The notes under the pieces: model-generated
What the model saw: only the letters and a program-made list of their open reading frames with translations
Databases searched by the model: none
What the model was told of the DNA's origin: nothing
NCBI GenBank assembly: GCA_053919585.1
Contig: CM132788.1
DNA from: Euprymna scolopes
Taxonomy: Eukaryota
Reading direction: 5' to 3' (one strand)
Length of the DNA: 64,000 nucleotides
In this document: positions 1-64,000 of the stretch, one piece after another
Numbering within the stretch: position 1 is the first letter of the stretch
How the letters are laid out: each line of letters begins with the position of its first letter
Position numbers and translations under genes: made by a program

Positions 1-975
1 TTTATTCGGCGAAAGAATTACAGAACAAATGAGTTAAGATATTTTAAAAATTTCTTACTGTACCAGAAAATGACTCATACGAGAGCATATTTTAGATATG
101 TTCAAAGCTATAATTTGCCCTGAATGAAATCACTTCTGCTACATCTTCGCTCGTGCATCTCGTATTTGTGCCTTCTTATAAAAGGATGTCCAAAATGAGT
201 CTCACATTCATTAGATGCCATACTATAGCCCAAGCTCCACCTTTTGTGATAGTGCAGCGGTATTACATATTTTTGCTTTTTTGTGCTTTTCGTTGGGATA
301 AACACATCGCACTTTGCTAAACCTGGATGTAGTTCCTACGTATAACCTAACAAGCAACAAATTTCCACCCCCACACAAGATCTCTTTAAAATGTCTACAA
401 CAAGATTTTCCTTCGTCAAACTCTTTGATTTTATAATACTTTCGGTGTGTTCTCCGCTCCTTACTATAATAACCCGCAGGACTTATAATTTAATGTGATA
501 TCTTTTTCCTAAACTCCTATTTCTGTTCGTAACATTCGATCTTTATTAATAACCCGATTACGTCACAAATGACAACATGCTTAATTTGGTATGAGAAAGA
601 CTAAATAAATATCCACAGCTTACACTAATGAAATACTGTTCTTATAGGTGTGCAAATATATAGTTTATCACAATTAAGTTGATATAACAATTTAATTACT
701 ACACGTACAGCATGGATAAATCTGTTATTGTGTTTAAATTAATAATATCTTTATGACAAGTAAAACATTGATTTCTCTGATATTTCCAAAAACTATCCTC
801 AAAATATCCTCAAAACTCTGAAGCATAGACCGATCTTATGCTTCTATGTTCTACGTTTGAATTTGACAAGCAATTTAAGATTCTGAAGCAATACTAATTA
901 TATATGCAAAACCGATGACGAGAAGAGAAGGAGAAAATAAAAAAAAATGTGTGTGCAAAATAAAAAGAAAACTTA

Positions 976-1521
976 CTGAACTTATATTTGGAGATTGCGT
1001 TGAAACGGGAGGTGAGTTTGTGATCAGGAAATTCAACAGATTAGGGAATGCACTGGCTGGAGCATTCCCTTGTGTATGCGTCGTATTTCAATAACTGGGA
1101 AGTAAATATAGCAAAGATGTTGGTGGCTTGAAAGTTTAAGTGATTTCCTCTCGTCTGACAAATTGTTACCAGAAGAAGAGCTGAGCATCTTCGGCAAAAT
1201 AGCATTTTGTTTAGGTGTAATTGATTCATCACAAGGTATATATGACACAATAAAATAAGGATCAAGTTCAGCTGACTCTTTCGTAGACATCTCTGGCAAA
1301 ATTGGATTTGGTTCAAGAGAGATGGACTCTTCCTTTTGCATCTCAAAATAGATAGAATCTGTCCACACTTAAACTGACTCTTCTTTGAGTATTTCTGGCA
1401 AAATAAAAATCGGATTAAGTGTAATTGATTTTTTCCTTTGGCATATCTGGTACATGTGAACGAATTTCTTCCTGGCTCATTTCTGACGAGATTGAATTTG
1501 TCTTCAATATAATTGATTGTT
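976..1521 (-). pseudogene. Degenerate exon encoding an imperfect 17-aa tandem repeat (part of the decayed minus-strand gene)
   Basis: Minus-strand acceptor TTTTTCTAG at ~1522-1530 and donor GTAAG at 971-975. Translation gives units EKSITLNPIFILPEILK / EESV*VWTDSIYFEMQK / EESISLEPNPILPEMST / KESAELDPYFIVSYIPC / DESITPKQNAILPKMLS, with one in-frame TAA and a frameshift near 1430. Confidence 0.6.
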
Positions 1522-2409
1522 CTAGAAAAAATTAAGATTTCAAAAAAATTCTTTGGCGTTTACTGATAAATCTGTATATAGATAAACGTTAATATTTTTA
1601 TTATCTAAGCATAAACTACTCTGGTTTATTTNNNNNNNNNNNNNNNNNNNNNNNNNNNNNNNNNNNNNNNNNNNNNNNNNNNNNNNNNNNNNNNNNNNNN
1701 NNNNNNNNNNNNNNNNNNNNNNNNNNNNNNNNNNNNNNNNNNNNNNNNNNNNNNNNNNNNNNNNNNNNNNNNNNNNNNNNNNTAAATTGTTTACAAACCA
1801 ATAAAGTTGAAGTCCGAATAATATGACCAGTTTTCTATAATCGAACATCCGTATATTATTTTCAGAAAATAAAGTCACCATATATCGGAGTGATAGCGAC
1901 AAGTTGTGTATTTTCATTATACCTTACAATCGTTTCCTGTCTGATCAGATAATTTCGAACATTATGTCGTTTAAAAATATCCTCAATAACGGCCTCTCTT
2001 CTGGCGTTGAAATACACTAATCAATGAATAATTATGACTACACTTTGAGCCCCCCAATTGGAAAACCATGCGGTTGAACCTACCTCACAATTTGCTCTCA
2101 CTATTTTTCGTTTTTATGGAATTTCTATATAACTAACGGTTACAAAACGATTACAACGTATTATGAAAAAGATCTGGGTCATTTCAATATTTTACCGATT
2201 CCAAAACAATTACCGATTATGGTCTAAATTCTAATTCCGGTATAATTACCGATTAGGATTCTGAATTTAAAATTGTTTATTTGTGGAATAGTTCCATTTT
2301 TACATTACAATTATTACTGAGCTATGTTTTGTCCCTGGCTATTTTTACCAAAACATGTATTTCGCTTTAATTACACTGAAGATGTTTTCTTGCTTATAAG
2401 TAGTTAAAC

Positions 2410-2414
<5 letters not shown>

Positions 2415-2477
<63 letters not shown>
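2415..2477. repeat. (TA)n microsatellite (similar tracts at ~5383, 6457, 17406, 19560, 20340, 25209, 51405, 60752, 62540)
   Basis: Pure TA dinucleotide runs; these generate the YIYI ORFs in the track. Confidence 0.98.
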
Positions 2478-2479
<2 letters not shown>

Positions 2480-3149
2480 TCTTACAGAGATTAAAAGCAT
2501 CAGGGTAATTCCCTTTTGCGCTAAATACTTAAGAGATGCTCCATTCAAAACAATTATGTCGAAACTATAAGCCGCTAAATTCTATAAGTTAACAACTTCA
2601 TGACATACCTATAAAGAATTCATTAAAAAATCCTACATTACATCCTAAGAGCGACATCATCTCCAACGGCATTACATTTAAAGGAAGTATTTCCTATTTC
2701 CCCCTATTCCATAAGTTCTCTTACGGCTCCATTCTTCACCGCGTGAATGTATACTTTCTGAGTTTGTCCTGTCTACGCCGCTATAAGTCATTCATATCGT
2801 ATATTCTACCATATTACATCAACACACATAATGAGATCTCTCTTTTAATTTTACCTGCATTTTGATTGGCTGAACACTTTTTCATTCAAGATTTACGGTA
2901 TCGGTCTCAAGTCCGAACGCTTAATCATATATCAATATGCAGATTAGATACATACGAAAGACCAAGCTTCTGTCTTCGTACTTATGACATTAAACACAGC
3001 GAAGATGAATTATACATCATTTACACATTAGAAAAAAAAAACTGAAGCGTTGCTGTGAGTGTGTTCGCGTGTGCCATACATCAAATATGCTGCATAAACT
3101 TCCGCACGCGTGTATTTTCGTTTGTAGACACACACACACACACATGCAA

Positions 3150-3185
<36 letters not shown>

Positions 3186-5350
3186 TCGTGTATGATTGTT
3201 TTTGTTTACTTGGGTACCTGTTTTTGTTCATGTGTGGGTACGATTGAACTAATACTCTGCAAAACATGCGCACTCGTGTTTGGGCTTAAACACACACATG
3301 TGCACATGTGCATACATAGATGTGTGCGTCCGTGTTTGTTGTTGTTTATTGATGGTGTCATTGTGTGCGTGGTTGTTTACGTGTGTGTGTTCGTGTGTGT
3401 ATGTGTGGACAATTAAACTAATTTAGCTGCGTAATCTTGGGCACACGTTTGTTGGTGTTTATACACACATGTGCATGTGTGTTTACTTTGTGCTTGCGTG
3501 CGTTTGTGTTTTTCCTTGATTATGCGTGTGTGCGTAGGTGTGTGCTTGTTTTCTTCGTAAGTATATATTTGTTATATTAGCATGTAAGCACCGTATTAGA
3601 ACGATTACTAATCTTTCAGCCTTTGCCCGAAAACCAACTCATAATTATATTTATTATTTTGGTGCTGTGTTCTTTCCTTTTTTTAGTGCTTTATATTTAC
3701 ATACGCATAGAACAAATGAACTACTAAATAATTATATTTCATTTAAGTAAGAAATATAACGAAATACATTCTCCTGACCATTTTGTCTCTCAATTTTCTG
3801 GCTACTAAAATTATATTCACGTGATTACGGTAGCAAATAAATTAATGAAATATAGGGCAACTGAGGAAACACTAAATGTGTAAAGTACACAAAACTCCAT
3901 TTATAATAGGGGAATTATTCAACATTTCAAAATACAGCACATAAATCATCACAACTGAATGTAAAATTATTTTTAAAAAATTAATTCAACTCCTTTTGAT
4001 TAGATTCAAATCTCCTTGGAATATAAATGTGTCAGATGAAGTGCTGCTTGTGCACTTATATTAGTGAGCTATTTAATAAAAGCATTTTCTAGTAATATTT
4101 AAATTTTACAATATATGTTACCTTATTAATTTATAGGTACAGAATAGTTACCCCCCACTTCGGTAACAGAAGTGCATTCAACTGAAAATAAAACGATTTT
4201 TTAACATTGTGAATTTATACAAACGGTCATTTATTTCGCCAGCTCAACCCTTCTGCACCCAGAATACATATTATAAAATGAGTATCCTTATATATAAATA
4301 CCAATTTTACAGTCTGTTTTTTGTTTATTAAATTGTTAGATGAAAGTACAGCATAGTTACACAAACTGCGGCAAAGTACCAATAAAGGTATTTTTGATAT
4401 TGTATTCAACTAAATCCATAACAAACGGAACTTGTTGCTACACCAAAAACACGTAATTAATATTTTAGCAGACGAACAATTGGGAGAAGCCGAAATAGTA
4501 ATTCGAGCAGGTACGCATGAAAAATACTAGAATTAACGGTTTTGTTTTATTAATTTTAAGCCATTCTTGTTTGGTAAATGGTACACCTAAATAAAGAAAA
4601 ACAACAACAATAACAACAATAACAACAAAAAGAGTAATAATAACATCAATAATAAAACAACAACAAAAACAACAACATTATTATAATAANNNNNNNNNNN
4701 NNNNNNNNNNNNNNNNNNNNNNNNNNNNNNNNNNNNNNNNNNNNNNNNNNNNNNNNNNNNNNNNNNNNNNNNNNNNNNNNNNNNNNNNNNNNNNNNNNNN
4801 NNNNNNNNNNNNNNNNNNNNNNNNNNNNNNNNNNNNNNNNNNNNNNNNNNNNNNNNNNNNNNNNNNNNNNNNNNNNNTAAACATAATCATAAACATANNN
4901 NNNNNNNNNNNNNNNNNNNNNNNNNNNNNNNNNNNNNNNNNNNNNNNNNNNNNNNNNNNNNNNNNNNNNNNNNNNNNNNNNNNNNNNNNNNNNNNNNNNN
5001 NNNNNNNNNNNNNNNNNNNNNNNNNNNNGGTACATAGACAAACGAATAATTTACGTTTCATGCCATTTCGAGTTTCCGGTCACGTCTTAAAGTTTGAGTG
5101 GCGCGAAGTATTTTTTGCTGTAATTGGGAAAGGTTATTCCCGTTGTCACATTCATAAAAAAAAAAACATAAAACCAGCATCAAATTCAACGATAAAAATG
5201 GTAAAATACTATTTAATAAAGAGTCTTTTTTATACATCACTGTGACGTTTGTAATCGATGAAGTTTACGTGATAAAAGAAACACCAGGTGACCTTTGTGG
5301 ATTTCAGAGTGGGGTTATTTTCGTAACAGAGTTTATTTCTGTTTCCAATA

Positions 5351-5379
5351 AGCCACAGCAACGCCTGGCCGGGTTCAGC

Positions 5380-5382
<3 letters not shown>
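5351..5382 (+). mobile_element. Helitron-like 3' terminus
   Basis: agccacagcaacgcctggccgggttcagctact: a GC-rich subterminal hairpin followed by CTAC-T (CTAG-T variant), next to (TA)n. Confidence 0.5.
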
Positions 5383-5449
<67 letters not shown>

Positions 5450-5542
5450 CAAGCATTAATCTACGGACACGCGTGTTTCGGACCTTTACTCCTCTTCAAC
5501 GGACAAAATAATAAGTAAATAAATAACAAATACGTTCACAAT

Positions 5543-5610
5543 AAAAAAAAAATGGGCGACTTGCTAAGAAAAACACCGGTAGTCCCAGGCGGAGTCGTTA
5601 ACCATAATAT
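5543..5610 (-). ncRNA. 5S rRNA-derived fragment (5S pseudogene or SINE3-like), truncated by an assembly gap
   Basis: Minus strand CCGCCTGGGACTACCGGTGT resembles the 5S 3' region CCGCCTGGGAATACCGGGTGC and is followed by a short tail and an oligo-T run. Confidence 0.4.
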
Positions 5611-5758
5611 NNNNNNNNNNNNNNNNNNNNNNNNNNNNNNNNNNNNNNNNNNNNNNNNNNNNNNNNNNNNNNNNNNNNNNNNNNNNNNNNNNNNNNNNNN
5701 NNNNNNNNNNNNNNNNNNNNNNNNNNNNNNNNNNNNNNNNNNNTGAGGATTTCTTACC

Positions 5759-6233
5759 TTGTCATGATGATAGTAATCATTTTCATTATCATCATCGTCA
5801 TCATTTTCATTATCAGCATCGTCATCATTAGCATTATGATCATCGCCATCATTATTATTTTTATTATCGTCATTTTTATCATTATGTTCGTCCGCATCAT
5901 TATCATCATCATGAGCATCGTCGTCATCATCATCATGAGCATCATCGTCATCATTATCTTTTTTATTATCATCATCGTCATTATTATAACTCGTTGCAAG
6001 TGAAGAGGGAATAGCATTGTCTTCAAAGGAACTAGCGACGCTGGTTGATGGAAGAGACCGGGAGGCTGAACTCAGAATGGATTCTGTAGATTCATCTGGG
6101 ACTTTTTCCTGGTTTAATTCAGAACTCGGTACTTGTTGGTCAGGGGATGTGGTTTTTTTGTCCTGTGGTAAAAAGTAAGAGCGCACGTAATGTTGCCAGA
6201 CAATTCAGACGGTTGTATATTTCTCTAACAAAC
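5759..6233 (-). pseudogene. Ser-rich then Asp/Asn-rich low-complexity exon
   Basis: Acceptor TTTGTAG at ~6234-6240 and donor AAG|GTAAG at ~5754-5758. Frame GLLEKYTTV*IVWQHYVRSYFLPQDKK...SYNNDDDD... has one in-frame TGA (6205-6207). The 3' half is a (GAT/AAT/CAT) triplet expansion. Confidence 0.55.
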
Positions 6234-6452
6234 CTACAAATTAACAAATCTCATGATTTAAAAAATTTCGAGTAACTTATTTCTTATTCCTTTGAGGACT
6301 AGTAAAAATGTACACATACCCTAGGTCGCATGAAAAATATAAAAGGAAATTGTTCTTTTCGACATTTAATTTTTAAAATTCTACAGAAGGAAATTAAACT
6401 GCACTAGTTTTTAAATACATTATACAGATTTAACCTTTAATACAATGCCGTA

Positions 6453-6544
<92 letters not shown>

Positions 6545-8199
6545 TAAAACGCATTCATTATTACTTCATGTAAGGTTAAATCTGTTTAAGTTTTTTAAAC
6601 CCTGGTGCATAGCAGAAAGAATACATTTGTTTTTTATATAAAATACCATTTTGCCTCATACTAAAACATTAAAATCGCGATATATTATACTAAACCATAT
6701 GTGTAGACACATAATCCAATTTTGATCAAAATTGATGGCTTCAATTTCATTCTAAAAATTGTCGGTAAACATTAGGCCTCAGCATTATAACGTAAGAACT
6801 ATGGATTGTTTTGATCTTCGCATGCCGAGTTAAATATGTTTAAAATAGTTTAACGAAGATAAGATGCCATTTACAGTTATTATTGAATGTATAACTAATA
6901 TCTACTCTTATGCTGAGTTATACTGACTTCAATGCTGAGGAGTTTACTTGTGCTTGATCCGGGGTTTATATTTTAACATTTGTACCAATGATTAAATCGA
7001 CCTATGATATGGTCATAAGTTGTCCTTTTCTTACGTGCAATATAAAGACAATGATGCTGTTCTGTATAGTGTATTGTTGGTTGTAACAAGGACATGTGTT
7101 AATTCGTATTTCTCATTGTTTAAAAAATATTGATTTTAGTTTATATTACTTAATAAATACCCATGTAAAACGTGGGCGACAATTTTTATCTAAATGTCCA
7201 AAAGAAATGTTTCCGTCGAATGCTCCTGCAATAGAGTTGCATGTTTTTCCTCTGCTTTCATTGATCATGATAAAAGTAGTTGTGTGTGCAATTATTTATT
7301 TGAACCGGGAAAACGGTATCACGTGAGAAAGCATAACAGATCATTGAGGGATTTTAAGAGATTTTGCTTGCATCGAATAATATTGGACGAGAAAACAATT
7401 TAATCCTGATGGCAAAATCTATCAGAATATTTCATAGTTTCGAATATGTTCTGATCAGCTCGACGTACATACAAGCGACTAATCTACAAACAAAGCAATC
7501 TACCCCTTTCAGTGATGAAGACCCTAATTGCTAAAAAGCCTTCGACTCTATAAGTGTTCCGTCTTCCATCGGACACATGGGAATTTTCTCTTATTTACCG
7601 CTTTCTTTATTATACCTTTCACAAAAGATAAAATTGAGGGCAAAATGTAAAGAATTGGTTTAATTTTTCATTTACTGCTTAGAATGGTTCTTATTAAGAC
7701 GTGTGTTAAAAAGCCATTGTAAAAATAGAAAAGAAAACTTACTTTTTCCGAGTAGTCCCGAAACAGGAATGAAGCGGCGGTTGATTTTGGACGTCGCTTG
7801 AAAAATGGTGACTGGAAAACATTTAAGATTTCCACGTAAGTATCACCCAAATAATGAGATTACAAATAACAAAAGACGAATATTCATCAATAAACATTAT
7901 GATCCTTTGCAGATATAGACCATGCTAAAATAATAACATTATTATTTAGAAACCAATTCTTTACATGAGTAGGTCGTCTTGTAACTGTTCTAAATTGCCA
8001 GAAAACAATTTAATAATCAAATGATACCGTAAAAAATTGATTTAACTGTGAAATGTTTATCTATTCTGTATGAGTAGCAACATGAGTAATATTTATTTTT
8101 GGGGGTTCGTAGAGGATCTTTAGTTACAGTTTATAATATTTACGTTATTGTTAGACCAAGTTTTAGACAGGATCCCCCGTTTAGCGAACTGTAACATAC

Positions 8200-8700
8200 C
8201 ACCATGAGTTCACAGGTTGAATAAAAATCTGAAGCAACTGGTTTTTCATTGGTCTCTAGATGACAAACTGAACATCAGTATGATTCTGACAGATACATAT
8301 TCTTTGAAGCTGAAAGTTTTCCAATTGATGTGATTTTAACAGTTGCAATCAGGCGTCTGCTAAAGTTTTTAGATTTCTCAGAAATGGATCCTCTCGGTCG
8401 TATGACACAAAACTAAGCTCTTGTGTCATATGCATGACCACTCTTTAAACAATATCACAATTTATCAAGTAAAACTTTTTAAGTAGCAACACAATAAAAC
8501 CATATCGATCAATTTGTCTAAGCCTCTTTTGGTAGATATGCGGTCGCATTACATATATTTTACTGAATATTTTTTTTAATGCCACCATGATTTAAATGAA
8601 CACATGTTGATGAGTACGTTGTGTAACTAATCACAAGAACAACAAAATGCTGCACATTCCCGGCTTGTCTATATGTTGAGTAAGGTTTTAGTTATTCATT
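8200..8700 (-). pseudogene. Heavily degenerate exon-like segment, possibly a death-fold-like helical domain
   Basis: Donor G|GTATGT at ~8199. Fragments CAAFCCSCD*LHNVLINMCSFKSWWH and NICNATAYLPKEA...KVLLDKL are broken by many stops and frameshifts. Confidence 0.3.
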
Positions 8701-8844
8701 TCTTTGAAAAAGAGTAATTTTTACGATTAGATTGCGGTATAAGTAAAAGTGAAGTATGTTTGAAATGCTTACCATGTATTTTCTCATACTGTTTATATTT
8801 ATAACATGTAGAATATTATTTCTCGGTGAACAACAACGAGTTTT

Positions 8845-11035
8845 TTTCTTGTTTTATTTTAACTCAGTTTTAATATCAAACAAGGCACAGTGCCACTTTG
8901 ATGTAGAAGGCTAATATCGTTGAATAAATTGCAGGGACACAATGTAGGGAGTTTAGCAGCGAGGTATCTGTTCACATTACACTTGGACTTCTACATGTCA
9001 GTACAGTTAGGGAAGAAGGAAACCGGAAGCGAGTCCCTAAGTCTAGCAGTTTTGGGAAAGGAACTATTAAAGTAGAAAACTTGCTTACATGTAGGGATCT
9101 CTGTGTAGAGCGTTTGCTGCTTATCGGATTTGTCGGAGTATTTACATCCTTGGGCTACAAGGGCTTGAAGTTCGTCGGAGCATTCACCATTAAAATACTT
9201 ATAAAAATGGCGAAGGATGCAAAATTCCGTCGATGGGACAGAGGCTGAAGCTTAGATGACCTATCAGATTGGCGACTCTCTTTTGAACCATGTAGAGGAG
9301 CGAGAGACTAGTAGCAGATGCACCAGCCCAAATGTTACAACAATGCTCCATACATGAGCGAATGGAGCAAAGATAGAGACACAGTATAGTTTCAGGCATA
9401 AGTAAATTTCTAAAAGGGTTGAGAGAGCTCACCTTATTCCCAGCGGCCTTGGCGATGCTGTCCATGTATCTGGTACAGCTCATGTTCCTCGTCAACGTTG
9501 AACCAAAGAGTATCAATGAAGTACTTTAAGGTAATGTATCTTTTGTCGTCACAATTGATGGTTGAGAAGGGTTCTTGTCCTTATTGAAGGTAACAAGTTT
9601 AGTCTTAGCAGCATTGAATGTGACTCTCTACTTTTGTCCCCATTCCACTACATATTGGAGGACTTCCTCTAATGGTTTCATTATTTCCTTAGATATATGT
9701 ATATTTTTCCTCGTGACTGTTATAGAGTGTGATGTTATCAGCAAATATACCCATCTCAGGGACAATTTTATCAGTGAGGTCATTTATGAATATCAGGAAT
9801 AATAAAGGTCCAAAAATAGTACTCTGAGGTACCCCGCATTTATACCATATTCTTTAGATGTTTGACCGTAAAGGACAACATGGATTCTTCTCCGATTTAA
9901 GAAAAAAATTTAAATGCTAAGTTTTATCCAGTGATACTGTACGTTCTGATTTTCCTGAGAACACCAACGTGCCATACCGTGTCAAAAGCAATTGATATAT
10001 CTAGGGTAACCGCTGTACATTGACCTGCTTTGTCCAGTATATAGTATATACATTAATAGTTTACAGTTTGTATATCTGCTGTAGAACGAGTTTGTCTACA
10101 TCCATATTGTTAGTCAATCAGATGTTTAACAGCTGGAAGGTGATGGACTAGATCTTGATTAATTTTGGACTCAAACCTTGTGGCGAAAAGCGGGAAGAGA
10201 CAGCCGGCGCTATAATTTAATGGTTCAGTTCATTCGCCAGAATTCCTGTAAGCTGGCACCAAATACACTGTTTTCCAGCAGTCAAGAAAGTAGTATTGGT
10301 TAAGGTTTTTGTTGTACAGTTTGGAGATAACTGGCGCAAACGTATCGGAGATGTTTTAAATAGTGCAGCTGGGATGAGATAAAACCGCATGCTTTGGGGG
10401 TGTCAAGGTTTTTTATGATATCATGGACCTGAGAAGTGATTATTTTCAGATCATCTAGTGATGCGTCTGATCGCAAAGAAAATCCATGGATGGGAGGGTT
10501 TGCTAAGTTCAGTGTGGAGGTTGCCGCAAATTAACTGGCAAGCGTGTAAGCCTCCTTATCTGTCGTGCAAACAAGCTCGTGATTATTGGATTATATGGGA
10601 ATTGTGGAGTGTCCATTATCTATTACACTGCTGTTATTTTCCAGAAATCATGGTTTCCTAATTTCTGTGTTTTGAAGCGTTGTCTGGTTGTTACAGTATA
10701 TTCCATTGTATTTGTCTCTATTTCTTTCTTACAATTAATTAAGGATTCTATTAACTTTTGTCTATATTTACTGAACCTATGCTAGTTAAATATTCGGTTT
10801 GCATTATGTCTTTGAGTAACTGCATCTGTACAAGTAAAAGTAAACCATTTGGGAGGGTGGGGTTTGCTATAGAAGTTGCGCGTAGGCACATGAGTTTCCA
10901 TGTTCGTTTTGAACCATTCAGTAGTCTCATTTACACACTCGTCAGCGGGAAGAGAAAATATATTTCCCCATGGGTCATCTCTGATGATATCCCTGATGGC
11001 TTCGTAGCCAGCCTTCTTATCCTTGTCATTTGAAG
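8845..11035 (-). mobile_element. CR1/L2-type LINE remnant (RT and 3' end), 5'-truncated and degenerate
   Basis: Minus-strand RT motifs AGVPQS (~9825-9838), IFADNI (~9731-9748) and IRSCMEHCCNIWAGA; T-rich tail at the left end. Confidence 0.9.
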
Positions 11036-14000
11036 CAATGCTCTTTAGTTTTGTGTCGAGAATTTAAGGTTATTTCTGCTATTTTCACAGCGTGAACAGT
11101 ATTACTGAGTAAGACATTTCACGTTGTATTCAATGAATATATAAAGCACTATTAATTCTTTATACCCACTCGTAGAAACAGATTCGATTCAAATGAACCA
11201 ACCACGCGATTCAGCAGACTGAATGTCTGGTTTGTTGTCATTTACTTATGAATGACATTTAAACGATTTTATTTTCTAAAAAACTCTCCACGCATTTTAC
11301 TGAAATATATGCAGTTTTTTTAATGATTGGAGAAAAAAGTATATTGCAGCAATTCAGCTTGCGTCCAATAAGTTTTTGAATTTCGATTTTCTTTATATTT
11401 ACTATGCAGAAGGTTTTTTCAATAGACTATAGCAAATATAATATTTAAGTTATATTTTGACAAAATCAAGACAGAGAGGCTACGGCATAATCCTAATGGC
11501 ATTACGGTTTTTGTTAAATCACAAAAGTTAAGCAACAATGAGGCGCATGGGCAATACCAAATGGTTGACACATTTTAGAATTTAAGGCGCAGTATGTAGG
11601 ATGGCATCGGGACCTCCCTGCAATACTTGCTAAAACCTTACGTCGTCATCTCACCTAACGGGGATATACATGCGATTGAGAACCGTTTATTAATTCCATA
11701 CTCCAATGGAACTAGCTTCTTGGGAGAAAACATGTAACACTTGCATTTTATTTCTAAAATGAAGATAACGCGATAAAAATAAAGATAAACATACTTTATA
11801 CTTACCGATGCAAATGTGGCCATTTTTTTTTAGCGTCGTCTGATCTTTTTTCACACCAATTTGTTTTCGGTTAGCGTAAATATAAGTATACTAGCATACC
11901 CCTTTAACCGGCAGTGCTTGCTTGTATCCCCCCAATGTGTAAATAATTAAAGTGCGCTTAGTATTGTTGTTGTAGTCCAACCACCAACCTCCTTATGTAA
12001 TAAACGGCAATCAGAATGTACACCCCTTAAATGACCCATAGTAAAAACGGCTTTATGAATTGACGCCACGTTTTCTGAGTGTGGGTGTGGGAGCAAGACA
12101 TTCGTCCAAAATATAAGGTATGTGATAATAGAAAACAATATATTAAGGTTTGTGATCTATTTGGGATAAAAAAATTATCAACAAAATAATCAATAATGAT
12201 TATAATAGATCAAATACGAACCAAACGTTTTAAACATCATTTTTTCCATTCTGACATATTTGTGTGTAAAAATAAAAAAAGGACGCATGCATGAACTGAG
12301 GTCTAAGCTCTCTCTTTATCTCTTTTCTCCATTTATCTATCTATATATCTATCTAAAGTGTTAATAAAGTTTCAAGATGAACGTGTTAATGGTTAAAATA
12401 TCGTTTTAAGGATTCCAGAATAAATAAGTTGTGGAATAAAATCAGTATGTAAAAGATATGATATCCTAAAAGTAATAATAAACCGAAACCAGTAGCGACA
12501 AAATGCTGTTAATTGTTTATTTCTGGAAACGTATTTCAATCGTGATTTTAAAACTTTCTGTTTTTGGTTAATTTGTGAAATGGCGTGTGTTATGTTTCTT
12601 TCTGAATAATGTTTACTTTTAAACTATCAGAAATTATTTTTTTTATTTCAAATTGGTAACTTAGATTACTTAAGTTATATTATATTGTATTATTACCTGG
12701 AAAAAAAACGTTGTATATACGGGTTACGTTCGGGCCTACGAAATAACGGTCTCTATCTTTATCTCTGTCTATGTGTAGCTTACTCCCACTCTGTGGATGT
12801 GTGGCTGCGTGGGTATGTGTGCCCGTGTATCTTGTGTGCGTTTGTGTTTAACGAAGTGTGCTGGTGTGCCGAATAAGGAAGGCGGCACTGATTCACGATG
12901 TAAGGATGTTTATTTCCAACTCTTTACATATTATTCATTTGCGATACGTTTCTCTATCTTTCTTTCTCTCTCTCGCTCTATTAATGCCTACCTCCTTTTG
13001 TGGATATGTGCGTGCGTGTGTTTGCATGTGTTTGCGTGCGTGGGTGTTTAACTAAGTGTGCTGGTATACCGAAAAATGGGAAACACCAATATATCCGTTT
13101 CACGTTGTAAGGATTGGAAGATGCGTAGTATGCGAACATGTTTGTCGAAAAATAATGTGCGTTCGTTTATTTACGAGTAGTCATATTCCAGAACCTAGGA
13201 TTATAGACAATAAGATTTGCCGGATGTCTGTGAGGGCGGAATTATTATTTTTCTAGCGGGAAAAATAAAGGTAATGGCATGTGTATGAGTTTACGCAGCA
13301 GTTTTGTAGGCAGACTGCACGCTATATGTTTAGTGCGAATAATATTTCCCGGTGTTGAGTGCTGACCGGGAGGAATCCTTTTTCATGAGGGAAAATGACG
13401 AACTACTTCCTCTGTAGGTCTGAATGGTTTATTTTATGACGCACCCAGGATGGATTATATCATTTTATTATAACGAATAAATATGTATTAAAGAGCGATC
13501 TGCAGTTATATACGTTTAGACATATTTAATTTGCATTTAACATCTGTTGTTGAAAACCTACGCTAATTGTAAACAAAGTGGAATTTCCGCAATCAAATTA
13601 TTATATATATGAAATAACTTAATTTGAAATCACATTTTATGGATAAAATTCTAACTACAGAGAAAAAATTGGACCCGCAAAACAAGTAGACTTAGTTACT
13701 AACTATAATCATGCTAGAAAATTGTTAGCAGAAAGAAAAACTTCGTTGGTTGATCGGAGATGATAAGTTTATTACAGAGACAATCACTTTTGTTGAACGA
13801 TATGAAAAAGGAAAATTAATGTGAAAAGATTTCTATACAAATAATATATTTCGATACAAATTTTGAAAAGGGATGAAGGATGAATTTTATGAAGACTACC
13901 AAACTTTGCGCTGAATTGATGTTTTTTGTGAAAGAAACTAACAATAACGAAAGTTTATATATGGTAAACACAAGATATGCCTATTAATTTTAGTCTTTAA

Positions 14001-16384
14001 AAGACCATGCTTTAAAGAAAAAGAGAAAAAGAAACTGACGTCAGCTATGGGCGAGTGCAGCAAGTCTGCGATAATTGACACGAAGTTTCTCGAATAGAAA
14101 GTTGAGGTATAAAAAAGAGTGATTTAATGGAAGCAACTAGACCTGCGATTAAACCAAGTTAGGCGAAAGACGCCGGGGGTAGATCAATCATATCTGAAGA
14201 AAACGTCATAATGAGAAAGTTGTTACTATGCAGTAGTATTTTAGTGAAGAATAGCAAATAAGATATTTTTAAATTTTAGTTTTTAAGACCTAACTTGATG
14301 AAAGTTGGATGAAAAATAAGAATGGAATAGAGTAGATATCGTAGTATTCTTACCGGTAATGATGGAATTATTTTCTCCAAAGTCTTCCAAATTCTTTTGG
14401 AATAGGAACTTATATCAGGAGCTCCCTTTTCTTTAAGAAGCCTCGCTTTCATTTTTCTTCGGCAAAGTACAAATGCCTAAAATTTAAATAGGCGAAAAAT
14501 TAAAAGGATTATATTTTGGGCTTGAATTCAAAAATAAATAGCATAACCAGATTTAGATGTAGCTAATGATATGTTTACTATATTGAATATTTTGATTGAT
14601 CAACAGGAACACATTATATAAAAAGAAATGACTTGTAATTAAAACATAGATAAACATAAGAAATTGCAATTGTTTGGTAGAATTTCGAAGTTTTTCTTGT
14701 TTGTTTTTACATATTTATTACTTTGTAAACTAAATCATTTATTTGTAAGTATTTCTTCTGTTAAACATCGTGTTCCTATGCATCTTGTTTCTTTCCACAA
14801 TGTTAAATTGAAACGCGTGTCAAAAATCCGCATTTTTTAAACATGCACAAACAAGTTTCCCATTTAAATCGGTAGAAAAAATATATTATGTAAATCATTA
14901 GACCATATAACTATTACATCCGGCAGATAATTACATCATTTGGGAAATCTTGGATTTTTAGTCTCTCCTCCATAAANNNNNNNNNNNNNNNNNNNNNNNN
15001 NNNNNNNNNNNNNNNNNNNNNNNNNNNNNNNNNNNNNNNNNNNNNNNNNNNNNNNNNNNNNNNNNNNNNNNNNNNNNNNNNNNNNNNNNNNNNNNNNNNN
15101 NNNNNNNNNNNNNNNNNNNNNNNNNNNNNNNNNNNNNNNNNNNNNNNNNNNNNNNNNNNNNNNNNNNNNNNNNNNNNNNNNNNNNNNNNNNNNNNNNNNN
15201 NNNATAAACATTGGAGAATTTAATTACAAAGAAGTGTATCATCCGTTCTATAAGTTAGGTAGAGAAGAAAATGAAGTAAAAAATGTTATTTTTTCGCATT
15301 TCAAATATCTATTATATTTCTAAGGAGATCAAACTGTTAGTGATTGTACGACACGTGCTACTGTAACGAAAGTGAGTAAAGTTGGTGCTCGTGTCGAGGT
15401 GAACTCTCTCCAAGAGTATGACATTTTAGGAAAAAACAATAGAAAACATCCTAATGATAACAAACTTGGGGAAGAAAACCGAAGCAGTATGAAAAAGATC
15501 GTTGAACACCTGTAATAATTATCAAGCAAGAGAACAAAAGTATAATATAGCTAAAGTGTACCTGGATGTGCCTAACATTGTGATGGGCCGCTGGGAAATC
15601 AGGTGGCCCTTGGCAGACCAATGCTGTGGACGAAGAACGCGGCGCCACGTCACAAACTCAAAGAGTTTGGCTAGGCGTCAGGAGTGCTCTTTGTACCGTT
15701 CTCTTACTGGCGTCCTTCTCCTCCGCCTTAAAATCTGTGGACCAGTAAGTTTAGCTTAAAGTCGAGAACATCACCGACATAGTCTTCCTTAACATCAAAG
15801 CAAGCCTGATCACCTAGTATTCCTTCGGCTTCCGCTGGCGCTTTTGAAAAATGTATGCTCAGTTTTGGACCCCTATCGAGGTGGTGATTGAGGCTGATAG
15901 CAAGAGCAGTGAAGAGATATAATGTATCTACTACATACTCTAGTTTCCTAAATTGATTTTACAATAAAGTTCTAAAATAAAGCTATAGCGTTGTTATATT
16001 TTTAAACAGCACCTTTTCTCGTTCCATCAGATTTATATAATTTCTGATCGATCCATTTTTTGTGTTGTTTAAATAATAAAACAACATAAAAAATGTAATG
16101 TGTATGTGATTATGGAGATTTTTTTTAATCCTTATGTATCACCACCTGATAACGCTTGCAGACTACTTGAGCATAAGCGTCAATTACCTTGTCAGTTTGC
16201 GATAAAACTATTATTGGGAATTACGTGTTTAATGGTAAGAATTCGGTCTTTCACTTTGCCAATCGAGAAAGATTTTTCCATCCTTTCTTTGTTCAAACAC
16301 TATGTACTATTCAACACTTTATAGACATATATATATATATATATATATTAAAAAGGTTCACTTGTGTATGTATTTACTCTACAT

Positions 16385-17055
16385 CTAAAATTTCAAGTGT
16401 TTATACCCAATATTGGCGGAGGAGTTTGGTAGATTTTGCAATTGCCAACTCTGTCGACATAGACATCACGATAGCTATATCTCCGCCCAAAAACTGATTA
16501 AAAAGCTTGCTGCACGTCTACATAACCTTTATGCAAAATTTCAAATGTTTAGACTAAAATTGCCTGAATACTTCGCTAGAGAATGTTAACCTCTTTGTCA
16601 GCCTGGGTTTCGGTCTGATTAAACTGATTAAAAGCTTTCCTATATCTGAATACACTTCAGGTAAAATTTAAAATGTTTAGACCAACAATAGAGTAATTTG
16701 GTAGAGGCTTCAGAGGCCCAAATTGTTTAACTTTGACCCGAATTTTGACTCGTGACATTTAATGTTTTGGGCTCACATTATGTTAAAAAGTTTGATCCAT
16801 ATGCAAGAAACATACATAATGGTTCCTAACGTTTAGACCCCAAATTGGCGGAGGATTAAGGTAGAGTTTGCAAAGAGCAAATCGATGGACTTTGACCGTT
16901 TTAGAGCAAAATTTCTGGTCAAAAACAGATTGTAAAAATTTTACCAAAACTCATTTCTTTTATATCAAATCTCTAATCTGCAGACTGAAAATTGACAGGG
17001 TAGTTTTGAAGAAAAAGGGAGACACAGAGGCAATTTCACCTTTATAGATATATCG
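16385..17055. repeat. Diverged ~130-165-bp tandem units in a probable non-autonomous Helitron-like element
   Basis: aaaatttcaa.tgtttaga.c.aaa.ttggcggagga.tttggtaga-like motifs at ~16388, 16534, 16662, 16828 and 16967; ends in cacctttatagatatatcgat. Confidence 0.5.
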
Positions 17056-17402
17056 ATTGGACTTGAACAATACATTGTTTACTCACCCCATGCCCCCCCA
17101 AACATCAAAATACTGCATATCACAGATTATGTGTTTTGTAAAACAACTGTTCATCGATATTTCAGTTAATATAAGGTGCAAAAATGTGGTTGACAATATT
17201 TTCGTACGTGTGTGTAGGAGGTGGATTATCACTTAATTTTTCCAGATGTGTTAAATAATAGTTTTGTACTGTGTGAACTTTACGCTTAATAAATCAGTGT
17301 AATTTTAATATGTAATTTTTCGGGAAATGTTATTTAAGTGAAATGATTGGGGAAAGGTGTTAGCCTCGACTACACACACATGCGCATACACATATGCATA
17401 CG

Positions 17403-17463
<61 letters not shown>

Positions 17464-18480
17464 ATGCATACATAAAATAAATGATGACAGATAAAAGTTA
17501 CATAAGATTATTAAGGAATTAAAAGGAATAAAACAAATATATGTAGACCTAAGAATCTATGATTTAAATTATCTTTATCGAAAGAGCATGAAAAGAGAAG
17601 TACTATACAAATACCAAATTATAAAAACATAAACTGGTTTAAAACCANNNNNNNNNNNNNNNNNNNNNNNNNNNNNNNNNNNNNNNNNNNNNNNNNNNNN
17701 NNNNNNNNNNNNNNNNNNNNNNNNNNNNNNNNNNNNNNNNNNNNNNNNNNNNNNNNNNNNNNNNNNNNNNNNNNNNNNNNNNNNNNNNNNNNNNNNNNNN
17801 NNNNNNNNNGTGCGTGTGTTTGGGTGCGGCCGTGTTTGCGTATTAGTAGGAACTATATCAGACAAAAACCAAACAAAGATTACAATAGCAAAAAAAAAAA
17901 AAAATGAAAACGAAATATGGGAAGAGAAACATTGATATCCATATAATGAGAATAGGGAAAAATATGTCTGGCAGAAACAGACAAAGAATGTGTTTCTATA
18001 GTAATATATGTATTGCTCATCTTAAACGTATAGAGAAGTTACTTTCTTAATATGCTGGTTTCGTTTAAGACTATATGTTTATTACGTTTATTTTTTGGGG
18101 CGACAGGAAGGTAGATTAGAAAAAGATGGAGCTTGATAACAAAAGCAATGACGATCGAGATGATATATTTTACTTACATTCCTAAACTGTTTGGTACATC
18201 TCTTTTTTGCCGCCAATGTAAAAACGTTCTCTCGAGATTTCCGCGTCATTGGAAGTGTGGTAAAATAATCATAACGGACCTTCTTAGGACGACGTGACGG
18301 AATCTGAAATAGGAACGATTTTAACCTATCATTCAATTTAAAGAATTTTGCATATTTGATGAAGATAATCTCACGAAAATCTTATCATCTTTGCCCATTT
18401 ACACCGAAACGAAGTAGTTGAACTAAACAGAACCGGAACTTATAAATCACTATGAGTTTGCCATATAATTTTCCCCTTAC

Positions 18481-18960
18481 CTGAATTAAATGTAGATGTT
18501 GGCGTTTCCTTCTACAATCTCATAATTCTCGCTGTCTCTGTTTTATCCTTATTCCACCAACGAGGGTTCTAATAAAGCGTGGGGGATTACTGTTTCTGCG
18601 TAACAATATAGTATTTTCAGTTGTATATTTTTTGTCATTTATACATTTTTGGCATAGAAGTAGTATGTATTTACTTTCTTACATCAAATCTTTTCATGTA
18701 TTGTTTTAGCGACTTTCATTAAAGATTTAAGTAAATTATCTCAAAACTATTTCATATACACCGATAGTGAAGGCGATGTGTATCGCTCAGTGATGTAAAT
18801 TCAGATTTTCTATACTAAAAATCTGACGAATATTCAAGCCCAACCCGAATAATACTTCCTTTAAATAATTTTCTTAAAGATTATCACAAATCTTACTCAA
18901 CTATATCCCGAATCTAAGTAAACTTTTTCATTAAATTCAGTAATAATTTTTCTTGAATTG
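18481..18960 (-). pseudogene. Degenerate exon-like segment
   Basis: Strong donor CAG|GTAAG at ~18480; coding-like fragments (QEKLLLNLMKKF, SLRKLFKGSIIRVGLEYSSDF) interrupted by many stops. Confidence 0.3.
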
Positions 18961-19558
18961 TAAAAAGAAAACAATGAGACGTTTCTAAAAGTAATTTTTA
19001 TCTTTGCTTTAATAACAGCAGATGGTTTATCAGACAAAAAGTTGAAATAAAAATGTTCTTCAATATTTTCAAAATGTTATATAAATTGCCGCTAGAAAAA
19101 CTAACTTGAAACAAAATTAAATCTAACAAATATTTCGCATCCATGCTAAGACCTGGAATCGTGAGCTATTAACATGTTGAGATTTTAAAATGTTGTATCA
19201 TGAAATATTTTAAGTATACATTTCTATTTAAAGCCAGGATTTTTTTTTTACCAAACATAGTAGTAATTATAGATTTAAGNNNNNNNNNNNNNNNNNNNNN
19301 NNNNNNNNNNNNNNNNNNNNNNNNNNNNNNNNNNNNNNNNNNNNNNNNNNNNNNNNNNNNNNNNNNNNNNNNNNNNNNNNNNNNNNNNNNNNNNNNNNNN
19401 NNNNNNNNNNNNNNNNNTATCGATGTTCATATTAAAACCCCCTTTTCCATATATTTAAAAACAAAATACAACTTCATTATATATATGTGTTTAATCCTGG
19501 AATTGCATTCATCTGCAAATAATCCTGCAATTTACGTATTCTTCTAACATTAATTATA

Positions 19559-19632
<74 letters not shown>

Positions 19633-19898
19633 TTATTCCTTATTGGAATTTTTTATTTTTGAGATGAGCATTGTATGTTAATTTTATTTTATTTCGGACT
19701 ATTAGTCTCATCTTATCTTTTTATTAGTGCCCAACGTTTCGGCCAACTTCCTCTGGCCTTCGTCAGGTGGTAAATAAAATAAAAAATTCCAATAAGGAAT
19801 AATATATATACCAATCGGTACGGACCCGATTATGGAATATCAGATAATAAATAAATGTGGATTTATAAGATCAAAGAATCCAACCTTGATCGCCCTTC

Positions 19899-19990
19899 GG
19901 GGCCCGTGGCGCAGTTGATAGAGACGTTGAATCTCTACGGTTCCAGATACACATATTCTGAAAATAGCGGTTTCAATCCCACCCAAAGCG
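19899..19990 (+). promoter_or_regulatory. tRNA(Arg)-like Pol III internal promoter (SINE-type head)
   Basis: GGGCCCGTGGCGCAGTTGATA start, A box at 19907-19917, CTACGG anticodon-loop-like sequence and B-box-like GGTTTCAATCCC at 19969-19980; the cloverleaf is not intact. Confidence 0.6.
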
Positions 19991-20098
19991 TGCCAGAGGT
20001 AATTGGTAAAAAATGTGGTGAGACGACAACAACTACGGATGGCAGTGATGACTGAGAATGCAGTTAGGAGATTCGAAGTTCCTATCCGTCGCGGTTAC

Positions 20099-20138
20099 CA
20101 CCTGACGAAGGTCAGAGGAAGTTGGCCGAAACGTTGTG
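20099..20138 (+). ncRNA. Minimal type I hammerhead ribozyme (PLE-type); an inverted copy lies at ~19730-19769 on the minus strand
   Basis: CAC-CTGACGA-A-GGTCA(GAGGAAGT)TGGCC-GAA-ACGT (palindromic stem III)-T-GTG. Confidence 0.65.
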
Positions 20139-20335
20139 CACCAATAAAAAGATAAGATGAGACTAATAGTCCGAAATAAAATAAAATAAAAATTAATTAT
20201 ACTTGTTCCCTATTAGTTTTTGTTTTCCTATGAGAAGATCATCTGTAGTTAATTATTACGTATAATTATATTCATGTTGCTATTCTACCTGATTTACACT
20301 TACTATATATACTTATTTATATTTATACATATTTA

Positions 20336-20380
<45 letters not shown>

Positions 20381-20527
20381 GAGATTAGAGCAATAGTCTA
20401 AAGAGCTGGGTGTATTTTAATGTAACAGTGAAATTACTAGTTTAATTAAAATACAGGAAATAGAAAGTGCACGTTGTAATTTAGATATATAATAAGCTCG
20501 ATAGTTAAATGTCCTAGAGCTAATTCA

Positions 20528-20711
20528 ATATTAAGTAATGTGATTGATAATTTAAAATTTAAAAATCAAATTATAATTAAATTAAACATCCGTTTCATAC
20601 GAAGTAACAGCAACAAAATCAAATTGATTTTGTTATTGTTCCTTCTTATGAAACGGATTTTTAATTCAATTATAATTTGATTTTTAAATTTTAAATTATC
20701 AATCACATTAC

Positions 20712-20718
<7 letters not shown>
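20528..20718. repeat. Near-perfect ~190-bp palindrome (foldback)
   Basis: Left arm atattaagtaatgtgattgataatttaaaatttaaaaatcaaattataatt... is the reverse complement of the right arm; centre aaaatcaaattgatttt. Confidence 0.9.
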
Positions 20719-20745
<27 letters not shown>

Positions 20746-21690
20746 ATTCAAACATTTGTCCTACTTAACTTCGCTAACAATTTATGTTCTAAATATGAAA
20801 CTTAATAATTAGGATATTCTAATTCATGCGGACATCTTATTTTGGTTTTAGCTGTCGAAAATTTCTGCAACGTGTGAAAATTAAAAAAAAAGACATAGAA
20901 TTCTCTAACTGAATGTTGAATCAAACAAAGAATCGCAACTTAATTAAGTCCCAATCCTTCCCAGTAATCCAACCTACTTCACATGAAATATCGTACTTCC
21001 TGTAAATCAGATTATGAATTAAAATATGGTATGGATTATACGGTGTGCATGAAAGGAAGATCCGCTCATAAAATCCGATTATTTACGTGACTCCTTACCA
21101 CAGCAAAGCGGTAAAAAATATGTTTTATATGTTATTTATAGAATATTATCCCATGTTTTATCGAAATATTTTCGATGATTTTCATCTTGAAAACAATCTA
21201 AAATTTTGGAGAGAAACCTTCGCTTCCTTAAGAACATAAAAAATAGTGTATAATGTATTTTGATCAATCTCAAGGCAAATCTGATAAAATTGAGCTTTTT
21301 AATGGGGTGCTGTGCCTATATTATACTTCTAAAATCTCCCTGAAATACTTTAAAACACTTATATTAAGAGAACAATTATTCATCCATACAAGCAGCTCTT
21401 TTAAAATATTTCACAAATATGTGTTCACACTTTTAATCTACTTTGCATAAAACTAAATTCAAATAAATATAGACAATAAATATAGACGGCAATACGGGCA
21501 TTTATATCTAGCCCTTTATTACAAAATTCATAAGAATGGGTATTTATTTTACATATATACCCTCTAATACCAATACCCTTGCTTAACTTTAGTAAATATT
21601 ATTGACATACATCATGTTGTAAAAGAGAGTGGAGACTTGATTAAAAGTCACGTTAGTTCATTTGAAACGCTGATATTATCAGTTACTTAC

Positions 21691-21816
21691 AGGCGTTTGG
21701 AGTTGGTCTCTGCTTGGTAGAAGTCTGGCAGGTTCTTGTCGATATTCTCGGTTATTACAAATTCCGGAATAATGATCATATATGGACATAACTGACATTG
21801 GATCACCATAAGGATC
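21691..21816 (-). CDS. Open internal exon (126 bp, phase 0-0), DPYGDPMSVM...RDQLQTP
   Basis: Polypyrimidine acceptor CATTTTTCTCCCTGTTTGCAG and donor GTAAGT; no stops; in phase with exon 22242-22321. Confidence 0.6.
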
Positions 21817-22241
21817 CTGCAAACAGGGAGAAAAATGTTCAGTGCAATTCATTCGATTCTTAAATTCAGATTTTTGTTGGGGAGAATCTTGAAAAATAAA
21901 TATCTTTACTCCTACACAAGCCACAATTGTAAATTTAATGAAAATATGAAGATATATATTTTCTAGCAAAACGCTACTATTGAACCTTTGGCACTAAACA
22001 ACACATTATAAGAGGCAGTTATTTGTCTTATGTATTTATATTGGCATATTGATTGTCAACGATACACCAACAACGTTGATGTATGAATTCTGCCAATTTG
22101 AAAGAGAAACGGACACATTTAATTGCTCTTCTAAAATGAATTGATCAAATATTTATGGGAAAGTTTGATTGCAGTAAGTAGGCAATGACATTTTCATATT
22201 TATCAAATAAGGATTTTATCAAGACTAAGAAATATGCTTAC

Positions 22242-22321
22242 CATTAAATATTTCAAAAATGCATCACTCCTGCAGGGCATTCTTTCAGTATTGCCCAATC
22301 CCGCAGATTGATGAAACTTAT
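22242..22321 (-). CDS. Open internal exon (80 bp, phase 1-0), (D)KFHQSAGLGNTERMPCRSDAFLKYLM
   Basis: Acceptor CCTTTTCAG and donor G|GTAAGC; phase-compatible with both neighbouring exons. Confidence 0.6.
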
Positions 22322-22489
22322 CTGAAAAGGAAGAAAAAATTACTTAAATCTGAACAAATTTTTTCATGAAAAATGCTTAACAAATTCTCTGACACTTCTC
22401 AATTACAGTAAAAGTTACAATTGAATAATCGAGATATAGTTATCAAAAATATTGGAATGTTGTTTTAATATATTAACGTTTTCAGGGAT

Positions 22490-24570
22490 TTTTATTTCAC
22501 CCCAAACGAGGCACATTGCCACATTGAAGTAGGGGCTGACTATCAGGGGCCTAAGTTGCAGGGGGACTAAGTAGGGAGTTTAGCAGCAAGATGTATGTTC
22601 ACATTACACTTGAACTTCTGCATGTAAGTACAGTTGTGGAAGTAGGAAACTGGAAGAGAATTCCAAAGTCCTGCACTTCTGGAGAAGAAGCTATTAGAGT
22701 AGAAGGTTTTCTTACATCTAAGGATCTCGACTGCGTAGGGGTGAGACTTCGCTGCTTGTCGGGTTTGTCTGAGGTATTTTCGTCGAAGGGGTACAAGAGT
22801 TTGTAGTTCGTCGACGCATCCACCATTGAAATACTTGTAAAACAGGCAAAATGATGCGACATTTCGTCGATGGGACAGGGACCGAAGCTTAGGGGACAGT
22901 TCAGAACCTATTTAGTTAAAAGCCAGCAGTATCCCATACATGGGCTAATGTTGGCTTTGTAGAGGTACCGGATACATTCAGACGTAAATAACTTTATACC
23001 ATGGTATAGAGAGCCGTTAACCTTTTAGCAACCTTGGCAACGATCTCGAAGTATTTATTCCAACTCAGGTTTCCTGCGAAGGTTAAGACAAGGAGCTCGA
23101 ACGAAGAGCTTTCAGGTAAACTATCTCCAGCCATAGCTATTAGTGGTTGGTGAGGTTTTATGCAAATATTAAAGGTAAGGAGATTTGTTTTAGCAGTATT
23201 AGACGTTATCGTTCATTTTTGACCACACTCCACTACTGACTGAAGGTCTTTCCTTAGGTGTTCAGCGATTACCCTTTATATCGTCTTATTTGTTTTCCCC
23301 ATACGTCTGCTATAAAGCGTGGTGTCGTCTGCAAATATACCCATCTCAGAGACAATTTTATCAGGAAAGTAATTTATGAATATCAGAAATAAAAAAGGTC
23401 CAAATATCGATCTCTGAGGTAAACCCTCATTTATATTAACTTTTTTGGACGTACGCTCATTAAGGACAACCTTGATTCTTCTTACATTTAAGAAGGATCT
23501 TATTATGCTAAGCATTTATCCAGTAATACCATAGACTTTTATTTTCATCAGCAAATCATCGTTCCATACCCTATCAAAAGCCTAAGATATATCTTGGGTT
23601 ACAGCACCTCGCTCTCCTGCCTTATCCAGTGTTTGGTAGAATCATTCAGAGGTTACCTTTAGAATATCTGCAGTAGAACCAGCTTGCCTAAATTCATATT
23701 TGTGGTCGGACAGGAGTTAAGCAGTTGTAAGTTGGTGGACTAGAGATTGATTAATTAAGAACTCAAATATTTGGGCGATAAGAAGGGGAAGCTGAGGGAT
23801 AATTTAATGGGTCAGTTCTTTAGCCAGACGTTTGGTAAACTGGTACCACAGAAGCAGTTTTTAAGCAACAAGGAAACCAAGATTCGTTAAGTCATTTAAT
23901 AACGAGTTTAGAAAGAAATTGAGCAATCTCAGTGGGACATTTTTAATAGCACAGACGGCATGAGATTCGGTCCACATACTTTTGAGCTGCCTAGGTTTTT
24001 TTATAATGTAATGTACTTTAGAAGGCGTAATTTTATGATCATCTAGCGCTGTTTCTGTTCGAAGAGGAAAATCAGGGAGGGAATGGCTTACTTGGTCCAA
24101 ATAGAGGTTGCTGCAAACTGACGGACACGGATATTAGCTTTTTAAGTTGCTGTGCCAGCAACCACTTGATTGTTTGTTAGTTGGGCCCGTGTTGATTGTC
24201 CATTATTTACTACACTATTGTAGTTTTTCCGAAATCATGTGTTACTAATTTCTAACATTAAATGCGTTTCCTGGTGGTTTCAGAATATTCACTCTTATGT
24301 GTTGCCATTTCTATCTTACAATTATTTCTAGCTTTGATACACTTTTGTCTGTTTGTACAGGACTAATGCCGGATAAATCTACGATATGCATGTTTCCTCT
24401 GAGAAATAGCAGCTGCGCATGTAAAAGTAAACACTTGCGGAGAGTGGAGTTTGCTATAGAACTTCCGTGTAGAAACTTATGATTCAATGTGTTTCCTGGT
24501 GGTTTCAGTAGTTTCACTCTTATCTGTTGCTACTTCTGTCTTACAATTATTTCTCGCTTCTATATACTCT
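22490..24570 (-). mobile_element. CR1/L2-type LINE remnant, same family as 8845-11035
   Basis: ORF fragment ...EGLPQRSIFGPFLFLIFINYFPDKIVSEMGIFADDTTLY (RT FADD motif); its 3' end is similar to 8880-9000. Confidence 0.92.
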
Positions 24571-25179
24571 ATTGGTTTAGGTAGGAATAAATATATTTGA
24601 TTAGTAATGTTACTTGGTGAGATGTTTGAATAAGAGAGCCTTCTGAAATTCAGTGATGGGTTGAAAGAGCAACTTACAGAATGTAAAACCAGAGACTTTT
24701 AACGTGTCTATAAGTGGAGTAAGGGAATGAAACTAGAGTTGAAGTAAAATTATCAGAACATATTTATTATATACAAAGATTTCACGTTTCTTAAAAGTTT
24801 AAGTTTATAATGGTTATGTTCTTATTATTCGGTATTTTATGCCAGAGTTAGAGAGTGAATGTAGTCTTACAGTGACTACCTCTGCATGAAACCTATGTTA
24901 AAATGCCTAGNNNNNNNNNNNNNNNNNNNNNNNNNNNNNNNNNNNNNNNNNNNNNNNNNNNNNNNNNNNNNNNNNNNNNNNNNNNNNNNNNNNNNNNNNN
25001 NNNNNNNNNNNNNNNNNNNNNNNNNNNNNNNNNNNNNNCCCAAAGCAGAAGACTGTCAACGAAGAAAAAAGGTCAAATACCCTAATGTTTCGATGTGATG
25101 TTTTTTAATATAATAAAGTAGTTTTGCCCAAAGTTCCATTTTATTCGGACAAAACACTAAGAAACATGGCCTAATTAGT

Positions 25180-25210
25180 GGTGGGGTCCGTTGCTTTTGT
25201 TCACCCTGTA
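25180..25210 (-). mobile_element. Tc1/mariner-type terminal inverted repeat (orphan end)
   Basis: Minus strand TA|CAGGGTGAACAAAAGCAACGGACCCC next to a TA tract. Confidence 0.45.
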
Positions 25211-25229
25211 TATATATATACATATATCC

Positions 25230-25290
<61 letters not shown>

Positions 25291-26179
25291 TTGATCAAAC
25301 TTAATGCAAATCTGATATATATATTTATTTCAGAAAGTTTCGATAAGAGTAGTCATCGGTACAATCAGTTCAAATATGATAATAGGGGCCGTTTTATATT
25401 ATCTATATAATGCTCTTTTCAGACGATACCTATCTGGAATTGGAAACATGCACATTCATTACACATGTCCCTTTTTAAATAATCTTAACAATAAAAAAGC
25501 AAACACTTTTTTAACATTCTGTTGCATATTTTAGACGCTAAAGGAAACCAAAGAAAATAAAGCGACAACAAAAAGGAGAACATTGCATATATTGTTATAT
25601 GTTAATCTGATATATTATTAAACTATTTATCGCATCATCTAAAAATGTAGTTCTGTAAAGCTGTTAAGTTTAAATCTGTTATTTTTCTTCGGTCTCAAAC
25701 GGAATTGTTTTACTGTAACTTAATATTTTACTAGTCTAATTGGCATAGTTTTGTGAAATCCTGGAGGCTAATTCGCACTGCTATGTTGTTCGTATCTTAT
25801 TTTACTTTCATCTACTTCTATATAGAATACGTGTGAGTATCTTCTATTGCCCTACATATTTAATATGAGTTAATTAACCTGAAAAAAACAATGACATTTA
25901 AATAATTATTATATTCATCGGAATCATTTTAAATGAAATGATTAGCTTTACAAAATATCTAACTAGTTTATGGGATAAAGCTTTGTAAATGTCATAACGC
26001 TAATTTAAATTGGAAATATTTATGTATTTATTATTTTTTATTCAAATATTTTCTTATTATCAAAAATTATTATTAGATGGAGATAATTTAGACCAGAGTA
26101 AAAAAAAATAATATAAGAACACAGCAAAAGGCGATACATGTTTTACCCCCTTTATCATGTGTTGAAATAAAATAGTTAC

Positions 26180-26327
26180 CTTTATTAATAGAATAGTTGG
26201 TATCGATAGAAGATCCTGGTTTAGGGTGGTTTTGGCTGCTTTGCACTTCATCATTGGGAAAGCCATGTCCCTGGCTTGGATACTGCTGCACTTTTGGTTC
26301 ATTATCGCTTGAAATTGTTTCAGGGGT
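26180..26327 (-). CDS. Open internal exon (148 bp, phase 0-1), TPETISSDNEPKVQQYPSQGHG...NYSINK
   Basis: Acceptor TTTCATTTCTTAG and donor AAG|GTAACT; its last G completes the Asp codon with exon 22242-22321. Confidence 0.6.
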
Positions 26328-26708
26328 CTAAGAAATGAAACAATATCCAATTCTTATTGAAACAGATTAAAATGTTTCCGGGCGTTTTCCGGTTGTAAAG
26401 TGCGATTGATTATGGTATTTTAATTAATACATACTTTGTACTATTATAATGTTTTATAAAATAAATGTGATAATATTGAGTCCGAAATGACTATATTTGC
26501 TAAGGATACAACACTCTTTATAGTTATGAAGGATCAACGGATGGGCATAAATGTAGAACAATTAATGGATCGTGATAAAATAAAAATTGTAGCGCAAGAG
26601 CATGGTTAGATTTTATACTAGTTAGGCTAAGCTTAGCAATACTTCCCCCATTAAAAAAGACACTCCTTTTACAACATATATATATATACATGACAAATAA
26701 CTGCATAC

Positions 26709-27139
26709 CTTAGAATTCTTCATCCAAACTCGTCGGCCTCACATTTGCGAGCAATATTAGCTGATACAAATACATCCAGGACATTGGTAAACTGCTGCAA
26801 AGAATGTGAGTTCTCTCTATCAAGCTAGAATACTAGCACACCTGAGAGTATCCTGTATCACTACAAGGCTACCATTCGACTACGAATTGCGTATAATTAA
26901 CACTTGCCATTCATTTGTGAATAGGCCTCAGAAAATTTTTCGATCTGATATGTCTCACTTTGTCAACTAACGTCCAACCCTCACCCCATAGACGCATGCG
27001 GCATCTTAGTGGTTTAAGAAACATTTCAATGGAATGTGCGCAGAGTTACTCGTTGCACTTTTCCATTCGAGGTACCCATCCTCGGCAAACCTGCTTTAAA
27101 ACAAAACCACACCTTTTCACTCTTGGGGCCGCTAAATAC
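26709..27139 (-). pseudogene. Degenerate exon, putative UPA-like beta domain following ZU5
   Basis: Acceptor TTTTAG and donor AAG|GTATGC; multiple stops and frameshifts; 26840-26900 is homologous to 54046-54110. Confidence 0.45.
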
Positions 27140-28199
27140 CTAAAATCGTCCATTATAATAGTTTTTCCCATCGACAGCAAGTGATGGGAATCCCGTTTCT
27201 GTAACGGATACTTTACTAAGTGCGTCATTAAATAAATCAATATGATAGATTAAGCATTATTTTACGTAATATAACACGTGTCGAAATAAATTTAATGAAG
27301 TGTTTATTATATATAAAGCATCACTGAAGTAGTACCATACCCCCTTTTCTCACCCATTTAATATGAATTCTTTTAGCACTGATTTTAATAAGATTCAAGC
27401 TGAAGATTGTGTTTAAATGAAAATCTAATCAAATTAATTTTAATTTTATTAAACACAATAAACATATTCAGTTCTCTTCTTAAAAGTTCGATTGCCACTT
27501 CATTTTATGCAGAATTTTTTGCAGTTATTAAAGGATACAAGTTTCCCACTATTAATTTGTAATTTCTAAAAATATAATAAAAGTTAAGCAAATAAGTTTT
27601 TTTAAGGAAAAAGAGCAGACATATTAATAGCCATCGGCATACAGCAACGTGAGGGTAGCTGTTTAATTTATTTGCCATTTGTAACATTGTAAGGAAATTA
27701 ATCGAGAAATAAAGGGAGGTGTGTAAATTATATTGTAGACGCGTTTTACTGGAAATGAGGGTCAGCTGATCGGTTTTGCTTGTGAGTCACGTGATCAGGT
27801 TTGCTGGTATCGGGAGTTGGATTTGGGACGTAGACTAGAGTAGAGGGCTTTACGGGTCGTCTCCTCCCCTTTAATCGAGGGGGGCGAGCTGACGTGTGTT
27901 AAAATAAGACCTTGCCGTCGCAAGCAAAGAATTCACTTTCTTTTCTTCTGCGATCGATCTGGAAGGTGAATAAAAACTATAAAACCAATTCATCGTCTTG
28001 GAGTAAATGAATATTCGTCCAAAACAGGTCCAGTATCCCCGCCAAAACAAGATGAATTCCAAGTGGAAGATCAACGACGCATTAAGAAGGTATATAAAAA
28101 TACCTGTACCACACACGCACACACACAAACCTATGAAAAATTAGATATGAACATTCATTATTACTGACCTATGTTGGCAGAATGTCTGTTGCACATGTT

Positions 28200-28770
28200 T
28201 AAGGTTTAGGTCTTTAGTGCCTCATTGGCTCGTTTACTCTAGTACATGACGAACTTGGGAACCTATCTTCCAGCAAGAAGTGTAACCCTGCACGCCTTTT
28301 TGGTGTGTGGTACAATAATTTTTGAATACACCAAATGTTTGGAATGCTAGAGATTTTCGAAAATAACCCGTTCTTATTTTCTAGTAAGCACTTGATTAAG
28401 TAAGGATGTGCTACGGTAGTTAAAAACCAGTGACATCTAGATTGATACTCATCGTCTTTTGCGGCCTTTGAACAGTCTCTGAGGAACAATTGCTTTATCT
28501 GAAAGTCTCAGCTGGTCGGTACAGGTGAAACCTGTTTGATCTGAAACGATGGACATTCGAGCAAGTTCACCATACGCCGGCGTAGTGTTTCTGCAATAGC
28601 GAGTTTTAAGATTCCGCCATTAAAGATATATGGCTTTCTACTGTGAGGCTCATCAAGGAGAGACAAATGGCCTGACCAGAATTTTATAAACCCACGCCTT
28701 GAAGTACATTCATCAATAGTATTATCCGCAAACGCTAGACATCTTCCGCAACTTGAGGCAGCTAATGCTT
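28200..28770 (-). pseudogene. ZU5-like domain exon with an internal stop
   Basis: About 180 codons in one frame with a single TGA (28508-28510): CLAFADNTIDECTSRRGFIKF...GILKLA...QLFLRDCS...HWFLTTV...ISSIPNIWCIQK. The ZU5 resemblance was judged by eye. Confidence 0.45.
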
Positions 28771-30619
28771 AGCTCATATTTTACTTGTTAAGCAAACAGC
28801 CCAAAACGAGATCTCAAAATATGTTCATCTTTCTCACAACTGATCAGATTATAACTCATAGCGTGCGCTTTGTATAACGTGTGATGTTTCGACTTTTGGT
28901 TACCCTAATTTAATAATAACTTCTATACTCATTTTGTAGATATTTAAATTTCATTAATAGACAATCTGAAACATATACAACTGTGTTGTTACTTAGTACA
29001 CATATTTTGCCAACTCGGGGTAATACATTAATTATTGTTACATATTTTACACTTGTAGCAAATAAACAAGATTTAGAAGTAAAGAGAAAACTTGATAAAT
29101 ATAATACTTACAACTATCTGCCTGTTTTGGAAGCACACACCATCATATGAACGGAACTGAAAGATCGAATCCAAAAAGAACTTATGTAGAAGATATAAAA
29201 AGGTATTAGTCCATCGATGTCATATACTGTATGTCAATAATAAACACCGACGATAAACCCCCTAGAATTTAGAAAGCCATGCACGTAAGAAATCAATGTC
29301 GATTAACTAAACTTCAGTTGAAGTAGATTTTCAAATAAAATAAAAATAATAATCAAAAAGTTATATGAGCGCAGCGGACAAACCTACAATAAATTGAATA
29401 AGCTGACATTCCCCTACCGCAAACGAACATGACAAGAGGGTGGAAAACCGAGAGGAGAAATCACCAATTATACCTCCACTCGAAGCTTGAAGACAGTTAT
29501 TGACATTTACTTTCTAAATCAATGCAAAGGACTCAAAGACTCAATTTAATAGTAAACTGATGATGCGATAAAATCAAATTATTTAGAGAGGTTATCGAAA
29601 AAAGTAGATATTGATGAAAATCCGGGAATATATATTGTCACTCACACTCTAGGAAACACTAATATTTATGTTTAGTAAGCAATCAGTGATAATAACTTCT
29701 GCTTAAACAACCCAGACTCCAGAGTAAACCACCATTGGTTGTCTATGGGTAATCTGAGGATGACCGGGGGATAAAGTTAGTTCAAGTAAAAGACTAGAAT
29801 CAGTGGTTAAGAAAATGGTATTTGAAAAGCGGAACTGAATTGCTACTTATTTCTGTACAAAACAATGTGATTAAAATTAAGTAAATCCAACTCCATAAAC
29901 GTGATCTAGAAAGGTAAGCTATGTCTAGTTTCAGAACAGTTTCCGATGGTTCGTTGTTCCACACAAGTCTTGAGAGGTGACTGGTTTGCAGTAGACAGTT
30001 CAACAGATCAAAAGATTTTTACGGAAAAACACATGCGTAAATTGCTACTGAGAAAAGTTAAATATTTATGGAGCAATTCTGGTTTCTGATTGGTTGGTTG
30101 CAGGACGTGAATTAATTCGATCCGTCAGTTCCATCAGCATCGTTTATAAATAGAATCGCCGAACTGTGTGGGAAAATACATCATTATATTCCCAAAATAT
30201 TGTACCCCCCCATTTTTTTATAATGGGGAAGTCCCTTGTGTTCGTTCTGCTCCAAAATAAATATATATCTTTATATTCAATTATACATAAGAAACATTAG
30301 AAAACATTTGGATCTTAGAATTTTAGCATGTAAAATACGCCATTTTTAATTGTGTTCAAATGTCAAAACAGATATACATGTGTACAGAGAAGAGTAATAA
30401 AAGTAGTTACGTCATGGGCGGGGGACGTGATGGATTATTTCATTTTTCCATTCCCAAGCCACTCCCATAACCTTTTTTATATTAAAAGCTATTAGTAATT
30501 CTTCCGTTTCGGATCGAGCATGATGGACCGGTTGCCTATCTTTTTCGAATAGACCGTCTTAATTCAGGTGTTGTTTAGGAAGTTTCCGGATAAAATGTTT
30601 AGAAGTAGTGTCGATCGGT

Positions 30620-33500
30620 TATTCCTCCAACGGTATTCTATAGCTAGTGTCATCTGTGCGACATGTTAATAAGTTTTGGTGAGGCTTATGGGTACGTCTA
30701 GGGGTTTTACACGATATATACTGTATCCTCGACTCTTTTACAGATCGTATCCACGTCATAGGATGAGGTGCTTTTTGTGTAACTTTTGAAGAGAACTCTC
30801 TCTCTCTCTCTTTCTCTCTCTTGCTTTCTTTCTCTCTCTTTCTCCTGGCACGGAACGTTTACTGCGTCTGCAAGTTGCCATATGTGGTCCTGACTCTTTT
30901 TAAGGGTTTGTTAAAAGCGAATCTCACCTTCCGCGCAAACATATTTTCCGCTTGTGGGACCACTGTTTGGGTGTTACAATTAGGTGACATTTTGTACGCA
31001 TGTACGAACTTTTGAAAGGGGTCATCTACTGGTGTCCATTGAACCTGCTTTAGTGCTGTCTTTATAGTGTCCATTAAAATCCCCTGAGCCATTAGATTTT
31101 GCGTGATATTGGGAGTGATTATCTCTTATATTTCGAACGAGTTGCAAAAACATTTGACATCTGCAGGCGTGATCTAAGTTCCATTATTACTCACGATGCA
31201 GCTTACTACACCAAAACGAGCAAAACCTTCATGTAAGCAAGTTTATTATTGTCCGAGTTGTCGATTTTATTTTACAATTGAATATATCAGGCCACTTGGT
31301 GTAGCTTTAGACTACGTTTAAGTAATAGTGGTCGTCGAGCGGACCTGAAACGTCGATATAAAATTTAGAGTACTCCATGTAATGTTTCTCTATGTTAGAC
31401 CAGTAGATCCAGCTAACCATTACGCTTTTAATTCAGTTTTTTCAGAGCGTCCTGGATTAAATTCCTGCAAGAATTCGTTTCTGGAGAATTCTTGGAATAG
31501 CCCCTATTTCGCCATATAGTAACACCTAGTCGCAAAGCAAGAATACTTAATGAACATTAATCTCCATTATGGCGATTTGTTTATGTCGCAGATAAAGTCG
31601 TCCTTATCTGTTTCTTTTTTAAATTTCAGGTTCGGATACCTGAAAGTCTCTCACAATGTGTTGCCTATCAGTTTTTATTTCGCAGTCAGTACGACGAACC
31701 ACAATGATTGAATCCTACAAAAGGTTCCTTTCCACACATATTAATCTAGATAAGCTATCAGCGTACCTAATTTGTTTTGATAACAACTACTCCGCTGTAA
31801 AATTATAGGCTATCAGCGTAGCTAATTTGTTTTGATAACAAGTACTCTGGTGTAAAATTATAATTCCATAACATTGTACCCCTTACTTGCAGTTTTTTTT
31901 GTAATATACGTCTGTAAGCATTTTCTTAAATAAGAAAAGCATAAGCAACGGCGTATGGTCTGTTTGCAACGTAAATTTTCTGCCATGTGAATATCTACAA
32001 AAATTCGTTGTAGCGAATCTGATGTGCAATGCCTCCTTTTCAACATGCAAGTACTGTCTCCCGGATGGCAGTATCTGTCTGGATGCATGGGCGCAGATTT
32101 TTTGATACCCTCGGGCATTATATAAAATATACATGTCCCAACACTATATGAGCTTGCATCGCTCGCTACCATTATTTTCGGGCTTGAATCATAGTATGTG
32201 AAAAAAAGTCCGATGTAAATGTGTCCAAAACAACGTAAGACGCAATTTCATTCCAGGTCTTTTATTTCTAAAGTAATTCGTTCATTGAGACGTGCACGTA
32301 ATGCATGTTTTTTTTTTTAATGAAAACTTGATAGTAGTTCGCCATTCCCAGAAAACATTCCAGTTTTTTAACATTATCTGAGAAAGGCATTTCTTTATGG
32401 CTTCTTCCCTTTCATTTTGATCAATTATGTGGCCTATGTATTTTATCAAGTTCATGAGAATGGCACACTTATCTTCCCTTACTTTAAAACCGAAGCTTGA
32501 AATTCTTTATAAAAATATTATATATGTGTTGGCGATGCTCGGTTGTGGCAATGACGTTGTCGTCCAAGTAGGCGCAAATGATGTTCATGCCGCCTGGCGG
32601 GGTGTCCATGACCTGTGCAAAAATCGAAGGTGCGTCTTTAACTTGAAAGTTAACCTCTAAAACTTGTAGAGTACCATGCGCGTATTAATGCAGAGGAGCC
32701 TAGAACTGTTCTCTAAGACAGGGGTATGTAAGTGCCTGTCGTTTCAATTTACCTTAACAAAAAATTACTACCGTTTAGTTTGAATAAATACTCTAGTGTT
32801 AACAGGGGATGGTGGTACTCTTTAACAGCTTCATTGAGACCCATTGAGAAATCTGCGCTACATGAATCTGATTGGTATTTTATATAACTTATATGGTATG
32901 TGCTTCCCGACCTTTAGTGGCGTTATTTTAAATTTTTCCATTTTCCAGGTTCCTTTTAGATCTCTGCCCAGTTCTCTGTAGTTTCCCTGATTCTCCGGTT
33001 CCTTATTCCTCATTCTGTGGTTTGCTAGAACCTCAAAATCTAACATCTGGCAGAATTTGTCCTTCTTGTTAACTATTATGATATCCGATCTCCTTAGATT
33101 GGATGGGTGTGTATATATATATGCCTCATAGGATCTTTTTACTTTCATATTTCAGTACTTTTGCTGTGCTTTGCTTGTTCCTCTTGTCTATTTGTTCAGT
33201 ATGCAATTGATAGTGCTCACTCTCGATAGTATCTAGGGCTTTTTTAGCCGATCCAGTTCCTCATCGATGCTCTCAAATACCGCAAACGGAACGTTCGTTT
33301 CTCCTTGAGAACATTTAGGATGTTTTTCTTTAAGTCGAATCTGGCTATTGACTAAGCATATCAGTCGTTGTGAAACCGCGTATGCGTCCTCTACATTAGG
33401 GCAGAATGTGTTCTTAGGGTTAATCCCACAATTAAAAATCACTCCATTTAATCCACCCAGAAGTGTTTTCGGATGTCTTCTGCACATACACTTTAACATT
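30620..33500 (-). mobile_element. Ty3/Gypsy pol remnant (RT-RNase H-integrase), interrupted by an R4-like fragment
   Basis: VPFAVFESIDEELDRL (RT N-term, ~33240-33295), ICAYLDDNV (~32553-32579), FLGMANYY, VASDASSYSVG, VEKEALHIRF..GRKFTLQTDHTPLL (RNase H) and integrase-like remnants at 30.7-31.4 kb. Confidence 0.9.
32770..33200 (-). mobile_element. R4/Dong-like non-LTR retrotransposon 3' fragment (restriction-like endonuclease)
   Basis: RRSDIIIVNKKDKFCQMLDFEVLANHRMRNKE..NQGNYRELGRDL..W fits the RPD-x12-D...K..Y pattern of the RLE domain. Confidence 0.75.
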
Positions 33501-34843
33501 TTTTCCTAGAGATATTAAACGTCACATTGATGGTCATTTCTCCGTCAAATTTCACTTCATCGCATGTCACTACTCGAGCTAACTTATTTGTCGTTCGAAC
33601 GGTTGTTTTTTTTTTTTTCAAACTTTTCCTTGTGTGTAGGTTGATAATCGACAAATCTGAGCCGGAGCCGAAGTGTATCTTTACTATCTTTCGGATTTGA
33701 CATTCACTTATTTCTGATGGGTTTTTTCAACTTTCCAGTCGAATTTTGTCTCAATGAACCCGATGGCTTTTATTCTGTTTGCGATGCGACTGTTATTGCC
33801 TTTTTTGTAACACTCATAGTATGTTTTGTCTTGCGGACCAATGCTGTCCGGCGCAACCGTTGCAATGTATTGTAGGGGAATTTGGTTTTCTGATTGGATA
33901 GGCACTCTTTGGTTATGCCTGATTTTTCTCATCGTTGTTTTCCGCCCATGAGCGTAAGCCTTTAGTCTGAAACGAGTTCTTCGCACCTATGACGGTCCTG
34001 ATTCCTCAATGTTTCGATAGTCGTTTTTACACTAACTACACGCTGGCAATCCTCAGCCAACGTCTGGAAAGCAAACCCTTTTTCGCCTTCGATTCTAGGT
34101 AGGAGTCGTAGTCTTATGTTTGAGGGTTTTTTTATTGCTGAGATAAAACCTTTTGCAAAAATAACACATTCGAAATCCCCCGCTAGTATTACAGCAAGCC
34201 GAACGTCGACGCAGTATTTATTAACAATATAGGCAAAGTGATAAAGGTCTTTGTCATCGCGTTTTACCAGGTAAACACACTTCCATTTGTGAAAAAGTGT
34301 CTCATTCGGGCGGAAAAATTCAGATAAAAGTTTAACCGCTCAGGAGAATGCCATCTCGCGTGTCTTCCTTGGTAAAATATTGTCAATGAACTTACTGTGT
34401 GTAGCGGTTTTTAGCTACCGTAGAAATATGCGGACTTTTTCTTGAATTACTCCGTTCGCGGAAGGCAACAGTAAATAAGTCCTTGTATCTCCTATAAAAA
34501 AGCGTCAAACGTCATTTCGTTCTCGGGTAGGTAGTTAAAGTTATCGATGGAATTTCATATGGTTATGCCATCACTGTGTTCTGTCTTATAAAAATGCTTC
34601 CTTTTGTCTCTTCTATTTAAGTAGCAACTTTGCGGCTTGTTCTTTCTGTTGAAGTTGTCATTTCTCCTCCAACATTGTAATTTTGTTTGTTATTAGAGTT
34701 GGTCTTTCAATTTTTCCTCCAACTATTGCGTAATTATGTCCTTAAAGTCTTCCATATTTGATATCGTTCTACAAATATCTATCTGAAACTGGATAAAACA
34801 TCTCGATGTTGCAAAAAAATGTATTTTATTTTATTTTATTTTT

Positions 34844-34847
<4 letters not shown>

Positions 34848-34897
<50 letters not shown>
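34848..34897. repeat. (GT)n microsatellite
   Basis: Pure GT run. Confidence 0.98.
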
Positions 34898-34901
<4 letters not shown>

Positions 34902-36622
34902 CAGGAGAAGGAATAGGTTTCCAAAGATTAACTGGAGCAAAAATGACATTCTTTGCCTGATAGTAAAATTTAATAATATTTCCACGTTTCAATGAAAATA
35001 TAAGGTTCACTTGCACTAACAATCAGGTAAAGCAAAATATATTGTCAAAATTTGAGACATAAAACTAGAATTATGCAATTTTCCAGTTCATAGGAATGCA
35101 TTATTATTTTCAACGAAAGTTAGGAGAAAGAGAAATATATTAAAAATCTGCGTAGAGAAAAATTGAAAAGTTTCAGTTTGCAATGAATTGCTCTAAACAA
35201 GTCAATTAAGAGACACATGCGCAAAATTAGGTCGGCCTTTAGAAATGAACCCTTCCGTTTTTTCCAAAAAGGGACAATTGCGTTTTTCAAACTGAAAGTC
35301 TAATTTGCATTAAAGTAGACAGTTTTATATATAACATAGGCTAATTGCTTCTTGTGTTCACAACTCAGAGTTTATAGTATGTTTACTTATTCGTTTTTAT
35401 TAAAAAGTGAAATATAATTTCTAACTATTTACAGTTTATGAATACATGCCGGAGCTTTTTTCAAATACAATTTTTTCCCATCTATCAAAGAAAAACATTA
35501 CCAAAACGTCTGTTTTACTGTTTATGTTCGTAAAATGACAAAAAGATTTTACTTTGAATTTCGTTCAAATTTCTTGCGTTTAAAACCTCGGATTAATTGC
35601 ATTTTTTCTTTTTCCTTTTCTTTTTATTTCAACATACTCTTCAATTAAACTGTTTCGAATAGTCGCTTACAAAATATTTTGTGTAAAGCTGAGTTTTTCT
35701 CGTCGTCAAATTGTTTTGGGGGTTTATTGTGTCAGTATGAAAACCTCGTTTTTAAATGTTGAGGCATTTGTGGTTGAATAAATAACGAGGACGATACAGT
35801 GGCAATTAAATAAATATGCATAAAAAAACGTTAATTCAGCAATTTATTTGCTCACTGCTGGACTGGTCGTGACGACCATACTCTCTGCGTGTCTGTCTAC
35901 ACTTTTTTGGTACACCGGTTCTAGTTCCCTGGAAATTACGCCATCGGCGTACGTCAGGTCATTGAAAAATTCATTACTCCAAGTAATAGGGTATGTGTCG
36001 CAAAGTTAGGAAGTGGAAGAAAGAGAGATTATGTATATACATAAGCACGGCAGGTTGTGTAAGAACGAAAAAAAGAACTAAAAACACAACTAAATTGATG
36101 TTTACAAAATAGTAGGTTAAGAAGAAACATAAGGGGACGAAATGTTATTGCATTCTCAGGCGCAACGGAACACACACACACACACACGCATTGACGAACT
36201 AAAATCAATTCAATTTTCAGTAAGAGAAGGAAATGAAGGAAAGTAACCTATTTACACATACTATGATCCAATATAGTTTCAAAACACAGCAGTCCGACAG
36301 CTACAATCCACTCTAAGAGTGATATGTATGGCATGAACACGCACACATATAAAAATCCACACATATCGCATAAAGAACGCAAGTCGACGGTAGCTGAGCA
36401 GCGACTTGGTTTCCACCAGTTTTGGCAAATAACAAACAGCATCCTGAACAGAAGCCTGTGCTCTATCCCAACTCTAATAAATGGACCGGAGATAATCTCT
36501 TCAGCATCAGACAAAGCCAAACTCTTTGCCAAGAAGTTTGCAGCTTATTCTAACATTTTCGACTAATGCTGCCAACCTCCAACATTTTCTCCTGTATGAG
36601 AAAATGTGATAAAATATATTTA

Positions 36623-36681
36623 TAGTCATCGACATACATTCCTGTTTCGTTGTATCACAACTCATCAGTGGCGCTAGACTA
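36623..36681 (-). ncRNA. Type I hammerhead ribozyme, copy 1
   Basis: TAGTC-TAG-CGCCA-CTGATGA-GTTGT(GAT)ACAAC-GAA-ACA(GGAA)TGT-A-TGTCG-AT-GACTA: full core, stems II and III, and an extended stem I with an internal loop. Predicted GUA cleavage between 36635 and 36634. Confidence 0.88.
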
Positions 36682-36877
36682 GCACCTATCCCAAGCCGAG
36701 GGACTAATCTGTGCGAATGTCTATTTAAATAAACATCCGGCCGCTACTTGTAAAGTGCTCAAACGCTTGTTTGTAAACAAACAGCGAGCTTCGCATTTTT
36801 CAGCCAAATTAAGAAGCGAGTGATATTATTTACGGCAGTGCTCAATCCAAAGAGGGGGGCTTTATAAAATATATTTG

Positions 36878-36936
36878 TAGTCATCGACGTACAGTCGTGT
36901 TTCATTGTATTACAACTCATCAGTGCCGCTAGACTA
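36878..36936 (-). ncRNA. Type I hammerhead ribozyme, copy 2
   Basis: TAGTC-TAG-CGGCA-CTGATGA-GTTGT(AAT)ACAAT-GAA-ACA(CGAC)TGT-A-CGTCG-AT-GACTA. The first stem I pair is mismatched; predicted cleavage after 36890. Confidence 0.82.
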
Positions 36937-36943
36937 GCACCTA

Positions 36944-37012
36944 TCCCAAGCCGAGGATCGGACCTAGAACCATCGTGATGACAGTCGGCAGTTCTACCCC
37001 TCGACCAGGGAA
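36944..37012 (-). promoter_or_regulatory. tRNA(Asp/Glu)-derived Pol III promoter within the retrozyme
   Basis: TTCCCTGGTCGAGGGGTAGAACTGCCGACTGTCATCACGATGGTTCTAGGTCCGATCCTCGGCTTGGGA: A-box-like TGGTCGAGGGG, CTGTCA anticodon loop (GTC) and B-box-like GGTCCGATCC. Confidence 0.65.
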
Positions 37013-40000
37013 GTGGTGCCCGCAACTAACCTGTCCTAATGTCTATTTAAATTAACATCCGTCCGCTACTTGTAAAGTGCTCAAACGCGTGTTTGTAAAC
37101 AAACCGCGAGATTCGCATTCGAGAAAATGTGATACACGTATATCTGTACGTGATGTTGCCAAGCTAATCAAAAACCTTGATTCCAGTAAAGCAACTGGCC
37201 CTGGCGATATTCCAATTATAGTACTCAAAAGATTACAACCTGAACTTGCGCCCATCCCTACAAAACTGTCAAAAGGTTGTCTTAAGGAGAATTGCTTCCC
37301 GTCACCCTGGAAAATCTCATCGGTATGCCCCGTATTTAAGAATTCAGTCGATCGTTCATCCCTCTCTCAGTACAGGCCAATAAGTCTTCTGTGTGCCATG
37401 AGTAAGTTGCTGGAAGTTGTGTTAAATAGAGAAGTAATCAACCATCTTAGCAAAAATTACCTTCTTAGTGACACACAATATGGTTTCCATTCTGCTAGAT
37501 CTACAGCTGATGTGCTTACAGAATTCTCTCATAGGATTAGCAACTCTCTCGACAGATGCTACTTTTCCAGGGCAATTGCTCCTTACATATCAAAGGCCTT
37601 TGATAGAGTATGGCATAAAGGGTTACTTAACAAGATCTCCAACTATGGTATAGCTGAAAGTGTCCTCTCAATTATTAAATCATTTCTCTCTGATAGCTAC
37701 ATAAGAGTAGTGGTTGATGGGCAGAAATCAGAAGCTCTTAGTATTAATGCTGGAGTCCCTCAGGGGTCAATCCTGGGCCCAACTCTCTTCCTGATCTACA
37801 TTAATGATTTCCAAATCACATCCTTACACCATTCGTAGACATTTATGCTGTTGAAACTACTATCTATGGTAGCACATCTAAGGACGAAAACGACCAAGTT
37901 CTCTCTGATTCTCTCTCCTCTAATATTGAACAAGCGGTACAATGGGGAAAGAGGTGGCTTGTTTCATTTAATGCATCTAAACCAAGCTTTTATCTTTACA
38001 TCATCAACGCTCTAATCCCCGTCTGGCATCAATTGAAATGAATTGCTTTCGTCGTGGGGAGACTTCATGTTGTGACAAGATTCATGGCTTGACCCTTACT
38101 CCTGATCTGAAATGAAACACATATATTAAATCTGTTGCCAAGGCCGCTGGAAAAATGGTCGGATCCTTCTATCGATCCAGTAGATATCTAACCGTGGATG
38201 CAATCCTCTATCTATATAAGATCCAGGTGCGTCCAAGGATGGAGTACTGTTGCCACATCTGGACAGGAGCTGCTAGAAAGGACTTATCCTGCCTTGACAG
38301 AGTTCAAAATACACTTCGTAGACTTGTGGGGATGCCCTTTTCTCTTCCTTGCAACCTCTATCTCACAGAAGAGATGTTGTGAGTTTGTCTCTACTTTATC
38401 GTTATTTTCAGGGCAGGTGCTCGGCTGAGCTCCATTCTGTGGTCCTCCCTCGACAAACTTTCACAAGAAACACCCGTCTAGATGAAAATACTATCACTAG
38501 TTTCCCCCACTCTTTATCTGTGCCTAAACCTAAGCGTGCATTCTATGATCAAAGCTTCTTTCTTAGAACGGCACCCCTATGGAATTGTCTTCCGTTTTTC
38601 TGTTTGCCAGCTGACTACAATATAGTTGTCTTCAAGTCTAACGTTAACAAGTTTTTGATGAGTCGTTCCATATAAGTAAACTAATTTAACATATCTCAAT
38701 TACTAACTGTTACTATATTGCCCAATTTCTACTGTACACTCGTTAAACTTTATCCTCAAGTGTCCTCTTGGCCTTGATAAATTATGATGCTTATGTAAAT
38801 AAAAATAAAATAAAATAAAATAAATAATGTAAAAATGTGTTCAATGGTTAAAATGCGATTGCAAGGGCTATGTAATTTGTTGTTGATGTTTGAGGAAGTC
38901 GGCGGGGACTGATTATTGAAGGATCGTCCAATGACTGAAATGATGGGAGCGTTAAATGAACTTTACGCTAGCTTAAATATTATGTCTCCTAGTGACACAG
39001 TACTTTAATTTTAGTAACTGTTTGTTTAAAACGCAAATAACTGAAGTACGGAATATGACAATTTTTAGTTGCCAGTAAATCAAATTGGGCGGGCTTAGCT
39101 GAGAAAGTCTTTATTATTTAAGAACTTAAAATAAGATAACATTAGGTTAGATGTCTGAATATACGAGCCAATTACGGCGGATGTAACCAAGTGTAGAATT
39201 TGTGATAGTGACAACTGATAACAGCGAAAGGACTAAATATTTAGAAAGAAAAATAAGGACGGTTTCCTCTACATGTGTTGTGAGTGTGATGTCATTTGTA
39301 GTATAATGTAATGATGTATCTTTATTTTTACGTTAAAACGCGTATAAAATGAGTGTTGAAAGCTATATCATATAGTGGCTATTAGTTTAGATGTTTTTAA
39401 TTTGTGTGTGGCATCTGTTGCTACAAAGCGAAACAAACAAATGGGGAATTTTTGCGGTTAAATTATTAATACATACATAGATATACTGATCATAATAATA
39501 AACATAATATAAATAAACATGTATACAGTAATATTTAACATAATAAAATAATTTAGTTATGTAGCCACTCTCTCTAGCCTTTCCCATCTCATAAGTAATA
39601 TTGTTATAAATATAGGATTTTTTTTATGATGTTTTAAAATATAGTTTTATATTTTTGTTAACATTTTATATATCTGTTAGTTTTATTATTTAATTATGAG
39701 TAAAAATTAAAATGTATTTTATATCGTAGAGTTTTAAAATTAATTGTAATTTAAAATTTAAAAAGGTTTATAAAAATGTCTATTCCGATATTTGGAATAA
39801 TTAAAGCACTCAGCGAAGTCTTTAGTGTTTTTTTTTTTTTTTGCATGAGGAGACAATCGATAATTTCTCAATGTCATTGACAGTCATAAAACGGCAAATT
39901 TTAACAGCAACGACGTAATAGAAACGGACACATAAACACTCCTATAAAGACCTTGTTTTATTGGCTGTATAGATCCCTCAGCAGTGAGCCCGTAACAAAA

Positions 40001-40106
40001 CCAAAAAAAAGCAAAAATAAATGGAATTAGACATTTAAAATGGTTAATATTTAGTTAATACAAGGAAACGAAAGTTAATATAAATTTTGTGAATATCTTA
40101 CCTTAC

Positions 40107-40223
40107 CATCCCCATCGCCGACTTCGGCAACATTTTCTACTGTCAGCTGCATTTCCAGGAAATTATCGAACCACGATGGAGCAAAGAATGCCTTTAGTTT
40201 ATCAATAATTTTATTCAGCAACG
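40107..40223 (-). pseudogene. Small degenerate exon
   Basis: Acceptor TTTTATTCCGTAG and tandem GTAAG donors; IKLLIKLKAFFAPSWFDNFLEMQLTVENVAEVGDGD requires a frameshift at its start. Confidence 0.35.
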
Positions 40224-40739
40224 TCTACGGAATAAAACAAGTCATAATTAAATTACAGGTTTAAGCTATATAGCTTAGAACAACATACATGTGTGTAGTA
40301 ATTTATTAATTTCAGGTAAATTGAAAACCCACTTCTTGGGGACAAAGTGATCCGTGATGCATGTAATTGAAAGCATGTCATCAAGTCTCGTGGCAGAGTA
40401 GAAGAGAAGTTACCGAAGAAAGTTATAAATTTCAAACATTTTTATACACAGAAACACTTCAAATATTGCGGGGTGGACTTATAATTTCAACTCCAAAATG
40501 TCCTCGTTTTTTAAAATTATTTTTTGTTTTGGACAAAATGTCTCACCGTTAAATATTATTTCCTTATATTTTAAAGATTTATAAAAAAACAAACTAAACA
40601 AATAAAAGACAGGTTGAACCTATACAATGCACACTCAACGTATATTTTATCTTCGTCTTTTTTCAACGGATTATGGATTGGTCACAACGCACATCCCTCT
40701 TATTCATATTTTTTTACAACGAGTTACTAACATCACAAT

Positions 40740-41300
40740 ATAATGTCGATAAGCGTACAGTGGTTAATGGGGCAATGCCGTTATAAGTGTTTGTAGTTGA
40801 AATTTGATATAGTGGATTACTTAAGCATAATAGCTTATCAAGAAATTGTTTACGTTGACTTGAGCAGTCAGCAGGAAAGAGGGCAAATTGAAAAGAGTTT
40901 CACAAGTGTGCAGTTCTAAGAAGTTTTTTCGTGGAATCTACGTGTAGCTTTGGGGACAGATAAAGAGTGAGCGGAAGTACTGTTAGTGTCTTAAGCTATA
41001 CGAGTGTTTCTTGTGTAAGTTTGGCGACAGAAGGGCTATAGATTTGCTCTCAGATGAGCAGTTGCCATGAAAATAATGGCAAAGAAAAGACAGGCTCGTA
41101 ACGTCACTTCTGTGAGAAAGCGCTTATAGGGAACAGAACAGGGCACCCCCCCACTAGACTACGAACAAGTCTTTCTATAGCTCCTGCCCAGATGTAGCAA
41201 CAGAACTGCATCCTTTGACGTACCTGGTTCCTATATATGTAGGTAATCGCATCAGCAGTGCGATATCTACTGGCTCGATAGAAGAATATTAATTTATTAG
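40740..41300 (-). mobile_element. Highly degenerate Penelope-like RT remnant
   Basis: Fragments resembling SYLKDT (~40985-41003) and NF.FN.KHY.Q.NG.A (~40770-40815) occur in the expected order. Confidence 0.35.
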
Positions 41301-41313
41301 TATAGGAGACTGC

Positions 41314-41534
41314 TATTATCCAATATAATCTGTGTCGCTTTCACTGGTCGCAATGTTTGTTTTCGAGATCCCGGAAAAAGTTATGCACAAACACGCGAAC
41401 ACAAACATGGTGATCTGTAAAAAGAATATGAAATACGCGTGTGCATTAAACTTTTACGCACCTACAACTAATGAATGAGAATGCAAAAAAACATGGCGAC
41501 CAGTGAAAACCACAGGGGATTTATTGGATAATAA
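41314..41534. mobile_element. MITE with ~50-bp imperfect TIRs
   Basis: tattatccaatataatctgtgtcgctttcactggtcgcaatgttt vs the reverse complement of aaacatggcgaccagtgaaaaccacaggggatttattggataata. Confidence 0.7.
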
Positions 41535-41640
41535 GGTCTAAAATCATTTTTTTTTATCAAAAAATTGAAAAAAATCATTTATAAGAGAGTGTGTAATCTA
41601 TTGAAAAAAAGGACATGTAAATGAAGAAAAGACAACAATA

Positions 41641-42489
41641 CAGGAAGTGAGTGACCATTCCAAAGGTTCACTCTACTTTTTATATGTGTAAACAGCCAAT
41701 AAGATTTCAAGAATAATTAACTTATTAAGTAATATTTAGCGATGCAAGCTAGGCATGTGAAAAATATATGCTGATGCTCAAAATGAATAACATTTTTACC
41801 CGCCTTTATTTCAAAATTCACAAAAAATCAGAGAATTAACGAACTTTTATAAAATTTTCAGTATTTATCAAATAATGATCAAGAAATATATGAACTCATC
41901 AGCTTTATTTAGTGCAAAGCTATTATTTTGTTTGAGCAAATATGTTTTTACTTAAGTTATGGCTTTGTGGTAGTAAAAAATGATGTAAATTATTTTTCCT
42001 GTTTTTTTTTATAAAACTAAAGCATAATAATAACACAAATAGTTGATTTTTAAACGAATATTACTATCTAACGTATAAAAGCCCCTAAAATCTGCATTAA
42101 TAAATTCGGTATAACTCGAAGAAAAATCAATTTCTCGAATTACTAATATTATTATTGAATTAAGCGTGGTTTATTTAATATTTTCTCGCAAAAAATAGAA
42201 TATGAAATAACATTTCTACTTTTTTTTCAATTGCAGGTTCGGCATAATTTTTATATGTAAGAATTTAATATTTTCCGCGCTTAAATGAATGTGAAACTTT
42301 CCGCGTTACATAATTTTTATATAATATTGAATCATAATTTAAAAAAAAAGATAATTTCAAACCATCCTTTTTTAATTACATGACATCATTTTCACAGTAT
42401 TTCGAATGGCTGAAATTTTGGGCTTCCGTATATTCTGTGATTACAACACGTTCGTTTTTTTCACTTTTGCGAACGGTAGACTCACCCTG
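41641..42489. mobile_element. Tc1/mariner-type non-autonomous element
   Basis: TA|caggaagtgagtgaccattccaaagg vs the right-end reverse complement cagggtgagtctaccgttcgcaaaag; AT-rich non-coding interior. Confidence 0.5.
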
Positions 42490-43129
42490 TTTGGAGCTAA
42501 TTAAGCGATTTTTGTACAAACAAGGTGATCTTTTATTTAATTCGACATCTTAGGGCTTTACTAATTATCTTCGAATTAACTCAGAAACTAATATTTATCT
42601 GTTAAAAGAGTTTTACAATGAGTTTATATAACATTAAGATTTAGCTGACTTAGTTAGCTCGAAATTATAATAAATCAGATTTCAAAACTATATGTTCTTA
42701 TCTTCATTCGTCCCTTTTTGGCCGTACCTAATAATAGCTTCTCAAGGCAGATATTAACAATTAAAAATCCGATAGTTTTTAATTTTTTCATGTGTTTGAA
42801 AATTTTTGGAACGTATCACTTTCAGCCCGTTCTTTCATTATGACCCCCGCTACCAAACTATAAAAAATGCTTACAAATTCATGTATCGTTTACCAATACG
42901 TGGCCAAGAAGGGAGTGCTCATTTTATGTTAAGTTTATATAAGAAATTGATCCGCCAACTCTAAACAACTAAATTTAAACTACTATTTTAAAAAAAATCC
43001 TTATTTTACATTATCATTAAACACCGTTTCAAAATGGTCAGCCAGAAAAAGAAAGTTTTATTTATTTATGCAGGTCAACTACGCTGAGTTATCTCGTAAA
43101 ACTCCCTATGAATATATGACTTTTTCTAG

Positions 43130-43575
43130 TTTAACCCAAAACAAGGCACATATAATATAGGGGGATATTATCGGGACTATAAGTTGCAAGGTTGTCTTGT
43201 AGCAAGTTGCAAAGCAAGATATTTGTTCACTTTACATTTGAACTTCTGCATGTCAGTCGAGTTGTGAAAGCAGGAAGAAATTATTAGAGTAGATTACCTA
43301 CTTACATTTAGGGTTCTCTGGTGTGAAGGAGCGGGATTTTGCTGCTTATTGGCTTGGTGGGGGTATTTATGTCGACGGGAGTAATAGGGTTTATGGTTCG
43401 GCGGAGCAGCATCCATGAAAATAGTTGTTTAAAAGGAAGAGGGATGTAGCATTTCGTCGATATGACAGAAGCTGAAGAAAATATTACAGTTCAGCATCTG
43501 TCAGGTTTAGGACTTTCTTTGGAATCCTGTCCAGGCGTGAGAGACTAGTAGCTGATTTACCAGCTAAGATGCTTC
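43130..43575 (-). mobile_element. CR1/L2 3' fragment, same family as the 8.8-kb and 22.5-kb copies
   Basis: Shares aaacaaggcaca..., ttgaacttctgcatgtcagt, atttcgtcgat and gagagactagtagc with those copies. Confidence 0.8.
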
Positions 43576-45389
43576 TTTTTAATAAATTGGAAGAAATAAT
43601 TTTAATCGCGCAAGTAATGTTAAGGGTTGGGTTAATACACATTTTATTTTTTTTTTATTGTATTTCCATATTTTTCTTGTTTATCACATTTTTTCGTAGT
43701 GATTTAACCTTTAAGGATTGACCCGTTTCTGTTTATTCACGTAAGGAGTTGAGCCAACCCGAGAAACTTCATGGATACCGCACGTCGGTAAATGCAATAT
43801 TACTTAATATTTTAAACATTTTAACGTGCGAAGTAATTTATTGATTTTTTTTAATTATATAAATTAAACAAGTAAGGGCAACAAAAAATAACACTAGAAA
43901 ATAATCTGATCAAAATACTATGCACTACTAATTTTATAGATTAATTTGACAGTAAACAATATATTTATTTGATTTGGAAATGATCACTTCTGTTGTTAGT
44001 ACTTTTGATTTTACCGCTTCGCGGATTCTACGAATTGTCTCTAATCTTCCTGATCAGTGACGAGAATATTCGTAAGCGGCCGATCGAGAAGCGTAAATCC
44101 GCTACTAGAAAATAATACTGATAGGTAGTGAAACATGGAAATCCAACAAATAAAATTAGAACCTGTATCTAACCCAACCCTAAACCTTAACGCTAAACCA
44201 TAACGCTAAACCATTAAAATAAACCGTTACAATAAACACGAAAGATAACCTCACACCATGAACCCTAACACTAACCTGCGTGATTAAACTTATTTTTTTA
44301 TTTCTTCCAATATATAAAAATATATTAGCTAAAATAAGACAGCGCGTGCGTTATAAATAGTGGGACAATCCACCGACTATTTCTGTGTTCTTTCCGAGCG
44401 AGTCCGAGCCAACTTCTGGAAATACATATACACTGAGTCTGTATCTACTAATCAAGAGTTCAATGATATATGTCTGCTTCAATGAGATGTGTTTTAAGGC
44501 AATCGTTTTTGGAGTTAAAATAGAAAGCTCTACTTTTGAAACAACTTTAGTTGTATACACAAATTGGCTTACCTTTGGTCTGCCGTATGGAGAAATCCAA
44601 TCATATATTCGCCAAGAATTGATTCGTTCGGTCATTTTTAAAGGAGCGTTAAGCTTACCGACAGAGTGGAAAAGATATAGGCAATACAAATTTAATATAT
44701 ATATATATATATATATATTTATATGTGTGTATGTGTCTGTTTATTTATGTGTCTGTGCATGTATATATATATATATTCATATATATATGTGTGTATTACT
44801 CTTATATGTATATGTTTTCTTGTATACTTATAAAACTTGTTGATCTCATAAATTTCGTGTACACTGGACAACAAATAAAAGGAACATGTGTACAGTGGAT
44901 AACATCACAGATCAATGGCGTTATAAAGGAAAACGTTCTCCGGTTTTACTCAGTTTTATGGCCGATGTTATCTAGCATGACGTCATAAAGCATCACTCCC
45001 GATCATGACGTCAGAAAGGATTTCATTCAAATGTGAAAATGTCATACGCGCCATTTTATCTAAATATCATCGAGAGTATGCGTGACTCCATGACCTCTTC
45101 AGTAGGGATGAAATGTTGTCTGGCTCAGACCAAGAAGAGGGTAATCAAAGTTTTGTAGTGTTCCTTTTATCTTTTTTTTTTCTGAGTGAGGGATAGTTTA
45201 TAATACACAATATTCGCCTCAACACTAAATCCACTGATCCAGCAATTAACTTTCAAACACAGTTCTCTCTTCTTTCAAGTGGGTAGTTGTGCAGTCATGT
45301 AGAGAGAAACAAGCTAACTCATAGAACGACTGAAAACATGATTTTCATTGCTGTTTTATTACTCATTTTGTCCATATGAGGTTCCCTTT

Positions 45390-45600
45390 TTATATTTACA
45401 AATGAATCCACCTTTATCAAGGTCCGAAGGCCACTGGAGGATAAGTTTTAATGAATGTTAGATTGTAGTGTCGTAATCGTTAATGATGTAGATTATGTAG
45501 AATTTGGATTATTTAAGAGGGATGCTCGGTAAGATTTTATTTGCATTAAACTTGAATTCTGGCATATTGTTATCGGCTAAGCCGGAGACCAGTGGAAAAA
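45390..45600 (-). mobile_element. 3' end of the LINE family found at 36.4-38.8 kb
   Basis: tttatcaaggtccgaaggccactggaggataagttt resembles the reverse complement of 38745-38780. Confidence 0.6.
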
Positions 45601-47324
45601 GATATATATTTGTATATATATTTATATATATAGCAGGCATTGACCGGCATTAAACAATCCGTTAAATTCATTAAAAACGTGAATTAAAAAAAAGGAAAAT
45701 AACAGAGAGATGTGGGCGCGCGTATTATGCATTTCTAAAAAAGTTCACTTCCTGTTAGTAAAATAATAAATAAATAAATAAGCTGAGATCGAAACCATAA
45801 TATAAAGATATCTAGTCAAGTACGATATCTATTTGACCATTTTGGACGATCTCTAGAAATGTGTCAAGTCCTTATAAAAACAAAATCCGATCGGCCCCAC
45901 GTATTTTTCAATTATGACTCCTTAGCTCTCTGCGTCTTTTTTCCTGATGAAAAGCGTTGAAAAATCTTTCCACATGTATGAACAACCTATATACAAAATT
46001 TTAATCTGTAGATCAGAAATTCCTTGAATGTAAATGTTGAGAAGACACCTCATATCTACATGCACATTCTAACTTGTATAGATATTCTAGCAGATTGCCT
46101 GGAGTTGTTTAAATTTAAATAATACAACAACAACAAAAACCAGGAAAAAACTTAAACGTGCATGCGATTATGGTTTTTTTCTGCAATTGTTTAACTCGTT
46201 GAAAGTAAAAAAAATATAGTCAGGCTTAGATCGAAACCAAAACCTAAACACAGTGAGTTAAGAACGATAGCCATTCGACCAGCTTTACATAATCTACAAG
46301 AAATCATTTTCAAAACAAACATGTTTCCCGACCGCGCATAGGGTTTGTGAAACTGTTTAAAAAAGATAAAAATAAGATCACCTCCACGTATCAATTTTAA
46401 TATTTCTACACCTTAGCGCCCTTTTATCCGGATGTTAAACCAGTAAAACTTGGAGTGCTTGATAACACTATAATCTAAACTTTAATCCGTAGATAACGAA
46501 ATAGCTGAGTATATGGGTTAAGAAGTGTCCTCACATATACACACTTTAGCACGTTAAATTATATACATGTTCGGTTACTTAATAGCTATTACAAGTGTAT
46601 TGATGGAGTAAATAAACACAGGATACCTTTCTTCTCTAAATTACATTATACTGGAAGTTATGTCGACGACAACGAACAAAACAAATTAACACTATACATT
46701 TCTGAGCTTTTTACAAGCAGACGTGGGAAAAGACACGTCATTATATTTACATGTTTACAAAAGCAAGGGAAAAGCCACGGCCCTTATGTCAAAGGGAATA
46801 TTACTCCAATTTTCCTATTCCAAAAACATACGTCAAAATTTACCAAATATGGGAGCCAACTCTAAATTACATTTTCTATATCGTCAACATTGGTTTTATA
46901 TTTCTAATATCGTCCATAAATGTCAACATTGGTTTTAAGTCAGTTTTCAAATACAGTTCATTGTGCTTTATAAGTTGTCTGCTCACTAGTAATTTTATTT
47001 TATTTTACCAGATAATGTTTACTCCTCTGTAAATCCCTGGGGCGTTTCCCCGTTTATATGGACTAACACATTTTAGAAAAAAATGTAAAGTTTAAACATG
47101 TGCACAGGGATTTAAAAATACATGGCGCATTAACGCCTGTTGTCTCAGTTTATATGCAGGTCTTCCAAAATTAAGTAGATCCCGACACACATAAAAAAGT
47201 TTTAACATAATTTGCGGACATATCGAAACTTATACAACTTGCACCTTTTGAATTTCTTTTTTGGTACCTTATTGTTGTAAGTAAATGAAGACGTAAAACA
47301 AAATCTCTTTTCAATTAAAATAAA

Positions 47325-49880
47325 ACACACAGCTAACAAATCAAGGGACACAGAACTCAGTCTTTTAAAGAAAACGGAGCACGTGCAAAATCACGTGGCA
47401 AGAAACTGACTTTGCTTATCTATTTAAAATAAAAAAAAATAATTAGTAAGAACAAAACAATTTAAATGAAAATATTTTAAACAGTAAGAAAACACAATTA
47501 AAATGAAACTATAACAATCACCCCCACTTGTAAAAGAGGTTGGAAATAGTTTTTTGTTTTATAAATCCAGTTGCTGGACTGGTCTGCGAATTCTGTTAGA
47601 TCGGCGTAGAGGTAGTTCGCTATTCGAAGGACTGGTTGTCCTCGGGGAAGGTTGGTTCACAGGGTTATCACTATTATAGTCAAATTCATTTTCTGTATTC
47701 GGCGTAGTACTAACAGGACTTGTTTCGCTCAACATGGTCGGGTCTGCATTTGCAATGTCGGATTGGATACTTTTAGCAGGATTTTGAAGTCGAAAGCGAG
47801 CTAGATGTCTCAGCGCTACTGAATCTTCCCGGCCATCATTATGTCGTATTCTTGCATGTGTACGGTTAGCTTCGATGAGTTTCACTACCTCGACAATCGA
47901 TTCATATATCTTGCTGTTACCAACCCGTTTTAATAATACCTCCCCAGGGTCACAGAGCCAAAGAGGTAAAGCAGTACGAGTAGAAGAGCGCCTTTCACAG
48001 TTTGATATGAGTTGGTGAGGAATTGCATTTGTAGTAGTGCACAGCAGGGAGCGAATATCATTTAAAACATCGTGGTAAACATCCTTTAAAGCGCTAAGTG
48101 TAATCGTCAAGATTCTAGAGTTGTTCCAAAAATACCGTTGTTGCGCTCGCATTGACTTTTCCCTCTTGGACTGTATGCAGTTGTGTTGCTGGATCTAATC
48201 CCAAGTCCCGGCAACATTTTGCTTGAATTCTTCTGATTTAATCGGAATGGATAAATTAGAGAAGTCCGAATATGGAGTAAATATTTGTCAAGTACTGTAT
48301 TGCGGTTTGCGTAGAACAATCACGACAAGGGAAAGCAAAAGGAAATCGACTGTATTAATCGACGGCAGTAAATATGTAACGATATCCCGTCGAAGATACC
48401 GGGGCAGGTCCTTTGTAGTCTATGGAGAGGCGCTGAAAGGTGGCAGTAGAATAGATCAGTGTCCTATTCGCAGAATCGAAGAACTGGTGTTATATTTTGG
48501 CACAAGTGGTACATTCAGATGTCACACGCTGGACTTCATCAATTGAATATGGACTATTTCATGACCTTACAAAATGCCAAAAGCGCTGTACTCCAGGATC
48601 TATTAATGAATTGCGTAGTAACTTTAGTTCCTCCAAGGAAGAAGCACCACCACCACATACTCTCAATAATGCATCGGCAAAAAGGTTTCCACTTCCAGAA
48701 CGGTGTTTTATGTCATATGACAACGGAATAATTTCCATTTTCCACCGTATAATTTTTTAATCTTTCCTTGGTTAGAAGGTTTAAACATAAAATATACGGC
48801 TTGCTGGTATGTTACAATAGTAAAATGCTTCCCAGCAAGGAGATCTCTCTATTTTCGGACGCACTCCATTATGGTATAAACCTCTTTCTCGACTATGTGA
48901 AGCCGTATTTCAGAAGGCTTTACCGATCAAGAAAAGAACGCTACAGGCCTTTAAGCCTGTAAGAGCCTGCCTCCGATAGCCTTTTCTGAGGCATTCGTTT
49001 CAATAGGTTATAGTAATCTATCATCAATAACTTTTTCAGACGATTCAGCAAGTTTTCCAAAGGAATTGATAACTATAAGCGGCATGGGGAATTGTTTATT
49101 TTCGACCAGTCGAGGAAATGTGTATGGATACTAAGGTATCCATTTCGCATACTACGGACACATTCTAATACACCTCTTTAACGAATCTGGATTGGAAGGA
49201 CGAGACATTTGTAAATGAGTTTTAAAACGCTGAACATCTGGTTGCATAGCCCTGTTACAAAGTTGCGACCCAAGCAAATGGGTGGAATGAAGCGGAAACA
49301 TTGATGTTTCTCGGTTTATTTTGCGGTTATATGATGAGGCAGCTTTTAAAAACATTACATACTAACATGACCACGTATAAACGCATCACGGACAGATTCA
49401 TCCCGGTAAGTAGTAGCAGTAACGTCTGTAAAGAAACAGTCCGCGGCAAGTCGAAGAAGATATTGTTCGACAGACTCGTTTTTTTTTTTTTTTTTTGCAG
49501 ACACGTGGGCAGCAGATGTCTAGTATGTATAACGATTGGAGACTTGTTGTAAACACCTTTCAGTGATTCGACAGCGTGTTCAAATCCTGAACAAATCTCG
49601 ATAACGTCAGCAACGATCGGACCGATGTTTAAATAAAGAACTTCTAGCTTATCACGGTTTAACGAAGAAAGAGTGTATAAATAGCAATTTCCAAGGCTTC
49701 ATTGACCAAAATTCACAGCTACTAAAGTAAGAGAGAAAGAACTGAGTTTTTAAGAAAAAGGAACACATGCAAAATCGCGTTGCAAGAAATTGAACTTGCA
49801 TAACTATTTTTTTAAATTAAATTTAATTTAAATAAACATCTTTTAAACAATGAAAACAAATTGAAAATATAAAAGGTACA
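47325..49880 (-). mobile_element. Internally deleted Ty3/Gypsy LTR retrotransposon with two diverged ~170-190-bp LTRs
   Basis: Direct repeats ~47325-47516 and ~49713-49880. PPT-like AAGTGGGGGTGAT precedes TGTTAT of the 3' LTR; PBS-like TGGTCA at ~49703-49708; integrase SSNTTAYSPRGKSQCERNNG and C-terminal PLRRSNRIRRPVQQL. Confidence 0.85.
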
Positions 49881-49899
49881 CTTATATTTTATTCTATTG

Positions 49900-51000
49900 T
49901 TTCTATTGCTTATGATTCGACTGAGAATAACTGACACAGTAGTATATTTCTGCTACTTCCAATTTATAGGAATTAATAGATGTCTTCCTATAACATATGA
50001 CACGTAGCACCAAAGTCTACAATCCAGTATGTATATTCAATTTAAGACAGTATATTGTTTGAGAAAAGTCAGGCAATGTATGATTTATCCTGTAATGTCT
50101 TAATGTAGTGCGCTTTTTTTTCGGATGATGATATTTCATATTTAAAATCTCTTCACTATGTTCACCTAGCAGTCCACAACCACGTTTGATGTGTCCAGTT
50201 TTTCCACAACGATAACACTTGGCCCCCTTCTTGCTGACGTGTTGTCTCGATGTCATGGCTTTCCATTCACCATTATTATCTTCCTTTTCTTTAATAATTG
50301 ATTCGTTCATCTACAAGAACCTCTCGAATTGATTTAAGTGCTGTCACTAACATTATATAGGAATATGTAAGGGTATCTAGGTGATACACAACTCTGGCTT
50401 CACTGTGTATTGTCACCAATCATTGCAAACCCATGAAACATATCAACTATGGCTCGATTAGATGTGTTAATGAAAGAGTCGCCTTTTAATTCAAGGAGAT
50501 ATAATTTTCCCATTGACGTTAATGTGTTGGACCACGTTATTTCTTTTGGAAATTGATCAGCCATTTTTTCATAACGATGATGGAGTCAGTCGGATAGCCA
50601 ATTGAATCTAACAATGACGTTTTCACTGAGAGAACAATTATCGCTAACGTCTGGTCTCATCTTAACATTGTCGTTCAATCTGCTTGAATATAAAGGACCT
50701 ATTGTGGAACAGATTTTGTTCCATCAACGATTCCCCAGGCACGATATCTAAAATCATACATCCTCACTTGAAATCACCATGTCGAGTAGTTTATTTTATC
50801 ATGTAGTGGCAGGAGAACATTAAAGTTTACATTCATAATTATTATTTTTTATAAAAATCTACAATCAGTTTTTATCAATACTAGAAAATTGCAGATTGTC
50901 AAAATCATTGTACAAACGTGTTTAAGATGTGCATGTTTTAATCTGTCTTTATCGTCGATGTGTCGTTTCTGGGTTCATGATCTTTGTTGGTTTTATTAAT
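49900..51000 (-). mobile_element. Ty1/Copia gag remnant
   Basis: LPLHDKINYSTW.FQ...AWGIVDGT (gag N-term, ~50720-50815), zinc knuckle CYRCGKTGHIKRGC and a degenerate copia-type PBS (AAGATCATGAACCCAG, ~50969-50985). Confidence 0.75.
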
Positions 51001-51402
51001 AAGCATTTGTTTGGTTACTTAAAATATAGATAAAGAAAACCTATTTTTCTCCCTTCAATGACTTCCCACTGGAAGTTCTATTGACGATGACAAACGAATA
51101 CACATAAAGACATAATAAGTATTGCCATTTAACACACATACGTAGGAAAGGGCACGTCTTTTTTATTTATATGCTTACATCACGAGGAGAAGTGGCATGT
51201 CAGACACGCGTGTAGTTAAAAAAATACAGTCAAAAAAGAGATAACCCCTGGTTACCTAACTGTAAAAGCGTACCTCATCATTTAACAGACAATGTGGACA
51301 TCTGTTAGCTACCTTATATCTTACATCACTGAAAATAAGAACCGGAATGGTGGATAACACTTCAAACATTAAAAAACGAGCAACATTGACAAACTCTCAA
51401 TG

Positions 51403-51465
<63 letters not shown>

Positions 51466-51552
51466 ATAGATAGTTCATGCATGTAATGAAGGGGGTCCAT
51501 TTTAACATAGACACATTTCCAATGATAATATATATATATGTATATATACATG

Positions 51553-51588
<36 letters not shown>

Positions 51589-53749
51589 TGTATATATAAA
51601 GATAGATAGTTCACGCATGTAATGAAAGGGGCCCGTTTTAAATCGTTAATATTCTAGAAGAATAATTTATCAAAATAGACTTAAGCAAACAACTAGTGCA
51701 ATTGCATTTCCAAAGGCGTCATGTTTACTTGTATTCCTTAAGCCGATAACGTGGTAAAATATCTTTTATTTCATTTTCAAACGAAATACTACAGGTATCA
51801 GTAACTGCCAAACGTTGTAAAACTATAATCTTTCAAAACAAAAGTCGAGGTTTACGATGTGCATTCCCCTTTATAGTTTTCTGTTTGTATATTTTGTATT
51901 TTTTAAATCATTTGCCTACTAATCTACGAGAGTATTACAAACATATTTAGAATTATATGAAGCATTTTAGACGGTGTTCTGTTTCCAATAAAATGTATAG
52001 TAAATCAATCTCCCATTTTAGAACCACTTGAAAGAAAATATGCATCCCGTTGTTATTTTTTGTTCTTGTTTTATTCAATAGTTTTAGTGGATGTATATCA
52101 AAATATATTAATATATATATATAAAACTTGATATTTAAATATTTGTAACTCGTGCTCGATTTCTAATAAAACGGTGTAGTTAATCGATCACTGTTGTAAA
52201 ACTAGTTGCCGATTAAACGTGCAATTTACTTTTGTTAAGATGTTTCATGACATTAAGACCTTTCTCATTCAGTGTAGCCCTATTGTTTTTAACGGTTGTA
52301 AAGTTGTTGTTTTTTTTTCTCCGGGTACTCAATTTTTGCGTGCGCGACAACCAACCTTTCGACAAATGTAAACACTACAGAATGAATTGGACAATAAATG
52401 TCTTAATATAATGAAAACTTCTTTGCAAAAATTATGATTTTCCTTCAGAACAGACCCGAATTGGATATACTAGCAAACTCTACGGAATTGCCTGGTCACA
52501 AATACGCTTTAATATTACATCTTTATTAAGGGAGATGTCAATACACGCATAAAAATAAAAATAAAAATTATAGGACTATAGATAATCTACTGACAAACAA
52601 ATGAAAAATAAAAAAAATAACGAAAAAATATATAAGAGTATGTTCTTCGTATATGTCGAGCAAATGTAATAATAAGTACATTAATCGTATTCTAATTCTT
52701 TGAAACGCTGTTTAAACAGACTTTACAAATTTTATTTTTTTATATACGTACAAAGACAATGTCGGTTTTGAATTCTGTTTTTGTAAATTAACCATTTTTT
52801 ACATTAAAAATATTTTATGGGAACATCACGAGGCGTCAAAGTATATAAATCTGCAATTTATAATTGATATAAGTGTTTGGAATCTTATATAAGGGTAATT
52901 TTATTGTTTCGTATTATTTACACATATGTTACCCATTATTTAAATTTTCGCTGTATAGAAATATATTAAAACATTTATTTATTTAATGTTCTGAACTATT
53001 AGACGCTGGATAGAGTACGACATTGGTGCAAAGGAAAGTACTCTGTGTTAATAAGAAATAATTTGCTATGTAAATACCAATGGAATATAAGGTGCACACC
53101 ACCGATTATGTGCAGAAGTAATAGTTTTTGTCATTATATAAAAAGGAATAATATCCGTTAGAACTTGCCAACACACGTTAATCCTGCATTCAAACAAAGA
53201 TTGTATACATAGTGCATCCTCCATGCACGTTTATTATTTCCTGTTTATTTAATAATATGTTGCGAATATTTTTAATATTTTCGCATAGGCAGAGACACTC
53301 ATGAACTACCAGACATAGATCGATTCCACAAAACTGTCACGGTAAGTTATGCAAACCTTTCTTTTATTTATTTACCATTAACATCCAAGTTACATACATG
53401 TGACTCATTTCATTATTTCCCTGTAAACGTTTATAATTTTGCATATTCAGTTATTGATGGTATATCCCTGGAACAACAAATCCATAATTTAGGATAATTA
53501 GTATTATAACAACAAATATCATTATGATGTGTGCCAAATTTTGTTTATATATTACGATATAAAAAGAATATGTACACATATTTAAGGCAACGTCTGAAAC
53601 ATTAGAAAATACTCTCTAATCCATAGTAAAATCGAGAGATAAATTCCTGGTAACATTTAATTCAACTAAGGCAATACATTTTCTTTAATAATTACAGAGA
53701 AATATTTTAATGCTAATGGCTAATAACTAGAACTAGGATAACAGCATAT

Positions 53750-54430
53750 TATTTTCATTTTTTGGACTCTCCAGTGTGTATTCATTGATATCACGTATCT
53801 TTTTATATAGAATGTTGTTGCTCTCGGTTGTGTCCAACTGTGCCGGATATATACTCGACAGTCGGAAGAGGGAAACGAATATGCTGTGGTCATAGCTCTA
53901 GTAATAATACTACTTGAGAAATGATCGATCAAACTCCTCGTCTTTACTTTCACAGGCAACAATTATTGAAAAAATACATTAAAACTATTGCAAATGATGG
54001 TACAAAGAAGGTGGTTTCCTATACCGTGCTTCAAAATTAGACATATCTGAGATTATCCTGTATTTCTACAAAGCTACAATTCGCTCAGGAATTTACACAT
54101 ATGAACTAATTTTTCTAGCATTACTGCCTCTATTTATAAAGGGTCCAAGAAGGAGTCTCAAATCTAATAAGCCATGCACTATCAATCACATATCTAACTC
54201 TGTTCTTATCTTTATAAATTGTTACATCCTGTGTCTGTTTTGACAGTACTAAAGTGGAATTTTTCTGCTGAAGTCATAGAAGTTGAACACGAAAAGTTGA
54301 ACATAATACATTAGACTATCTTACGAAGCAGCAAAATTCAACCCATTCTTTGTAGAAGTTGATGGGTGTGAAAAAGCCTTTTACTATACTTTTTCTATCA
54401 AACTGTTAGACTTTAGAATCCCACAAATAG
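53750..54430 (-). pseudogene. Degenerate exon paralogous to 26709-27139 (putative UPA-like)
   Basis: ctgagattatcctgtatttctacaaagctacaattcg (54048) vs ctgagagtatcctgtatcactacaaggctaccattcg (26842); translations NS*ANCSFVEIQDNLRY vs NS*SNGSLVVIQDTLRC. Confidence 0.5.
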
Positions 54431-55869
54431 TAAGACCTTAGGTTCAAGTAGCTATATGCTTGTGCCGGTGGATTAAAAGGAAGATGAAATAAAACAAAAT
54501 CGATTTTTAAAAATATTTCTACTAAACGCTTCCGTTTTGCATACAATTGTTCATGACATTTCTTCGAAACTAATTTCCTTAATTGTTAAGAAATAGTCAC
54601 ATCTTTAGAAATTGAAAATGTGTTTCGGTCACTGAGTTTCAGCTGATAATAGTAAATAAACTAATTTATTACTTTCCATGATTTGAAGAAATGCGATCCT
54701 TATGTAAAACCACTTACAATACAAGCCTATTGAAACAACGCCAGCTCATGCAATTCCAAAGCCCTGCTTACAACGTGTAAACTAATCTGATCTAATAAAT
54801 CCTCTTTCCTTATCTGAGGCAAATCTGACCTTAATGTATTTGATATTACTCATAAATCTATCAATCGCTTGTTAATCCTATTTCGATTTACACCAGGGAT
54901 TACAGCATGCACTTTGTTTTTTATTCAGTTTGGCAAAAATATGTTTCGTCGAAAAACTGTTAATGCATCTTAATAAATCTCTATATAAAATAGACACGAT
55001 TATCTCCGCCTTAAAAACACATGATAGGAACAAACATTAAAATCACACATAAACCAAAATGGCCACGCTTCCTGCATGTAGCTGATGCAGACTTTTCTGG
55101 GACGTATTATTCGGTTAAATTACAATTCGTAAATTGTTACAATTTTCCAGGTTAATTTACTATTCCAAATACGACATACATGCAGATGCCTGTATTAAGT
55201 TATGTGTGAAGAATGACCAGTCGTTCGGACGAAGTATCATCTACAAAAGCTAAAATACAACAAAATGGCAGGTCTTAAATAATGCATGAATAAAAAAAAG
55301 AAACAAAAATGCTTATATATTGGCCGTGAGCGATTCGACACTTATAGCACGTTCTTAGGATAGGATCGGTGGACCTCCTTAGATTATCAAGTGATGCACA
55401 CGAATAGTAAAATTCATACAATGCGCGGCAAAACAGTAATTTATATATAAATATATTTTATTATAAAGTAGTGTTCACACCCCTCCCCTAAAAAAAACTA
55501 CCACACTTAATGGGCTGAGAGGAGGGTGAACAAAATGAATAATAAACAAAAAACATAATTAGGTTATTATGGCAAGTGAATGATTGAGATCAGAAATAAA
55601 AACAAATAGATATACATGAATGAGCAAATTATTGCAAAATTATATTTGATATTAAAGGCAATAAAGAAGGTTGAAATACGGTTTGCTGACATAAAATATA
55701 AAGGTATTTCCCAGTTGGCGAAAGTCATGTCCACAAAGCAAATATCAAAAAGAGAGAAATATGTACAATTCCATTTCTAATAGTTGGGGAGAGGGAGTAA
55801 AGATGCATTCTACGTATTAATAGTTCTTTTCTTTTGGTCCTTTTTTGTTGGATTGGTATAATACCTCTC

Positions 55870-56520
55870 TTATAAATATTTCAATCAGCTCCTTATTCAA
55901 AAACGCATTTCTCCTTGTTGGGCGGCAGATCCATGAGTGGTGATAGTTTGGTTTTCAAAGACTCATGTCGATGTGTTTTCTTTCTGATGTCTGTGTATCC
56001 TTTCGGCGGTTTTTTAATCCCTCGCACCATTTACATACGTAGCTCTAATCGAAACAAGGCATAGTTTGTAGAAGTCCCTTGAGTTTTTCGCAATACAGAA
56101 AAGCATGTGTTCAGCTTCAAACTTTGCACTTTAGTCTTCTAAATGTAAATTTACTCGGACACACAACAGTTGGAATTACTTGTCGTGGAATCATATACCT
56201 GCTTAGTAAAAAGCTTCCCCGGTTTTTGCATATCATTTTCTTCTGTGATGGAGTTGATATTTTGGATATTTTAATTTCCTTTCTCCAATACTTTAAGGAA
56301 ATATGAACGTCGGGCATATAAACGGATCATGAGAGTGATAGCCCGACAGGTGTGAGGTTATCTAGCTGACTTACTTCAATTAGAGGTGTTACACCCTCGG
56401 CAAGTGAAGAAGATAGATGTTGGCTTACCTGTCTAGTAACTCCAAAAGTGCTCAGCGAAATCTCTCCCTTTCGGCAGTATAGCAACGCCATAATTGTACG
56501 TCACAGTAGCAGAACAATTC
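55870..56520 (-). pseudogene. Second ZU5-like domain exon, degenerate
   Basis: EGVTPLIEVSQLDNLTPVGLSLS*SVYMPDVHISLKYW and SAKFEAEHMLFCIAKN resemble the ZU5 'SP.v.l...PV.l.lP' and terminal 'F.v.HFS.f.i' motifs; stops and frameshifts present. Confidence 0.5.
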
Positions 56521-56999
56521 TTTTTCTATATTATTCTCTCAGTCATAACCGGAGAAATATTTCATAGTTTACGTTTATAGCGTGTCATCGAAATACATCC
56601 GTTTTTGATTACGTGATTTTATCTTTCACCTGCAATTTATATCATAGGAAAACAAGAAAGGCTTACTTTCCCATTCCATTCTAATTTTAACGACATATTT
56701 CCCATTTGCGGAGCAAGTTTTCTGTCTTTTCCAGCCAATCATCTTTGAGATAAATTCATAATTTCATGATTCTTTACATTTTTTTTATTTTCCACAAATT
56801 TGATATAATCCAAGGAAAAAAGAAGCTTAAAATAGAAACACGGTGGGAAAAAATAAATGAACCAACGTTTCAAATATGATGATAAAGAGATATCAATTTA
56901 CAACAGACTTACGAGTTAATATAATAAAGATCGGACGTGATGACGTTTTGCATGCCGAGCACCTGCAAATTACAGTGAGTTTGAACCATCCATTTCTGA

Positions 57000-57720
57000 A
57001 GGCAAATATCATAATTATCTCATTCAACCGTATCTGTATTCAAATCGCATGATATCTATTTGGAACTGACTACAACATAAAATTACCATCGCAACGAATA
57101 CAGAGATCAGATAATAACTGTTAGGGGCTCCTACGTTTACAACAACAGTAACTTAATGTAAACCAATTGCTTAGTCGGATCCACCACAACCCTATGAAGC
57201 TCCCTGCATTGATTTTTCTAACAACTTATTCACTTCGGAGAATATTAGTGTTGCATGGCTTCTCATCCAACAGGTAAAGATGTTGTCATTAAACGACCGT
57301 TTGCCCATTTAGGCAGCGAAGTAGTTTTCTGTTGTGTGTGGTATTAATTGGAAATGGAACTGCTGCCTTTCTACGTTCCCTCACACTACGTCCGCTCCAG
57401 AAGAAAATATAACCGCTTATTTCTTCTGTGAGTTGACCTTCCTCAGTTATGCGAGTTTGGAGAAGGCTACCTCTCCAGTTATTGGGCGTCTTGTTTTTCG
57501 GGTTTTCTTGCATTTGGCTTGTCAATACAAGTACGTATGTTCAATGTACCTATAATGAGCGAAGTAATCGCATGTTATTTTGTTATTCGACCGCTGAATA
57601 CGGGATCTCTACGAGTGCGGTAAATTTTTCTGGCTGTGGTGACGCAGAGCAATAACAGGGCGAAGTTTTAAAGATAACTGCTTAGTCGCTCAGTGGTCTG
57701 ATGGTACCCAGGTGGTTCGA
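57000..57720 (-). mobile_element. RTE-clade LINE 5' remnant (APE endonuclease)
   Basis: LQTRITEEGQLTEEISGYIFFWSGRSVRERRKAAVPFPI matches the RTE ETRL..EGQL.E...GYTFFWSG...R..GVGFAI pattern. Confidence 0.85.
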
Positions 57721-59549
57721 AAATGATCTGGATCCAATGACAGGACTGTAGATTTTTACAGGTGCTGGAGTTGCTAGGAAAGTTTTGCCAACTAGCTATC
57801 CACGAAGTTCTTCATCAAATGTATTGGATTTGTATTTATTTCTCCATGTTTAAATTTATTTAATTCTTGCCATCATCACCATCATCATGTTAATTGAGAA
57901 ATCCTGCCGTTTTAAACAATTTTTCAATGTGAAATTTGCACAAAACATGGCAAATCACGTTTCCTATCTATATGTATCGTATGTTTCGGATTTGTGTTTA
58001 TTTATATATGTTTAAATTTATTCAATTGTAACCATCATCACCATCGTCATGTCTATTTACAATTTGAAAAACACCGCAAACTAAATTATTTATCATACGA
58101 TTTAATGACAGGGATAAGTTTCTTAATAAAAGATTAGAAACCTCCGTGCAGTTGAATGGGCTGGTAAATAGCAAAACAACATGAACTAAATACAGTAAGC
58201 AAAAGTTCAGCTAAAATTCGTCACTGTCAACTTTCTCTCTCAACTTCCAGCACGTGTTCTCCTGACTGCCTCTGCTAACAGGCATTTTAATAGACAACTT
58301 ACCCCCATTCTATTTACATACGAGTGCAGTGGAAGATGAGATCTCGTGAGATTCAACGATACTACACCTTATAAATCTATGGCTGCAATCTTTAATTTCT
58401 CTTTCTCTCAGATCCCAATGCGAAGATAAGTTGTATGGACGCACGATACACACACACGCGGGCGCTTTCCTCTTTGATTATTATATTCAACTCTACACTC
58501 GATAAACTGCAAACTTTATAGAGAATATTTTATTTATCTTCATATTTGTTCTTAATTTAACTTTATCCATCTTATATAAAAATCGACTTGAATTTAACGA
58601 AAAATAGATTATCTGTATATTGTAAGTATATATGTTTATTGTTTATTGGGTAGTTATATGTATACGTATATGTTTGATGCGTATATTTTTATATGTATGT
58701 GTTTTATGCATATATGTATTTGTCNNNNNNNNNNNNNNNNNNNNNNNNNNNNNNNNNNNNNNNNNNNNNNNNNNNNNNNNNNNNNNNNNNNNNNNNNNNN
58801 NNNNNNNNNNNNNNNNNNNNNNNNNNNNNNNNNNNNNNNNNNNNNNNNNNNNNNNNNNNNNNNNNNNNNNNNNNNNNNNNNNNNNNNNGTATGTAGGTGT
58901 GTATATATAAGTAATAATATTAGGTTATTTTGTGATTATATGTGAGTATAGGTATACTCAATTTTTGTGAGCTTTTCTCATATACCGTATACACTGTTTG
59001 AGCCTCTCTAATTAACAACTAGTTACATAGCACCACACAAATAGTAAACTGGAAGGATTTCTACTAAAACGTGTAATTTTATTTCGCAATTAATATATTG
59101 ATTTAATTCTTTAAATGTTTTTCTACTCTTTATTTTAACATATATAGAAATATACTTCCAAACTATAAAAAGAAGTAAGAACAATGGTAGTTTTATTAAA
59201 ATAATTTAAGTTCTTAGAAATAAAACACTATAAACATTTAGAAATGACGTTCAAATGATAGAGATTACAAACGAATTAAAGTGTATTTTAAGTTTGTTTA
59301 GAAAACATTAAAAAATATTTTTTTAATAAGATTATGGTACGAATACAATCTTTTTTTATATTAAAATAGTAATAAACAATTATATACAAAAATAGATGAT
59401 GAAAATTATGAAAAATAATAAAAAAATAAATAATAAAAATATATACACGGATGCAAATAAAGATAATACTGTTTATAACACAATATATATATGAATATAT
59501 GAATGGATATATAAATGGATGTATATCTATACGTGTGCGTATATATCTA

Positions 59550-59785
59550 CGAGGGGCGTGCAATAAGTAATGCCTTTGAACCACTTCCAGTTGTCTGATC
59601 TAGCTGAAATTTTGCATGTACAATGATTTATATCTCTTCGGGTTATATGCCAAATTACAAGTCTGAAGTAACTGTGGTTTCTGTTTTACAGGTGTTTGAA
59701 CTGAGTCAGGTGTGAAATGAAGACTCTTGAATGGCATGCAGTGCTCCGGTTTTTATATTTGAAACGACGCACACCACAGGAGACT
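59550..59785 (+). mobile_element. Mariner 5' fragment (TIR plus start of transposase)
   Basis: TA|CGAGGGGCGTGCAATAAGT TIR; MKTLEWHAVLRFLYLKRRTPQET resembles the mariner HTH N-terminus. Confidence 0.75.
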
Positions 59786-60590
59786 TGGCCAAAACGTTAA
59801 TTTCTTCACCGTGAAATCAGCAATTTTCTACAGGGAGGTTAGAAAAAACCGGCCTCTCATGACGAATTCGGTTCTACGCATATGCAAATGACGTCGGAAC
59901 CTGGTTTAGTTTAAAGATAAAAAAAACGATCTATTTTCGTGGACGTCGTCTTAGCTCAGTTGCTTAGAAAGCGGCCTCATTATCTAAACGTTTTGGGTTC
60001 GAGTCGTGTTGTGAGATGTCTTTTTTTTTCGAATTTATAAATTTTAATATTGAATCAGGGTTATTTAAGACATTTTCACGTAACGTTGGTTTTCCTGATT
60101 CGCGTTTGCCTTACGCTACTTTTTTTTTACTTCGCTTATTCTTAGGTTTTCATGAACACCGCCCACCCTCAACCGGCCACACGCACCAAAAACGTGGACG
60201 AGAACGCCGGGTAACCCCCCCCCCCGCTTACCTTACGTGGTGTGAGAGGTCTTATTTTTCATTTTTAAAGGTTTAAAATTGAAACAGGGTAATTTTTTCA
60301 GGTTCTATGTTTTTGTTATTGCTTTTATTTTTCAGATTTTTAACGAAGTTTTCATGTTCGTGTTTTTTGTGTTTGTTTTCCGACTTTGACATCTAACATC
60401 GTTCGTTTGCCTTGCGTTAGATTTTTTTTGTGTTTTTCTCGATTTTTTAAAAAGTTTTAACATTTTTTTTATAAAAAATATTTAATAATTAAAAATATTT
60501 ACTTCGCTTAGTCTTATGTTTTGACTCCCCCCCTCGTGCCCGAGAACACCCATCCTAAATACCCGGGCAACGCCGGGTACCCCCGATAGT
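59786..60590 (+). mobile_element. Non-autonomous Helitron-like element (5' boundary uncertain)
   Basis: 3' terminus ACCCGGGCAACGCCGGGTACCCCCGATAGT (hairpin plus CTAG-like end); an earlier degenerate end at ~60200-60230. Confidence 0.65.
59944..60017 (+). pseudogene. tRNA(Met)-derived pseudogene or SINE head
   Basis: A box TAGCTCAGTTG, CTCATTA anticodon loop (CAT), B box GGGTTCGAGTC, then oligo-T; stems are degenerate. Confidence 0.6.
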
Positions 60591-60749
60591 ATGGTGTAAA
60601 CGATGAATACTTTCACGCTGTTAATGCTCACTATGGAAGAAAAGCTGCTAGATTTTGTGGAAAAGGCTATGTCAGTTGAGGGGTTACGACAGGTATTTAT
60701 TTGTGTTATTGCTTTATTGAACTGTTATCTGTTTAAGGAGAAGTTTTGC

Positions 60750-60826
<77 letters not shown>

Positions 60827-60859
60827 CACACACACTTGATCTTTTTACGTTGACTTCCT

Positions 60860-61480
60860 TGTGCGTTATTGACAATATTTACAAGTTCAGCTGTAAGGCA
60901 GTTATATATTTTAAAGGGCGTAATATTGCACTTTATTCTATATTATGCATGCATAGGCCACGTGAGACGGTGGCCATTGTATACTCGACCTTACATACAT
61001 AACTATGCTTTATTGTTGTTATAGAAGCTGCACTCTTCTAAGTTTGATTTATAAATGACATCGGTTCATTCTTGTGGTTTGTGAGTAAAAAAGGCATTGC
61101 TCCTTACTACTTTGTGTTTAATATTAATTTTGTATGGTTCCGGAAAGATGTGTATAGATGATATTTCCACGACATTTTCTTCCCATGTACATCCTGGTTA
61201 TATTTGGTTACAATCGAATATATAATGGTATTAGTAAGTAGATGTTGTCGGGAGTTATTATTAATAGCGATATGTTTTATGTTCGGGTACTTTAATTTTA
61301 TTTGGTGGTCGATAATGTAGTTTAGAAATCCGTTATTGATAAGTATTTGTTTGATTTTTTTGTTTGAGGTGGCAGATTTTTTGTTTATGAGAAATTTAGG
61401 TTGGTTTTGTAAATTAGTTTGGGAGGCTTTTGCTAATAGCTATTTTGTAACAGTGACGAGCATGTAAATGTTAATATTTT
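60860..61480 (-). mobile_element. Penelope-like element remnant (RT C-terminus to GIY-YIG)
   Basis: CYKIAISKSL, KIKQILINNGFLNYIIDHQIK and TDVIYK.. occur in the order expected for Penelope ORFs. Confidence 0.6.
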
Positions 61481-62536
61481 CCAAAACGTTTAAGAACGGC
61501 TCGAAGATGTGAATTATGTTAAATGAAAATACGAGTTTTATGATACTAAAAAAAATAAATAAATAAAAGTAACAATAGCCTCAGGAATACCGTAGTGTTT
61601 CTCTGTCTTAGAGGACGACATAGACTGTGAGAACCTTTAAAGAGGAATAATCAGTTTTCTCAAGAAGGAGTGTTTTACATTTTCCTATATTGAATGTTCA
61701 AATCATATGATGAAACACACCATTGTCCAATGATATCAAAACATAGCTTTTGCACTCTGTATTATAACTATATTAGCTTTTTCAGCATGCCTTTTGACTA
61801 TGGCTGTTTCACTTTTAACCGGAAAATTATTGGATCTATGATCTTTTTTCCTATTTGTATCTGACTTAAGCCGTAAAAACAGGCGGAATGCATGCTGTCT
61901 TTGGTCAATGGTAACTGCAATGGGTGTAGTGAATAACCGGGGAGAGTTGTAATGCTATCATAACGTATTTTAAGGTTTGCTTTGCACGATTTGACAGTAT
62001 TATTGAAGCACTAGCTAACAGGGTGAAAGAGAATGTGTTCATAAGGTATTTCTGCTGTATTATCAGCCCTTTTTGTCGTTTTAGGCAACGACTAGTAACC
62101 TTGCGGTTGGGTGGTGTTTACTCATACCAATAGTCACACCACTAGGTGGCCCTCATTTCCAAGAAGACTATGTGCACCTTTATAAAATAGAATAAATTAG
62201 ACACGTAATTATTGACAGGATCAGGAAATTAATTCATATCGCATGAGGAGAAAAATGTTGCATAAGTACAAGAATACAAAAGGGGAAATTAATAAGCAAC
62301 ACTACGAGTTTTAATTAACTATTAAAAACTTTGACTAATTCAAATCGGGCCATGAATAAAGTTCGGTAGACGAACATAAAATCAATTTGTTAAGAAATAG
62401 TGTGAATCCACTCTAGTTTTGTAGTTCTAAATCGACGTAGTCGTGCAAGTCTAACTCATTTTCAATCAACTCTTTTGTAGGGAGTAATTTCCGTATATTG
62501 TATTCAACTCCTTATATAAATTTTGTAAATCCAAAC

Positions 62537-62608
<72 letters not shown>

Positions 62609-62619
62609 TTATATGGGCT

Positions 62620-62892
62620 ATGATCTTGGCCATTTGACCTTTACCTTGAAAAATTGTGTTGACCATCTCTAGATGGGGGGGCATGATCATGCCAACATAA
62701 CTCATGATCTGGTCATTGGTATGAGTTGTAAAAGAATATATATACATGCATAGGTCATAGCATTGACTTTTGACCTTAAATATGGAAAATCAAGCTAGCG
62801 TTCACTTGCTTGAGCCGAAATAGTGTTGTACACAAAAACACACGCAGACACATGCAGACACACGAACGCTTCTACTTTATTTATATATACAT
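62620..62892. mobile_element. Helitron/HINE-like non-autonomous fragment (a similar piece lies at ~45630-46085)
   Basis: tttgacct motifs, a cagacac minisatellite and a ctttatttatatatacat end. Confidence 0.35.
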
Positions 62893-64000
62893 TCAGTAGG
62901 ACTTAACCAACACCTGAAAGACTTCATGAAAATATGGAATATTTTCTGTATTTTTTTCTGTTTTCGTCTAGTTGATTAAGTTTTTTTAAATTAATACCCT
63001 GCTTGGCGGCTAAATGATTATACTGCCGATGCCACCAGAAGTGGCACACCTATCTGGAGCACCGGAAACTGTATTATCAGTCTGGTTGCAGCTGATGAGA
63101 GCAGGGTATTGCACATGCTTCCGCATATTGTATAATAAAAATATAGTGTCATAATAAAAAAGGAGTTAGTAACCAATGTGTTGCTACCACTTAACTTATC
63201 GTTATTTGAAAAAGTGTCTGAAAAATGGAAAAACATTCAGAATAATTATCCTATGGTTGAAGATACTTATGAAACCGCATAAACTTGTGTGTTGATACTT
63301 GAGTTACAGCATTTCATTTATCCTTTAAAAATGAAAGTGAAAGAGACAATGAATGTGTGAATTTATAGCCGAATGAATAATAATAATGCAAGTAAAAATG
63401 TTGGTTATCAAAAAAACAAAAAAATTAAATCCAATGACACAATCGGTTGTAAAAGACATGAAGATAACAACGATGAGAAAAATATCGGGAAAAATTAAAC
63501 TTCTTGATTTTTATTTTGATTTTTTGAACGAAAATACCGACAGCAGTTTTGGCAAGATCCGGAATGTATTTATTTCCATTTGACATTGTGTGTTAATATT
63601 AAGCTAGAAAATTTGAATATGCAGCTTTCACGTAGATTATTATTTATAGGGCAATCAGTGGATGAGAAATTTTTTAATTGTTAAAGGGAAGGCGATTGTC
63701 TGAAAGGTATTAAATGTTATCACCTACTTACAGGTCATAAAATCGAATACATATATATCCGGGCTCTCAAGAGTTTTTCAAACCGCTTTATAATGGGCGA
63801 ACTGTGCATGCGTTGCACCATGCCAGAATTATTGGCGCCGAACCCATATTGTATAATCGTCTTGCGAAATGACCAATTCTTTGAATAATGCCAATTTTAT
63901 CGATGCCCCTCGCAGGAAATCGAAACGATCGATTCATCATACTACAAAATGACGCGTGAAGAATCTATGCTATACGTACCTTAACGCAGATGCTGTTTAG

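What the first reader, a model, noticed from the sequence alone, without database searches (positions are those of the whole stretch)
36598..37134. Dimeric hammerhead retrozyme with a tRNA-derived Pol III head, inserted into a CR1 LINE with a perfect 14-bp TSD
Seen: a 509-bp insert bounded by identical gagaaaatgtgata copies interrupts the LINE. On the minus strand it reads part-unit, tRNA(Asp-like) A/B boxes, hammerhead 2, TTTT, spacer, repeat, hammerhead 1. Both hammerheads have the complete CUGAUGA/GAAA core, stem II GUUGU/ACAAY, stem III ACA/UGU, a GUA site and an extended stem I (TAGTC/GACTA beyond an internal loop). The predicted cleavage sites are 255 nt apart. Known: tandem type I hammerheads of 150-400 nt define metazoan non-LTR retrozymes, which form circRNAs, and Schistosoma SM-alpha joins a tRNA-like promoter to a hammerhead. 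Inference: this is a mobile, Pol III-transcribed self-cleaving RNA family, probably undescribed in this taxon. The insert starts mid-unit and ends ~23 nt past a cleavage site, as expected from reverse transcription of a circular or multimeric RNA; the TSD implies target-primed insertion by a borrowed RT.
Basis: partly seen in the sequence, partly recalled or inferred. Interest (0 to 1): 0.92.

Follow-up and report, generated by a model that had tools for sequence, protein, structure and literature searches.

The report
Old hammerhead retrozyme copy in LINE
This is an old, partly decayed copy of a very abundant small non-coding jumping element of a 5.9-Gb mollusc genome; each repeat unit joins a tRNA-derived segment to a self-cutting hammerhead RNA motif, a known kind of element, and this copy shows its insertion footprint unusually clearly.

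Summary
A 509-bp insert (36612-37120, minus strand) lies between two perfect 14-bp repeats. It interrupts a LINE whose 19 fetched paralogues are all uninterrupted at that site. The insert holds 1.6 units of a repeat family with over 5,300 first-look candidates in this genome. The family forms tandem arrays of 321-322-bp units, mostly in (TA)n microsatellites. Arrays have a fixed 3' end just past the hammerhead and variable 5' ends.

Both hammerheads have an intact catalytic core. Both also carry private stem mutations, and the insert is 91-92% identical to a young unit.

Rfam scores the motif below its threshold. Support comes from the three-helix architecture, a second hammerhead family with different helices, and the hammerhead being the least variable part of the unit.

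The "tRNA head" is real as ancestry. It aligns end to end with this genome's tRNA-Glu(CTC) at 74% identity (0 of 1000 shuffles reach the score). tRNA-Asp is second. It no longer folds as a tRNA.

Pol III transcription, self-cleavage and circles remain untested; poly(A) RNA-seq gave no support. "CR1" was not tested.

Verdict: a new member of a known kind (animal non-LTR retrozyme, Sm-alpha-like design). The scan has reported this family repeatedly elsewhere in this genome.

The parts
36598..36611 (.). Target-site duplication, copy at the element's 3' end (GAGAAAATGTGATA on the + strand)
   Evidence: family D3, 100% identical. Paralogous LINE copies carry this sequence once.
37121..37134 (.). 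Target-site duplication, copy at the element's 5' end
36612..37120 (-). The retrozyme insert. It runs from unit position about 92 through one full unit junction to 23 nt past the last cleavage site. It is 1.6 units long, or about 1.8 before a 67-nt internal deletion.
   Evidence: Identity to a young canonical unit is 91.3% and 92.5%.
36944..37012 (-). tRNA-derived head of the upstream unit. The A-box-like TGGTCGAGGGG lies at 36997-37007. The B-box-like GGTCCGATCCT, mutated in this copy, lies at 36954-36964.
   Evidence: the canonical head against this genome's tRNA-Glu(CTC) gives 45 of 61 identical, z 6.6, 0 of 1000 shuffles as good. ARAGORN and Rfam find no tRNA.
36878..36936 (-). The core is intact and the predicted cut is at 36890|36889. 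It has a G10.1:U11.1 wobble and an A2.1/C1.1 mismatch.
   Evidence: 14.5 bits; hammerhead-fold energy -7.1 against -10.6 kcal/mol for a young copy.
36866..36869 (-). TTTT run 21-24 nt after the upstream cleavage site, followed by TATAAAG. It is internal to the copied template.
   Evidence: It is conserved in family copies.
36702..36703 (-). Junction of a private deletion that removed most of the tRNA-derived head from the downstream unit, making it 255 nt instead of 322 nt
   Evidence: Other copies have deletions with different end points.
36623..36681 (-). The core is intact and the predicted cut is at 36635|36634. It has a C2.3/U1.3 mismatch in stem I and a changed stem III loop.
   Evidence: 22.5 bits; -6.6 kcal/mol.
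36612..36634 (-). 3' tail: the 3' strand of stem I plus the A/U-rich end (…AAAUAUAUUU). The element ends inside or just after the T run.
   Evidence: Family arrays end at unit positions about 22-28.
37135..37838 (+). Host LINE to the right of the insertion, with a reverse-transcriptase domain
   Evidence: RVT_1, E 3.8e-19. (over 8,500 first-look candidates, 92% identity to paralogues).
36380..36597 (+). Host LINE to the left of the insertion
   Evidence: in 19 paralogues the left flank aligns directly next to the right flank.

Best explanation
The insert is an old, 5'-truncated copy of a high-copy, non-coding, non-autonomous retroelement of the animal non-LTR retrozyme kind.

Unit layout. The family unit is 321-322 nt. 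Counted from the predicted cleavage site it reads: 3' strand of stem I, an A/U-rich stretch with TTTT, a spacer of about 160 nt, a segment of about 70 nt derived from tRNA-Glu, and a type I hammerhead.

Proposed life cycle:
1. Arrays are transcribed.
2. The hammerheads cut the RNA into units, which may be ligated into circles.
3. A reverse transcriptase and endonuclease borrowed from an autonomous element nicks a TA-rich target. A Penelope-like element is the most likely source.
4. The enzyme primes cDNA on the A/U-rich stretch 13-28 nt past the cleavage site.
5. It copies one to several units before stopping.

This gives arrays with a fixed 3' end and variable 5' ends.

This copy. The target was a LINE, not a microsatellite, so the 12-14-bp duplication is visible. 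The nick fell after GTGATA on the + strand. After insertion the copy lost 67 nt of one head and accumulated roughly 8% substitutions, including some in both hammerheads.

Shown: insertion, target-site duplication, family structure, tRNA ancestry, hammerhead architecture.
Inferred: self-cleavage, circles, the donor enzyme, the polymerase.
For: Insertion:
- The target-site duplication is 14 of 14 identical.
- 19 of 19 paralogous LINE copies are continuous across the site.

Family structure:
- 5,307 first-look candidates in the genome; 93 scored matches at 82-93% identity.
- Arrays hold 1.3 to 6.5 units with a 320-325 bp period.
- All arrays end at unit positions up to 28, while 5' ends range from 11 to 287.
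- About 17 of 24 independent arrays sit in (TA)n.
- There is no ORF (at most 54 stop-free codons) and GC is 45%.

Hammerhead:
- On an alignment with a second family, 94% of cells pair, against 22-51% when partners are slid. Five pairs change on both sides.
- The hammerhead is the least variable part of the unit: 0.018 against 0.039, one-sided p 0.012.

Other:
- tRNA ancestry.
- The circular unit folds more stably than shuffles, z -2.7.
- A Penelope-like element of the same genome ends in (TA)n in both copies fetched; one of them was listed with an open 806-codon frame.

Literature:
- Animal retrozymes are tandem 170-400-nt type I hammerhead repeats with target-site duplications longer than 4 bp, and Penelope-like elements are the suspected helpers (PMC7229834; bioRxiv 10.64898/2026.07.22.740005).
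- Penelope-like elements prefer (TA)n targets (PMC8557442).
Against: - Rfam does not recognise the motif at its gathering score.
- There is no experimental or read-level evidence of cleavage or circles. Poly(A) RNA-seq gave about 300-420 reads per 10-12 million. Both strands were represented, 79% of reads ran on into unlike flanks, and no reads piled up at the cleavage site.
- The one Penelope-like family I could read shares no sequence with the unit and has no canonical hammerhead. The helper is therefore unidentified.
- The covariation rests on only two hammerhead lineages.
Confidence: 0.85

Rival explanations
1. The tRNA-derived head is a working internal Pol III promoter, so each unit transcribes itself and the units downstream, as proposed for Schistosoma Sm-alpha. 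This would be a sub-type of the best explanation, not an alternative to it.
For: - The head is significantly tRNA-like.
- It keeps A-box-like and B-box-like motifs about 33 nt apart in young copies.
- A TTTT run follows the hammerhead.
- The element's 3' end in this non-microsatellite insertion falls in or right after that T run.
- The Sm-alpha precedent is summarised in PMC6765202.
Against: - The A and B boxes are not less variable than the rest of the head (0.081 and 0.040 against 0.031).
- The copied template of this very insert runs through an internal TTTT and starts upstream of the head. A head-to-TTTT Pol III transcript therefore cannot be the template.
- ARAGORN and Rfam see no tRNA.
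- The reads show no defined start (poly(A) libraries, not a fair test).
Confidence: 0.4
2. The units are not an independent element. They are the terminal repeat (pLTR) of an autonomous Penelope-like element, and short arrays such as this one are its extreme 5'-truncated insertions.
For: - Penelope-like elements carry hammerheads near their 3' ends, insert in partial tandems and prefer (TA)n (PMC8557442).
- A second hammerhead family occurs here as inverted head-to-head 3' fragments, a typical Penelope-like footprint.
- An unchecked first-reader note (s1-295599) reports a GIY-YIG remnant followed directly by a tRNA-type head and a hammerhead elsewhere in this genome.
Against: - None of 24 independent arrays continues into a reverse-transcriptase or GIY-YIG ORF of matching orientation.
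- Arrays repeat the whole 321-nt unit up to 6.5 times.
- The Penelope-like 3' UTR I read is unrelated to the unit.
Confidence: 0.12
3. It is satellite DNA spread at the DNA level (unequal crossing-over, or excised circles reinserted), with the hammerhead as a passenger.
For: - The organisation is tandem.
- Units within an array are nearly identical (L013 at 99-100%).
Against: - There are thousands of dispersed short arrays with one common 3' end and variable 5' ends.
- This copy has a clean target-site duplication and an empty site in 19 paralogues.
- The hammerhead is the most conserved part of the unit.
Confidence: 0.04

Closest known systems
Metazoan non-LTR retrozymes (Cervera and de la Pena 2020, PMC7229834; vertebrate survey in bioRxiv 10.64898/2026.07.22.740005)
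   Same: - Tandem units of about 170-400 nt.
- A type I hammerhead in each unit.
- No ORF, LTR, PBS or PPT.
- GC below 50%.
- Target-site duplications longer than 4 bp.
- They co-exist with Penelope-like elements.
- They are known in molluscs (mussel).
   Different: - That paper does not mention a tRNA-derived segment.
- This family has a strong (TA)n target preference and a fixed 3' end just past the cleavage site.
- Expression as circles is not shown here.
Schistosoma Sm-alpha / Sj-alpha SINE-like hammerhead elements (Ferbeyre et al. 1998 and Laha et al. 2000, as summarised in PMC6765202 and PMC2770079)
   Same: - A Pol III-type promoter region placed just 5' of a type I hammerhead.
- Tandem units of about 330 nt, in tens of thousands of copies.
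- After cleavage the promoter sits at the 3' part of the monomer.
   Different: - The host phylum is different and the sequence is unrelated, so it is presumably an independent assembly.
- The tRNA source here is Glu-like.
- Pol III transcription and cleavage were shown or argued for Sm-alpha, not here.
- I could not read the primary paper.
Penelope-like element terminal repeats with hammerheads (PMC8557442; Cervera and de la Pena 2014, cited there)
   Same: - The hammerhead lies near the 3' end.
- A short extension follows it.
- Insertions are tandem or inverted.
- (TA)n is the preferred target.
   Different: - There is no coding body.
- The unit shares no sequence with the Penelope-like family read here.
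- The stems are full length rather than the minimal variants.
Newt satellite 2 and axolotl retrozymes
   Same: - A unit of about 330 nt.
- A short, near-palindromic stem III (here ACAGGACUGU), which could pair between two copies as a double hammerhead.
   Different: - Those are reported as Pol II transcripts (PMC6765202).
- They have no tRNA-derived segment.

Membership tests
Metazoan non-LTR retrozyme | Type I hammerhead with the conserved catalytic core and three helices | tested here: met
   The core CUGAUGA…GAAA is intact in both copies. The helices pair in 94% of cells on a 24-row alignment that includes a second family.
Metazoan non-LTR retrozyme | Tandem repeats with a monomer of about 170-400 nt, from dimers to multimers | tested here: met
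   The period is 320-325 bp and arrays hold 1.3-6.5 units. The window copy holds 1.6 units.
Metazoan non-LTR retrozyme | Non-coding, GC below 50% | tested here: met
   The longest stop-free stretch in a unit trimer is 54 codons, and GC is 45%. LTR, PBS and PPT were not looked for.
Metazoan non-LTR retrozyme | Dispersed insertions with target-site duplications longer than 4 bp | tested here: met
   A 14-bp duplication, an empty site in 19 paralogues, and hits on at least 30 contigs.
Metazoan non-LTR retrozyme | Self-cleavage, and expression as unit-length linear and circular RNA | tested here: inconclusive
   Family reads exist in poly(A) RNA-seq, but they show no ends at the cleavage site. Tandem junctions cannot be told from circle junctions. 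This needs total RNA and bench work.
Sm-alpha-type Pol III hammerhead SINE | tRNA-related internal promoter region 5' of the hammerhead | tested here: met
   74% identity end to end with this genome's tRNA-Glu(CTC), with 0 of 1000 shuffles as good. A-box-like and B-box-like motifs are present in young copies.
Sm-alpha-type Pol III hammerhead SINE | Transcription by RNA polymerase III | not testable with these tools
   The only indirect evidence is that the boxes are not specially conserved and that a TTTT lies inside the copied template.
Rfam hammerhead families (clan CL00010) | Score at or above the family's gathering threshold | tested here: not met
   The best hit is Hammerhead_3 at 22.5 bits against 48.5, and it is a permuted alignment. 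No Hammerhead_1, HH9 or HH10 hit was listed.
tRNA gene or pseudogene | Cloverleaf recognised by a tRNA finder | tested here: not met
   ARAGORN finds none at default settings. It finds one only at the 75% threshold, where about 10% of shuffles also hit. The Rfam tRNA model was not listed at E up to 10 on 106 nt.
CR1-clade LINE (host of the insertion) | Reverse-transcriptase phylogeny or a CR1-type 3' end | not tested
   Only RVT_1 is shown. The Atlas look-up gave generic reverse-transcriptase clusters.

The most novel reading that the evidence does not exclude
A mollusc lineage has independently assembled the blood-fluke design. A tRNA-Glu-derived Pol III promoter sits next to a type I hammerhead, so the element transcribes and cuts itself into circles. 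A Penelope-like enzyme then copies those circles by rolling-circle, target-primed reverse transcription, primed on the A/U tract just past the cut. That would explain the (TA)n preference, the fixed 3' end and the 12-14-bp duplication seen here.
Probability: 0.3. Interest if true: 0.55.

Novelty: new member of a known kind. Interest (0 to 1): 0.35.

Why it matters
The family itself is a known kind of element, and the scan has already flagged it many times in this genome.

This copy adds a clean insertion footprint. Most copies sit in (TA)n, where duplications cannot be read. This one landed in a LINE with many paralogues. It therefore shows:
- a 12-14-bp duplication;
- a nick next to a TA-rich patch;
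- a 3' junction inside the UUUUAUA tract;
- a template that ran through an uncleaved hammerhead and an internal TTTT.

These details constrain models of how animal retrozymes are mobilised. They also argue against a simple head-to-terminator Pol III transcript as the template. The tRNA-Glu ancestry of the head is now tested statistically rather than judged by eye.

Tried and rejected
- Rfam cmscan on the window and on a young copy gave only sub-threshold, permuted Hammerhead_3 hits and no tRNA.
- ARAGORN at default settings found nothing. At relaxed thresholds its hit is not better than shuffles.
- My first tRNA test, local alignment with +2/-2 scoring, was underpowered: 15 of 300 shuffles scored as well. 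I replaced it with an end-to-end test.
- The RF00005 genome search returned only one tRNA-Thr/Lys cluster. I therefore found Asp and Glu genes by pattern search.
- Single-sequence MFE folding does not recover the hammerhead fold; z scores were -0.95 and +0.55.
- Poly(A) RNA-seq on one unit showed no start or end piles and no usable circle evidence. Library strandedness is unknown, so the 2-3-fold strand bias is uninterpreted.
- The helper search stalled. The 3' UTR of the dominant GIY-YIG Penelope-like family has no canonical hammerhead and no similarity to the unit beyond a 21-nt stretch at E 0.04.
- The Atlas look-up did not resolve the LINE clade.
- The Sm-alpha primary paper is not held.
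- No complex or structure prediction was relevant.
Full report
**The observation.**
- On the minus strand, window 36612-37120 is a 509-bp block bounded by two perfect copies of GAGAAAATGTGATA (36598-36611 and 37121-37134).
- Inside it are two repeat pairs, each 92% alike: 95 nt at a spacing of 322 and 93 nt at a spacing of 255.
- Each 93-nt repeat holds CUGAUGA, a GUUGU/ACAAY hairpin, GAAA, an ACA…UGU hairpin and GUA. It also holds a stem I made of a 5-bp helix, an internal loop and UAGUC/GACUA.
- The predicted cleavage sites are 36635|36634 and 36890|36889, 255 nt apart. 23 nt follow the last one.

**It is a real insertion.**
- The right flank has over 8,500 first-look candidates in the genome.
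- In all 19 paralogues fetched, the left and right flanks are contiguous and the 509 bp are absent.
- The paralogues read CAGAAAACACACTATGTGATA at the site. This LINE copy had therefore already lost 7 bp before the element arrived, because both duplicated copies share that state.
- The flank encodes a reverse-transcriptase domain. Whether the LINE is CR1 was not tested.

**The family.**
- The insert has 5,307 first-look candidates in the 5.9-Gb genome. 93 matches were scored, at 82-93% identity.
- Copies form tandem arrays with a 320-325 bp period, of 1.3 to 6.5 units.
- I number units from the cleavage site. Every array ends at unit position 28 or earlier. 5' ends fall anywhere from position 11 to 287.
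- About 17 of 24 independent arrays lie in (TA)n. There the last few TA letters cannot be assigned to element or target.
- In this non-microsatellite copy the element ends at positions 22-24, inside or right after the TTTT run.
- The unit is 45% GC with no reading frame over 54 codons.
- As a circle it folds at -91.9 kcal/mol, z -2.7 against shuffles.
- These are the defining traits of animal non-LTR retrozymes (PMC7229834).

**This copy.**
- It starts at unit position about 92 and runs through one hammerhead and one TTTT into a second unit.
- It is 91.3% and 92.5% identical to a young unit.
- Its second unit lacks 67 nt of the head. Other copies have deletions in the head with different end points and short microhomologies. 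The 255-nt spacing is therefore private to this copy, not a unit size of the family.
- Those other copies were selected by their likeness to the query, so I draw no hot-spot conclusion from them.
- Compared with the common state of the family, the upstream hammerhead has C11.1 changed to U and U1.1 changed to C.
- The downstream hammerhead has G2.3 changed to C and a changed stem III loop.
- The nearest-neighbour energy of the hammerhead fold drops from -10.6 to -7.1 and -6.6 kcal/mol.
- Its B box reads GGTCCGA.
- It is an old, probably inactive copy.

**Is the hammerhead real?**
- Rfam gives only Hammerhead_3 at 22.5 and 14.5 bits, against a gathering score of 48.5. The alignment is circularly permuted and leaves no stem I. 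Formal Rfam membership fails.
- In its favour, all core letters are intact and the type I helices are regular.
- My descriptor found no hit in about 350 kb outside tandem hammerhead repeats.
- It did find a second family in L022, with stem I CCACU/AGUGG, stem II GUCG/CGAC and a GUC site. On a joint alignment 94% of cells pair, against 22-51% for slid partners. Five pairs change on both sides. This rests on only two lineages.
- Across 36 units from 24 loci, the hammerhead is about half as variable as the spacer and head (0.018 against 0.039, p 0.012). That is expected if source copies need it.
- Stem III is short and near-palindromic, so a double-hammerhead mode as in amphibian retrozymes (PMC7229834) is possible. 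This is inference.

**The tRNA head.**
- ARAGORN and Rfam see no tRNA.
- I took tRNA genes from the genome itself and required each tRNA to align end to end with the head.
- tRNA-Glu(CTC), positions about 9-72, gives 45 of 61 identical. The score is 21 against 0.5 ± 3.1 for 1000 dinucleotide shuffles, none of which exceeds 13.
- tRNA-Asp(GTC) gives z 4.5 and tRNA-Gln z 3.2. Cys, Thr, Lys and Ser give about 1-2.
- The head therefore descends from a tRNA, most like Glu among the nine tested, but has lost the cloverleaf.
- Whether it still acts as a Pol III promoter is open. The A-like and B-like boxes are no less variable than their surroundings.
- The template of this very insert began upstream of the head and ran through an internal TTTT. 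A head-to-terminator Pol III transcript was therefore not what was copied.

**RNA.**
- Poly(A) libraries of the same species hold family reads at about 35 per million. Both strands are represented, four fifths of reads run into unlike flanks, and no reads pile up at the cleavage site.
- The "goes back 321" joints are just tandem junctions.
- This neither supports nor refutes circles, because these are the wrong libraries for small non-polyadenylated RNA.

**Who moves it?**
- GIY-YIG matches are abundant (15,395 candidates), and many lie in long open frames of about 806 codons.
- Two copies I read end in (TA)n, as the retrozyme does. Penelope-like elements are known to prefer (TA)n and to leave inverted, 5'-truncated pairs (PMC8557442).
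- The second hammerhead family shows exactly that footprint.
- The Penelope-like family I read shares no sequence with the unit and has only a hammerhead look-alike with C3 replaced. The helper is therefore inferred, not identified.
- Further fetching was blocked.

**Comparison and verdict.**
- The element meets the tested sequence features of an animal non-LTR retrozyme.
- It shares the promoter-plus-hammerhead layout of Schistosoma Sm-alpha (PMC6765202, PMC2770079).
- I found no paper describing it in cephalopods or molluscs beyond the mussel retrozymes.
- Earlier notes of this scan report the same family many times in this genome. The family is therefore not a new find of this window.
- It is a new member of a known kind. 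The particular value of this copy is its legible insertion footprint.

Noticed in passing
L022:2680-3000: A second hammerhead family (stem I CCACU/AGUGG, stem II GUCG/CGAC, GUC site, tail AUAAUUAUAUUUUAA). It occurs as two inverted head-to-head pairs of roughly 75-nt 3' fragments inside a (TA)n tract, a Penelope-like insertion footprint. A decayed copy also lies at about L008:2555-2600.
   Followed up: partly
L087 (reverse strand 1-960) and L088:1-700: A Penelope-like element with a C-terminal GIY-YIG domain; the L087 copy was listed with an open 806-codon frame. Both copies end in (TA)n. The 3' UTR carries poly(A) runs and a hammerhead look-alike (UUGAAGA, GCCCG…CGGGC hairpin, GAAAC) with C3 replaced. 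A more distant GIY-YIG remnant at L012:2423-2701 (minus strand) has a similar AUGAAGA…UCCC/GGGA…CGAAA.
   Followed up: partly
G000:C11:1.68-2.16 Mb; C19:127.555-127.581 Mb; C28:83.24-83.39 Mb: Very large tandem tRNA gene arrays. The C11 cluster is tRNA-Thr with a few tRNA-Lys: 627 ARAGORN calls over overlapping loci, 109 distinct sequences. tRNA-Asp(GTC) gives 731 pattern matches, about 335 bp apart on C19. tRNA-Glu gives 841 pattern matches, about 264 bp apart on C28, many with point changes.
   Followed up: no
window 36598-36611 against paralogues L032-L050 at about position 1488-1508: This LINE copy lacks 7 bp (CACACTA) that all 19 paralogues have at the target site. Both duplicated copies share the deletion, so it predates the retrozyme insertion.
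   Followed up: yes
L002, L003, L006, L007, L022 and window 36702/36703: Independent internal deletions within the tRNA-derived head, each with different end points and 2-4 nt of microhomology. They may reflect template skipping over a structured region. However, the copies were chosen by their likeness to the query, so a hot spot is not shown.
   Followed up: partly
L009:1743-1810 in runs X22-X24: The poly(A) RNA-seq reads over the spacer are strongly strand-biased (for example 28-35 against 0-3 in X24). Without knowing the library type, I cannot tell whether the RNA is sense or antisense to the ribozyme.
   Followed up: no
L020:463-1306 (+) and 1338-2276 (-): Two arrays of the family lie tail to tail, about 30 bp apart in one (TA)n tract. 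One has a 325-bp unit about 90% identical to the 322-bp form. Repeated hits on the same microsatellite are likely.
   Followed up: no
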